A stretch of DNA of 64,000 nt from Thecamonas trahens ATCC 50062 (lineage: Eukaryota; Protista; Apusomonadida): assembly GCF_000142905.1 (NCBI RefSeq), contig NW_013657649.1:331033-395032 (forward strand), read 5' to 3'. The notes below the pieces were generated by a model. That model searched no databases and was not told the DNA's origin. It saw nothing but the letters and a program-made list of their open reading frames with translations. A program made the translations under genes and the position numbers. Positions 1 to 64,000 of the stretch are shown here, in pieces. How positions within the stretch are numbered: position 1 is the stretch's first letter; every line of letters starts with the position of its first letter.

Positions 1-2213
1 AGCCGCCCGCCCGTCGTCCGCGGCGAGAGGTCGCCAAAGCCGACCGTCGACGACGTGACAACCGCAAAGTACACCGCGTTGCCGTAAGGCGTAATGTGCG
101 ACTCGAGGCCGTAGAAGACTCCAGCGGCAACCAGGTTCGAGACCAGGTAGATCAAGGCCACAACAAGGTAGGCAGAGCCCGACCAGTGCGAGAACTCGTG
201 CCAGGTCGCCGACGTGCACTGGCACCGGTATTCGCTCTCCTCCTCCTCCTCCTCCTCCTCGTCATCGTCGTCGTCGTACGTGTCGTCGCTCTCATCGCTC
301 TCGTCGTCGTGAGAGTCGCTTTCGCTCGCATCATACTCGATTGAGTAGCGAGTCAAAGCCAGTGTTGACGTCGAGGTGTCCGAGTCCGGTCCAGACGCAG
401 ACAAGCTCGACGAGGTCATCCTCGCCAGCTGCTCCATGTCCAGCGAGAGGCGGCGCTTGGTGACGATGGCGACGGCAATGGAGAGGAGGATGGCGGCGCA
501 AAACCCGTAGATGATGACAAAAACCCGACCGGCAGTGGTCTTGGGCGTCAGATCGCCGTAGCCGACGCCAAAAAGAGTGACGCAAAAGTAGACCGACTCG
601 AACCACGACCAGTCCTCGGCGTAAGTGACGAGCGAGGAAAGGAGGGCAAGGATGATGAGGGCGACGAGGATGAATAGCAGGTCGCGAATCTCGCTGAGCG
701 TCGGCGCGTCGAAAAAGTACCGCATGAACCCGCCGATCCGGTTGTTGCACCACTGGAGCTGCGGTGCTTTGCTCGGGCGAAAGGCCGGCTGGCCGGTCGC
801 CCGCGCCACCGCGAGCGCATTCTGTCCGTCTGGCGAGTCATCAAAGAGCTCATGCGCGGCGTAGCGCGAGTTGTAAATCGCAGTGGCAACCGCAATGGCG
901 TAGCCGCGGACAGCAAGGACGCCGACCGCAAAGACAAGGAAGACTCCCCGCGAGGTCTGGGTCGTCGGCGCAAAGTCGCCGAGCCCGATGGTGAAGACCG
1001 TGACAAAGGCCCAGTAGACCGACTCGAAGAACGACCACTCCTCGAGGCCGTAAAAAATGGCACCAAAGCCGAGAACCACGGCGAGGAAGACCAGAAAGGC
1101 GACAGAGATCTCCTTGACTGCGTCAAACGCGTTGTACAGCGCGTCGCGCCCGGCAAATGAGTCGGTGACCGGCAGATCGTCGGCACCGACGACGCGGAGG
1201 AACATGTGCGTCGACGTCAGTCGCTTCGAAATGAGCACTCGCGGCGTGAGGAGGGCCAGCTGCTCCACAACTGCAGGAGAGGCCGCAACCTCGGGCGTGA
1301 GCTCAAGGTCGCACGAGACATCGATCCACTCCGACGGCTGCGTCTCCGAGACCGACGACGACGACGAGGTTGACGACGAGACGTCGGCCGGGAGCGCCAG
1401 GTTATGGGCGCGGCCGTGAAACGGAATGTACACCGTGCCCACTAGATCGTCAGCGTTGACGCGGTCCCAGTCCCAGAGCTCGAGGGTGACGCCCTCGCGG
1501 ACGCCGCCGGTAAAAGCCCGCGGGATGACAAAGACCGCGTCCCACATCGGGCGCTGCGAGCCGCGGACAACCGGCGTCTGCCAGACAGGCGAGGCGAGGA
1601 CGTTCGGACAGCAGGCCCACTTTGCAGCCTCGTAGGCCTTGCGCCAGCACGAGACACGGATGGCGGCCCGGTCGGCAGCCGAGACACGGACGTAGGGATC
1701 GATGGTGCCCTTGGGGAGTGACATGCGATCAACGACGAACTTGACTCTGGCCAAAGCCGACTCTGCCATCTCATCAATGAGCAGACCAAGAACCACGACG
1801 CCTGTGACAGAGAAGACAACGACGGTAGCCTTGCCCGCATCGGTAGCCGGGGAGATGTCCCCGTAGCCAATGGTGGTCATGACGGCCGTGGTCAGATACA
1901 AAGCATCGATAAACGACAGATCCTCATAATGGGTAAAGAGACCAGCACCAAGAACAAAGGCCACTCCCGAGAGCACAGCTGCAAGTCGCAGCTTGGACGC
2001 ATGCGCCCAGAGGCAAGCCAATGGCGAGGTATCCCACGGCAGCGCAAAGTCGAACACATGGCTGGACGACCACGATGACGTCCACGATGACCTGCTGCCT
2101 GTCCTCGCCGTCGTGCCCGTCGTCGTCGTCATTGTCGCATGGTGAAGCCCGGACGAGGACTGCGTTGACGCCCAGTCACTGCCCCATGGGTCGGCGGTGG
2201 ATGTGGTCGACAT
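1..2213 (-). CDS. Potassium channel with four tandem 2TM/P-loop modules and a C2 domain (3' end lies beyond the left edge of the window)
   Basis: Hand translation from ATG 2213. Four filter motifs fall in the same frame: MTTIGYGD (~1856-1880), VFTIGLGD (~975-1000), LFGVGYGD (~552-576) and SSTVGFGD (~30-54). Each is flanked by hydrophobic helices. C2 motifs DPYVRV...QTPVVRGSQRPMWD...TLELWDWDRVNADDLVG lie at ~1430-1705. I found no in-frame stop, and the ORF track lists nothing in this frame, as expected for an ORF that leaves the window. Confidence 0.88.
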   Translation of the reverse strand, partial: MSTTSTADPWGSDWASTQSSSGLHHATMTTTTGTTARTGSRSSWTSSWSSSHVFDFALPWDTSPLACLWAHASKLRLAAVLSGVAFVLGAGLFTHYEDLSFIDALYLTTAVMTTIGYGDISPATDAGKATVVVFSVTGVVVLGLLIDEMAESALARVKFVVDRMSLPKGTIDPYVRVSAADRAAIRVSCWRKAYEAAKWACCPNVLASPVWQTPVVRGSQRPMWDAVFVIPRAFTGGVREGVTLELWDWDRVNADDLVGTVYIPFHGRAHNLALPADVSSSTSSSSSVSETQPSEWIDVSCDLELTPEVAASPAVVEQLALLTPRVLISKRLTSTHMFLRVVGADDLPVTDSFAGRDALYNAFDAVKEISVAFLVFLAVVLGFGAIFYGLEEWSFFESVYWAFVTVFTIGLGDFAPTTQTSRGVFLVFAVGVLAVRGYAIAVATAIYNSRYAAHELFDDSPDGQNALAVARATGQPAFRPSKAPQLQWCNNRIGGFMRYFFDAPTLSEIRDLLFILVALIILALLSSLVTYAEDWSWFESVYFCVTLFGVGYGDLTPKTTAGRVFVIIYGFCAAILLSIAVAIVTKRRLSLDMEQLARMTSSSLSASGPDSDTSTSTLALTRYSIEYDASESDSHDDESDESDDTYDDDDDEEEEEEEESEYRCQCTSATWHEFSHWSGSAYLVVALIYLVSNLVAAGVFYGLESHITPYGNAVYFAVVTSSTVGFGDLSPRTTGGR

Positions 2214-2393
2214 GGGAAAGGGACGGAGGGGGAGGGGGAGCGGGAGGTGGAGTGGCTGGCGGCGGGCGGGCTCGGGGTGACAGTGGGCGTGGCGGTTGGG
2301 TGTGCGGAGGGAGGGCGCTTTTTTTTTGGTGGGGTAGGGTTTTATTTTTAGGAGGTCGGGAGGGGACGGGGGGTACGGGTTAGGGTAGGGGGT

Positions 2394-2493
2394 NNNNNNN
2401 NNNNNNNNNNNNNNNNNNNNNNNNNNNNNNNNNNNNNNNNNNNNNNNNNNNNNNNNNNNNNNNNNNNNNNNNNNNNNNNNNNNNNNNNNNNNN
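2394..2493. other. Assembly gap (100 N) flanked by low-quality homopolymer-rich sequence
   Basis: Run of N; long poly-C/T/A/G runs at 2494-2850. Confidence 0.99.
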
Positions 2494-3749
2494 TTTTTTT
2501 TTTTATATATAATAACAACCCCCCCCCCCCCCCCCCCTTTTTTTTTTTTTTAGTTACAAGACATATACAAAAAAAAAGGGTGTGCGGGCGGGGGGGGGCT
2601 CCGCCGCCCCCCCCCCCCCCCCCCCGCCCCCCTGGTGCGGGGGAGCAAAAAAAAAAAACAAATTCTTTTTTTTTTTTTTGGGCCCCCTTTCCCCCCCCCC
2701 CCCGGGGCTTTTTTTGGGAGGGGGAAGGGGAAGCCGACGGGGACGGGGATGGGGGGGACGGGGGTGGCAATCGGGATGGGAGAGGGGGGAGGGGGGGGGG
2801 AGAGAGAGAGAGAGAGATGGGGATGAGAGAGGAGGGGGGGGGAGAAGAGGGGGGGATGGACGGGAGGCAGGCTAGTGATCGAGGGCTAGCGACGGGACGG
2901 AAGGACGACTGGGCGGGGAGGAGAACGGATGGGGTAGGGGAAAGAAGGAGATACAGGGAGATTCATTGGGATAGAGTGAGGGGGGAGGGGGAAGAGGCAG
3001 ATGAGGGAGGGCAGGAGGGAGGGTATCGGAGTGGACGTGGAGTACTACTGTAACCGATTTTTTTCCTCTTGCCCACGAATTAAACAGAACAGCAGGTGTT
3101 GGAAGATGGAAGGCGCGGAGAGTCGAATGACGGGACGATGAGGCTACGAGAGTGAGCATGGGTGTGAGTGGGGCAAAGCATTGAAGCTGTAGCCTGCCGC
3201 TTCGAGCGGGTCGCCTCCCACTGACCTGTCTCGTCTCGTAAAAGGTTGGAGGCTTTGATCTGGCCAGAACCTGCACATCCACAGCCATCTACCGCCAGCA
3301 AAAGCCGCATGCTGACAAGAGCAGTAAGCCACGTCGATGGCACGTACAAGCAACGCGCTCCGTGGTCTGATGGTGAGGCGGCAAGTGTGGTGCAAGCTGA
3401 CCCAGTTGCCGTGACATAGTCAACATGACCGTCCATTTTATGATCTCGCTGATCTCCATTCTCGTCGGTTCCTCACGCACCTTCGCGCCCCCCTCCTAGT
3501 CATCGCCAGCACCTCGCCCTTCACCACCCACACCATCCCAAAGCTCGCATCAAGCACCACCTATAGCCATCTCGAACAGTATCCGATGTTTGTATAGCGA
3601 GAGTAGCAGCCTGCGTGCGTCGCTGCTCCGTTGACGAATCCGGCGGCAGCCAACGGACGAGTGACCGGCGAGCAGCGTGCGGGGCTGTCTGACGGGGCCG
3701 ACGACGACAAGCAGACGTCACTCGGGGCCGACGGAGGCGCAGTGCGGCA

Positions 3750-6700
3750 ATGGAGCAACGGCGACCCCTTCCAACCATTGGAGCAGGCGAGGGAGCGGAG
3801 CAGGGGACGGCGACGGTGACGGGGCCAGGGACGGGGACGGTGACGGTGACGGCGACGGCGACGGCGACGGCGACGGGGACAACAGCAACACCACCACCAC
3901 CACCACCACCACCACCAGCAGCAGCAACGACAACTTCATCGTCATCATATGCGTCATCGTTGACATTGGCAGCTGCAACAACATCAACGACTGCAGCAAC
4001 AGCGGAGACGTCAATGGTGGCAGCCGCTGATGATGGTCTGGGCTGGGAGGGCGGTGGAGCGGCGATGGAGGGAGTCCTGGTGGCTTTTGATGCTCAGCCG
4101 CTGCACCGCCTGCTGAGGGAGATGCGAAGAGGTATGTTGGCGAGGGCGAGGGCGAGGGCGAGGGCGAGGGCGAGGGTGCGGGCGAGGGCGCGGGCGAGGA
4201 CAAGGACGAGGACTCACAAGGGCACGCCATGCTACGCGATGGCTGCGATCACTACCTATCCCTCCCCCAACCCGCAGTCATCTCGACCCAGGCGCACGCT
4301 ATCCGCTCGCTTCAGTCACAAGTGACCGAGCTCGCATCCAGGCCCTCCCCTGCCCCTGCCCCTGCCCCCATCACACCATCGCCCCCATCCCCATCCCCAT
4401 CCCCTTCCCCATCTCCATCTACATCCCCATCCCCATCTCCCTCTCCTCGCCCGGCCCCCATCCCCTCCAACCCCACTATCATCCCTTCCACTGCCACCAC
4501 AGCACCGGCCACCACCCAGACTCGGACTCCTTCTCCTATACCCGAGCCCCAAATCGACCTCTCCATCTACGCCACCCATGCTGCGACCGACAAGCTGGCG
4601 TCACAGCTGCGCTCGCTTGATGCCCGTCTCTCTGCGCTGGAGATGTCCGACTCGTCGCGGAAGGAGCAGGCGGCCGAGCTGGAGAGCCAGCTCATCTCGG
4701 TCGTTGCGACTACAGAGTCGATGCGGGCCACCGTCGCGTCGTCGCAGTCCCAGATGGAGTCCAAGCTTCAGGCGCTGCGCGCCTTTGAGTCCAACCTCTC
4801 GCGCTCCCACGCCGCCATCATGGCTCTCGAGCACTCGACCTCGCGCCTCCGTGACGATGTCACTGCTCACCGCTCCGAGCTTGACTCGCTCTCGGCCCAG
4901 GCCGCCCTTGCTGCCGCCGTGCCATCCTCCGTAACCGCCGCTGCGGCGCCGCAACCCGGCACTGAGCCGATGGCTCAGCCGCTGCCCTCGGTCGGCCTGG
5001 CCACCCTCGACTCGAAGCTCCGCTCTGCACTCTCGCGCATGTCTCGAACCGAGGACGAGCTGTCGCGGACCCGTGGCGATCTCGACGCGCTATCGGCCAC
5101 TGTGGTCGCACTGCGCGATGCGCCGCCGGCGCCCGCCACGTTGGCCGCTGCGCCCGCAGGCGTTGCCGCCACGGACCCGCCCGAGTCGGCCGCCCTCGTC
5201 GCCGCCACCCTCACCCTCTCGTCCAAGATCCGCGACATCTCCGGCGAAGTCGCCGCCGTCCGCCGCCATGCTGATGCTGGCCTCGCCGACCAGGATCAGC
5301 GGCTCAACGCCCTGGCCCGTCGCATGGTCCAGAACGAGCGGACTGTCGCCGCCGCCAAGGGCCAGACCGCTGTCGTCTCCGCCAAGCTCGAAAGCCTCCA
5401 CAGCGCCAACCTCCCCTCGCGGGTCACAGCCCTCGAAGACCACGGTACCAAGGCCGAGACCCGCATCGAAGTCGTCTCTGAAGACATCGCCACTCTTCGC
5501 CGTACCTCGCAATACCTCCTCCACGAGAACGCCAGTACCAAGTCGGCGCTCGACGATCTCGCCGACGCGCGGCCCTCGGCCACAGCCCCCGATCTCGTTA
5601 CTGCCTCGCTCCGTGACGCACTCGCCTCGCTCCGCCGCGATCTCTCGCAGCTTGCAACCGGCGTCGTCGCCCTCAAGCACGCCGTCGAGAACCCACCCGA
5701 TCCCGACGACGCTGCCGCTCCGCGACCGTACATCCCCACACCGCCGCCGCCGCCACCGCTCCCGTCGTCGCAGCCTGACGCCGACAAGTTGCCGCCCCGC
5801 GAGCCGGCGCCCGACGCCGCGCCGTCCGATGCCTCGCCGCCGAGCTCACAGACACACACTCCGAACTCGGGCCCATGCGCACATCCTCGCGCCGCGGCTC
5901 GGCCATCGCCTCGCCAGGTCTCGACCCGTCGTTCCTCAAGCGAGTCGTCTCGCCGTCGGCAGCTTCGCTCGCCGCCGCCCGCGACGCCGCCCGCGACGGC
6001 TCGCTCACCCCGCGGACTGGCCTACCACAGCGCACCGCGCTCTCCCACACTCGGCTCGAGCAAATGGTCGCCGACCAGGCCCGCGCCGCGTCTGAGGAGG
6101 CGCTCTCCGATCTCAAGACAATGCTCCTCACCCTCGTCGCCGACCGCGCCGACCTGCCCACTCCCGGAAGCTCAGCTCCACCGCCTGATCCGCTCTACAA
6201 GCTCGCTACTCTCCTCGGCACACAGCCGTCGTCTGACAAGGCTGCTACGCCCACCTCCGCCACCGCCGCTACAGCCACCACCACCACCACCACGACCACG
6301 ACGACCACCCACTCGCTCACCCACACCGCGCTCCTCACCAGGTCGTCCGGCGGCGGGCTTGACGCCGTTGAAGCTCGCAACCTCGTCCGGGTCATCGACG
6401 CCAAGGCCGACAAAGATTACGCAGACGCCATCTATCACAACCTCTCCTCCAAGTTTGTCCAGCTTGCCACCGTCGCCTCGCGGAACATCGAGATGCTTGC
6501 CCATCTCGTCGGCCGCAAGGCTGACCTCGCTGACCTCGTCGACGTCGAGTCGTCACTCAACGAGACTCTCGCTGCCGCCACCCGCGCCTCGTCGGGCTCG
6601 GCCGCCGCCGGCAAGCTCCACTTCCGCTGCCTCACCTGCAACCGCTTCACCCGCCGCCTCGCCGGCGACGCCACCGCCGCCCATCGCTCCGCCCTCGTCC

Positions 6701-6786
6701 CCACCCCGCCGCACGAGCCGCCTCACCCCCGCCCGCGCGGCCATCCCATCATCCAGCCCTTCTCGGAGCGGACCCAAAAGTCATAA
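3750..6786 (+). CDS. Long coiled-coil protein with a C-terminal DUF4795 (QRICH2/C16orf96-like) region; join(3750..4131,4278..~5820), one missing base, then ~5820..6786
   Basis: Intron 4132..4277 (GTATGT...GACTCAC...CCGCAG) joins ORF 3750 to ORF 4229 in frame (MRR-V-ISTQ). The body is heptad-rich. The C-terminus in the 5875 frame has KADK...RKADL...AAAGKLHFRCLTCNR, typical of DUF4795. Confidence 0.65.
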
Positions 6787-6822
6787 CCATTACAGCGCAG
6801 CACACAACCAACAAACTACTCT

Positions 6823-9800
6823 TTACAGTCCCTGAAGATAGAACTCCCACGGCGGCATGCCGTCGGCCCGGATGGACAGCTTGCCGTTGCGGAGGCCGCC
6901 GGCAGCAGTCTTGTACCCGACGCTCACGCTGGTGCTCTTCTTGGAGCTGAGCACCTCGCCAGACTTGACGGTAAAGCACGGGTTGTCGACCTCGTACACA
7001 AACGAAGTCGACTCGGCAAAGACATTCTTGAACGGGATCGACACCGAACCGCCGCTCTTGATGCTGATCGGGCCCTGTGGGACCGGCGGCGTGCAGTGGC
7101 CAAACAGCGGGACCACGTACTCACCGGCATCGCGCGAGCTGAGCTTGAGCATTGCCTTGGCATCTCCAAGCTCACCGGGTTCATACACCACCTCAAACGC
7201 GACCGGGACGCCGGCGCTTGTTACCGCGCTGCCGCCGGCCGACGGGCCGGCGCCGTCGGGCGCCGCCGGCGCGTGCACGCTCTTCGGCACCGAAAAATCC
7301 TCAGAGCCCGAGACCGAGCACGAGTAACTAGTGGCGCTTGGGAGGTAGTGCACAATCGTGACGTGCTTGACCTGCGACGAGCCGAGCCCGGCCCGGAACT
7401 GCACAGCAGGCTCAACGTTGGTCGACCGCGCCGAGAGCCGGAGCGAGTAGAGGAATGTTCCCAGCGCACTCGACGTAAACGAGAGCTTGCCGGTCGCCTG
7501 CCCAACCTTGAGTGGCATGTACGAGAGCATGAACACCGCGTCCGACTGCGGCTCGATGACTGCGCTCGCAGGCTCCACGCTCAGGCCGGAAATCTTGTGG
7601 ACCGCCGACACGCTCGCCGGTCGCGGCAGTGGATTCGAAATCACCAGCTCGTGCTCCACGCGCTGTCGGATCGGCGTCTCCAGCGCGATGACCTCCAGCG
7701 GCGACGGCGGGAGCGAGCGGAACACAAACCGGTAGTACATGTACTCGCCGGTGCTCCTGTTGGTGAACACAATCCTTCCACTCAGCACCTCCTCCTTCAG
7801 CGCGTAGTACGAGAACTTGTACTGCCGCGACGCAAGCGCCGGCAGATCGATGTGCTGCAGCCCGTTGAGCGACGCCGTCCGCCGCGGCGACCCGCTCTCG
7901 CCGCTCTCGCTGCCGTCGTACTCAAAGCTCACCGCGAACCGCTGCGGGACCGCGAGCCAGTTGGAGATCGTTACCGCCTCTGCCACCTTGACCTTGCACT
8001 CGACCTCGCGCTTGAGCTCGCCTGCAGCGTTTGGCGGGCCAGCAATGCCCACCAGTGGGAAGAGCAGGCCCGAGCCGTCCGGCAGCGGGAAGAAGACCTC
8101 GCCATGGTGCGGTGCCTCGCGGCTCGACATCACCACAGGCTGGTACGTCAGCACGTATGACGCGCTCGAGTTGAGAGGCACAGAAATCGACGACGGCCCG
8201 CTCCATGGGCCGGCAGACAGCGCAGGCACAATGCCAACCCAGTCCATGCCCGACTTGTTCGCCAGCGAGATGGTCTTGGTCACGCTCTCGCGAACCGGCG
8301 CCTCAAACACGACCGCATGCTGTGGCTCTGGTGGCGGCACACATGCACCCTGCATCGCCACCTCGATCGGCTCCTGACCCTCCACGTTGCATCGGATGCC
8401 CTCGAACCGGATTGCGTCCTGCACCACAGGTGGCGCAAAGATGATCGTGCAGTTGACGTCCGTCCCCGGAATGAGGTAGCCCTCGGACGGCTCGATCGAG
8501 AATGCACGGCTGGCGCGCCCGAGCTCCCACTTGAACCGCACACCGATGTCGCCGATGTTCTGCAGCGCAAGCACCTTGGTAGTCGACGAGCCCGAGGTCA
8601 CCGCCCCAAACGCAACCTCGTTGGTGTCGACCTTCACCTCCACGCCCTGACAGCAGCCCGAGACCACCGCCAGCCCGCGCCGAACGCCCGCCACGCTCGC
8701 CACAAACTCCTCCTCAAACGTGTGCTGCCGGTCGACCGGTGCGTACGTCATCGAGATCTTACGGATCTGCCGCGGCTTGATGACGAAAACGCCCCCCGGC
8801 GAGAAGCTGATATGCCGGCTTGCAAAACGCTCCGAGTTCTCCCTCACATCAACCTTGACTGGAATCGGCGACCGATTGATGAGCGCCACGACCCGCGACG
8901 CCGTCGCGCCCTTGTGCAGGACGCCAAACGAGACCATCCGGCTTGTCGCGTCCACAAGCTCCACTCGCGGCGAGACGCCCGAGCCCTCCACCGTCACCGT
9001 CACTTGCGAGAGCGTGTTGACCTCAAACACGAGCTCTTCCCGCATCGCCTCCTCACTCCGCGGCGTAAACAGGATCGGGAGCTGCGCAGACTCGCCCGGC
9101 GCAAGCACCGTCGGTGGCGCTTGCACCTCCAGGTACTCGGTGTTGTCAAAGAGGCACTCGAACGCGACGTCCTTCACGTCCTCGTTCGTCACCACAAGCA
9201 CCTTGGTCGGCACCGCAGAGCCGACTCGGTGGAGGACGCACGGGCCAAAGTCGTGGTGGAGGACAGAAAACTTGAGCGCAGGCCGCCGGACCGCGCCCGA
9301 CACCAGCAGTGGGTACGTCTTGCCGTTAGTCACCTTGCAGTAGACCTTGACGCGCTTGAGCGCAACCTCGGACTCGGCACCAAGCGTCAGCAGGCACTCG
9401 GTCCGCGACTCGCGGCCCACAATACCGAGCGCAGGCTCAATCGAGAGCACGCCAGCGTTCTCATACTCGGGCGGGAGCGCCCACTTAAAGTCGAGGTTCG
9501 TGCTCCCAGCGTTGACCACCACAAGTTTGCGGCTTGCCCGCTCTGAGATCTGGATCCGCCCAAAGTCCACCATGTTGCCTGCGCCCGGCGCCAGCCGCAC
9601 CAGCCGCGCATCCTCAGTGCCACTGCCGGAGCTCAGCCCCGCGCCCGACCGCTCCAGGAAGAGCTCGTCGCGGATGGCGTAGCCCTCGCCCTTGACGTTG
9701 AGCACCAGCCGCGTCGGCTTGTGTTGCACCTTGCACACCATGTTGAAGTTGAACGCCTTCTCTACTGGCGCGCAGAACGAGACAACCAGCGGCACCCGCT

Positions 9801-12800
9801 TGCCGCCGCCTACCGCCCCCGACATCGGGCTCACGTCCACTACCCGCCCATCCACACAGGTAAACGACGAGGCGTCAAAGGCAAACCGGTACTCGCCCTC
9901 GGTCTCGTTGACAAGCTCAATCTCGGCGCTCGCTGTGTGGCCCACCAGCGACTCCTTAAAGTTGATAAAGGTTTTCGAGAGGAATACCTCTGGCTCCTTG
10001 GTCCGTCCAAGGAGGAGGAACGGAATGACAATGCCCTGCTCGGCAATCTCAAACTCCCAGAACGACTCGCGGAGCTCAAGATCCTGCGAGACAAACTCAA
10101 AGGCCACCTCGTACTTGCGGCCCGACACAACCAGGCCCTCCTCGGTGAGGCAACGGAACGGCGACCGCGTCGGATCCGAGTCGACACACTTCCACTTGAA
10201 GCTGTACGACACGTTCGTCGGGTTAACAACCATAAACTTGTGCACCACCCGGACCCGCACGCCCACAGACGTGATCTCGATGACCCGCGTAGCAGGATCG
10301 AGCGGTCCCACCATCCCACCAGGCCCGGGAAGGTCCGGCAGCCGCTCGCCAGAGCTCAGGTACTTGCACACCGGCAGCTCGAGGTGGCAGACCGGCCGCT
10401 TGGCGCTCGCCATGATCGGAATCTCCGGCTCGTCTTGCGACGCGTCGAGCCCAGGAATCGTCGCCAGCAGGTATCGATCAAAGTTCTTGACCTCGTCCGG
10501 TGCAAAGGTCACCATGACATCGATGGACTCGCCCGGCCCGAGACTCCCGCTGGCAGGCTCCACCGCAAAGTCGCCCGACACGTCCTCCACCCCATCGCCG
10601 TACACCACCATCCACTCGTAGGCAAACGCCGTCGTTGACTGCGATGTAAACTTAAAGTGAACCGACCGCGACTCGAACATGTACGTCTCGGCAAAGACAA
10701 TCGACTCGACGTCGAGCGAGTACTTGGCCGTGTCAGCAGAGCCCGAGACGTAGAGCGGGAGTGCGAGCGACGGCGCAAAGCCCATCGCCGCCTCGCTCTC
10801 GTCCACGACCTCCACCTCGTCGTACTCGGGCTCGCTCACGGAAACCTTCATCCGCCGCCGCGTCACAGCGCCCGCAGGCAGCTTGCGCGCAAGCGAGTCC
10901 GACACCACCTCGTTTGTCTCGTTGACAACGTTAACAAACTTGGTCACAGACGCCGTTGCGTCCCAGTGCCCGCGGCTCCCATCGCGCCGCACAATCATCG
11001 TCGTCATGCACGACGCCGCCAGCGACTCAAAGCTCAGCGGGTACGGCGCCCGATAGGTGAGCGAGACTTGGGCCATGGCCTGCGACGGCACATGCCCGAT
11101 GCGCGGCGAGAACGAAAACAGCGCCGACGAGTACTCGTCGAGCTCGCGCTGACGCGCCTCCAGCGCCTCGCGCACCTCGACAAGCTCCTCCTCGGCCTCG
11201 CGCGCAGAGCTGGAGCCCTCGCCAGAATCGGAGCCGCCCGACACGTTGGCAGACGCCGCCGCCCGGAGCTCGCGCACCCGATCGCCCAGCTCCTCTACAG
11301 CCGCCCGCGCCTCGGCAACCCGGATGGCAATGTCTTCCGGCACCGCCGGAGGCGACCACACGTACCGCATCCAGTGCGACGAGTGGTTACAGAGGCCAAA
11401 CGTGACCGTCCGCGCCACGCCAACAGGCCCGGACCCGACGTCGAGCACGTTCTCCGTATTGCCTGGCAGCGCGTCAAACGACGCCATCGCCGCGTAGCCC
11501 TCGCCGCTCAGCCGGAACACAGTCGTCTCGAACGAGTTGTCCGCCACAGACAGCACAACTTCGCCTGTGAACGTCGCCGACTCTTGTGGCGTAAAGGTGA
11601 CGTCAAACCGTGCCTCCTCACCGGCGGCAAGCTCGACTGTTGCCCCGTTCGACTCGACCACAAAAGACGGACTCGAGCTCCGCTTCATATCCACACGCAC
11701 GCTCGCGTTGAGCACGCCGGCATTCGCCACCACAATGCTCAGCACCCGCGACCGCATCAGCATGCACCGCCCAAAGCCGAGCTCGAGCTCGCCGCGCTCA
11801 TTGCGGCTGGTGGGCGACTTGACCGAGATCCGCGGCATCGTGCCCTCACCCACCAGGTTGAACCGGAAGACTGACGACTCGGGCGCAATCTCGCCATTCT
11901 CCACCCGTGCCGTAAAGAGGCCGCGGTACTCGAGGAGCGCAGCAGGGTTGAACAGCATCGTCACAAACCGGTACTCGTGGTTCGGAATGTGAACCCGCCG
12001 AGGCTGAACGTCAAAGACAGGCCGCTCGCCCACAACCTCGCCCTCGTCGCCACCGTCACCGGCCTCGGCCTCATCGTCGCCATCTCCACCACCACCGCCG
12101 CCACCACGACTCGATGTTCCCTCGGTCGTCCGCGACGACTTTTTCCCTTGCCGCCGCTTGGACGAGCTGCCCGATGTCGACGCGTTGCCCGACGCCGAGC
12201 CCGACCGCCGCAGTGATGACGTGTTGGCCGACGTCGAGCCCGAGCCTGACGAGAACGGGAGCTCGGTGGAGAAGACCACGTCGCACGCAACCTTGTTTGG
12301 GTTCGAGATCTTGATCTGTGCCACAGCCTGCCGGCCCACAATGAGTGCACCAAACGAAAACGTGTTCGACATCTTGGCGTAGACGTTGGCTGCACCGGCC
12401 GCGCTCCGCGCCACCGACTCGAGCTGCGCCACCACCATCTGCTCTTCGAAAATGAGGTCGTAGTCCCAGGTGTTGATGCCCGGCACACACGATTCGCCGG
12501 TCAGCTCGTACGGGATCGGGACCGGGACGCCCACCGCAAGACTGGCCAGTGCGCCCGCGCTCGACGACGCCGAGAGCGCCACAGCACCGGTCTCGGCAAC
12601 CGGAGCCACTGTCAGCGGCGGTGGCGCGTCGGCAAGGTCCGGAATGAACAAGCCGAGCTTTTCGGTACAAAACTTAGAGGCCTCGGCGTAAAAATGAACC
12701 GTGATCACCGCCTTGCCGCCCGGCTCGATGAGCCCGGTGTACGGCGCGAGCTCAAAGGCGCCGACGTTGAGCGCGTCCTTGGCCCCAGTTCGCACGAGAG

Positions 12801-15800
12801 CCACCGGCTCGGCCGCCGCACTGGAGCTACCCGCCTTACGCGCCGAGACCGACTTAGACCGCGACCGCCGCGCAGAGCCCTTGGCGCCTGGCCGCGGCGA
12901 GATGGCGGCCTCGTGCTCAGCGGCAGCATCGAGAATCGAGTGCGACAACTCGCGATCGTCGCCGCGCCGCTTCTTGCGTCGCCTGCCCGAGTCGCCGCGC
13001 TGCGCGCCGGCGCTCTTGCGACCGCCGCGCCGCTTGTCCGAGTAGCTCTCGGCCCGCTCGAGGCCGGCACCGTAGGTGGCGGTGAGGTGGCCAGCGGCAA
13101 TGGCTGAAAACGCCGCAGCACCTTCAGGATTGCCCATGTCAAAGAAGCAGTACTCAAAGGCAAACGGCCCAGTGTTCCGCAGTTCAAACGACCGCGTCCG
13201 CTGGTTGCCATACACCAGCGGGCCAAAGTTGACAACCCGCTCCGGCACAAGGCTATACGCATTGAACCGCGCCGTGGCGGTCACCGTCACCGGGATGGTG
13301 GCAATGATCTCGTCGGTTGCGGCCTCGAGGACCTGGCACTTGATGTCAGCCGCACCGGTAAGGGTGAACTCGGCAAACGAGCGGAAGATAAACTCAACCG
13401 TCGACGGCTTATCGTTTGGCCCGAGCACGCCCTCAGCCGGCTCGATGCGAATGACGTCGCGGATTTCGTTGGTCTCGAACCGGAACCGGAACTTAATGTC
13501 GTGCTTGCCCTTGTTCTTGAGCGTTGCAGAGAGGACTCGCGACTCGTAGACCTTGAGCAGGCCGTAGTCGAGGCAGGCCTCGGTCGTGCCACGCGCAAAG
13601 TGCACGTCGATGGCCACGTCGTACGCCTCGCCATCCACCTGCACGTTTTCTGTTTGCAGCGGACCGTAGAGGCCTTCGGCATCGGTCACCTCGAGCTTGA
13701 GCGCCTTGTGGATCGTGATCTGCTTCTTGGCCTGGAACCGCGCAAAGACGTCGACGCTCCCACCCGGCGGCACCTCGCCCGAGAGTGGCGCGACCCGGAT
13801 CTCCGGCAACAGCGCCTGTGCGTTAAGCAGCTGCCACTTGACAGGCAGTGCAGTCGGGTTGCTCAGGGATAGCGTCCGCGAGTCGAGCCGGTGCAGGAGC
13901 ATCGGCTCAAACTCGAGCGCCTCGGTCGAAAGCTCCAGCCGTGGCTTGACGCCGACGCAGCGGAGCGGAAAGACCGTCGGAATCGGGTTGTCCTTAATGA
14001 TGGCCACCAGTGTGTCGCGGTACTCTCCGTCGGTCTTGGGGAAGGCCCAGACCGTCACCTCGCGCGACTCGTCGGGCGCAAGCTCAAACGTCGTTGGCTC
14101 GACCGCAAACGTGGCCGAGTTGACATCCGACTCGAAGCAGAGCTCGACCTGCGCCACGAGCGCACCCGGGTTGACAAAGGTAAAGACGGCGTGGTGCCGC
14201 TTGAGCAGTGCCGCTGTCTGTGCCGCCTCCTGGTCGGGCGTCAGGGCTTGCTCAGCTGCCGCGCTCACCAGCGCCGCGCTCGACGTCCCGCGCGACATGC
14301 GCTTCGACTCGTGGTGGTGCGAGCTCGATCCGCCACCGTGCCGCTTCGAATCCGACCGCCGCTCGCGCCGCGAGCTGCCGCTTGTGCCGCTCGCACCGGC
14401 CGGCCGTGACTCACGCGACTTGCCAAAGAGAAGAGGGCCAAAGTCAAAGACACCCTCGGTCATGACAAAAGCCGGCAGCTTGGTGAGCATGCTCGCCTCC
14501 GAGCCATAGCTGCGGATGCGCGAGGCGAAGACCACTCGCGGGTCGTTTGACACCATCGGATACGACGCCGACGCAAAGCACTCGAGCGGGAACTGGGCGT
14601 CGAGACCGAGTATCTCAAACATGAGCGTGTCGAAAAGTTGCCGGGCGTGCCCGACCGGAACCGCACAAGAAGCTCTTGCGTCTCGCCCGGCTTGAGCACG
14701 TACCGGTACGGGTGCTGCGACTTGAGCCGCAGCGCAGCGAGCTCGCCCTCGACCTCGATAAATGCAGCTTCGTCCGACTTTGCAGGCTCGGCAGGCTCGG
14801 CACTGGCGTTTCCGCCACTGCTCCCACCGCGGCGCCCGCCCTTGCCGCCCTTCTTCCGCGACCGCGACTCGGCCTTGGCTGCTGCCGCCGACGCCTTTCT
14901 TGCCCGCTCCTCCGCCACAATGTCCGAGTACGACTCGGGCAGGTAGATCTCGAGGTTGGTGCATGGCTCACGCGGCAGTCGCTCTGCCGGCCGCTCCAGC
15001 ACTTGCAGCAGCTCGTCGTCGGGCACCTCGAGCGTGATCGGCTCGGGCTCGGGAATCTTGTCAGGCGGTGGGAGCGAGGCCTCGACCGCGGCAGCCACAA
15101 CGAGAGGCTTGTGGCTGGCGTCAATGGTGGCAACCGGCTCGGCAAGCGGCGGCTTGGGCGGTGGCTTGGGTGGGGCGGCGGCGGCCGCAAGTCCGCGCTC
15201 CTGAACTGACGACTCGGTGAGCGGGACTGGCGCGACCGAGCCACGCCGCTTAGAGCGTGAGCCCCGCTTCGACCGGCGCGTCCGAGACGAGGTCGACGCA
15301 GCGTTGGACGCTGTCGAGACGCCGAGCGCGTCAGCTGCACCGCCGCTACCGGAAAGCAGCGCGGCTTCATGGCTGCCGTCGGCTGCCGACTCACCAGCCC
15401 CGGCTCCGGCAGCCTCGGCCGGTCCGACGTTGAGGAGTGCGTACATGGACGCGAGGTCTGCGGCCGCGTTGGTCCATGCAACGAGGCCGACATGCCAGGG
15501 CGGCGGGGCGAGCGATGACGGCTCACCATCAACGCCGACAAGCCCGTCGCCAAAGAAGGTGTCTGGCAGGTTGAGAAGCGCGGCAATGGCTGGGGTTACG
15601 TCGGCGACAGTGAGACCGTCGAGATCGAGCGAGGCGAGGTCGACGGCGTCGCCGTCGCCGGCCTGCGACGCTGCCACCGACTCATCGTCCTTGATTGTCC
15701 GCTTTGAGCGCGACGACGACTTGCGCAGCTTCTTGCGAGTCTTTGCAACCGCAGCGTCGAGGATAGCCTGCTGCTCTTCGACGCGGGCGGCGACGACTGC

Positions 15801-18800
15801 GCGCTCAGCCTCTTTGCGGGCCTCGTCGGCCTGGCGCTTGCGGAAGAGCGAGCGCTTGTACTCGGCCCACTCGGCGTCGTAGGCAGCGCGCTGCTCATCG
15901 TCGAGCGCGTCGTACGCCTCTTCGCTCATGGTCATAAACTTCGGCGGCGGGGTCGGCGGCGGCGGGGTCGGCGGTCTGGTCAGCGCCACGTACCGCTCGT
16001 CGACAGTGTCAGGTGAGACCTCCAACATGCGCACAAAGAGGTCGTGACCAGGCATCGAGTTGAAGGCCGACTTGACGGCGGCGTGCGCTGGGAGTAGGCC
16101 ACCAGCGAGTGACACAAAGTCGGCGTTGAGCGAGTCGAGGAGGAATCCGTTGCACGGTACGGCAGTGACGAGAACCTTGACTAGCGCACCAAGGAGCGGC
16201 GCCGGCAGGTACAGCCGCGGTTCGACGTCGTCAGCGTCGCCGACATCCGGCGACGCGGCGCCGTCGTCGCGGTGGCTCGACCGGCCCTTGCCGGAGACCG
16301 AAGCGTTGGAGCGATGGCGGCGGATGGCGGCGGCCTTGTCCGCGGACGCCGCCTCGGCCGAGGCAGCAAGGAACTCGCGGACAGTGGCGCACACCACCTC
16401 GGGGGCGAGGTTGAACCAATCAATGCCATCGTCAACGCCTTTGCTGCGCTTGCCAGCACCACGCTTTTTGGCGGCGCCAACCCCAGTGGTCGCCGACGCC
16501 GCCGCTAAGGAGCTCGGATCGTCACCGGCCTCGCCTTGGCGATGCTTCCGCCGCTTGTGACGGGAGACCGACGCCGGCGCCCGCGATTCGGCCACTGCCG
16601 CGTTGACAATCGGCATCGAGAGCGCAGACTCGACCGGCGCCTCGCGCATCAGCGCGCGCAGCTTGGCGAGAATGGCTGGGGCACCGATGACAGGTGCCGC
16701 GTCCTCCAGTGGCTCCTCCGGCGCGACCAAAGGCTCGGACTGGCCATCGGCATCCGGGCCGGCGATGTCACTCGTACCCACATCAGCAGCAGGCGGCGCC
16801 AGCTCGCCCGACTCGTTGAGCGAAGTCTGGGAGTCGGGCTCGACACCCGAGTCGTTGAGGACCGACTCGGATGCTGGCTCGGACGTAGTGTACTCGACAG
16901 CCGGAGGCTCGGCGGGTGCAACGATGTCTTCGGTCAACGGAGCTCTTGGGGAGGGCGCCTGTGCGTCCTGGACCCCATCTGTGAGAAGCTGGGTGAGGAG
17001 GTCACCAAGATCGAGCGTGGTCAGGTGCGGGTACCGGGCGGCGAGCGAAGCAGCGACGGTCGACTTGCCGGCAAGCGGTGGGCCGCAGAGAAGGACCGAG
17101 TACAGCGGCCTGCCGTCGCGTGGCGCAAGACGCGGATCGATGACCGGTTCAGGGTTGGCGGCGGCGCGGGCCTCGAGCTCGTGCGACGAGATCGGAGTGA
17201 ACGAGAGGTCCGGGAAGATGGCGGCGCGGGCAATGACAGCGTCGACAGCGAGCTGTGCAGTGTTGGCAGCTTCAACGGCTTCGGCAGCACGGGCCTCGGC
17301 CAAAGTAGTGGCGGCGGTGGCCGCGGCATGGGCGGCTTCGAGTGAGGCGATGTGTTGCTCTGCAGCCGAGTCAAAGCCGGCGGCCTCGGCCACGGCCTCG
17401 GCCTCAGCGGCCTCGACCGACGACTTGGGCTTATCGCCGAATGCGGGAATGGTGAGGTCCAGGTCTGAGGTGAGCTGGACAGCAGGCGCGGACGGCTCCG
17501 GAGCGGCGAGTGCGTCTGCGGCAGCAGGAGCGGCGGCGTCCGCGGGTGCGTGCTTGTGGCTCTTGCGGCGGGAACGCCGACCTGAGCCCTTGCGACGCGA
17601 CTTGCCGGAGCGCGAGCGGCCCGACTGCGAGGTCTCCGACTCTACGTGGGAGAGTGTGGCCGACGTGGGTCGGTGCTCGGCGGCGGAGGCTGAGGCTGGA
17701 TCCTGCGAGGGAGCGACCTCGGACGTTGTGGCCGCGTTTTTGACAATCCTGTCACTGGAGAGGGTGCGCGAGAGGCGGAGCTTGTCGTTGTTGCCCTCGT
17801 CGGCAGCAGCCTCGACCCTGGCGGCCTCTAGCGCAGCGAGGGCAGCCTCCTCGGATGCCTTGGCCATGGCAGCGGCGTCAAGTGCGGTCGTGGCGTCGTC
17901 AGAGGCAGCCGCCGCGGCGGCCTGTGCGGCCTTGAGCTCATCGAGAAGCGTGAGAAGCTCCTTCGGCACCGGGTCGCCGGGCTCCCGCGGCTGGATGAGC
18001 ATGGTGTCCGAGTCGTGAGCGTAGCCTGAGACGTAGCGAAGGGCCTCCTCGTGGCGGGCGTAGTCGTTGTCAAGTCAACCGAGTAGACTTCGATGGGCAC
18101 CTCGTTGGGGTTGGTGATGAAAAACTGCGAGTACACACCCTCTGTGTGCGGCTGGGTGGCCGAAAAGTAGAGCTGCGGCGGCGCAAACTGGAGCTTGAGC
18201 ATGCGGCCGAGGCCGGAGCAGACAAAGCGGAAGACCTTGCGGTTCATCTTGACACGGACCTTGAAGGCGTGCTTGTAGGCGGCCTCGCTCCGCGGAGAAA
18301 AAGTGATGCAGGCGTTGATGCACTCGCCGGGGGCGAGGACGCCCGACTTGGGTGTGATGGCAAAGGCCTCGGCCGAGGCCAGTGCCTCGGACTTGCGCGA
18401 GCGAGTGGTGACCGGCTTGATGAACCAGGTGGCCGGGACAGCTTGCGAGTTGGTCAGCTGAACGTACATGCGCTTGACAAAGCCGACGTGGACGTGGCCA
18501 AAGTCAAAGTTGGACCGCGAGACCGAGAGCGTGGGCACGGTGAGCGTGGCCTTAAAGTGGAGAGCGAGCGTGGCTCCCGAGTCAAGGACAATGGGCACGA
18601 TCCGCTCGTACAAGCCCTGCTCAAACTCGACGTCGACGGTGGAAAGCGTGGCGGTGAAGATGACCGAGTCGTGCCCCGGTGCGCCAGGCAGGTTGCGAAC
18701 CCGCATGGGATCGAGCGAGAGGCCCGAGAGGCGGAGCGACTTTTGGTCGATGATGAGCGAGGCAGGCGGAAAGCCGATGTTGGTGAGCGAGAAGCTGGCG

Positions 18801-21800
18801 GTCTTGGACGTGCCGAGAACGACGTAGCCAAAGTCGCAGACGTACGAGGCCATGACAAAGGCGTTGCGGGCGCGGCGCATGGCGGCGGCAAGCGCATCCT
18901 TGGCCGGCGGCGCGAGGTCTCCCGGGTTGAGGGCGGCGGCGGTCTCGGCGAGCGAACCGGTCGATGAGGTCTTGAGCGCGCCAAGGGCGAGACGCGCGAC
19001 GAGGCAGAGCGTCCGCCGCTCGACCTGGAGCCTGTCCATTTCGGCGTCGACGCCCCAGACCGGCTTGATGGCTGTCGGATCGACAAGGGCCGACTGGCTG
19101 GCCTCGTCCTGCTCGCCGTTGGCGCTCTTGACGTCATCCTCGGACGACTCGGAGGCCGACGAGGGACGGGGATGCTGAGGGTAGAACGCGATGGCCGGGC
19201 CGGAGACAGTCTCGGCATAGGCGCGAAGCTCGGCCTCGCCGGGCCCCAGCATCCGCGGCAGCGAGGTGATCATGTGCGGGAAGACGCCCGAGCCTGTGAT
19301 GGTGACCTGCTGCGGGGCAAAGTGGGCGACGATGACGCGGAAGCTCCCGCAAGACCGGCGTGGGAGGAGCGGGCTGTAGGTGACGCGGATGGTGCGGGTC
19401 TCGTTCGGAGCGAGAACGCCCGAGAGCGGGGCGAGGACAGCTGCGGGCGGGACAAGAGCCTTGAGCAGGGCTGGCGAAAAGGCGTCGAGGCCCGGCTCGG
19501 CCTCGCCGGCCTCGGAGGCGAGGCCGTTGACGGAGCCGACCTCGGACTCGATGATGGGGAGGGTCTTATGGGCCGGTGGCGCAGTGGGTGGCGGGAGTGC
19601 GGCCTCGATGTGGTGAGGGAGGCCGAGCGGGAGCTCTGTCGAGTCGATGAGCTCGGGCAGGCGCTCAAAGGCAAACTCGACCGGGACCTGGCCGTGGTTG
19701 GTCAGGCTCAGGGTCCTCGTCCGCGGCTTACCGAGCAGCGTCCGACCAAACTCGAGGGTGGTGGGGAAGAGGGTAAAGTCGATGGAGGAGGCACGGCCGG
19801 CGAGTGTGAGCTCGACGGTCGGCCCGCCGAGGACGGTGCAGACGGCAGTGGCAAAGGCTGCGGCGTGGGCGTGGCCGTAGAAAATGACCTCGATGGTGGT
19901 GGTGGCGCCCGGAGGCACTGTGCCGCGGAGCGGGAGTAGGTCAAAGGCTTCGCGGGCGGGCGGAGCGCGCGAGTCAAGCGAGTCGTCGAGCGAGTCTCCG
20001 GTGTCGAGGCCCGACGCGGCTAGCGGGGCGTCGTCGTTAATGAGCATCCACGAGAACGAGGCCGGCAAGTCCGAGGTGTTGGTGAGCGTCACATACTTTT
20101 TGGCCTGTGTCTCGTTGAGGATGCAGCCAAAGTCAAGGGCGTGAGTGTCGAGGTTGAGGGTGGGGAAGTTGACGACGCCACGGAGCTTGAGGGTGTCACG
20201 GCGCGGGTGATCGCGGTAGACAACAATGAGCTCGTCATCGAGGGTGTCTGCGCAGTGGTTGGAGGCGTAGTCGGGATTAAAGCGCACGGTGAGGCGAGCA
20301 GACTGGCCGGGCTGTAGCGCGAGGTCTTCGTCCGAAACGGCAAAGGCGCCAAAGACCTTGATCTGGGCATCCAGCGCGAGCGGCGAGACGTTGGTGATGG
20401 TGAGGTCTTGGGTGAGGTGCGGGATGTCGTCGTTGTGGGCGACGTCGTGCATGTAGACAAACTCGAGGAGCGGGGGTAGAAGGCGACTTGCGGGATGACA
20501 AACGAGGCCGAGATGGGAGCATCGACAACGACGATGGCCTTGCGCTCGACGGTGGCCACGCAGCGGAGCTTGTCGACGACGTCGCGCGGGGCAGCCGAGT
20601 TGCCGCTGAGGATAAGGGTGTACTCCTCGCCAGGCTCGAGCGAGAACTTTGTCTCTGAGAGGGAGAAGGCGCCCGATGCCTCGACGGGGGCGTTGCCAGC
20701 GCGGCCGCGCTTGTCGCCGAGCGACCAGGAGAGGGTCTGGCGACGGTAGCCGTCGTTGCGGAGGTGGAAGACTTGCGAGCAGGGCTTGTGTGTGGGGACC
20801 TTGCCAAAGTCGACACGCTCAAGCGAGACGTCAGCGGTGATGGTGGAGCCAAAGCCTGCGGCCTTGCAGGGGACGCGAATGGTGTCGCCTTCGCCGTCGT
20901 TGACGGTGAGGATGAGCTCGTCGGAGAAGGGGAGGACGTCGTCGAGGCGAGCCGTGATGACGAGGTCGAAGGTCTTGCGCGCCGGGATGGTGTAGGTGAC
21001 GACGTCGACGGAGAAGACCTGGTGCTGGCGGCGGAATGCGGCCGAGATCGAGGCCGGGATGAGCGAGTCGTTGGCGAGGGTGAGGGTGAGCGGGACGTCT
21101 GTGAGGACCTTGACCTTGCCCCAGTTGAGGGTGTTGACCGATGGGACGAGGACCGGGCCTTTGCAGGTGGCGCGGAGCGAAACTTCGAGCGGGGGAGCAT
21201 TTGAGCCGAGGATGCGGATGTAGACCGGCATGTTGACATCGCCGAGCTTGTTGGCGACGAGGGCGATGGGGACCTGAAACTCGGAAAACTGCTCGATGAT
21301 GCCCTTTGCGCGCGGCGAGGAGTAGGATGCGGCGGCGCGGGCGGAGGGAGCCTGCGGAATGATCTCATACTTTGCGGGCGTGTCGGACTCGTTGATGAGG
21401 GTGACGGGCGCCGAGTACTCGTGGCGGATAAAGACTTCGCCAAAGTCGACGAGCGGGGTGGCGAGCTCGATGGCCGGGACACGGCATGTTGCAGAGACTG
21501 GGATGGAGAGAACCGAGGTTCCGACGCCCTCTACGTCGACTTGGAGGGCTGAGGAGACGCGGGCGACGGTGGCCGGCATAAAGTCGACCTGAACCTGTGC
21601 CGACGCCTTGGGCGCAATGGTGCCATGTGACGGGATGACGTCAAACTCGCGGTCGAGGAAGTTGCCGTCGGCCTCCATGTGCAGCTTGTAGTGCATGGGA
21701 ATTTCAGAGGTGTTGTAGAGCGAGAAATGGCGGGTCTCGAGGAAGCCGTACGAGACCTGGCCAAAGGCGAGGGCGTCGACGTCGGCGTGGAAGGTCGGCC

Positions 21801-23516
21801 CGATGACGACACCACGGAACGAGACAAACGGATGCGAAGAGGCACCTTCAAGGACGCAGTAGATGCGCTGCGAGAAGGAGCCGATGACCGGCGGGACAAA
21901 GGTGACCAGGATCTCGACCGAGCCGTCGACTGGGAGCGTCCCGGTCTCGGGCTCAAAGGTAAATGCCCTGGCACACGGCCCGGTCTCGGGGTGAAGGGCA
22001 AAGTCTGCGGGGATCTCGCCGACGTTTTCGAGGACGACGGTGGTGCAGATGGGCGCCGAGATGAAGACCTGCTCAAAGTCGTGGTAGTCGCGGACAAATG
22101 CGGCGGTGGGGCCGAGGCCGTCACCCTGGAGCTCGAGCGGGAGGCGAGCTTCGCGGCCGCCGAGCTCGACGTAGGCAAGGGCAGCGACAGGCCCAGCCAT
22201 AGCGGGCGAAAAGGTGACGGTGACCTCAACCTGCGAGTCGGGCCAGACCTTGCCGGAGAGCGGGGCGATGGAGAAAATGCGGTCTTCAAAGAGGAGCGGG
22301 TCGGTGGTGAGCTGCGTGAGCTTGGTCTTGAACTCGCGGTCGGTGAGGGCAGCGCCGAGTGAGGGCAAGCTCGACGGACCGGGCGCTGAGTGGGGGTTGG
22401 CGTCGGCTGCATGTGACTGCGACGAGGCGAGGTCGAGGTTGGCGTGGAGTCGTGCCTGAGCCTCGTCATGCTCGGAAGCAAAAGCCTTAAAGGCAAACGG
22501 AGCTACCACCGACGATCGGTTGATGATCTTAAAGGTGGAGAACGAGCGGAGCGAGATAAAGGTCGGGTCGAGGACGACCTGCGACTTTTCGAGGCGAACG
22601 TTGACTTCGAGGGCCTCGCCGGAGAGGGCGATGCCGACCGAGTCGCCGGACTCGTAGTCGATGCGGAGAAAGCCAGACTTGCGGCCGACGGTAGAGGGCG
22701 CAAAGGCGACGACAAACTGGAGCTGGTCGTCGACCGGGACAACGCCGTCCGAGGGCGAGACGCGGAACGGGCCGTCAACACTGGCGGCAAAGCGGGCTGG
22801 TGCGTTGCCGACGTTGCGGACAAGGACCGGGCGGTCGGTGATGTGGCGGACCGGGGACGGGTCAAAGGCGATGGCGTCGGGAAAGTCGAGAATGCCGCGG
22901 GCGCCGAAAGCGGCGACCGGCACGACAAACTTCTCGCGCTCGGTGACGACGACAAGGTCGAGGGCGTAGTCGACGTTGAGCTCTGCGGTGAAGACGATGC
23001 GGAAGACGACCTCCATGCCCGGGGCGACCTTGCCCTTGGACTGGACCGAGTGTGTGCCAGCGACCGAGGTTGCCGGATCGCCCTCGACCTTGAAGAACGG
23101 GACGTCCGAGTTGAGGACCTTGACCTTGCGGGCAACGCGGTCGTTGTTGCGGAGGCGGAGGCGCCCCTCGACCGGAACCAGCGGTGTGTATTGCTGGAAG
23201 ATGATGGAGCCCGGGAGCGGCGAGAAGAGCGGGGTATCGATGTCCACATGGGTTACCGCCTGAGCTGACACATCCGCCACGTTGAGCCACTCGATGATGC
23301 GCGGGGCGGGTGGTCCGCCGCAGCCGTTGCCTCGTCCGACTCGAGCTCAAATTGCGCCCGAGCCTGCGACGGTGTCGGAAGGTCAAGCGGCAGACCCTGC
23401 AGATTATGAGTAGCATCCAGAGTTGAACCTGCCGCGGTTCTTGCTGTCCCCGCAGCTGTTGTGGTGTGAGGGGCAGGACGTCTGCCCTGGGCCGCCACCC
23501 GGCGTGAGAGCGACAT
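6823..23516 (-). CDS. HYDIN: Hydin, axonemal central-pair protein (~5500 aa), split into five ORF pieces by four single-base deletions
   Basis: N-terminal PRIIEWLNV...DIDTPLFSPLPGSIIFQQY...LRNNDRVARKVKV...KVAPGMEV...TEREKF, many ASH/MSP-like Ig repeats ('L.N.G','F.P..G'), adenylate-kinase-like P-loop GPPLAGKST, C-terminal IPFKNVF...WEFYLQGL. Frame switches at ~23304, ~20474, ~18072 and ~14634 are each repaired by one extra base. Confidence 0.93.
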
Positions 23517-23779
23517 GCGGGGTGGAGGGGGGAGGGTGGGGGGGGGGGGGAAGAGGAGGGAGGAAGGGGGAGAGGGAGATGGGGGTAGGGGTGAGAGTGT
23601 GGAGTGTGAAGTGTGGAGTGTGGAGTGTGGAGTGGAGTGGTGGGCGGGAAAGTGGGTGGTTGGTGTGGTGTAGGGGGAGGGAGGGGGTGTGTGGGAGAGA
23701 GGGCGGGTGTTTTGCGCGCGTTGGGGCGTGGCCGGTGAGGATTGGTCGTTGGCGGATTTTATTGTTGGGGTTGTGGTCT

Positions 23780-23963
23780 GATTAATCGTTGGGTTTGTTG
23801 TAGGGGGTTATCGTGTGTGGTGTGTGGTGTGTGTGATTAATCGTTGGGTTTGTTGTTGGGGGTTATCGTGTGTGGTGTGTGGTATGTGTGATTAATCGTT
23901 GGGTTTGTTGTTGGGGTTATCGTATGTGGTGTGTGTGATTAATCGTTGGGTTTGTTGTTGGGG
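23780..23963. repeat. Minisatellite, about 3.5 copies of a ~47-55 nt unit starting GATTAATCGTTGGGTTTGTTG
   Basis: ATTAATCGTTGGG copies start at 23781, 23836, 23891 and 23938. Confidence 0.9.
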
Positions 23964-24176
23964 CAAGCGGCGGACGGCACACCCTTCCTCAAACTATGCC
24001 GTGGAAGCAAGTGACCAACCGCCGGGGGAGGGGAGGGGTGGGAGGGGGGAGGGGTGTATGTGTGTGTGTGTGTAACACCGCACGCCAGGAGGCAGACAGG
24101 GACACGGAAGGAGGGACGAGAAGGTACAGGGCTGCTTACAGACAGAACACGCAAGGAGGGGACGGAGGGAGAGGCC

Positions 24177-26647
24177 ATGGCATCACCGTCGCCGTCACAC
24201 CCGTCATCGTCGCACCCGCCATCGCCGTCATCGTCTCACGTGCAAGTCCACCCACCGCCGAACCATCCAAGCATAGCTGAGTCGCTCTATCTTCCGCGCC
24301 CGCTGACAGAGCATGTTCTGGAGCGAGTCTTTGCCATGGCTGGCGGTGTGTATTTGGTTGAGGTCGCCTCGCGCGCGGCTCATGTTCCGAACGATCAGGG
24401 CGTCTTTGCATCGCTTCCAAAGCATGTCGACGCCGTGCTTGTAGCCGGTGTGCTCGCGGATACGACACAGACACCGGCCTCGGGCACATCGAGCTCGTTC
24501 TTCCCCATGTCTGATGATTCGCCTGCGGCGTCGCCGCTGCCGTCGTCAGCATCGGCATCGTCGATCAGATCGTCGCCGTCAGACTCGGCTCTGGCGGGCA
24601 TCCATCGCCGGCCGTCGTCGTCGCCACTCTACGCAGAGTACATTCCGCCGATCTTTGAAGACTCGCCGGAAAATGCGAGCAGTGGGCAGGCGGCGAGTGA
24701 GCTCCCGCTGGCGCGGCCGCTTGAGTTTGGACTGCCTGGGCACGACGGAAGCGACGACGCGGATGACGACGACGACGACTTTGTGCTCATCGACTCGGAG
24801 TTTGAGGTCGATGCCGGCGAGCTGGTTGCGGCCGAGAGTTCGCCGTCGACCGAGGCAGCGCGTGCGGCAGCGCGTGCGGCGGCGAGCGGGGCTGTGACGG
24901 CCGCGCGGGCTGCGGGTGGCATGCTGTCGGCGGCAGGCGAGTGGATGACAACCATGTACAGCTCGGCGGTGGCACCGGCTGTGGCGTCGTCAGTCTCGTC
25001 GTCGTCAGCAGTGGTGGCGGCGGCGTACGAAGCGGTGCGCAACCCGTTTACTGGGGCGTACACGGCGAACGAGAAGCGGCAGATGGCCGGAGTGCTCTCG
25101 CTCTACGCCGAGCACGTGCTCGGGCCGAGCAGCGGGGCAGCGGGAGCGAAGAGTTTCCGCTCTGGCTGCGGATGGACGCCTCGTTTGACCACCCGCACTT
25201 TCGTGGTGTCAAGGCCGGCGACGTGCGTAAGGCCGCGTGGATCAAGCGGATGGGCTCTTCGCTACTCCGGCCGGTGGCAGAAGAGTTTGTCACGCTCATC
25301 TGCGCGTACCAGGAAGAGCGGCTGGCGCGAGTGACCGGCTCGGGCTACCCAGACGACCCGACCCACTGCGTGCTGACCGAACTGAAGGCCTGGGCACGCG
25401 ACTCGCTCTCGCACATGGCGCCAGGCGATGAGACGCACCAGGTGCTCAGGGCTCGGACCAGATACCTCAACGGACTGCTCGAGTCACGGCTCTTCCCGCC
25501 AGGCCGGACGTCGCGGACGTCGATGGCGCAGCTCCTGCTCTCGCTTGTCTCGCTGCTCGAGGAGCGTGTGCTGCCTGTGCTTGAGGCGCACGCGGCCAAG
25601 GCGGCGGCCCGCGAGCACCTGACCGCGCTTGGGCGGCACGCGTCGGCCTTTCTCCACCGGCTTGTTCTCTACCTGTTCTACATTGTGCGCGACACGCCGG
25701 CGCCGCGCAACGTGGCGGTCGCACACCTGCTAGGCGCCGTGGAGGCGCCAGCGGAACTGGCAGCTGCCCTCAGCACGGCGTCGGGCGAGGCGCTTGCGCT
25801 GCTCCTCGCCGCGCCGCTTGATCGACTCGGGGAAGGTTCCGTCACAGTTCCACGGCAGACGCTGCTCGCCGCGACGGCCGGGCGGGGTGGAAGAGGCGCG
25901 GACGTGCTGGCCACATCGACGCTCACGCCCGGCGGTGACACGTCGGCGCTCGGCCGGATGCCTGTGCTCGGCGACTCGCCGGCAAGCTCGTCGTCAGACT
26001 CGCTGTCGTCGGCGCTGGCGCTTGCGGCGGCGTCCGAGGTTTTGGCGCTCCCGGCACGGACGTCGCCGACCGAGTTTGTGGCGACGTGCTCGGCGCGGCA
26101 CGCGGCACAGGCCGGCATCGAGCTCGGCGTGGCGCACCCGTTTCGTGAGGACGCGGTCATGCACGCGCTTGCCTTTGTCCACGTCACCGCGCAAGAGTTA
26201 GCGCTCCTCGCGCATCTCTTTGCGCGGGCACAGGCACTGACTGGAGCCGGCGGCGAGCTGCTGCTCTACGGCCTCGCGCGTGACCAGCTCGAGCGGCTGC
26301 TCGACGCCGCGCTGCAGCTGGTCGCGGCGATGGGCGTGCATCTCGAGACGCTCAACACTCACACTCGGGCATACTCGCGGCGGATGGTCCGCGAGCGGAT
26401 CAGTGACAAGGCGTCGCTTGCGTGGCGGCAAAACTACGACGAGGTTGCCCACGTCCGGCCGCTCCTCCAGTCGTCGCTCGATTCGTTTGCTGATGTGGTG
26501 GGCACTATGCGCGCTGCGCTCGCTAGCTACAACCTCAGCAGTCAGCTGTCACGGGCGCAGTCGGCGGCGGCGGCGTTTGTGGCCCAGGCCGAGTCGTTTG
26601 TCCACGACACGTCGGTCCTCATCGAATCGGCGGTGTCACCGATGTAG
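24177..26647 (+). CDS. Hypothetical protein: low-complexity N-terminal half, alpha-helical C-terminal half; one missing base near 25140
   Basis: ORF 24054 (from ATG 24177) overlaps ORF 24941. Coding-like sequence switches frame in AGCGGGGCAGCGGGAGC (25131-25147), continuing as ...SEEFPLWLRMD. Confidence 0.7.
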
Positions 26648-26664
26648 CCTACCTGCGGCGAGAA

Positions 26665-28011
26665 CTACTTGCTCATGACGTACTCGGCGTCGCCGTGCTT
26701 GGACACGCCGCCGCGGGCGTGGGCAACAAGCCGATAGCCGGTGAGGATGGCAAACTGCTCGAGAGCGTCTGTGATGGAAAAGGCGCCGCGGGCGTGGCTG
26801 ATGCTGAACTTGATGTTGGGCGTGTCACGAGCGGTTTCTGCGTTGACTCTTGCAGTGTCCGGGTGGTCCTTGAGCCAACGGAGGAAGCGGGCGGCGAGCT
26901 GCTTGTCGCCAAAGCCGTGGGCGAGGTGGACGGTGATCGTGAGCGTCTTGGCCTTGGCGGTGGCGTACACGGTGAGATACTTGGCGGCCGGGACAAGGAT
27001 CGACGCGGCCGGGCGGGCGAGCAGCAGCTCGCGGACGGCGTGAACGCCCGCGCGGTTTTTCTTGCCGGCCACCACCGCAGACTTGGCCACGTACTCGAAC
27101 GAGACCAGCCGCCATCCGCCGAGCTTGTTCATCAGCTCCAGAAAGCCCATGGCCGAGAACCACTCGAGCGAATATTCGACGATGCCGCCCGAGTACATCT
27201 TGGACTTGGCCGTCCAGTCGTTTTTCTGCAGTGTCACCATAAACTCCTCCTCCGATCCGTGGAACCTGAACGCCACCTCGGGCTTGAACTGGATCTTGGT
27301 TCGGCTCTGATGAATGACCATGATCTGCAGGTAGGTGACCGACTTGGATGTCGAGGTGGAGCGCACATGTCGGGGCGCCGCAGCTTGCGGCGAGGACGTC
27401 ACCAGAGTCGGTGCAGGGCGAACCGGTGCGAGCGCTGGCGCCGGGCGAGGAGGCACGAGCGGAGACGGCGGATCTTCAACCTGAGCGCCACACGCTGCAA
27501 ACATGGCATCGAACTCGGTCACCTCTAGCTCATCCGGGACCCATTCTCGCACGCAATCCGATGACGCTGTCGACGACTCCGACGCATCGGATCCCGAGCT
27601 GGATCTCACCGAAGCGGCCCGCTGCGGAGTAGCGCCAGTGCGCGATGGCGGAGGAGATGCGGAGGATGAGGACGAGGAGGTCGACGAGGATGAAGAAACA
27701 TGTGGGCGGTGCTCGGGGCGAGGAGGCGCCGGACAATGAGGCGTCTTCCCAGCGATGGCGGGCGTGGCGGGTGTGGCGGCGTCCGCGGATGACGACGACG
27801 ATGAGGACATGGATGGCGAAGATGACTCTGACGACGACCGTGCATCGGCCTTGATCTCAAGCGTGTTTGATGTCGTTTTTCGTTCTGTCGACGAGGACGA
27901 TGCGGCAGAGGAGTGTGAGCTCGAGCCCGAGTCCGAGTCCGAGCCCGAGTCCGAGTCGTCCGAGAACACGGCATAGCTCGCGGTGAGGGTGTTTGCTTGC
28001 GGGGTGGACAT
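26665..28011 (-). CDS. Hypothetical protein: Ser/Pro-rich N-terminus, globular C-terminus with an internal duplication
   Basis: ORF 26665..28092, probable ATG 28011. Two similar segments: FLELMNKLGGWRLVSF and ITDALEQFAILTGYRLVAH. Confidence 0.7.
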   Translation of the reverse strand: MSTPQANTLTASYAVFSDDSDSGSDSDSGSSSHSSAASSSSTERKTTSNTLEIKADARSSSESSSPSMSSSSSSSADAATPATPAIAGKTPHCPAPPRPEHRPHVSSSSSTSSSSSSASPPPSRTGATPQRAASVRSSSGSDASESSTASSDCVREWVPDELEVTEFDAMFAACGAQVEDPPSPLVPPRPAPALAPVRPAPTLVTSSPQAAAPRHVRSTSTSKSVTYLQIMVIHQSRTKIQFKPEVAFRFHGSEEEFMVTLQKNDWTAKSKMYSGGIVEYSLEWFSAMGFLELMNKLGGWRLVSFEYVAKSAVVAGKKNRAGVHAVRELLLARPAASILVPAAKYLTVYATAKAKTLTITVHLAHGFGDKQLAARFLRWLKDHPDTARVNAETARDTPNIKFSISHARGAFSITDALEQFAILTGYRLVAHARGGVSKHGDAEYVMSK

Positions 28012-28163
28012 GGGTGGCGGTCGTGGTGTGTGGGGGTGGAGGGGGGGGGGGGGGGGGGGGAGGGCGAGAGCGAGCGAGTCAACTCGATGCACGACAAGCT
28101 GGTGGCTGGCTGTTTACGATTCGAAGCGAAAGGGGGAGGGGGGGAGGGCAGGTCAGGATGCGG

Positions 28164-29833
28164 TCAATAGCCACCGGCATCGATGACGGCCTCAAGGGCG
28201 TCGACGAGCTCGTCGGCGGTGGGACGGTCGGCGGGCTGAAAGGCAAAGCAGGAGTTGAGGAGCTGGCGGAGGAGGTCAGGCGCACGCTCGGGGACGGGCG
28301 GGGCGACGCGCTGGACGGCGAGCTTGGTGGCGATCTGGAAGAGCGAGTCGTCAACAAACGGCGGCTGGCCGGTGAACATGTGGACGACGGTGGTGGCCCA
28401 CGACCAGATGTCGCAGGCGGCGGTGAGCTTGCCGTCGAGGAAGCACTCGGGCGCAGCGTAGTTGGGCGTGCAGGCTTCGTTGCGGGTGGTGGCTAGCTCG
28501 CGCGAGGCGGCGTTGGCCACGACGCGGGCAAGGCCAAAGTCGGCGAGGACAAGGGTGTCGGCGGCGGCATCGACAAGTACGTTTGCCGGCTTGAGGTCGC
28601 GGACGACGATGCCCATGTTGTGCAGGTCGCGGAGGCCGAGCGCAATGTCGAGCGCCGCCGGCACAATGTCGACCGTCCGCATGCGGTGGCCTGGGCAGCC
28701 GTCGATGACGTCGTGGAGGCACCCGTCGTACAGCTTCATGACAAGGCACATCTTGTCTGGCAGCAGCGCGTAGCCGTAGAGTTTGCAGACATGTGGCGAA
28801 GCGTTGGCGAGCGCGAGCGCGTGGATCTCCTTGGTGACCTCGGCCTTGGCAGCTGCGCCGGGTACAGCCATGACCTTGACCGCCACAGCGGCGCCGGCGT
28901 AGGTCCCAAAGTGGATGGCGCCGTAGCCGCCCGAGTCGAACGACTCACCGACGACGAGGTCATCCGGCGTTATCTCGGCCGCCCATTCGAGGCTCGGCTG
29001 GGCATGCAGTAGCGTGCCGGCCTCGCGTAGCGACCGGACAGTCGCCCGCCGCGCGTGGCTGTACGTCACCAGCGGATCCGAGTCAGAGCCGGAGCCCGAG
29101 TCAGACGCGCGGCTCACGGCGGCCACAGGCTCCTCGCCCGACGCCACCCGCGCTTTGACGCGCCGTAGCTTGCGCCGGCGGGACCGCCGCTTCTCGGCGT
29201 CGGCGTCGGCGTCGGCGTTGACTGCGCGGCCTGCATCCTTGCTCGGCGCGGCCTCGTCGGCCACAGCACTCGAGCCGGTTCGCGCAGCCTTGCTCTTGCT
29301 CTTGCTCTTGCTCCCACGTTTGGCCTTGCGGCGCTTCTTCTTCTTTCGCCGCACATCAGCGCCTCCGAGCGCCTCGGCAATGTGCAACAGACCGAGCTCG
29401 TTGGCCAGCACCTGCGGGCTCCACTCATCGCGATAGAAGCCGCCGTCAAAGTCAAAGCCGTGGTACAGCGCCACCTCTCCCGGCGCCAGCACATCGCAGC
29501 CGGCTGCCATCAGCGCGCGCACCATCTCGACCTCTCGGCGGAGGACAGCCAGGTGCAGCACGGTGCCCGAGACAAGGTGATCACAGCCAGCTGCAGTTCG
29601 ACGAGGCCACAAGTATCACCCCTCAGCCGAGATGGTGAGTCTTCCTCCTCTGTCCTCCACCCGCGCCCTCCCGCCTTCCATCCTCACTCCCCATCCGTAC
29701 CGATGTCCGAGGTCAGATCGAATGCGTAGGGTGCAGCCAGTGGCGCAGCCGTGGCCTCACCCGCAGCCAAGGCTACCACCTCGTCCACACTTCCAGACCG
29801 CACAGCAGCTTCAAGAGCCAAAGCAGAGGCCAT
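28164..29833 (-). CDS. Ankyrin-repeat TKL-like protein kinase; join(29833..29701,29590..28164)
   Basis: Intron 29591..29700 (GTACGG...ACTCAC...CTGCAG) gives a continuous frame. Ankyrin GTVLHLAVLRREVEMVRALMAAG. Kinase motifs SGGYGAI, VAVK, VRDLKPAN, DFG, TPNYAAPE, DIWS, RPTA. Confidence 0.88.
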
Positions 29834-30123
29834 GGCCAAGTGTGACGTCTGTGCGTGAGCGAGTGGTAGTACGTGCGGTGTGTGCTCTTGAGTCTGTGGC
29901 CTCCTTGCTCAAAGTGCGACTCGTGCTGGCCCTGCCAAGGGCTTAGGGCTTGGGGCTTGGGGCTTGGGCGGGGCTTGGGGCGGGGGGCAGCAGGGGGCAG
30001 AGAGAGACAGAGAGAGAGAGAGGCAAGGCCTGATCCTCCATTCGTTTGTCTTGCTGCCCTGCCGATACCCCTCGATCCGCCCGATCCACCGTTCCACCCA
30101 TCTTCCCCCCTCCCCCCCCCCCC

Positions 30124-30972
30124 NNNNNNNNNNNNNNNNNNNNNNNNNNNNNNNNNNNNNNNNNNNNNNNNNNNNNNNNNNNNNNNNNNNNNNNNNNNNN
30201 NNNNNNNNNNNNNNNNNNNNNNNNNNNNNNNNNNNNNNNNNNNNNNNNNNNNNNNNNNNNNNNNNNNNNNNNNNNNNNNNNNNNNNNNNNNNNNNNNNNN
30301 NNNNNNNNNNNNNNNNNNNNNNNNNNNNNNNNNNNNNNNNNNNNNNNNNNNNNNNNNNNNNNNNNNNNNNNNNNNNNNNNNNNNNNNNNNNNNNNNNNNN
30401 NNNNNNNNNNNNNNNNNNNNNNNNNNNNNNNNNNNNNNNNNNNNNNNNNNNNNNNNNNNNNNNNNNNNNNNNNNNNNNNNNNNNNNNNNNNNNNNNNNNN
30501 NNNNNNNNNNNNNNNNNNNNNNNNNNNNNNNNNNNNNNNNNNNNNNNNNNNNNNNNNNNNNNNNNNNNNNNNNNNNNNNNNNNNNNNNNNNNNNNNNNNN
30601 NNNNNNNNNNNNNNNNNNNNNNNNNNNNNNNNNNNNNNNNNNNNNNNNNNNNNNNNNNNNNNNNNNNNNNNNNNNNNNNNNNNNNNNNNNNNNNNNNNNN
30701 NNNNNNNNNNNNNNNNNNNNNNNNNNNNNNNNNNNNNNNNNNNNNNNNNNNNNNNNNNNNNNNNNNNNNNNNNNNNNNNNNNNNNNNNNNNNNNNNNNNN
30801 NNNNNNNNNNNNNNNNNNNNNNNNNNNNNNNNNNNNNNNNNNNNNNNNNNNNNNNNNNNNNNNNNNNNNNNNNNNNNNNNNNNNNNNNNNNNNNNNNNNN
30901 NNNNNNNNNNNNNNNNNNNNNNNNNNNNNNNNNNNNNNNNNNNNNNNNNNNNNNNNNNNNNNNNNNNNNNNN
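30124..30972. other. Assembly gap
   Basis: Run of N. Confidence 0.99.
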
Positions 30973-31223
30973 GCCCTCGCCGACTACCCCTCCGATCCGC
31001 CCGACTCCACCCGTTCCCACCCATCTTCCCCTACCCCCCCCCCCCCCCCCCCCCCCCCTCCCCCCCTCCCTCCCCAGTCAGCCCGATTCCAACCACCAGC
31101 CGAACATCGAACACCACCCCACCCCGACCACCCGACCACCCCACCCCACCACTCGACCACCCCCATCCCGACCACCCGACCACCTCACCCCGACCACCCT
31201 ATCTTCCGACGACTGCAGGGATC

Positions 31224-32126
31224 ATGTCGTCATCATCCGACACGCCATGGGCACCGAGCCCGGCAGCATTCGAGTCGTGCGAGCCAAAGTGGTTGGCGGA
31301 GCAAAGGGTCGATGCGTATGGAGAGCGCTCGGTCCGCTTCCAGGAGGTTCTCCTCGTCACGGCTGTTATGGCTCCGTTTGTGGCGCTGCTTGCGGCGGTG
31401 GATGGCGCCGATGCGAAGATTACCTTGGCGGTCATTGTTCTCACTGTCTTCTACATCATACATGTGGTCCTTGCCATCATGTGGGCCCGCTCTCGTGCCC
31501 GTGTTGTGCTCTTCTTTGAGATCTTTGCCCTGATCTTGTTCTTTGCCATTGCTGTTGCTGTCGTCATCGCTGTCCTCGAACGCATCATCGTCGACGGGGA
31601 GACCGGTATCCAAATCCTCAATCTGTTTCTCTCGCTGCTGGTGGCTGGTGTCTTTGCCGGCGCGTTGTACTTTCTCGTGCCCATGCGGCGAATCCTCAAC
31701 TCCGAGTTCAGGGTTGCGCAAATGGAGGCGCTACGGTCAAGGCGGTCGCGCTCACGGTTGCGTTCCCGATCGCGTTCGCGATCGCGTTCGCGGTCGCGTT
31801 CCCGATCGCGCCGTCGCTCACCGTCGCTCTCTGACTACACCAGCTCAAACTCAGATTGGTCGCGCGGCGAGCCACGACACCCCGCCAGGGGCAAGGGCAA
31901 GGGCAAGGGCAAGGGCAAGGGTAAGAGCAAGGCATCTGCCGATCTTGACCGCTACACTGTCGACTCGGAGCAGTCCCTGTCGTCGGCGAGCTCGTCGTCG
32001 CCCTCGTCCGACTCGGGCCCGGCACAGGTCCCGGCCGGTACGGGCGGCGGCAAGGGTGGCAAGAAGAGCAAGGGTGGCAAGGGCGGCGGCAAGGGCAGCA
32101 GCGACAGCCGCAAGGCCCAGGTGTAG
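31224..32126 (+). CDS. Hypothetical four-TM membrane protein with RS-dipeptide and GK-rich C-terminal tail
   Basis: Four hydrophobic segments, then (RS)n and (GK)n. The start may lie upstream, because there is a possible acceptor CTGCAG at ~31213-31218 next to the gap. Confidence 0.72.
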   Translation: MSSSSDTPWAPSPAAFESCEPKWLAEQRVDAYGERSVRFQEVLLVTAVMAPFVALLAAVDGADAKITLAVIVLTVFYIIHVVLAIMWARSRARVVLFFEIFALILFFAIAVAVVIAVLERIIVDGETGIQILNLFLSLLVAGVFAGALYFLVPMRRILNSEFRVAQMEALRSRRSRSRLRSRSRSRSRSRSRSRSRRRSPSLSDYTSSNSDWSRGEPRHPARGKGKGKGKGKGKSKASADLDRYTVDSEQSLSSASSSSPSSDSGPAQVPAGTGGGKGGKKSKGGKGGGKGSSDSRKAQV

Positions 32127-32159
32127 AAAAAAGCCCGATATGTTTACGTCTCTATCGAC

Positions 32160-33127
32160 TTAGCCAGTAATGACGCGGTAGATGCCGTTGGCAGCGGCCG
32201 CGAGGCGCTGCATGTTCTGGGCCGCCACCGGGTCGGAGGCGCCGGCGATAAAGGCGATGGTGTTGACCGACTTGTCCGAGCCGGCCCACGCCTTGGCAGC
32301 CGAGATGATGCCGTCGATCGAGGTGTTGGGCTCACCGTCGGTGAGCAGGTAGACGCCGATGCAGTTGGGGTCATCGAACGCGAGCTGCAGGCCCTTGAGC
32401 ATGGCGGTCGAACCGCCGGGCGACATGTTGGTCACAAACGAGACAGCCGACGCAATGTTGGCCGTGTTGACGTCGACAACGCCCTGCTGCCAGGCCGTGG
32501 CCGACGATGCAAACTCGACAACGTTAAACTGCTGCTCGTCGGTGAGGACGTCGGTGATGATCTCGGTGAGCGCGGTGCGAACGGCGGCCATGCGCGAGGT
32601 CGAGCGCGAGCCGTGGTCGTACGAAAACGTCGTCGACATCGAGCCCGAGGTGTCGACCACAAAGACAATGCGCGGGATGTTGGTCACATCGCCAAAGATG
32701 CAGTTGCGGTCCGGCGTGGCCGCCAGAATCTCAAGCGCGTCGCGCTTGTTGAACGTGTTGCTGAACGTCGCCAGAATCGTCGCGTTGTTCGCCTTCTTGT
32801 CCACAATCATCGGCGAGAGCACCTTGAGTACGTCGAGCGAGTTCAGCTCCGACGAGAAGACATGGAGCACGTCAACAGCATCGTCGCACGTCAAGTCGAG
32901 CACGTTCGACGAAATGGCGGTGAGCACGTCAATGGCCACGAGCGAGTTGGGGAACGCCGTCATCAGCTGAGCCGTCTGCTGGCCGCTAAAGCCGGGATGG
33001 TTGGCCGCGACAAACTTCTCCACCATGTCCTGACGATCGAATGAGCTGGAAGTCGACGTCAGGTTCGACATCAGCTCCGAAAAGGTGGCGTCGTTAACGC
33101 CGCCATCTGCGCGGTCGAGGTGAGTGG
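32160..33127 (-). CDS. DUF4476-like helical region plus von Willebrand factor A domain protein (last exon; 5' exon probably in or near the gap)
   Basis: MIDAS motif VFVVDTSGSM, QFNVVEF, GGST, YLLTDGEP, VNTIAF. Acceptor TTTTTTTTTCACAG ends at 33128. Confidence 0.8.
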
Positions 33128-33407
33128 CTGTGAAAAAAAAACCTCCACACGGACACAAATCCGATATCACGTGCGGACTCTGCCGACTTGAACGTGGAGC
33201 TGTAGAAGGGGACAGGAGGGAACAGATAGAGAGAGAGGAAAGAGAGGGCATGCTGGGGATGCCTACAATGAGCATTGGCATGCAAATGTGTGGGTGGTCG
33301 TCGTGGGGAGCGGTAATGGAGGGCAGCGGGGAGGGAGACGGCAATAATGCGCATGTGCCACCCATGATTCACGAAGGTGGGGATCAATGCCGCCCCCTCC
33401 CCCCCCC

Positions 33408-33874
33408 NNNNNNNNNNNNNNNNNNNNNNNNNNNNNNNNNNNNNNNNNNNNNNNNNNNNNNNNNNNNNNNNNNNNNNNNNNNNNNNNNNNNNNNNNNNNN
33501 NNNNNNNNNNNNNNNNNNNNNNNNNNNNNNNNNNNNNNNNNNNNNNNNNNNNNNNNNNNNNNNNNNNNNNNNNNNNNNNNNNNNNNNNNNNNNNNNNNNN
33601 NNNNNNNNNNNNNNNNNNNNNNNNNNNNNNNNNNNNNNNNNNNNNNNNNNNNNNNNNNNNNNNNNNNNNNNNNNNNNNNNNNNNNNNNNNNNNNNNNNNN
33701 NNNNNNNNNNNNNNNNNNNNNNNNNNNNNNNNNNNNNNNNNNNNNNNNNNNNNNNNNNNNNNNNNNNNNNNNNNNNNNNNNNNNNNNNNNNNNNNNNNNN
33801 NNNNNNNNNNNNNNNNNNNNNNNNNNNNNNNNNNNNNNNNNNNNNNNNNNNNNNNNNNNNNNNNNNNNNNNNNN
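33408..33874. other. Assembly gap
   Basis: Run of N. Confidence 0.99.
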
Positions 33875-34000
33875 CGACCCCCCCCCCTCCCCCCCCCACA
33901 CTCCCCACACTCCTCGCACTCACCCCACTCCACAGGAGCAGACCGAGCTGTATAGTGCTTGCACTACGCCTCCTCCCTCCTCCTCTCCCACACACGGACC

Positions 34001-36790
34001 ATGTACTCTTCGCGGTACGCAGGGAGCGAGACGGTGTCGGACCATGGCCACTCGGAGCAAGTAGAGGTCGGGGGCTCTTCTTCCTCCTCCTCCTCGTCTT
34101 CTTCTCCTTCCTCCACTCGCACCTCGCCCAACGTGGCCCGCAAGAGTCGCTCCGAGTCTAACGTGTCGGGCGTGGGCGACTTGCTGGCCTCGTCGGCCTC
34201 GTCGACCTCAGCACGGGCTGACCGGGCTGACCGGGCTGACCGTGGTGACCGTGGTGACCAGGCTGGTTCTGGGCAGCAAGCCAAGTACATGTCGTCGCCC
34301 TCGGGCTCGTCGGACTGTGGTCAGGATGGTGTGCTTCTGGAAGAGGTCAAGCGCTCGCGGTCGCGGGCCGGACGGTCGTACAACGACGGTCCGCGGTCTC
34401 GCCGCTCGCGCTCCCGCCAGCCATCGAACGCTCAGCCGCCGTCCTCTGGCCCGCCGCGGGGGCGGCGGCGGCGCTCGCGCTCACTCAAGCCACAGGCGCT
34501 GACAAGCGTTGGCGCAGGGCCGTCGAGCAAGCGGGCAAAGACTTCGCGTGATTCGTCGGGCCGCTCGTCACCCACGCCTCCCGATGACAATGGGATTGGC
34601 GCTGCGTCTACACGCGGCCGAATCGTGGAAGACACAGATGCCGACGCCGGCGCCGGCCGCAGCAGCTTGGGTGTCTTGGGCGAGGGCGGAAGAGGCTCGG
34701 CCGACAGCGCCGCGGCGGATGAGCGGGCAGCGACGGCGACGCTCGCGCCCGCCGATGGCGATGGCGACGGCGACGGCGACGACGAGACCCGGTTCCCGTT
34801 TCCCAAGTGTTCAGACCCGGGGCTCCTTGTGGAAGTCCTCATCTACATGGCCTTTCTCATTGTGTTCTCGTTGGTGGTCTTCAACATGCGCGACCCGTTG
34901 TACTCGTTCCTCCACAATGACAACATGAAGGATCTGTTTCTCGACGAGGAGTTTCCGGGCATCGACGTGCTGAAGACGTTCCGCGACGTGGCGACCAAGG
35001 AAGAGTTCTGGCAGTTTTTGCATGGCCCATTCATCAATGGCTTGCTCGGCGACTTTGGCGCCGGCGAGGGTGTCATCTACGGCGTCAACTGGCTCGTCGG
35101 CTCGGCGCGGATGCGGCAAGTCCGTGTCAAGCCCGCGCTGTGCGACGTTCACGCCGACTTTTTCCCGCTCATCACCCAGTGCTACGGCCGGTACGCGATC
35201 GGCGAGGAGGACCGCGAGCCGTACGGGCCCGGCGACGCATGGACATACCGCTCGTGCGGCGAGCTCGGTTCGGTCTGCAAGCAGTACGCGCGTCTGCGGC
35301 GGTACGACGGCGGCGGATATACGCAGGACTTTGGCGCTGGCACTCTAGCGACCGAGTCAGCTCGGCTGGCGGCGCTTGAGGCCGACAACTGGGTCGACTT
35401 GCAGACGCGGGCCGTCTTTATTGACTTTACCACCTACAACCCGACGGTCAACTTGTTTCTGGTGGCGCAGCTCCAGTTTGAGTTTATGCCCTCTGGCGGC
35501 GTGTATCCCGACTTTAAGTTCCGGGTCCTCCGCCTCTATCGGTACGAGGGCACCAACGGGACGCTGCAGCTTGTGGGCGAGCTCGCGATTGCCATCTTTG
35601 TCTGTCTGTTCTTCCTTGAGGAGCTGGTGCAGATGTGCGTGTCGTGTCTCCGCTCGCGGCGGGTCCGGGCGCTGCGGGCGCAGGGCATTCTGGTAGAGTC
35701 GCGCCAGACGCCGTACTTTCGCGACGCGTGGAACTACGTGGACCACCTCAACATTGTCTTCTTCCTCGTCGTCTTTTACTGCCGGTACAAGGTCGACGCG
35801 AACTTTGACGCGCTCAACTTGGTGCCGTCGGACCGGTCGACCTATTTTGACTTTACGCGGCCGGTCATGTGGGACGCGGCCGAGAAGTCGCTTCTTGCTT
35901 GTAACGCCTTCCTCCTCTGGTTCAAAGTCTTCAAGTTTGCCGTCTTTGCGCCGCGAATGGGCATGATTGCCAAGGTTGTGGGCAAGGCCTTTCTCCCGCT
36001 CTTTTTCTTCATCTTTATGTTCATGTTTGTCCTCTTTGGCTTTGCCCAGGCTGGCGCGCTCGCCTTTGGCTCGGACGTCGAGGGCTACGATACGCTCGGG
36101 ACAACCATCTTTACCATGCTCCTCGCCACGCTCGGCGAGTTTGACTTTGAGGGCCTTCGCCACTCCAACCGCGGCTTTGGTCCGTTCTTCTTTTTCACCT
36201 TTATCATCCTCATCTTTTTCATTGTCCTCTCCATGTTCCTCGCCATTGTCGACAACGCGTACGACGAGGTCTCGGAAGAGCTCCGGCGCTCGCAGGAGCC
36301 GTCGGTCTTTGCCAAGGCGCTCGCCTGGTTCTCGACGACCAAGGTCGGCTCGCGGATGGCGTCGTTCCTCGAGCTGCAGGATAAGCTGACCGAGATTCGC
36401 CGGGCCATCGAGATCGGCGACCTCAACCACGACGGCAAGATCTCGAAGAAGGAACTGCAGATCATCATGGACTCGAAGCGCGAGTACTTTGAGGGCACTG
36501 CCGCCGACCTGATGGAGCGCTATGACGTCGACAACGACAACATGCTCTCCGAGGCCGAGCGCGCCCGGTTCTATGCCGACATGGAGCGCGAGCAGACGGC
36601 CATCGCTTCTAAGATCGTCTCGCTCCGCGAGGCCAACTCGGAAGAGTTTACCCTCCTCTTTGACCTTCTCTCCGACCGCATCTCCACCGTAGAGTCGCGC
36701 CTGGCTGTCCAGCTGGCCCTGCTGGAGGCGCGGGTCAAGGAGGAGGCCCAGCGGCTCGGCCGTGCCCGTCTCGGCTCCAGCCGCCCGTAG
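34001..36790 (+). CDS. PKD2: Polycystin-2 / TRPP cation channel with EF-hands and a coiled coil
   Basis: TOP domain (RMRQVRV, YDGGGY, WVDLQTRAVFIDFTTYNPTVNLF), six TM segments, pore LGEFDF, S6 LSMFLAIVDNAYDEV, EF-hand loops DLNHDGKISKKE and DVDNDNMLSEAE. Confidence 0.92.
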   Translation: MYSSRYAGSETVSDHGHSEQVEVGGSSSSSSSSSSPSSTRTSPNVARKSRSESNVSGVGDLLASSASSTSARADRADRADRGDRGDQAGSGQQAKYMSSPSGSSDCGQDGVLLEEVKRSRSRAGRSYNDGPRSRRSRSRQPSNAQPPSSGPPRGRRRRSRSLKPQALTSVGAGPSSKRAKTSRDSSGRSSPTPPDDNGIGAASTRGRIVEDTDADAGAGRSSLGVLGEGGRGSADSAAADERAATATLAPADGDGDGDGDDETRFPFPKCSDPGLLVEVLIYMAFLIVFSLVVFNMRDPLYSFLHNDNMKDLFLDEEFPGIDVLKTFRDVATKEEFWQFLHGPFINGLLGDFGAGEGVIYGVNWLVGSARMRQVRVKPALCDVHADFFPLITQCYGRYAIGEEDREPYGPGDAWTYRSCGELGSVCKQYARLRRYDGGGYTQDFGAGTLATESARLAALEADNWVDLQTRAVFIDFTTYNPTVNLFLVAQLQFEFMPSGGVYPDFKFRVLRLYRYEGTNGTLQLVGELAIAIFVCLFFLEELVQMCVSCLRSRRVRALRAQGILVESRQTPYFRDAWNYVDHLNIVFFLVVFYCRYKVDANFDALNLVPSDRSTYFDFTRPVMWDAAEKSLLACNAFLLWFKVFKFAVFAPRMGMIAKVVGKAFLPLFFFIFMFMFVLFGFAQAGALAFGSDVEGYDTLGTTIFTMLLATLGEFDFEGLRHSNRGFGPFFFFTFIILIFFIVLSMFLAIVDNAYDEVSEELRRSQEPSVFAKALAWFSTTKVGSRMASFLELQDKLTEIRRAIEIGDLNHDGKISKKELQIIMDSKREYFEGTAADLMERYDVDNDNMLSEAERARFYADMEREQTAIASKIVSLREANSEEFTLLFDLLSDRISTVESRLAVQLALLEARVKEEAQRLGRARLGSSRP

Positions 36791-36794
36791 CGGA

Positions 36795-39776
36795 TCACCC
36801 AACTCTGATGACAAGCCGCTGCAGCAGCTCGGGCGTGACTGCTCGCTCATACGCCGCAAGCAGTCGCAGCCCGCGATTGTTGATGGGAGTTTGCTCCAGG
36901 AGCTCGCCGAGTGTGGTCACGACAAAGCCAAACTTGACTCGCATGCCCGGGTCCGGCGTCCATGGCGCCGGCGGGAGCTCACCGGCATCGCCAACCTGGA
37001 TGTCCGGAAGTGAGAGCCGGGTGCCAGCGTTGCCGGCCCACAGCCGCCACTCGCCGGCGAGCGAGCCAACGCCGACGAGCACGGCCTGAAACATGAGGCT
37101 CAGCGCCCGCTCAGCAGTCATGCTCGCCAGCGCGTTGCTGCGGGTTATGCCGAGCCCATGCGCGGCCGTGACCGTCGCCTTCAGCGCGGCGGCGGCGGCG
37201 GCGTCGTCGACGCCGGCCACCGCGGCCAGCGCCGTGAGACAGAGCTCGTCGAGCGGATCCGGCGGCGCCAGTCGCATCCACCCGTCCAGGCGTGGGAGAA
37301 GTGGCTCGCTCGGGTGCCAGGTGAGCGTGACCGGGCAGAGGAACTCGGTCGGCTGGTAGCCCATCTTGTATGCCATCCGCTCGTTGCCGGGCACATAGTA
37401 CACCATGTAGTAGTAGCTTGCCACGTCCGGGTGGCCTACCACCCACTCGATCTCCTGCAGCACCGAGTACACGCCGAGCTTGAGAAAGGCAAGATCCGGG
37501 TCGTACATGCAGTAGTTGGAGACGAGCGCGCCGGGCACGATGTCAACCGCGCACACCATTACTAGTGCATTGTCGATGTAGTACCGGTAGTGCCAGGCGC
37601 CGTAGTGGTGAGCTACGCCGTCGGTCGCGTCGTCGGTGACAAACGGGTCGTTGACAAAGGTGTTCCGGAACTTGGACGGCGTCACCTCCGTGTCGTTGTG
37701 GAGCGCGGCCTGGTACTTGACGTACAAGTTGTAGGTCGGCTTGTGAAAGTACGGCCTGACACGCTCGACACGCAGCGTGTGGGGCGCCGGGTTGGCACCA
37801 TCGCGCGGCTCCCACTCACCGGCCAGGAATCGACGCATGCGCACCAGCACCCGCCGCTTGGAGCGCGACGGCCGGAACTCGCTCGCCAGCAGCCGGATCT
37901 GGTACTGCGGACAGCACGAGGCAGCGTTCTCGGGCCAGTAGAGCGAGAGGCCGTAGCGCGAGAAGCCACGATCGATGAGGAGCGCGTAGTCCTCCGGCCG
38001 CAGCGCGAGGGCCAGGAAGACACAGTACGTCCGGCACGACTCGCCCTTGCGGTGGCAGTATGCGCACTCGCTGGCGTGAAAGGTCTTGTTGCAGAGGCCA
38101 ACGAGTGAGCCGCCATGCAGCGCGTTTCGAGCGTTCCACTGCCGCACCGTCTCGGCATCTGCTCGCGCGTTCGCGTCCTCGGCCGCTTCTCGAGCTGCGA
38201 CCTCGACAGGCGTCTCCGGTGCAGCCTCGAGCGCAGCTGCGTTGCTCGTAGCCTGGGAGGCGGCACCGGGGTCGACTGCCAGCTGGGACAGCCGCGACAT
38301 TGTCTGTTGCGTGGCCTGGTCCGCAGAGTGCTCGCTCGGCCAGGGTCCCGCTTGCCATGACGCGAGCCGGCGGCGGAGCGCAACAAGTGCGGCGTCATCG
38401 CCGTCGAGGTCGGCGACAAGCGCAAGGTGCGCCGACTCGCTGGGCGTGAGACGCGCAGACTCAGGCAAGTTGGCAAAGTAGTATACCGTGGCCGGGAGGC
38501 CAGAGTGTGGCGGCACGAGCTGGAGGGCGGCTAGCGAGTCGCGGGTGCGGAGGAGGCCATGCGGCGAGCAGGCAGCGAGTTTGGCGGCAGCCTCCAGGTG
38601 GCCGGCGTCAACGAGGCGGCCAAAGGCGGATTGGAGGAGGGCAGGCCCATTGATGCGGACGGCGAAGACGTGGCCACGGTTTGTCACAAAGGTGAATCCT
38701 GCAGCATCAGAGCTGACAGTGGTTGCAAGCAATGCGTCGTAGGTGACCCGGGTCGTGGAGAGGCACGATCCCGAGCCAAGGTCAAAGACATGGGCGTAGC
38801 CAAGCTGAGTGATGCAGACAACAGCGTTGCATGTGGACAGGGCATGGAGCGCAAGTGGAACGTCGTCGGCGGCATCGGGCGGGTGCACAAGCGGAACGGT
38901 TTGCCGGGCTACCGCGGCAGTGGTGCCGCTCTTGGCGATGTCTACCATGCTGACGACTGCGTGAGCGCCGGTACCCGCAGCGTAGACCAGAACCAACACG
39001 CCAGTCTCGTAGACAACAAAGGCGCAAGCGCGGCCGCTAACGTGTCTTGTCGGCTCACCAAACAGCGAGCAGAGCTGCACCGCGCCGCCGTCGGCGCGCA
39101 CGCCGGCGACAGCCAGCCATCTCGAGTCGGGCGAGATGCAGCACGAGGTGATGGCAGCGCCGTCAAGCTCGGGGATGCGGTGAGCGACGTGGAGAGGGCT
39201 CGGCTCTGAGGCGACGTGCCAGCAGTAGACGGCCATGGTGGTGATGAGCGCCAGGGTGTTGTCATTGAGCCATGTGACAAGCTCGACGTCGTTGTCCATG
39301 ACACACCTTCGGACAGCGGTGCCGAGCTTGAGATCGACGACTTTGATGCTCCGAGCCGAGCGCAGGACCAGGACACCCCCACCTGGTTTGAGCAGGGCAT
39401 CGTCGACGTCTACATCCAAGATCACAACCTGGCCAGGATCCGCTATGTCGACCATGACGATCCTGGCCTCGTCCTCGACCGACTCGCGGACACAGAGATG
39501 GCTCTCCGACTCGAGCGAGACAGCCCCCGCGACCAAGGCCTCGCCGTCGATTCCCAGGTCCGACAGCTGCAGACAAAGAGAACGGTAGTGAGTCTCAGAT
39601 AGTTGCTCTGTCTGCTGCTGCTGCCCACCCGGTGCAACCATCCCCTCGACCTCCTCCATCACCACCATCGACGACTGACGACCGATGACCGACGACCGTT
39701 CCTGCAGGTGGGGATAGCCATGGCGTACCTTGAGAAGCTTGTGCAGAGTGAGTGGTCTGGCACGTGTGGCAGCCAT
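36795..39776 (-). CDS. Clathrin heavy-chain terminal domain/linker fused to arginyl-tRNA-protein transferase (ATE1); probable intron 39567..39728
   Basis: Removing the 162-nt intron (GTACGC...GACTCAC...CTGCAG) gives a CHC-like start PLTLHKLLK-LSDLGI...SLESESHLCVRE. It continues ITQLGYAHVFDL and AAAKLAACSPHGLLRT. ATE1 motifs follow in the same frame: CAYC, LIDRGFSRYG, CCPQYQIRL, YVKYQ, YDPD, LGVYS, YYYM, MAYK. Confidence 0.85.
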   Translation of the reverse strand: MAATRARPLTLHKLLKVRHGYPHLQERSSVIGRQSSMVVMEEVEGMVAPGGQQQQTEQLSETHYRSLCLQLSDLGIDGEALVAGAVSLESESHLCVRESVEDEARIVMVDIADPGQVVILDVDVDDALLKPGGGVLVLRSARSIKVVDLKLGTAVRRCVMDNDVELVTWLNDNTLALITTMAVYCWHVASEPSPLHVAHRIPELDGAAITSCCISPDSRWLAVAGVRADGGAVQLCSLFGEPTRHVSGRACAFVVYETGVLVLVYAAGTGAHAVVSMVDIAKSGTTAAVARQTVPLVHPPDAADDVPLALHALSTCNAVVCITQLGYAHVFDLGSGSCLSTTRVTYDALLATTVSSDAAGFTFVTNRGHVFAVRINGPALLQSAFGRLVDAGHLEAAAKLAACSPHGLLRTRDSLAALQLVPPHSGLPATVYYFANLPESARLTPSESAHLALVADLDGDDAALVALRRRLASWQAGPWPSEHSADQATQQTMSRLSQLAVDPGAASQATSNAAALEAAPETPVEVAAREAAEDANARADAETVRQWNARNALHGGSLVGLCNKTFHASECAYCHRKGESCRTYCVFLALALRPEDYALLIDRGFSRYGLSLYWPENAASCCPQYQIRLLASEFRPSRSKRRVLVRMRRFLAGEWEPRDGANPAPHTLRVERVRPYFHKPTYNLYVKYQAALHNDTEVTPSKFRNTFVNDPFVTDDATDGVAHHYGAWHYRYYIDNALVMVCAVDIVPGALVSNYCMYDPDLAFLKLGVYSVLQEIEWVVGHPDVASYYYMVYYVPGNERMAYKMGYQPTEFLCPVTLTWHPSEPLLPRLDGWMRLAPPDPLDELCLTALAAVAGVDDAAAAAALKATVTAAHGLGITRSNALASMTAERALSLMFQAVLVGVGSLAGEWRLWAGNAGTRLSLPDIQVGDAGELPPAPWTPDPGMRVKFGFVVTTLGELLEQTPINNRGLRLLAAYERAVTPELLQRLVIRVG

Positions 39777-40376
39777 CCTGCACAGAGAAGAAGGAGACCT
39801 TGTATATTGCGCACGCGCGCGTGTGTGTGTGTGTGTGGGGGGGGGGGGGGTGCGTGTGGTGCAGGTCGTCGAGGGCAGGTGGCCTTGGTGTGGTTGGGGG
39901 GAGCTTGTGCCGGTCTTGAGGCTTCATTGATGATGCGAACGGATAACCCAAGAACAGCTTTGACAGAGCCAGACAGAACAGGTTTTGAGCACGCGCAGGA
40001 GGGGGGGGGGGGGGGGGGGGGGCTACTTCTCACCACCGATGACCACCATCACCCCCTAGTATACCTTGCCCATGATAGTAACCACATCCCCAACCTTTCT
40101 GATCCATCCATTCAACTCGCAAGTTGGCGAGCTGGCAGTCCTCCTAATCTTTGCACATCAATGGACGGAGCGGTGAAGCGGACGAGTGGCACCGTGGTTC
40201 ATCGTCTGTTCCACATCAGGAACATTGGCCACACCGGACGACGACGCCAGCAACCAGCCAGACGCACCAACCACCGCCACACGACTCGACCGACCACGAG
40301 CACACACATACACACATAGAGAAAGCAAGAAAGAGAGAGAGAGAGACGTACAGAGGTGCATACACATATAACTGTC

Positions 40377-41561
40377 ATGGCTGTGGGTGCACGGAGCAGG
40401 CCATGGGTTTGGTCGCCTCGTGACGAGGCCGCCGAGCCTGAGCCGGCCTACCACGAGTACCCTGCTGGTGGTACAGGCGCTGCCGCTGTACCTGCGGAGG
40501 CTACCATATCGAGTGGAGCCAGATCACATGCTTATGCCCAGTCCCAGGGGTATGCCCCCGCCCAGTCTCAGGGGTATGCCCCCGCCCAGTCTCAGGGGTA
40601 TGCCCCCGCCCAGTCTCAGGGGTATGCCCATGCCCAGTCTCAGGGGTATGCCCCCGCCCAGTCTCAGGGGTATGCCCCCGCCCAGTCTCAGGGGTATGCC
40701 CCCGCCCAGTCTCAGGGGTATGCCCACGATCAGACGCCTGGCCACGGCTACAGCTACAGCCCGTACGCCGCCACCCAGAGCCCGAGCCCGTACCCGGCGG
40801 CTAGCCCGTACGCTGCGCGGGATCCGTATGCTGCGAGCGATGGTCCGGCAGGCGGTGGCAACCCGGCGTTCCTCGGCACCGCAGCGTATGCTGGTGCCGG
40901 GGCGACGCTCGGCGCAAACCAGACGGCGGCTTCATACCACGGCTACACCCAGCAGACCCCAGCTGCTGCTCTGACCGCGAGTCCGTATGGGCAGGGATAC
41001 GGCCAGGACTACGCCGGTGGCTACGGCCAGGGCTACGCCGGTGGCTACGGCCAGGGCTACGCCGGTGGCTACGACCAGGGCTACGCCCAGGGCTACGGTT
41101 ACGAACCATACGGCGCAACTGGCGGTGGCGGCGCCGTGCTGGGTGCACCGACCGCCGGTGCGGCTACTGGTGCTGCCACTGTTGGCAGCTACAGCCAGGG
41201 CGCGAGTCCGCTACTGGCGTCGATGCGCGGCGGCAGCAACACCCGCCCGCGGCTCGGCGCCGACGAGCCCTCATACTCGGACTCGGACGACGAGCCAGAG
41301 CCGATGGCCCGTGGGCCTGCGCTCCACGCCGTAGCTTCCACGACCGGCTTTGACGCCAGCACTGCGAGCGCCGACAAGCTGCCGATGGCCGCCGTCTACC
41401 ACTCGCCGTATGCCCCGCAGGCTGCCACAGCCCCTCCTAAGCCGACGTCGATCAAGGAGCTCATCCGCCGAAACGCAGCAGTGCAAAAGGTCGGAACGCA
41501 AAAGCGCCGCGGCCGCGCCCCCAAGGCCCGCGGCGGCAAGAAGAAGGGCAAAAAAAGGTAG
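40377..41561 (+). CDS. Low-complexity Q/S/G/Y/A/P-rich protein with a basic C-terminal tail
   Basis: Open ORF with in-frame tandem repeats, ending RRGRAPKARGGKKKGKKR. Confidence 0.75.
   Translation: MAVGARSRPWVWSPRDEAAEPEPAYHEYPAGGTGAAAVPAEATISSGARSHAYAQSQGYAPAQSQGYAPAQSQGYAPAQSQGYAHAQSQGYAPAQSQGYAPAQSQGYAPAQSQGYAHDQTPGHGYSYSPYAATQSPSPYPAASPYAARDPYAASDGPAGGGNPAFLGTAAYAGAGATLGANQTAASYHGYTQQTPAAALTASPYGQGYGQDYAGGYGQGYAGGYGQGYAGGYDQGYAQGYGYEPYGATGGGGAVLGAPTAGAATGAATVGSYSQGASPLLASMRGGSNTRPRLGADEPSYSDSDDEPEPMARGPALHAVASTTGFDASTASADKLPMAAVYHSPYAPQAATAPPKPTSIKELIRRNAAVQKVGTQKRRGRAPKARGGKKKGKKR
40536..40727 (+). repeat. Coding tandem repeat, 8 x 24 nt (AQSQGYAP/H)
   Basis: GCCCAGTCTCAGGGGTATGCCCCC units; copies 4 and 8 end in His, implying a 96-nt higher-order duplication. 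Confidence 0.95.
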
Positions 41562-41851
41562 CTCGTACCGCCCGTCCCAGAGAAGGCCACATCCCCCCCG
41601 TCATGCCATCAGCCGGCCAATCTGTTGCAAAGGTCGCCGCTCGTGCGCCCGAGCGAGCCAATTTGCTCTCCTTGTTGTTTTTTGGATGACGTGACACCAG
41701 GGCGTTCCCCACCAAACCCACACGTGAATTGCCAGTCGCCGCACAGAGTCAGCGCCTCACTACACACCCTCCTTTGAAGCCCCCACGCCCACAGCTCGAT
41801 CACCACTTGACTCGTCCGGTTTTTTTTTGTCTAGCCTTTGTACAAGCTACT

Positions 41852-43000
41852 ATGTCTGCTTCTGACGCCCACCCGCTCTTCCAGCCGCTGACGATCGGCC
41901 CTGTGACTCTGCCGAACCGCATTGTCCAGGCGCCTTGCACGCGTGACCGTGCCGACAATGACGACGACCGTGTGCCGACGCTGCCGCGGATGGCAGACCA
42001 CTACGCCATGCGGGCCAAGCACGAGTTCGGCCTGCTCATTGCCGAGGCCACGCTGGTTTCGCGCGACGGCGCGGGCTACATCTGCACGCCGGGCATCTAC
42101 TCGCCGGAGCAGATCGAGGCGTGGAAGGCCATCACGCAGGCGTGCCGCGAGGCCAACCCGCGGGTCCCGTTCTTCTGCCAGCTCTGGCACTGCGGCCGCC
42201 ACTCGCACCGGCTGTTCCAGGCCGACGGCGAGCTCCCTGTGGCGCCGTCGGCCATCCCCATCGGCGGCAAAGACGAGAAGCTGGTGCCTGGATGGAAGAA
42301 GGTGCCGTACGAGGCGCCTCGCGAGGCGACACTTGAGGAGATGCGCGGCTTCCCGGCCGTCTTTGCTGCCGCCGCCCGCAACTCGATCGAGGCCGGCTTT
42401 GACGGCGTCGAGATCCACTCGGCGAACGGGTACCTGCTCGACCAGGCGCTCCGCGACGGCTCCAACCAGCGGACCGACGAGTATGGCGGCTCCATCGAGA
42501 ACCGCGCTCGCCTGCTGCTCGAGACCACAGTGGCCGTCATCGAGGCCGTCGGCGACTCGAAGCGCGTCGGCGTCCGCCTCTCCCCCGCCGGCCTCAACGG
42601 CGACATGACCGACTCGAACCCTGTCGCCCTCTTCTCGTATGTCATGACCGAGCTCGACAAGCTCAACCTCGGGTACATTCACTTTAACGAGGAGAAGCCT
42701 GACGACGTCGAGTTCGACTTTGCCCACCTCGCCGGCCAGGCGCCCAACACTCCCATCATCGCCTGCTTCCGCTACGACCTCGACCGCGCCACCAAGACGC
42801 TCAAGGCCTCCGGCGGCTACGCTGACGCCATTGCATGGGGTCAGTGGCAGGTCGCCAACCCGGACCTGCCCATCCGCTTCCGCCGCGCCATCGACTCGGG
42901 TGAGGAGCCTGTCCTCAACCCCATCGACTGGCCCACGGTCTTTGCCGAGGGCGACGAGGGCTACAACACGTACCCAACCCTTGACGAGGCCACCGAGTGA
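41852..43000 (+). CDS. Old Yellow Enzyme family NADH:flavin oxidoreductase (alkene reductase)
   Basis: LPNRIVQAP.TR, GLLIAEAT, QLWHCGR, AGFDGVEIHSANGYLLDQ, RTDEYGGSIENRAR, VGVRLSP, ANPDL. Confidence 0.95.
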   Translation: MSASDAHPLFQPLTIGPVTLPNRIVQAPCTRDRADNDDDRVPTLPRMADHYAMRAKHEFGLLIAEATLVSRDGAGYICTPGIYSPEQIEAWKAITQACREANPRVPFFCQLWHCGRHSHRLFQADGELPVAPSAIPIGGKDEKLVPGWKKVPYEAPREATLEEMRGFPAVFAAAARNSIEAGFDGVEIHSANGYLLDQALRDGSNQRTDEYGGSIENRARLLLETTVAVIEAVGDSKRVGVRLSPAGLNGDMTDSNPVALFSYVMTELDKLNLGYIHFNEEKPDDVEFDFAHLAGQAPNTPIIACFRYDLDRATKTLKASGGYADAIAWGQWQVANPDLPIRFRRAIDSGEEPVLNPIDWPTVFAEGDEGYNTYPTLDEATE

Positions 43001-43029
43001 TGGCGAGCAGTAACACCACCATAGCACCC

Positions 43030-43853
43030 TCACTGACCGGTAAGCGAAGCCCATGCGACTGCAGACATGCCCGCGGGCCGCGGGCCTGCGCCTGTACCTC
43101 CGCCTGCGCCTGGCGCTGCCGACGACGACGACGACGCCGCTGCGCGCGACTCGCCTTTGCTCGCCTCGATGGCGGCCATCAGCTGCGAGGTGGCCTTGGC
43201 CTTCTTGGCCGGCGGGCCATGGGGCTCGCCACCATCTCCGGCCTCGCGGCTCCGCTTGGCCTTACTCTTGCCTTTGGCCTTGGCCTTCTTCTTGGCCTTG
43301 GCCGCCGCCCGCGCTGCCGCCAGCCGGGCCACCAGCTCCTCGCGCTGAGCGTCGTCGGGATCGACAACGATGCCGTCGGCGTCGAGGTCAAAGCCAGCCG
43401 CACAGGTAAAGCATTGCCCGCCAGCGTCGACGTCCCGAAAGGCGCGAGCGGCAAAGACGTGTCCGCAGCGCAGAGCCACAAACTGCACTGAGCCGTCCAT
43501 CGGCAGCTGTGTGATGGGGCAGAGGTGGACGACGGCATGCCCGCCGGCGTCGATGCTGGTTGGCGGCGGCTGGAGGACCACATCGCGCAGATCGCGGGTC
43601 TTGTGAATGTATGCCAACGCCTGCGGCAAGGTCTTGAGCAGCAGCGCCTCCAGCAGCGCCTCCTTGTTGAACAGCCGTCCGTACGGCCCAACCACTGCCG
43701 CGTGAGGATCGAGCGGCTGCTGCGAGAGCGCGCAAGTCGTCGCCACCGCCGCCGCTCGCGCCCGCTTGGCCGCCGCCGCCCGTGCTGCGCTCTCGGCCCC
43801 CCCACTCGCACCATCTCCTTCCGCTGCGGAATAGACCCGCCGTCGCCACCCAT
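43030..43853 (-). CDS. RTF2: Replication termination factor 2 (RTF2) homolog; one missing base in the G run at 43797-43803
   Basis: N-terminus MGGDGGSIPQRKEMV, then in the next frame CALSQQPL...GRLFNKEALLEALL...HLCPIT...RCGHVF...CFTC. Confidence 0.88.
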
Positions 43854-44828
43854 GCTGTCCGGCACCGAGTTGTGTGCGTGGGGTTGGGGGCGCGGCCGAG
43901 TCGCTCCTGGCGAAGCAGGCGGCCGCGTTTGAGTCGCGTTTGGGCCCAGGCGTGGTTGGCTGTGAGCTGGCGGCAGAGGGTGATCGGAGTTGGCTTCGGG
44001 GATAGCAGATGGGCAAAGGACGAGATGAGACAGAGTAGAGGCATAGAGAGGGGCGGATGGTGCGTGATGGCTGCAAAAGGGAGGAGGAGGGGGGGGAAGA
44101 GGGGCGGAGAAGAGAGAAAGCGACTGTGCGGAAATTGGAGATCAAAAGGATGTTTTGCCCTGCACTTGTTACACGGGGTGCGACGATGATGCGGATGACC
44201 AAGGTCTCGGAAAGCAGCCCCACCCATAGATGACCATCTGCTTCCATGTTGTACAAAGTGAGGATGCGACGGGTAAAGTATCGCAGCCGTGGGAGACGAT
44301 GCTCTGACTGTGGTCCTCCGCCAGTGCGAGCTGAAATCGCAGCCGGCCAGTCGGTTGCCTCTACCGCGTCAGACTGCTGCCGCAAGTATCGATGCTTGTG
44401 TAATAAGCTCTCTCAACCGAGCCATTCTGCTTGCTGGCCAGTTTCGTCGTTGTAGTGAGCGTGCTCGCCATGCAGATGAGGATCCAGGCCCGGGCGAGCG
44501 GAGACATCGGCCCGACATCGGCCGTGACGCCATCACCCGCATCTCAGCCCGATGAGAGGAGCTACCACAGCGATGACTTGTTCTTCGAGGAGATCAAGAC
44601 GAGAGAAGAGTACACCATGTGCATCATCCGCCCCCTACACCCCACGAGCCCCAGACCTCCCCCTACTCACCCACGGATGCACTGACCTGTCGGCGCAACT
44701 CTGTCGTGCGCGTCATCGATTGAGTTGATGAGCGGAAGCGGCAGCGTCAGCACATCGACTGGCTGAGGCTGGAGTGGATGACCGCGACCGTGGTGATGAG
44801 TATCTCTCTCTCACAAACTATCCTAGCT

Positions 44829-45415
44829 ATGGTATGTGTTTGGTGCGGGAGGAAGCGGGGAGGAGGAGCCAGGAGAGGTCGGTTGGAGGAGGTGGGAGGG
44901 GGGTGGGAGGGGGTGAGGGTGAGTCATTGGCGGGAGGTGCTCACGGACGGGACGGAGTGTGGCCGGCATGTGGTGGACGGGAGCAGTTCCGTCTTGTTTC
45001 TGTGGGTGCTGCGAGTGCTGCTGCGCGGATGGCTGCTGTGGCGATGCCCGTGGGCGTGGGCGCGGCGGCTGGGATGCGGTCGCTGAGCGACGAGGTCAAG
45101 TCCACCATCGAGGAGGAGATCAAGAAGTCCAAGGTTGTGGTCTTTATGAAGGGCATTCCCGAGGCGCCGCGCTGTGGCTTCTCGGCCAACGTCGTTCAGA
45201 TGCTGGATCTGGTTGGTGCCGGTGACTTTCACGCCGTCGACGTCCTCGAGGACGACGACATCCGCGAGGGCGTTAAGGAGTTCTCCGACTGGCCCACCAT
45301 CCCGCAGGTCTACGTCGACGGCGCCTTTATCGGCGGGCGCGACATCGTGTACTCGATGTACCAGTCGGGCGAGTTGAAGACGATGATCGGCGGCGAAGAG
45401 ACTGAGTCTGCATAA
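44829..45415 (+). CDS. GRX5: Mitochondrial monothiol glutaredoxin (Grx5); join(44829..44831,44987..45415)
   Basis: VVFMKG.PEAPRCGFS, WPTIPQVYV, FIGG.D. The intron ATG|GTATGT...GCTCAC...GCAG leaves a presequence-like start MFRLVSVGAASAAAR. Confidence 0.92.
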
Positions 45416-45519
45416 ACAAACAATGCCTCGAGATGGCTGCCCAGCACCCCTTGCCGCGCCCCGCCCCTCCCCCGCGCCGACCCACGTCATTGGGACCAGG
45501 ACCACGACTGGAGTCACTT

Positions 45520-45571
45520 GCCTCCCTCCCTCCCTCCCTCCCTCCCTCCCTCCCTCCCTCCCTCCCTCCCC
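45520..45571. repeat. (CCCT)n microsatellite
   Basis: Directly visible tetranucleotide run. Confidence 0.95.
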
Positions 45572-45583
45572 CCTCCGCCACGG

Positions 45584-46216
45584 ATGGCAAGCGAAGAGTA
45601 CGACGGCCGTGCACTGGCTGCTGCACTGGCTGCAGAGCGCAAAGCCCATGCCGAGCTCCGCGAGTCGTCGCAGGCGCTTGTCACCTCGCTCCTGGCTCGG
45701 GTGGCGGCGGCCGAGGCTGGCGGCAGCGGGCTGGGCAGCGATGGCTTGGTCGGCGATGAGGCGGGTACTGGCAGGAACGAACACGATGCGGCGGCGTTGG
45801 CCGAGCTGGTCGTGGAGCGGACGTATCTGAAGGATGAGGTGGTGCGGCTGCGGGCGGCGGCGCTGGCGGCGGATGCTGATGCAAAGCTGCTGACGGCCCA
45901 GCTGGAGGAGCGGGTTGTTGCGCTTGCACGTGAGAAGGAGGATCTGGCGGCGGCGTCGGGCAAGGCGCTTGCCGCGGCCGCGGCCCGCATCGCCTCCCTC
46001 GAGGCCGCCGCTGCTGTCGCTCCACCAGAGCGCACGGATCTCCACCGCGCCGAGAACTCGATCGACAATCTCGAGGTTGCCCTGGCCAACGCCCTCCGCC
46101 AGCGCGACGAGGCCCGCACCACCGCTGCTGATCTCCATGTTGAGCTCCAGAACACGCGCGCGGCCCTGGCCGAGCAGACCGTCATCCGCGAGCGCCTAGA
46201 GCTGGAGCGTCTGTAA
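45584..46216 (+). CDS. Hypothetical coiled-coil protein
   Basis: A/E/L/R-rich heptad-patterned ORF starting MASEEYDG. Confidence 0.7.
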   Translation: MASEEYDGRALAAALAAERKAHAELRESSQALVTSLLARVAAAEAGGSGLGSDGLVGDEAGTGRNEHDAAALAELVVERTYLKDEVVRLRAAALAADADAKLLTAQLEERVVALAREKEDLAAASGKALAAAAARIASLEAAAAVAPPERTDLHRAENSIDNLEVALANALRQRDEARTTAADLHVELQNTRAALAEQTVIRERLELERL

Positions 46217-46391
46217 TCTCACTCGCCACCCACCTGTGTGGGCTGCGCCAAGCCCAGCGATGTCATCCCCTCTTTACCTATACCCCCCCTATCAAAGTCG
46301 CACCTCATCCCGTCACGTCTCGCCCCCGATGCCGCCCTCCTCCTGCTCCCCGCTGCCGTCACGACCACGGCCGACCACTCCTCGCCAGACG

Positions 46392-47756
46392 ATGAACGCA
46401 CTGAGACTGGCGACTCGGCTGGCGATCAGACCGAGACCACGGATGGGGTGGATGGTGCCGGGCCTGGCTTTGTGGGGCGAACCGCGGGCGTGGGCGTCGA
46501 GCAGCGCAGGCCGGCGGCGGCGGCGTAGCATGACTGTGTCTGAGGCATATGCCGCGTTGGGCGTCCGCCACGGGGCAGCGTGGGACGAGGTCAAAGCCGC
46601 ATACTTTGCCCTCGCCAAGACCCACCACCCGGACGTAGTGGACAAGGAGACTGTGAGCGCCGAGGAAGCCCACGCTACGTTCCTCCGCCTTGGTGAGGCC
46701 TACGCACTGCTCAAGGATGCAGCGGCGGGCGGGCCGGGCGGGCCGGGCGGAGGTGGGCCGGCCAGCTCCTCGAGCGGGAGCGCCGACGCGGGAGAGGCTG
46801 GCGGCTCGGGCCACGCGTGGTGGAATGTGTGGATGCGGCCGGGCGGCGGGCCGGGCGCGCTGCTGGGCAAGGACTCGATCCGGGTCACCAACGATCGGTG
46901 GGAGTCGCACATCCGCGGCTCCAAGCTCGCGTCCAAGCTCGATGCCTGGATCTTTGGCTCGGACGCCAACACGCTCATCGAGGAGCTGGTGCGTGAGCGC
47001 GATCTGGAGGCTGCGCTGGCAGTGTTTGAGCATCTCAAGGCGTCGCCGGACGCGAGTCCGCCGACTCAGTCGACGTACGCCATGCTCATTCGCGGCTGCA
47101 CGCTCAACATGCGGCGGACCGGGCCCGACACCGACAACGAGGCCGACCCGTACACAGCCTCGCTGCTCGAGCTCGCCAAGGATCTGTTCAAGGAAATGCA
47201 GACAGGGCCCAAGTACAAGCCGTACGAGTCAACCATCCACGAGATGATCCGCGCTCACGGTAAGGCCGGCGACTTTGACGGCGCCTGGGAGCTCTTCGAC
47301 AAGCTGCTGTTTGAGAAGTTTGTCCGCCCCACCAACCTCGTCTGCAACTCGATGCTCGAGATCTGCCTCACCACCGGCCACCACGCTGAGGCCCACAAGG
47401 TCTTGCTCATTCTTGACGGCGCCAAGTCGCTGCTCAAGCCGCTGTACAAGCCCGACTCGCGGACGTTTGGCCTTGCTCTTAAGAACTCGGTCGATGGCGG
47501 CTACTTTGCCACTGTCCCCGAGCAGCTGCGCATTCTCGCCTCTAACCACCTGTTCCCAGACCCGCCTACCTCGGAGCGCATCGTTACCGCCGCACTGACT
47601 GCCGGCGACGTCGACGCCGCCGACGCTATCCTCGCCGCCCTCGATGCGACGGGCGCGACTGCGCTCCCGCCGCCTGCCCTCGAGCGGGTTGCAGCCGCCC
47701 GCGCCCTCGCCCTCACCACTGGCTCTGAGGCCGGAGATGAGAAAACGGAGGTGTGA
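46392..47756 (+). CDS. J-domain (DnaJ) plus pentatricopeptide-repeat protein, probably mitochondrial
   Basis: Arg-rich, acid-free N-terminus. J-domain AYAALGV...VKAAYFALAKTHHPD...FLRLGEAYALL. PPR-like units TYAMLIRGC, TIHEMIRAHGKAGDFDGAWELFDKL, VCNSMLEIC, PDSRTFGLAL. Confidence 0.85.
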   Translation: MNALRLATRLAIRPRPRMGWMVPGLALWGEPRAWASSSAGRRRRRSMTVSEAYAALGVRHGAAWDEVKAAYFALAKTHHPDVVDKETVSAEEAHATFLRLGEAYALLKDAAAGGPGGPGGGGPASSSSGSADAGEAGGSGHAWWNVWMRPGGGPGALLGKDSIRVTNDRWESHIRGSKLASKLDAWIFGSDANTLIEELVRERDLEAALAVFEHLKASPDASPPTQSTYAMLIRGCTLNMRRTGPDTDNEADPYTASLLELAKDLFKEMQTGPKYKPYESTIHEMIRAHGKAGDFDGAWELFDKLLFEKFVRPTNLVCNSMLEICLTTGHHAEAHKVLLILDGAKSLLKPLYKPDSRTFGLALKNSVDGGYFATVPEQLRILASNHLFPDPPTSERIVTAALTAGDVDAADAILAALDATGATALPPPALERVAAARALALTTGSEAGDEKTEV

Positions 47757-48100
47757 CCCCAGCCAATCACAATGCTGTTGCTGTTTGCACTCGCTCACGT
47801 CGAGGGTGACATACGTTTAAGGATCTGTCATTCACCTGTGGTTGTTATATACCGCTCCCCAGTTGTAAGTAGAGTCGCCACCGCCCCAACTTCCTCTCCT
47901 ACATTAGCTGCGGCCAGTGGCACAAACATGGGTCGAGAAAGAGAGTTATTCCGTTGTCGCCATAAAGAATTGACTTGAAGATCGTCCGAGCGCTTGGAAG
48001 ACTTGTCATCATCCCCATGTCTGCTACCACCCATTGCCCCCCCCCCCCCTCCCCCCCCATCCCACACCTCGCTTCACGTACACTTGCAAGGGAATCGATA

Positions 48101-49137
48101 TCACTGCTTCTTGCGGCAATCCGGGCAGAACCCTACACACCGACACAACACACACGGTAAGTTTGACCCCAACCCCCCCAACCTCAACCCCATCCCCCAT
48201 TCCCAACGTACAGTCGCCAACAGGCGCAGATGTGAGCCCGACGCAGGCGTAGTGGAACCACTCCAGCTCGCAGTCGCGTTTTCGCAGCCGACCATCTCGC
48301 CATACGAGACGCGGCGGCAGTAGCAGTAAACCGGCTCGTTGGGATCGACAGCGACCCGAGCCTCATTGGCCGGGATGTCGTAGGCCTTGTTAGCCGCCGC
48401 CGGGGCCGGCTTGGGCGCCGGGGCAGCAGTAGCGGCGGCAGCCTCCGACTTGGACGCCGAGCGGCGGCGCTTCTCCGACGTTGCCGACGACTTTTGCCGC
48501 TTGTTGGCCCGCGATGAGTTCTGTGACCGCGACTGTGGCTTGCGCTTGCGGTTGGCGGACGCCCCGTGCACAATGGGGACCTCCAGCTCGGCCTCAAACC
48601 GCGCCAGGTCGTCGTCGAGACGGCGGATGTGCTTGTCGACCAGCTCGTACGTCTGCATAGCAATGTCGACCTTTTCGTCCGAGTACTTGAGACATGACTT
48701 GAGATGCGACAGAATCTTCTCCACCTTGTCCTTGTCCGGCTGCTTCGACGCCTCGTACGCCTTGCGTGCCTCGGGGTGGTACTGCTTCTGGAGCTCGTCG
48801 ATCTCCTCCACAAGCTCGCTCGACCGCGAGTCCAGCTCCCGCATGAGCTTAAAGTTGCGTTCCAAGTCCGACGGCAGCGACGCCACGCCTACACACCACC
48901 CGCACCAAGTGCCAAGCCCATGACACAGCCAATGTCACCGTGAGTCACCACCACACGCCTGCTCTGCTCTGCCAGCCGAAGCGCTGCGGCCCATCCCAAA
49001 AAAATCGGCGCGAGGAACACCGCTGGCGCCAGCACAGCGACCGAGGGACGGGGGGAGAGGGGAGGGGCAGGAAGGGGAAAGGGGGGGGGGGGGGGGGGTT
49101 ACGTACAGCCGAGGTAGTCCTCCAGGTATGAGCCCAT
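48101..49137 (-). CDS. ING: ING-family PHD-finger protein; exons 49137..49107, 48888..48212 (one missing base near 48276), 48132..48101
   Basis: MGSYLEDYLGC-VASLPSDLERNFKLMRELD and EKVDIAMQTYELVDKHIRRLD. Reconstructed PHD: EPVYCYCRRVSYGEMVGCEN.DCELEWFHYACVGL...W-FCPDC. Two GTACGT...GTGTAG introns. Confidence 0.92.
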
Positions 49138-49505
49138 GTTGTTGACGCCCCCGTGTACCAACACCCACGAGAGAGAGAGAGAGAGAGAGAGAGACAGGCG
49201 TGTCTTGGTTGAGCGGGCTCACCAATACATACGATTATCAATTGAGTGCGTCGGACTGTGTGTGAGGGCGGAGGGTCGCATCGGATGGACTCATTCTGTG
49301 TGACTTGTGGCTGCGAGGAGGAGACCGAGTCGCATTGTAGCAGGGCAGAGGGGGGAGGGGGGGGGAAAATGGGCTTGGGGGTGTGAGGTTGTGATGTATG
49401 TGTATGTACGCTATGGAGAGAGAGAGTGTGTGTGGGGAGTATGGGATTGATGATGGTCGTGTCATAAGCATGAGCGTGTGTGTGTGTTTGTGTCTGTGCC
49501 CGCGC

Positions 49506-49507
<2 letters not shown>

Positions 49508-49545
<38 letters not shown>
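49508..49545. repeat. (GT)n microsatellite in the ING/TAF1 divergent intergenic region
   Basis: Directly visible. Confidence 0.95.
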
Positions 49546-49548
<3 letters not shown>

Positions 49549-49789
49549 TGGAGGGCCTCGAGCGGACGCAGCAGACGGCAGGCGAAGCTGAGTTCAGCCC
49601 CGCCCGTAGCTGGTGGTTAGCAAGGTAGCGGGCAACACTTGACGTGGCTTGAGCAGGAGTCGGTGCCCAGCAACGACAACTTCTTCTCTGTAGTCGGTGC
49701 AGTCGGTGTAGTAGAGGGCGTACCGAAACAGAGGTGGGACCATGCCGAGAGTTGGTGTTGACGACGATGTGGTCGCGGCCGCCCGCCGC

Positions 49790-52700
49790 ATGGAGGCGGA
49801 GGACGCCCGCGAGGAGGCTCAGGGCAACAAGTATAAGGCCTCGGGCTTTGTCTTTGGCAACGTCGACAAACGCGGCCATCTCGAGAAGGAGTTCTACGAC
49901 ACTGTACGTCTACTGTTTTAGGGACTTTGAGGGGGGAGGAGGGGGAGGGCGGCAAGGGTGTGAGCCCGACGAGGGAAAGCGAGCGAGTTTGTTGCTCTCG
50001 GCGGGCGGAACTTACCAACTTGCGGTCGCCCGTGTTCCGCGGGAATGGTGTGTCATGGTGTGTAGGATGTGCGGCGTGACCTTGACGAGATGCCTGATGA
50101 CGTGGGCGACGCAGCGGTGGAGACCAAGGCCTCGCTCGGACTGAAGCCTGGACGCGGCGACGGCGCGGCCGGCGCGAGTTCGTCCATGGCGTCGCGGGCG
50201 TCGCGGGCGCCGGCAGAGCTCTCGCTCTCAGCTAGGTCGGCTGCCGAGAGGGCACAGTACAAGGAGGCTGCCCTGGGGCTTGTCCAAGGCAAGGCAGTCG
50301 GCGACGATTCAGACTCGGATGACTTTGACGACGACGATGATGACGACGATGACGACAATCAGAGCAGCGCTCGCGCACAAGGTGGCGCTGACGAAGACGA
50401 CGAAGATTTCGATGATGATGACGAAGACGACGACGAGTCGTCAACGTCAGAGGGCTCGCTCTCGCCAGGTGCGGCCCAGTCGCAGGCCCAGGCCAAAGCG
50501 CAGTCGCGGTCGGCAACGCTAAGCAAGAGTGAGCGGACACTGGAGCAGGTCCAAGCACTGTTCCCCAAGTTTGAGCCGAACCGGATCCTCACCTTTACGG
50601 AGCTGTTTGCGGCACCCGAACCGCCGATTCCGGAGCGGGAGCGCGGGCTGCAGTTCGGCTCGCAGGTCGGGTTCTCGCGGACGCTGCACCCCGAGGTTGC
50701 GCCCGACGAGACGGCGCTGTTTGCGCGGCACCAACCCGGAGTCGAGACCGGGCCCGAGAAGCGCCGGCCGGCGCGCAAGTACAACGTGGCGCCGGAAGCG
50801 CCGCGGATCCCGTCGCCACCACCGCTGCCCGCGCCAGCAGAGAAGGCGTGGGCGGCGCCGCTCGCGGGCAGCAATATCCAGGCCCCTAGCCTTGCGGCGC
50901 CTGCCGCAGCCGACGCGCCGGGCATCGAGCTCGCAGAGTGGGAGTCAGGCGTGCTGTACGACGACGAGGATCTGGCGCGGACGTCGCCGATTCTGGGTGC
51001 GTCTCGAGTCTCGGGCTACTCTCGGCGAGACAACCTGGCGTCGTACTACAATCCCGAAGTGGAGCTCGGAAATTGGGATGCCGCAGTGGTGTACGATGAC
51101 GCGCCCAACGCCGAGCAGCTGGCGGCAACGTCGCTGGTGGTTGACATTAACGACCCGTACATGGTGCTTGGCGAGGCCGGATCCGAGTCGTACTCCGAGT
51201 CGGACTCGGACGACGAAGCGGCAGCGGCAGAAGCGGCAGCGGCAGCGGCAGCAGCGGCAGCGGCGCAGGAAGAAGAGGAGGAAGACGAGGAAGAAGAAGA
51301 AGACGACGACGACGACGAAGTGGAAGAGGGCGCCGAGGGCGATGCACCGCGCAAGCGGCGGCGCAAGCGGCGCGGTAAGGAGTTTGCGCCGCCGACGCAT
51401 CGGGTGACGCGGCGGCGGACCGTGACGGTGGCACATCGCAGAGCCGGTGGGTCGGGCGCATCTGACGCAGACGGGGTGGAAGCAATGCGGGTGGTGACGA
51501 GGCCGCTTCGTGGCTTTAACCTCTCGTACGACCCGTACTACGCGACGGCGATTCGGGCGGACGCGTCGAAGCGCAAGGCGACGCTGCGGACGGTGATCAA
51601 GCACGCCAAGCCGGCGACAGAGCTCCACCCCGCGCTGTACCCAACGCAGCTGACGCCCGAGGGCATGCGGCACTTCCACCGGCCGCGGCTGCTGTTCTTC
51701 AACCCGCGGCACCGCAACTTTACGCTCAACTTGCCCAAGACGCGCAACCGCGACGTGGACATCGACGACGTGGACTACGATCCGGCGGAGCCGTTTGCCA
51801 CTCGGCGCGACCTCTCGCACACCATCGACGAGGGCCACATGATTGCGCTCGAGCACGTGGACGAGATGCCACTGCTGCTGACCGGGGTGGGGATGGCGTC
51901 CGAGGTTGTGTCATACTACCGCAAGCGGAGCAAGGACGACGTGCGGCCGGCCGAGGCGGTGACGGAGCTTGGAGTGCCGCTCTCACTCGACCCGCGCGAG
52001 CCACTGCCGATCTACGGCGGAGCGCTCAAGCGCGGCGAGAGCATGCTCTTGCTGTCGAACAACTTGTTCAAGGCGCCGATTGCCAAGCAGCAGCAGGCGT
52101 ACAAGAACGACTTTCTGGTCATGAGGCCGCGGTCGAAGAAGTTCCGCGGGCGGATGTTCATCCGCGAAATGCCGCAGATGTACTGCATCGGGCAGATCCA
52201 GCCGCAGATCATCATTCCGGGGCCCAACTCGAAGCCATACCTTTCACTGGTCCGCAAGCGGCTCTCGCTCTTTGTGCTCCGGCTGTTCCAGGAGGACAAG
52301 GACCGGATCTTCAAGCTCTCTGACGTGGGCAAGTACTTTCCGCAGCACGCCGAGTCGACGCTCCGCAAGCGGCTCCGCGACGTGGCCAACCTCAAGCGCG
52401 GCGAGGACGGCGACAACTACTGGCACATCCGCGACGACATCCGGAGGCGGTTCCCGGCCGAGGAGCATTTGCTGCAGATGCTGACACCCGAGGAGATCTG
52501 CGTGTACCTGGCCATCGAGCGCGGACAGCAGGTGCTCAAGGACGTCAAGGACGTGTTTGCCGGCACCTCGCGCAACTACTTTGCCGACAACGAGACTAAG
52601 ATTGCGCCGTGGACGCGGACCAAGAACTTTGCCGCGGCGCGCGAGCACCGAGTGTATCTCGACCTCGACGCGAGCGTCGGTGACCCACTCGGCTTCAACG

Positions 52701-54349
52701 CTGGAATTCCGTTTATCAAGTGGTCGAAGAAAATGCCTGCACGCGCGCTGGTGCTCGAGACAGCGAACGTGACAGACCTTCGTAACTCGGAGGTGCGGCT
52801 GTCAAAGCAGAAGATCGCGACGCTGACGGCGTTCCGCAAGTACATGAAGCGCTTAGAGGGCCGGTTCTCGACCCAGGTTGCGCTCATCTCAACGCCAACA
52901 CCGCCCAAGTACGTGCCGCCAAAGAACGTGGAGGACAACGAGTGGGCGGTGTTCCCGGACGAGGTGGTGGAGATTATTGCGCCGCTCGAAGTGTACCACG
53001 CCCGCAAGCGGCACAAGAACCTCGCGGGGCGGTCTGTGGCACGCACGACGGTGCGGCCGACGTCCGAGGCCGAGGCGGCACGCGAGCGTGCGCGTGCGCG
53101 CGAGGCTGCCGAGGACGACGCGGCCGAGGCCGCAGCAGTGGCCAGCCGCGACACGTCGGCCGAGGCTGTGCAGGCGCGGGCTGCAGCGCGGGCGCAGGAG
53201 GCGCGGGCGTCGAGCAAGCAGCGCCGGTACTACATCAAGATCACGACGCCGTCAGGCAAGGTGGTGATGATTAAGGACGGCGCGACGGTGCAGCACTACG
53301 TTTCTCGGAAGAAGGGCAAGCGCGGATCCGAGGTCGGCGAGGAACGATTCCACAACTCGAAGGACGAGGCGGAGAAGGCAGCCAAGCTCAAGGTGATCGA
53401 GAAGCGCAACCGCGAGGCACTGCGGAAGAAGGTCGCCATGGGCCTCGACAACTCGGACACGGTGCTCGGCCAGCGGACTGCGGCAACGATGGTGTGTGGC
53501 GCGTGCGGCAACATCGGCCACATGAAGACCAACCGCAACTGCCCCAAGTACGTCGAGAGCCGCAAGCGGCGACTGGCGCGGCGGTCGGGCAAGGGCGGGC
53601 GCGAAGCCAAGGCCAAGAACCCGATGCTCCTCACGCTCCGTGTCAACGGCGACGATGACGACGGCGAGATCAAGCCGAAGCGGCGGCGTGGGCGTCCGCC
53701 CGCAAAGCGCGGCGGGCGGCCAGCGCAGGCCGGCGCGCGCAAGAAAAAGGTCAAGAAGGAGTTTGACCTCGACGCCGAGAAGAAGAGCAACCGCGGCGGC
53801 CGACGCGGCGGCAAGGACGAGGCTGCACCGCTCAAGGCCATGAACCGTATCTTCAAGTCGATCGCCGACGCCATGAAGTCGCGCGACCAGACGTACCAGA
53901 TTTTCTGGTACCCGGTGACCGACGATGTGGCGCCGGGCTACTCGGCGGCCATTTCGGAGCCGATCTGCCTCACCGAGATCCGCGACAAGGCCAACGCGTG
54001 CGAGTACACCACCCGGGCGCTGTTTGAGCGCGACGTCACCCTGTTGCATATCAACGCCAGCAAGTACAACGGTCCGGTCTCGGACATCACCCAGCTCGCC
54101 TCTGACCTCCGCGAGCTCGCCTTTGCCCGCATCGAAAAGTGCAAGCTCAAGATCGACCGGCTTGAGATCGAGGCCATGCCCTTTGTCCAGGCGCGGCTCG
54201 TCCGGAAGCAGATGGCAGCCATGGCAGCCCAGCAAGCACAGGCGATGGCGCAGGCCGCTGGCTCGGGCTCGGGCTCGGGCTCGGGCTACGGCTCGTACTA
54301 TGACGAGTATGACGACGAGGGAAGCGGCGATATGAGCGAGAGTGAGTAG
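49790..54349 (+). CDS. TAF1: TFIID subunit 1; join(49790..49903,50066..54349)
   Basis: Exon 1 carries the TAND motif GFVFGNVDKRGHLE. Central DUF3591 region (FNLSYDPYY, FHRPR, GMAS...YYRK, NNLFKAPI, GQIQP, IAPWTRT), zinc knuckle CGACGNIGHMKTNRNCP, AT-hook RRGRPP, one bromodomain (FWYPV...APGY...NASKYNG). Confidence 0.93.
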
Positions 54350-54505
54350 TTCGCCACGGTCGCTCATCCTTAAAGTGATGAACACAGTTACATGGGAGTC
54401 TTTTCACTCTCATCAGCAAGCTGGCTGGAGTAGCCGCCGATGAGCAGTTGAATTGGGTTGTCGCTTTGACGCCGTCACTTGACGCGTGAGCAGCGTGCGG
54501 GAGCC

Positions 54506-55030
54506 ATGGCATACCCGAGCGTGCTGGAGAGGTACTACACAGAGAGACAGACCGAGTGCACGACGTATGTTTGCGAGCATGTCAACGGGTTGCGGGTGGT
54601 GCGCTTGGCCGAGAGCCATCCCGCGCTGGCGGCCGGCCCGCCTGCCAGGATCGAGTATGCCAAGCCACTGCTCGACGCCGTCCCACTGCCCGAGGATGGG
54701 AGCGGGGGGGCGGGGCGGTCTGGGCGGCGGAGTCGGAAGGGACGAAAGAAGAAGGGCCAGCAAGGAAGCGTGCCAGAGCGGGACCCGTTTGCGGTGAAGG
54801 CAGGCGGCGTGGTGGCCAAGGTGACCGATGCAACCGGCGTCGAGCACGACGTCGTCCTCGGCGAGGCCGGCTCGGTTCTCGAGATCAACACATGCTTGGC
54901 GAGTGCGCCCCAGCTGCTAGCCGATGTAGCATCTGGTCGCGGCTGGGTGGTAATTCTCACGCCCGGCACCGGTGGTGATCCGACTCGGAAGCGCAAGCAC
55001 TCGGCAGCAGGCGTCGTCGAGGTCGACTGA
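54506..55030 (+). CDS. ABITRAM: ABITRAM / FAM206A (Simiate)-like protein
   Basis: YPSVLERYYT, HVNGLRVVRLAESHPA, SGRRSRKG, GSVLEINTCL, GWVVILTP. Confidence 0.8.
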   Translation: MAYPSVLERYYTERQTECTTYVCEHVNGLRVVRLAESHPALAAGPPARIEYAKPLLDAVPLPEDGSGGAGRSGRRSRKGRKKKGQQGSVPERDPFAVKAGGVVAKVTDATGVEHDVVLGEAGSVLEINTCLASAPQLLADVASGRGWVVILTPGTGGDPTRKRKHSAAGVVEVD

Positions 55031-56105
55031 TGCGTGCTGACGACTGGCTGCACGGGGAGCATAGCTGTGCTGCGCATGCCAAGCACCGTGCCGGTTGGCA
55101 CGATGTGTGGGCACTGGAAGACAGCGAAGTTCACGCGAGGAAACCTGTCACGCTGTCGGCTTGTTTGCGCCGATGTTGCGAGACTTGGAACTGTGTCGGA
55201 TCAGCTGTCGCATCAGTTGAGACTAGCGTGTATCGACCCCAACCGCAAACAGAACCGTCATCAGCGCAAGCGAGCTGGACTCTCCAGCCAGCGACATGCT
55301 TGGCACGAGGTGATTGAACATAGTCGCCATCACGGCTGCATCCACTTCCAGCTGTAGCGACGAGCTGGTGCGGTACGTACAGACGAACACCAGCGAGAGT
55401 ACATATACCATGAGCACAGCGAGCAACATCGGGCTCCCTCAGAGCCGCACGGGAGGATCAATGTAGAGATAGCCACGCCCAACCGCCGCACTGGTACCAC
55501 GTCCTCGCACCACCCCGCTCGGTCCACAACGCCGGAAAATCGTAAGGCTTACGCTGAGCGCGCCGCATCACCGGCAGCCACCGTGAGCCGCACCTGCATT
55601 GCCACGACGGCAGCCATGCTGGCGAGGAGGAACCACCGCTAGTCCAGCAACCACAGCCAGCTCGGCGTGCTTCCCGCACCAGCACATGTGCCACGGCGCC
55701 GACGCCAGATAGCTTGCGCATGGGCAGGAGACCCGCTCCGACACGCACGTGTACAAAGTTTGTGCCTTGGCCACTCGCCGAAATTTCAGCATCACACGCT
55801 GCGGGACTGAAGCCGCCACCTGCGGACCGGACCGACCGCCGACAGCTACGAAGACGGCTACTGCCAGCGAATGCGCGACGCACTGGAGAACGGCCACGCC
55901 AGAACTACAGCCGTAACCGGTGCCGCCGTCGCCTCGACAAACAGAGCGGACCTTTAGCGGCGGCGCCACGTGCTGGGTGCGTGGGTCGCGACTGGCTCAT
56001 ATTTTCGCTGGAATCGCGTGGCAACCTCTGGGCACGACACACCCACCCACCCCACTCATTCTGACTGCGAGCGTAATCATGAGCTACAAAGCACGCGAAA
56101 CTGAG

Positions 56106-59100
56106 ATGACGCGTCCTTCCGTGTCCGGTTTCGGGTTGGAGTACTGGTGCTGCTGCTGTGCGTCGTTGTCGAGGGCGTGGCCGGTGCGAGTGGTGGCGGA
56201 CACACGCCGTTTCCGCGACCAGACATTCCGCAGTGTCGGGCCGAGATGGCGGCGGTGGAGCACGAGGTGAGCACTGCAGCGAATGGTCCGTGGTCTTTGA
56301 TTGCGGTTGACATGGATGGAGATGAAGATTTGGATCTGGTGTCGGCGTCGGCGTATGACGACAAGATTGCGTGGTACGAGAACACCGACGGGGTCGGGAC
56401 CTTTGGGCCGCAGCAAGTGGTGAGCACGGCTGCAGACAGTGCGCGGTCTGTGATTGCGGCTGACATCGATGGAGATGGCGATCTGGACCTGGCGTCGGCG
56501 TCGGAGAGCGACGACAAGATTGCGTGGTACGAGAACACCGACGGGCTCGGGACCTTTGGGCCGCAGCAAGTGGTGAGCACTGCAGCGAACGGTGCGCAGT
56601 CTGTGATTGCGGCTGACATCGATGGAGATGGCGATATGGACTTGGCGTCGGCGTCACTCGACGACGACAAGATTGCGTGGTACGAGAACACCGACGGATT
56701 CGGGACCTTTGGGCCGCAACAAGTGGTGAGCACTGCAGCGGACCGTGCGCGGTCTGTGATTGCGGCTGACATCGATGGAGATGGAGATATGGACCTGGCG
56801 TCGGCGTCGGAGCTCGACAGCAAGATTTCGTGGTACGAGAACACCGACGGGGCCGGGACCTTTGGGCCGCAGCAAGTGGTGAGCACTGCAGCGAACGGTG
56901 CAAAGTCTGTGGTTGCGGCTGACATCGATGGAGATGGCGATCTGGACCTGGCGTCGGCGTCGTCGAGCGACGACAAGATTGCGTGGTACGAGAACACCGA
57001 CGGGGCCGGGAGTTTCGGACCGCAGCAAGTGGTGAGCACTGCAGCAGACGGTGCACAGTCGGTGATTGCGGCTGACATCGATGGAGATGGCGATCTGGAC
57101 CTGGCGTCGGCGTCGCACGCCGACGACAAGATTGCGTGGTACGAGAACACCGACGGCTCTGGGAGTTTTGGACCGCAGCAAGTGGTTAGCACCGCAGCAG
57201 ACTTTGGTCAGTCTGTGATTGCGGCTGATATTGATGGAGATGATGATCTGGACCTGGCGTCGTCGTCGGTGCTCGACAACAAGATTTCGTGGTACGAGAA
57301 CACCAATCAGACTGCGGCGTTCGGGCCGCAGCAAGTGGTGAGCACTGCAGCGGTCTATGCGTCGTCCGTGATTGCGGCTGACATTGATGGAGATGGCGAT
57401 CTGGACCTGGCGTCGGCGTCGGCGTATGACAACAAGATTGCGTGGTACGAGAACACCGACGGGGCCGGGAGCTTTGGGCCGCAGCAAGTTGTGAGCACTG
57501 CAGCGAACGGTGCGCGGTCTGTGATTGCGGCTGACATCGATGGAGATGGCGATCTGGACCTGGCGTCAGCTTACTCGAACACCATTGCGTGGTACGAGAA
57601 CACCGACGGGGCCGGGAGTTTTGGGCCGCAGCAAGTGGTGAGCACGACAACGACCCTTGCGGTGTCTGTATTTGCGGCCGACATTGATGGAGATGGCGAT
57701 ATGGACCTGGCGTCGGCATCGAGTTCTCTCGACCAGATTGTGTGGTTCGAGAACACCGACGGCGCGGGGACCTTTGGACCGCAGCAAGTGGTAAGCACGG
57801 CTGCGGACGGTGCGGCGTCTGTGATTGCGGCTGACATTGATGGAGATGGCGATCTGGACCTGGCGTCGGCGTCGCAGGTCGACGACAAGATTGCGTGGTA
57901 CGAGAACACCGACGGATTCGGGACCTTTGGGCCGCAGCAAGTGGTGAGCACAGCAGCGACCAGTGCGCGGTCTGTGATTGCGGCTGACATGGATGGAGAT
58001 GGCGATCTGGACCTGGCGTCGGCATCGTTCAACGACGACAAGATTGCGTGGTACGAGAACACCGACGGGCTCGGGACCTTTGGGCCGCAGCAAGTGGTGA
58101 GCACTGCAGCGAACGGTGCAAAGTTTGTGGTTGCGGCTGACATCGATGGAGATGGCGATATGGACCTGGCGTCGGCGTCGCACGCCGACGACAAGATTGC
58201 GTGGTATTCCTGTTTCTCGCGTGGACCGTTCCACGCTTACGCAGCAACCACTCATTCTCTCGACACTTCGTGCATGTCGTACAACTCGCCCGCCGCCTGC
58301 CTCTCATCGGCACTCACCCGCCTCTCACGCTGCATGCGCGATACCCTGCTCCTTCCACCAGGCCGATACTCTTGCTTTCGCGACAAGCACCTGCACATGT
58401 TTGATAAGAGCATCATTCTCGCCTCCACCGAGTCTGGAACCGCCACCTTTGCCTGCAATGGCAACGCGCTCTTCCGTCTCACCTCCACTTCTAACTCCTA
58501 CACCGAGCTTGATCTGGTAGGCCTCCGACTCGAGAACCTCGGCAACAGCCACGCCACGCCAATCGTCGGCTCAAGTGGGTTGCGTGTTGAGGATGGCAAC
58601 TCCGTCCTTCGCCTCCGCAATGTCACTATTGACGGCGGATCGTCGCCTTCAACCAGCAACCAACTGGCCGGTGGTCGTGGTGGCTGTTTACTTGTGACGG
58701 ATGGTGCAAAAGTCGAAATCGTCAACTCGACCCTGACTCGCTGCACAGCTGGTAGTGACGGTGGCGCTGTGGCCCTAATGGATTCAGGAAGTGAGCTAGT
58801 GCTCCAGAGCTCTCGCATCGAATCATCAACTGCCAGCAACGACGGTGGCGCCGTGTGGGCAGGTGCCGATACTATTGTTGCCATCGCGGATGGATCGAGC
58901 CTATCGGCAAACTCTGCTGGCAGCAGTGGCGGCGGACTATCCGCTTCCGACAACACCCACATTGTGCTCATGGACTGTTCTCTGGACAGCAACACCGCTG
59001 GCGGTCTCGGCGGTGGCCTCTTTCTCTCTCCGTTCACCATCGCCAACGTGTCGACGTCTGCGATCACCGGCAACACCGCCAGCTTTGGCGGCGGCCTTGC

Positions 59101-61495
59101 TGTATCCTCCGACCCCACATCGACCGCCGGCAAGTTCTCCGTCGTCGACATTCCTACCGCATCCCCTCTAGCGCCCACTTCTTCGCATGCCCTCATGCTT
59201 GACGACGTCACGGTCACTGCCAACACCGCATCGCGGGTCGGCGGCGGCTTCTTTGTGTGCGGGGCCCAAGTCACTGTCTCTGGTCACTCGGCCTGGTCCT
59301 CCAACGCCGCCCTCTGGTCGCCCACAGCGCGCTCATCCGCCGATGCGTTCGAGTGTGGCGGCGGGCCGTGGCTCGACACCAGCGCGGCTCAACTCGACCT
59401 AGGCTCACCTGATATCCAAGGCCCACCCGCCACTCTCGCCTGGGCCGTCGAGCCCACTGCAGTCGTTGAGGCCGGAGGCGTCGTCACCGGCGCGGTCCGC
59501 GTCTACGACGCTTTTGGTCGCAATGTGGTCTACCGAACCACCATTGCACAGACCATCTACGCAGCGTCGCCGGCTCTACCACCGCTTGGTCTGCCCGACA
59601 TCCTGCTCGAGTCACCCAACGTGGCACTGCCTTCGGCCACGCTTTCCATCGTCGATGGCGCCCTCGTACCTGCCACCGTGACGTTCTCGGTCTCTCTCGT
59701 CACCGACGGCTCCGGCCGCGGCCTTCCGGTGCCGCCACTTCCAGGCTCGGTCGACATTGTCCCATGTGGACTCGGCCGCGGCGGCGTGACCGAAGACGAC
59801 GTCACCACCTGCGCGCCCTGCCTCGATGGCACCGAGTCGCTGGAGGTTTCGCTGGCCCCATGTACGGCCCAGTCTTCTTGTCCGACCAACACCCTCCGGC
59901 TTGCAGCCAACACAACCAACGAGCCATGTGTGTGCGTGCCCGGCTTCTACACCCCATCGGGCCAGTTCAACGAGCCTTGCATCGCATGCCCATCCGGAGG
60001 CCTCTGCACGGGTGGCACAGCTCGACCTGTGGCCGGCCCGGGCTTCTTCCCGGACGAGAGCGATCCAACGCTCTTCCTCGCCTGTCCCAACCCCGATGCA
60101 TGTGCCGGCCAAGGCCGATGCCAGGCCGGATACGGCGACCGGCTGTGCGCGCAGTGCCTGCCCGACTACTATCGGCTCCGTGGAAAGTGTTACGCATGCA
60201 AGGCTGGCGTCAATACAATCGTCACGGTGCTTTTGGTGCTTGCGGCGCTTGTTGTTGCGGCTGCGCTGGTGAGCTTCAGCCTGGCCGAGGCGGTGCGGTA
60301 CAAGTTTGCCGCCGCCATGATCGGGCTCAACGCTCTGCAAATATCCGCCCTCTACGGGAGGCTCGAGCTCGACTGGGGTCCCGTCGCCGCGGTCTATTTT
60401 GACATCACGTCGTTTGTCAACCTCAACCTCGAGCTCACCAGCCCCGAGTGCAGCCTGGCCTCAGGCGCCGACGCTTGGGTGATCAAACTGGTGTTGACGC
60501 TAGTCCTGCCAGTCCTAGCTGCGGCTGCTATCGTGGTCGTCGGCTGCGGGTTTGCTGCCGGCATCACGATCAAGCTTCGGCCGGTCGCAAGCTACAGCCT
60601 GGGCCAGCTTGCCGGCGCATGCAAGCGCGCATGGTTTCAGAGCTTGGTCCTTCTTTACCTGCCGCTCACCGGCGCTGCGTTCTCAGTCTTTGGGTGTCGG
60701 CGCGATGAGGCAGGGAGGTGGGTGCTCGACGCCGATCCGGTGCGGAGCTGCTACAACTCGGCCTGGTGGACCGGGCTGTTCCCCATTGGACTTGCTGGCA
60801 TCGTCGTGTATGCCGTCGCCATTCCTGGGTGCGTGGTGTGGGTGCTGCGCCGTGCGCGCGATCGCATGGAGGCGACAACCTTTGCAGCGCGATACGGGTT
60901 TCTGGTCGGTCGTTTTACTAGTTCGCACTGGTGGTTCGAAGCTGCCATCATGGCCCGCAAGCTCATGGTGGTCATGTGCATGACGTTCTTTTTCACTGAC
61001 GAAGGCAAGGCCAACGGCACGGTGTTTGCGCTGGTGGGCTCATTCGCCCAGCTCATCTATGCGCAGCCGTACGGTCGCTCCTTCCACAACGCACTAGCAG
61101 TGACTGTGCTAGCGGCGACCATGTCTGTGCTCTACGCCGGCACGTTTGATGACTACACGCTGCGGATGGTCGGAGTGGTCGTCGGAGTGGTGGCCACCAT
61201 GGCCGCTATTGTCATCGGCAACGGCATCGATTTGTGGCTCATTGCGCGGCACGAGCGGCAAGCTGACGAAGAGTACTTTCAGAGCGGCGTATCTGATTTT
61301 GCTACTAGCGCTGCTACGCCGGTGGGCGGAGGCAGCTTTGGTAACGATGTCGAGTTGGACAAGGGTAGGCTTGGATCGGACGAGCCCGTCAATAGCCACT
61401 CCATCGAGATGTTCTCCGTCGGAGGCGAAGCCGATGACTCGATCTCGTTGGGGCTACATTCAGCAAACGCGCCATCAATGTACTCCATTGATTAA
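56106..61495 (+). CDS. Large cell-surface protein: signal peptide, 13 FG-GAP/VCBS repeats, GGA-repeat beta-helix, Cys-rich stalk, multi-TM C-terminus; probable missing base near 56138
   Basis: DxDGDGDxD Ca-binding blades; N.A...GGA/GGG repeats; CxxC-rich region (CVPGFY, CPNPDAC, GY..RLCAQC); about 8-9 hydrophobic helices with LDWG, FVNLN, RYGFL, WWFE. One inserted G joins MTRPSVSGFGL to the hydrophobic leader VLVLLLCVVV. Confidence 0.87.
56261..58207 (+). repeat. Coding tandem array, 13 x ~153 nt (51 aa) FG-GAP/VCBS blades
   Basis: Consensus PQQVVSTAxxxAxSVIAADIDGDGDLDLASASxxDDKIAWYENTDGxGTFG with very high nucleotide identity; unit 9 is 2 aa shorter. Confidence 0.96.
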
Positions 61496-61544
61496 ATATG
61501 AATGCGTTGTCAGTCACCGAACCCACAAGTGTTCGATTCGGCTG

Positions 61545-64000
61545 TGGGCGGAGGGAGTGGCGGGTACGGCGAATGAGCCTGAAGATTGATGTGGGTGGGC
61601 GAATTGAAGAAGATGCAATGGTGTGGGTGTGGGGGATGACGGTGGAGGGGCTTGGGCGGCGAGGGCGAGGAGGACGGACGGGATTGGATTGAGATGGACG
61701 TCGATGGAGACGAGAGCTTGGGATTGAAAGACGAGACAGACCACTGCACTCTAGTCCACCACTGCATTGCCTATCGCTAGTCCTTGACCTCTCTTGCTCT
61801 TCCTCGTCTTGGCCAGCCCGGTGGCTTCGTCGTCTGGCACGGTGATCGGCAGCAGGGGCGGCTGGCGATGAGCAGGCCGGCGGGGGCTGTGATGGGCAAG
61901 GCCGGCGGAGGGAGGGGAGGAGTGGGTTGGAGGGCAGAATGGTAGGCATTGCCATTGATATAGCTATCCGTATGCATCGCCTCCAATGCCCTGTCGATGG
62001 CTAGCTTGCCCTCGGTGGTGCCGGAGGTGGTCGGTCGGCGGCGGGCGGCGGTCGGCGGCGAGCAGCCGGCGGTCGGCAGCGATGCTGCTGATGTGCGTAT
62101 CGGCGCACGTGAAGTGGGTGGCTATATTTGCAGGGGTAGTGAGTATGTGTGGTGTGGGTGTGGTGGTTGTGGGTGGACAGGTTGGGGAGTGGGGGTCGGA
62201 GATGGGCCCGGGGAGGAGGGGTCAGCAGCATCGAAGGGACACAGGGCCAACAACTTGGGCCCGAGCCGGCAGAACTCGGATTCTGGAATACTGCAGCTGT
62301 GGATAGGAGACTGTGCGAGGGGATAGTGTGTGTATGTAGTAGGGTAGTAATGAAATCAGATTGGCCATATCTTGCAATGAGTGTGGTGGGGGTTGTGTGC
62401 GGGGTCGGGCGGTTGAGGACGTGCTCAACCACCTAGGGCAAACAAGTCGACGCGAAAGTGAGCCGAGGAAGATGGGTATGGATGACAGCGATATTGATAC
62501 TGGTGATAGTGTGGCGTGAGTGATGACCTTGAGTGTGGTCGCGGGTGGCGTAGCGGGTAGTGAGAAGGAGCTAGGTGGTGATGAATGTGGGCTGATCGGA
62601 CGAGCGGGCGACGGCTGGCGGCTGGTGGTCGGCGAGGCAGGGGCAGCAGAGGGAGCTGGGTCGGGGCTGGGTGGCTTGAGATTGCTGTTGGTTGGTGGAC
62701 ATGCAGTATGGCATGTGATGGTTAAGGGGAATGGGTGTCGAGGTCGGGAATGAGGATGCGGGTGAGCTGGAGCGAGGAGACGAGGAGGACGAGGAGGAAG
62801 AGGAAGCCGAGTGCGCGATGGGATGGTGGGGGGTATGACCATGGCACGGTGGTGGGAGTTGTGGCTGCCATGATAGTGATGGTAGTGGAGTAGGGGGTGG
62901 GGTGGTCGTTTGTGGTGACGGGTGGTAATGAGTATGGTAGGGGGGATGAGGGGGTCGTCACGTGGGTGACGGGACGGGCGAAGCGGTGCTGGGTATGGCG
63001 ATTGGGCTTGAGCATTGATGTGGGCGAGTTGGATGAGGATGATGGGTGGGTGTGGAGTGTGGGCAATGAGGGTGAAGGGGCTTGGGCGGCATGGGCGAGG
63101 AGGGCCGACGGGATTTGATTGATGGACGTCGATGGAGACGATGGCTTGGGAATGCGGGGAAGGCAGACCACTACACTCTAGCCCACCACTGCATTAGATA
63201 TCGTTTGCCCTTGCCCTCTCTTGTTCTTCCTTGTCTTGGCCAGCCCGGTGGCCTCGTCGTCTGGCTCGGTGATCGGCGGCAGGGGCGGCGGGCGATGAGC
63301 AGGCCGGCGGGGGCCGTGATGGGCAAGACTGGAGGATGGAGGGGGGACTGGGTTGGAGGGCGCACTGGTAGGCATTGCCATTGATATAGCTATCCGTATG
63401 CATCGCCTCCGATGCCCTGTCGATGGCTAGCTTGCTCTTGGTGGTGCCGGAGGTGGTCGGTCGGCGCGGGCGGCGGTCGGCGGTGAGCAGCCGGCGGCCG
63501 GCAGCGATGCTGTTGACGGGTTGGTGTCGGCTGATGTGAATATCGGCGCACGTGAAGTGGATGGCTATGTTTGCCAGGATGGTGCGTACGTGTGGAGTGG
63601 GTGTGATGGTTGTGGGTGTGATGGTGGGGAGTGGGGGTCGGAGATGGGCCCGGGGAGGAGGGGTCAGCAGCATCGAAGGGACACCAGGACAACAAGCTGG
63701 GCCTGAGCCGGCAGAACTCGGATTCCGGAATACAGCAGCTGTGGTTTGGAGATTGTGCAAGGGGGGAGGGTGGGCGTGTAGTAGAGTAGTAGTGAAATCA
63801 GATTGGGTATATCTTGCAATGAGGTTGGTGGGGGCATGTGCGGGGTCGGGCGGTCGAGGACGTGCTCAACCACCTAGGCAAACAAGTCGACGCGGAAATG
63901 AGCCGAGGAAGATGGGTGTCAATGACAGCGATACTGATACTGGTGATAGTGTATGGCGAGTGATGACCTTGGGTGTGGTCGCGGGTTGTGTAGCTGGTAG
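61545..64000. repeat. Diverged non-coding direct duplication, period ~1.43 kb; the second copy runs off the window
   Basis: Shared blocks: GATGGACGTCGATGGAGACGA (~61693/63121), GATATAGCTATCCGTATGCATCGCCTCC (~61957/63383), GAGATGGGCCCGGGGAGGAGGGGTCAGCAGCATCGAAGGGACAC (~62199/63641), AAACAAGTCGACGCG (~62440/63880). Confidence 0.9.

What the first reader, a model, noticed from the sequence alone, without database searches (positions are those of the whole stretch)
56261..58207. Homogenised FG-GAP repeat array with two hypervariable, reshuffled segments: candidate diversifying receptor system
Seen: 13 units are nearly identical even at synonymous sites, yet their differences concentrate in two windows. 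V1 reads NGPW, DSAR, NGAQ, DRAR, NGAK, DGAQ, DFGQ, VYAS, NGAR, TLAV, DGAA, TSAR, NGAK. V2 reads AYDD, ESDD, LDDD, ELDS, SSDD, HADD, VLDN, AYDN, YSN (with deletion), SSLD, QVDD, FNDD, HADD. The same variants recur in non-adjacent units in new combinations: AYD in 1 and 8, HAD in 6 and 13, SAR in 2 and 12, NGAK in 5 and 13. Established: concerted evolution with a few diversifying positions on one propeller face characterises fungal HET/NLR WD40 arrays, where repeat shuffling creates new specificities. Inference: an extracellular, Ca2+-stabilised propeller receptor on a stalk with a multi-TM base could generate a recognition repertoire for prey, pathogens or self/non-self.
Basis: partly seen in the sequence, partly recalled or inferred. 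Interest (0 to 1): 0.8.

Follow-up and report, generated by a model that had tools for sequence, protein, structure and literature searches.

The report
Shuffled hypervariable propeller blades, protist receptor
A surface-receptor gene of the flagellate Thecamonas trahens has an integrin-like double propeller built from 13 near-copies of one blade that differ mainly at five loop codons on one face and are exchanged among at least five genes, the evolutionary mode known from fungal non-self receptors but here in an extracellular fold and a new lineage.

Summary
The window carries 13 tandem FG-GAP units, twelve of 153 nt and one of 147 nt. Differences concentrate in codons 6, 7 and 9 (V1) and 29 and 30 (V2), with a weaker third patch at codons 43 and 45.

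- **Organism and gene:** Thecamonas trahens ATCC 50062, an annotated 1795-aa protein.
- **Selection:** non-synonymous change at V1 and V2 is 1.6 to 3 times the mean synonymous rate. The same codons are hypervariable in a paralogue's array.
- **Structure:** AlphaFold gives a 7-blade plus a 6-blade propeller. V1 and V2 are the 4-1 and 2-3 loops, on one face, opposite the Ca2+ loops.
- **Exchange:** recombination tests are significant and unit 13 is a mosaic of units 5 and 6. The same unit type fills arrays at five or more loci whose adjoining sequence is only 28-31% identical in protein. Units therefore move between genes.

This matches the fungal NLR repeat mode (Paoletti 2007) and the known class of recently amplified propellers. 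It is not a new principle. Nothing shows somatic diversification or a ligand.

This copy has a 1-nt frame break after its ATG and 13 blades, where two relatives have 14.

The scan earlier noted hypervariable WD40 repeats in an NLR-like gene elsewhere in this genome.

The parts
56106..56108 (+). ATG used by the public gene model; out of frame with the long ORF
   Evidence: The model P0001 starts here and removes 29 nt as an 'intron' to regain the frame.
56113..56114 (+). Site of a 1-nt deletion relative to the paralogue on contig 91, inside the signal-peptide coding region. It is a frame break or a sequencing error.
   Evidence: Alignment A1; translation of the upstream region.
56147..61495 (+). 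Long open frame of 1782 codons. In order: signal-like hydrophobic stretch, 13 FG-GAP units, beta-helix, Cys-rich DUF7630, multi-helix membrane module, acidic/Ser-rich tail.
   Evidence: 100% match to a T. trahens protein.
56267..58249 (+). Array of 13 FG-GAP units. In each unit, V1 is codons 6, 7 and 9 (unit start +15 to +26), V2 is codons 29-30 (+84 to +89), and V3 is codons 43 and 45 (+126 to +134).
56240..57313 (+). Predicted first propeller, seven blades (model residues 8-365)
   Evidence: AlphaFold pLDDT 90.7. Integrin alphaIIb headpiece Z 31.9, rmsd 2.7 over 330 residues.
57320..58213 (+). Predicted second propeller, six blades (model residues 368-665)
   Evidence: Designed six-blade Pizza6 propellers Z 31.8, rmsd 1.8 over 243 residues.
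57185..57337 (+). Unit 7, the most divergent unit. Its 3-4 loop has lost the Asp-Gly-x-Gly pattern. It sits at the boundary between the two propellers.
   Evidence: pLDDT dip at model residues 360-370. Unit 7 of the contig-91 and contig-34 arrays also departs from the consensus there.
57491..57637 (+). Unit 9, 147 nt, with a two-codon deletion in V2. It is shared with an array on contig 45.
   Evidence: 93% identical to unit 8 of the contig-45 array, with the same deletion and the same V1. Regular unit pairs between the two arrays have mean identity 82% and maximum 89%.
58097..58249 (+). Unit 13, a mosaic (V1 as unit 5, V2 as unit 6), truncated after strand 3. The N-terminal strand at 56255-56272 is the likely fourth strand.
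58595..59113 (+). Right-handed beta-helix region (stalk)
   Evidence: Pfam PF13229, E 7.6e-6.
60074..60199 (+). Cys-rich DUF7630 module just before the membrane
   Evidence: Pfam PF24633, E 5.9e-7.
60203..61276 (+). Membrane module of about nine to ten helices. At least 70 genes of this genome share it.
   Evidence: AlphaFold helices 102-459; 93 matches in the genome; no convincing solved relative.
61496..62528 (+). 3' flank duplicated together with the gene on contig 91
   Evidence: The 92.5%-identical stretch (window 58928-62528) runs about 1 kb past the stop codon, to the end of contig 91.

Best explanation
This is one member of a small subfamily of Thecamonas trahens surface receptors. Their ectodomain is a double FG-GAP (integrin-alpha type, Ca2+-motif) propeller that has been rebuilt from copies of a single blade.

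Unequal recombination and gene conversion between 153-nt units keep the blade scaffold alike. This happens within arrays and between at least five loci, and it reshuffles units and parts of units. Selection keeps amino-acid differences at about five codons per blade.

Those codons lie in the 4-1 and 2-3 loops, on the face that binds ligand in integrins and opposite the Ca2+ loops. Each gene therefore presents a different set of loops on a constant scaffold.

The propellers sit on a beta-helix and Cys-rich stalk above a multi-helix membrane module that many receptor-like genes of this organism share.

- **Shown:** the sequence pattern, the excess of non-synonymous change, the recombination signal, the inter-locus sharing, the predicted fold.
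- **Inferred:** that the loops bind ligands, probably glycans or surface proteins of prey bacteria, substrate or other cells, and that diversity is the selected trait.
For: - **Family:** FG-GAP_3 E 1e-103 with 12 stretches. Every unit carries the Asp-x-Asp-x-Asp-Gly motif.
- **Variation by site:** positions 1 and 2 of the hypervariable codons have diversity 0.68 against 0.20 at four-fold sites. A second array repeats this.
- **Rates:** parsimony counts on 41 units give dN over mean dS of 1.6, 1.8 and 2.1 (codons 6, 7, 9) and 3.0 and 2.3 (codons 29, 30). Poisson p is 3e-4, 6e-9 and 4e-5 for codons 9, 29 and 30. All other codons are below 1.1 except codon 43 at 1.3.
- **Shared descent of the scaffold:** rare codons are fixed in 22 of 22 units, although neighbouring genes use GAT for 26% of Asp codons and GGA for 9% of Gly codons.
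- **Recombination:** PHI test p = 0.0075 (window array, 20-nt range), 0.0005 (contig 91) and 0.0005 (contig 45). Unit 13 is a mosaic.
- **Between loci:** the 550 codons after the array are 28-31% identical in protein to contigs 45, 73 and 34, with no blastn match. Unit backbones are 80-87% identical in DNA.
- **Partial overwriting:** in the contig-73 array, units 2-7 are 89-96% like the window consensus and units 8-14 only 55-69%.
- **A shared unit:** a 147-nt unit with the same deletion occurs at two loci at 93% identity.
- **Fold:** AlphaFold pLDDT 90.7. DSSP places V1 between strands 4 and 1 and V2 between strands 2 and 3. Seven-blade and six-blade matches.
- **Constraint:** dN/dS is 0.22 against the paralogue over 1078 non-repeat codons.
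- **Relatives without the pattern:** other family members, including those from other organisms, have ordinary diverged blades.
Against: - Per-codon tests that use only the synonymous changes of the same codon are not significant (p 0.06 to 0.8). In the contig-91 array the variable codons have pS 0.53 against pN 0.57.
- Units within the window array are hardly more alike than units compared across to contig 91 (0.100 against 0.099). A single old burst followed by divergence explains much of the within-array pattern.
- PHI for the window array is significant only at the shortest range.
- The start of this copy is frame-broken. It has 13 blades, where contigs 91 and 34 have 14.
- There are no expression, population or binding data.
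- I could not read model coordinates, so the 'one face' statement rests on strand order and on established propeller topology.
Confidence: 0.65

Rival explanations
1. A single recent amplification of one blade, as happens continually in propellers, was followed by ordinary divergence. The loop positions are simply unconstrained, with no selection for diversity and no continuing exchange.
For: - Within-array and between-paralogue unit distances are equal.
- Backbone synonymous divergence (about 0.2) is similar to the paralogue dS of 0.21.
- Codons 43 and 45 behave neutrally.
- Recently amplified VCBS and FG-GAP propellers are common (PMC9218822).
Against: - Neutral loops cannot exceed the synonymous rate, yet codons 9, 29 and 30 do so by 2 to 3 times with small p values. 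The excess repeats in a second array.
- The same unit type occurs at loci whose flanks are 28-31% identical in protein.
- There is a half-overwritten array, mosaics and PHI signals.
Confidence: 0.17
2. The copy in the window is a decaying or non-functional member. It has lost its reading frame at the start and one blade, so its pattern is a relic and not a working receptor.
For: - A 1-nt deletion right after the ATG relative to the paralogue. The public model needs a 29-nt 'intron' inside alignable coding sequence.
- 13 units against 14 in contigs 91 and 34.
- Disrupted young propellers are frequent (PMC9218822).
Against: - 1782 codons are open, with no stop.
- dN/dS is 0.22 against the paralogue.
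- The 7+6 model is confident. Arrays of identical blades can close with different blade numbers (PMC6805158, listed; abstract only read).
- The indel may be a sequencing error.
Confidence: 0.13
3. An assembly artefact: the array order or number was produced by mis-assembly of similar repeats.
For: Arrays on contig 45 are interrupted by runs of N, and their two halves lie in opposite orientation.
Against: - No two units in the window are more than 93% identical.
- The frame stays open through all units.
- The site-specific pattern cannot arise from mis-joining, and it recurs at independent loci.
Confidence: 0.03

Closest known systems
Fungal HNWD/NLR genes (het-d, het-e) with highly internally conserved WD40 repeats (Paoletti, Saupe, Clave 2007, PMC1805685; Chevanne 2010, PMC2873952; Dyrka 2014, PMC4986451)
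   Same: - Near-identical repeat units.
- Exchange within and between loci.
- Variable unit number.
- Four or five codons per unit with excess amino-acid change, placed on the interaction face of a propeller.
   Different: - Different fold lineage (FG-GAP/VCBS, 51 residues, Ca2+ motif).
- Extracellular on a membrane receptor, not cytosolic behind a NACHT/NB-ARC domain.
- An apusomonad, not a fungus; no RIP.
- No known phenotype.
Recently amplified, highly repetitive beta-propellers, including VCBS and FG-GAP lineages (Pereira and Lupas 2022, PMC9218822; PDB 2ymu)
   Same: A propeller rebuilt from one blade, tandem double propeller, frequent disruption of young copies. 2ymu is among the Foldseek matches.
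   Different: - As far as I read it, that survey is mostly bacterial and, among eukaryotes, 84% fungal.
- The passages I read do not treat site-specific hypervariability or inter-locus exchange for FG-GAP arrays.
- Thecamonas is not named in its main text.
Integrin alpha subunit headpiece
   Same: Seven FG-GAP blades with Ca2+ hairpins on the lower face. Ligand contact is through the 4-1 and 2-3 loops on the upper face (established knowledge). The model matches alphaIIb and alphaV at Z about 32.
   Different: Two propellers, no thigh or calf domains, beta-helix stalk, about nine or ten membrane helices instead of one, no evidence of a beta partner. Not an integrin.
PRDM9 zinc-finger arrays (for example PMC3890296)
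   Same: A coding minisatellite with homogenised units and positive selection at the few contact residues.
   Different: Binds DNA, is nuclear, is a single gene, and has a different fold.
Expanded FG-GAP plus EGF 'integrin-like' genes of the diatom parasite Pirsonia diadema (PMC13524835)
   Same: A protist with many membrane proteins that carry FG-GAP_3 repeats and Cys-rich modules. Their up-regulation in the host-seeking stage suggests a role in contact with prey or host.
   Different: No homogenised arrays or hypervariable codons are reported there. It is a different lineage and the relation is unknown.

Membership tests
FG-GAP / VCBS beta-propeller superfamily | Significant match to the FG-GAP or FG-GAP_3 profiles | tested here: met
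   PF13517 E 1.1e-103, 12 stretches; PF01839 E 1e-24.
FG-GAP / VCBS beta-propeller superfamily | Cation-binding Asp-x-Asp-x-Asp-Gly motif in the hairpin between strands 1 and 2 | tested here: met
   The motif is present in all 13 units at codons 15-23 and lies between DSSP strands 1 and 2. Metal binding itself was not tested.
FG-GAP / VCBS beta-propeller superfamily | Four-stranded blades closed into a propeller | tested here: met
   AlphaFold pLDDT 90.7. Residues 8-365 match seven-blade propellers and residues 368-665 match six-blade propellers.
Integrin alpha subunit | One seven-blade propeller followed by thigh and calf domains, a single membrane helix and a short tail | tested here: not met
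   Two propellers, a beta-helix, DUF7630 and about nine or ten helices.
Repeat arrays under concerted evolution with diversifying selection (fungal NLR type, as a mode of evolution) | High internal nucleotide conservation of units, including shared rare codons | tested here: met
   Backbone distance is 0.10. Rare codons are fixed in 22 of 22 units.
Repeat arrays under concerted evolution with diversifying selection (fungal NLR type, as a mode of evolution) | Units more alike between loci than the flanking gene sequence is | tested here: met
   Units are 80-87% identical in DNA, against 28-31% protein identity and no blastn match in the adjoining 550 codons. There is also a chimeric array and a shared short unit.
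Repeat arrays under concerted evolution with diversifying selection (fungal NLR type, as a mode of evolution) | A few codons with non-synonymous rate above the synonymous rate | tested here: met
   Against the mean dS, codons 9, 29 and 30 are significant and codons 6 and 7 nominal. Against each codon's own synonymous changes the test is not significant. Likelihood codon models were not run.
Repeat arrays under concerted evolution with diversifying selection (fungal NLR type, as a mode of evolution) | Selected codons group on the interaction face | tested here: met
   V1 is the 4-1 loop and V2 the 2-3 loop by DSSP order. In a four-strand meander these lie on the same face, opposite the 1-2 and 3-4 loops. 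Coordinates were not inspected.
Repeat arrays under concerted evolution with diversifying selection (fungal NLR type, as a mode of evolution) | Polymorphism of unit number and order among individuals | not testable with these tools
   Only one strain is available. Paralogues differ: 13 units, 14 units, and at least 13 on contig 45.
NLR / STAND receptors | Central NACHT or NB-ARC NTPase domain | tested here: not met
   No such Pfam match in this protein. It works like the repeat domain of these receptors but is not a member.

The most novel reading that the evidence does not exclude
Thecamonas keeps a shared pool of propeller blades that are exchanged among several receptor genes. Individuals would then differ strongly in their surface loop sets, and these receptors would discriminate prey, pathogens or kin. 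This would be an extracellular counterpart of the fungal NLR repeat system. Near-identical 171-nt arrays also lie behind NB-ARC genes in the same genome, so repeat-based recognition would be a general strategy in a close relative of animals and fungi.
Probability: 0.3. Interest if true: 0.8.

Novelty: new member of a known kind. Interest (0 to 1): 0.58.

Why it matters
How phagotrophic protists recognise prey and other cells is largely unknown. Apusomonads sit next to the group that contains animals and fungi and are used to trace the origin of integrin adhesion.

- The family gives concrete, testable candidates: a confidently modelled scaffold and five named loop positions per blade.
- It shows that the mode of 'homogenised repeats plus hypervariable contact residues' also occurs in an extracellular FG-GAP propeller and in this lineage. 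That is beyond the cytosolic NLR repeats and PRDM9 considered here.
- It warns annotators. The public name (fibronectin type III protein) and the 29-nt intron in the public model are doubtful.

Tried and rejected
- **Telomere proximity.** The gene lies 2.5 kb from the contig end, but there is no TTAGGG-type repeat in the window. No conclusion.
- **Positional orthology with contig 91.** The diagonal is no better than the off-diagonals (84% against 84-90%).
- **Identity of the membrane module.**
  - Pfam gives only a non-significant TRP (PF06011) alignment, E 4.7.
  - Foldseek has nothing below E 0.06.
  - The wide structural search has best Z 7.9, at noise level for helical models.
  - The ESM Atlas call failed because the machine was busy.
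- **Codon bias as the cause of backbone identity.** Rejected, because the fixed codons are rare ones.
- **General hypermutation of the repeats (RIP-like).** Rejected on what the alignment shows: the many scaffold codons between the loops are invariant or nearly so, and all four bases occur at the variable positions.
- **More genome sequence for the NB-ARC arrays.** I used loci already held instead.
- **Not run:** the large representative protein search (not needed) and likelihood codon models (not installed).
Full report
**What is there**

The window is the last 64 kb of a 395-kb contig of a 28.7-Mb eukaryotic genome. The neighbouring ORF is TAF1 (DUF3591 plus a bromodomain). The protein search identifies the organism as Thecamonas trahens ATCC 50062. 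It matches the gene at 100% to an annotated 1795-aa protein that NCBI names 'fibronectin type III domain-containing protein'. The Pfam scan here gives no match that supports this name.

The long ORF 56147-61495 encodes, in order:
- a signal-like hydrophobic stretch;
- 13 FG-GAP units (FG-GAP_3, E 1e-103);
- a right-handed beta-helix;
- a Cys-rich DUF7630 module;
- a membrane module of about nine to ten helices.

**The observation**

TRF reports a 153-nt period, 12.8 copies, at 56259-58206. In codon register the units run from 56267 to 58249, and unit 9 is 147 nt.

The nucleotide alignment and the per-codon tables show that differences pile up in three places:
- codons 6, 7 and 9;
- codons 29 and 30;
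- more weakly, codons 43 and 45.

With the six variable codons removed they still differ by about 10%. However, rare codons are fixed in every unit of this array and of the array on contig 91. Examples are GAT-GGA-GAT in the Ca2+ motif, ATT, TCT and CAA. Neighbouring genes use GAT for only 26% of Asp codons and GGA for 9% of Gly codons. The common scaffold therefore reflects shared descent or homogenisation, not codon preference.

**Is the variation more than relaxed constraint?**

Diversity at the first two positions of the six variable codons is 0.68, against 0.20 at four-fold degenerate sites (p = 7e-5). The codons were chosen on the window array. Tested on the contig-91 array they give 0.58 against 0.14 (p = 2e-5).

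I also made a parsimony count on a tree of 41 units from the four homogenised array pieces (window, contig 91 and the two pieces on contig 45):

| Codon | dN over mean dS | Poisson p |
|---|---|---|
| 6 | 1.6 | 0.019 |
| 7 | 1.8 | 0.006 |
| 9 | 2.1 | 3e-4 |
| 29 | 3.0 | 6e-9 |
| 30 | 2.3 | 4e-5 |
| 43 | 1.3 | not significant |
| all others | 1.04 or less | not significant |

Caveats:
- Tests that use only the synonymous changes within the same codon are not significant.
- In the contig-91 array the variable codons have pS close to pN.
- Recombination distorts any tree.

I read this as good, though not final, evidence for diversifying selection at V1 and V2. V3 is consistent with neutrality.

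**Recombination and exchange**

- The PHI test is significant in three arrays. In the window array this holds only at the 20-nt range.
- Unit 13 carries the V1 block of unit 5 and the V2 block of unit 6.

The strongest result concerns other loci. The same unit type occurs on contigs 91, 45 (two pieces), 73 and 34/96. The table compares the 550 codons directly after each array with the unit backbones.

| Compared locus | Protein identity of the 550 codons after the array | blastn match there | DNA identity of unit backbones |
|---|---|---|---|
| Contig 91 | 70% | yes (85-88%) | 90% |
| Contig 45 | 28% | none | 87% |
| Contig 34 | 31% | none | 80% |
| Contig 73 | 29% | none | see next point |

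- On contig 73, units 2-7 are 89-96% like the window consensus and units 8-14 only 55-69%. That array is half overwritten.
- Unit 9 of the window and unit 8 of the contig-45 array share the same 6-nt deletion, V1 and V2. They are 93% identical, above any regular pair between these arrays.

Units therefore move between genes. Other family members, including relatives from other organisms, have ordinary diverged blades. The homogenised type is confined to this subfamily.

Against continuing within-array homogenisation: units inside the window array are no more alike than units compared with contig 91 (0.100 against 0.099).

**Structure**

AlphaFold with a 21-row alignment gives mean pLDDT 90.7.
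- Residues 8-365 align with seven-blade propellers. The integrin alphaIIb headpiece gives Z 31.9, rmsd 2.7, 330 residues.
- Residues 368-665 align with designed six-blade propellers (Z 31.8, rmsd 1.8).

By DSSP each unit has four strands. Codons 3-7 form the loop between strand 4 and strand 1, and codon 9 opens strand 1. The loops are:
- codons 15-22: the Ca2+ hairpin between strands 1 and 2;
- codons 29-32: the 2-3 loop;
- codons 40-45: the 3-4 loop.

In a four-strand meander, alternate loops lie on alternate faces. V1 and V2 therefore share one face, opposite the Ca2+ loops and V3. From established integrin structures this is the ligand-binding face. I could not read coordinates, so this rests on topology.

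Structural neighbours also include propeller lectins: the Photorhabdus lectin PLL4 and the Agrocybe lectin AAL2. The survey literature links VCBS-type propellers mainly to carbohydrate recognition (PMC9218822). One binding pocket per blade is thus as plausible as one composite surface.

**State of this copy**

The ATG at 56106 is out of frame with the long ORF. The cause is a 1-nt deletion relative to contig 91 inside the signal-peptide region. The public model removes 29 nt as an intron to repair the frame. Since that stretch aligns as coding sequence in the paralogue, I take the intron to be an annotation patch.

The copy has 13 units, where contigs 91 and 34 have 14. Against decay:
- 1782 open codons;
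- dN/dS of 0.22 against contig 91 over 1078 non-repeat codons.

In that comparison dS falls from 0.42 next to the array to 0.06 in the membrane module. This points to a recent conversion of the 3' part together with 1 kb of flank.

**Comparison with what is known**

The mode of evolution is that described for the WD40 repeats of the fungal het-d and het-e family. There, concerted evolution acts within and between loci, unit number varies, and four selected codons lie on the interaction face (PMC1805685). It also fits the general finding that propellers, including VCBS and FG-GAP lineages, are continually re-amplified from single blades and often decay (PMC9218822).

This gene is not an NLR and not an integrin (see the membership rows). 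What is new is:
- the combination of an FG-GAP fold with an extracellular position on a multi-helix receptor;
- an apusomonad host;
- clear inter-locus sharing of units.

Two full-text searches found no paper that describes this. A protist with a large FG-GAP/EGF family tied to host contact has been reported (PMC13524835), which makes a contact or recognition role reasonable. That paper does not address homogenised arrays.

**Earlier notes of this scan**

A follow-up note (s1-740947) reports near-identical 57-residue WD40 repeats with five variable codons in an NLR-like gene of this genome. I confirmed only two things: the genome has at least 17 NB-ARC matches, and one of them is followed by a 171-nt array at 92% matches.

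**Verdict**

I class this as a new member of a known kind, of moderate to good interest.

Noticed in passing
window 60203-61276 and at least 70 other places in the genome: The membrane module of about nine to ten helices is shared by 93 matches in this genome, behind different ectodomains. The AlphaFold model is confident in the helices, but neither Foldseek (best E 0.06) nor the wide structural search (best Z 7.9) finds a solved relative. Pfam gives only a non-significant TRP (PF06011) alignment.
   Followed up: partly
window 30001-34000: A stretch of 36-47% G+C inside a window that is otherwise 60-69% G+C. Not examined.
   Followed up: no
L023 (contig 45, 186000-195999) and L024 (contig 45, 246500-256499): Two array pieces lie 60 kb apart in opposite orientation, each ending in a run of N. 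One has the signal peptide and first blades; the other has the last blades and the rest of the gene. They share identical units. This is probably one gene of about 20 blades split by a scaffold misjoin, or an inverted duplication. The 3' piece also has an in-frame stop between units.
   Followed up: partly
L025 (contig 34) and L026 (contig 96, a 12-kb contig): Nearly identical copies of a 14-blade family member with a few amino-acid differences. This may be an unmerged second haplotype or a very recent duplication.
   Followed up: no
window 58250-62528 against L021 5113-9629: Synonymous divergence from the contig-91 paralogue falls from 0.42 just after the array to 0.06 in the membrane module. 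The similarity continues 1 kb past the stop. This suggests a recent gene conversion of the 3' part.
   Followed up: partly
window 62976-63968: This stretch matches the 3' flank of the contig-91 copy at 85%. That flank also matches window 61496-62528, so the flank is tandemly duplicated here, as another first-stage note said.
   Followed up: partly
L061 3123-3593 (contig 49) and other NB-ARC loci: At least 17 NB-ARC matches in the genome, many 2-5 kb from contig starts.
   Followed up: partly
window 55905-58255, minus strand: Several long antisense open frames (up to 383 codons) overlap the array. This is usual for G+C-rich repeats and nothing suggests they are genes.
   Followed up: no
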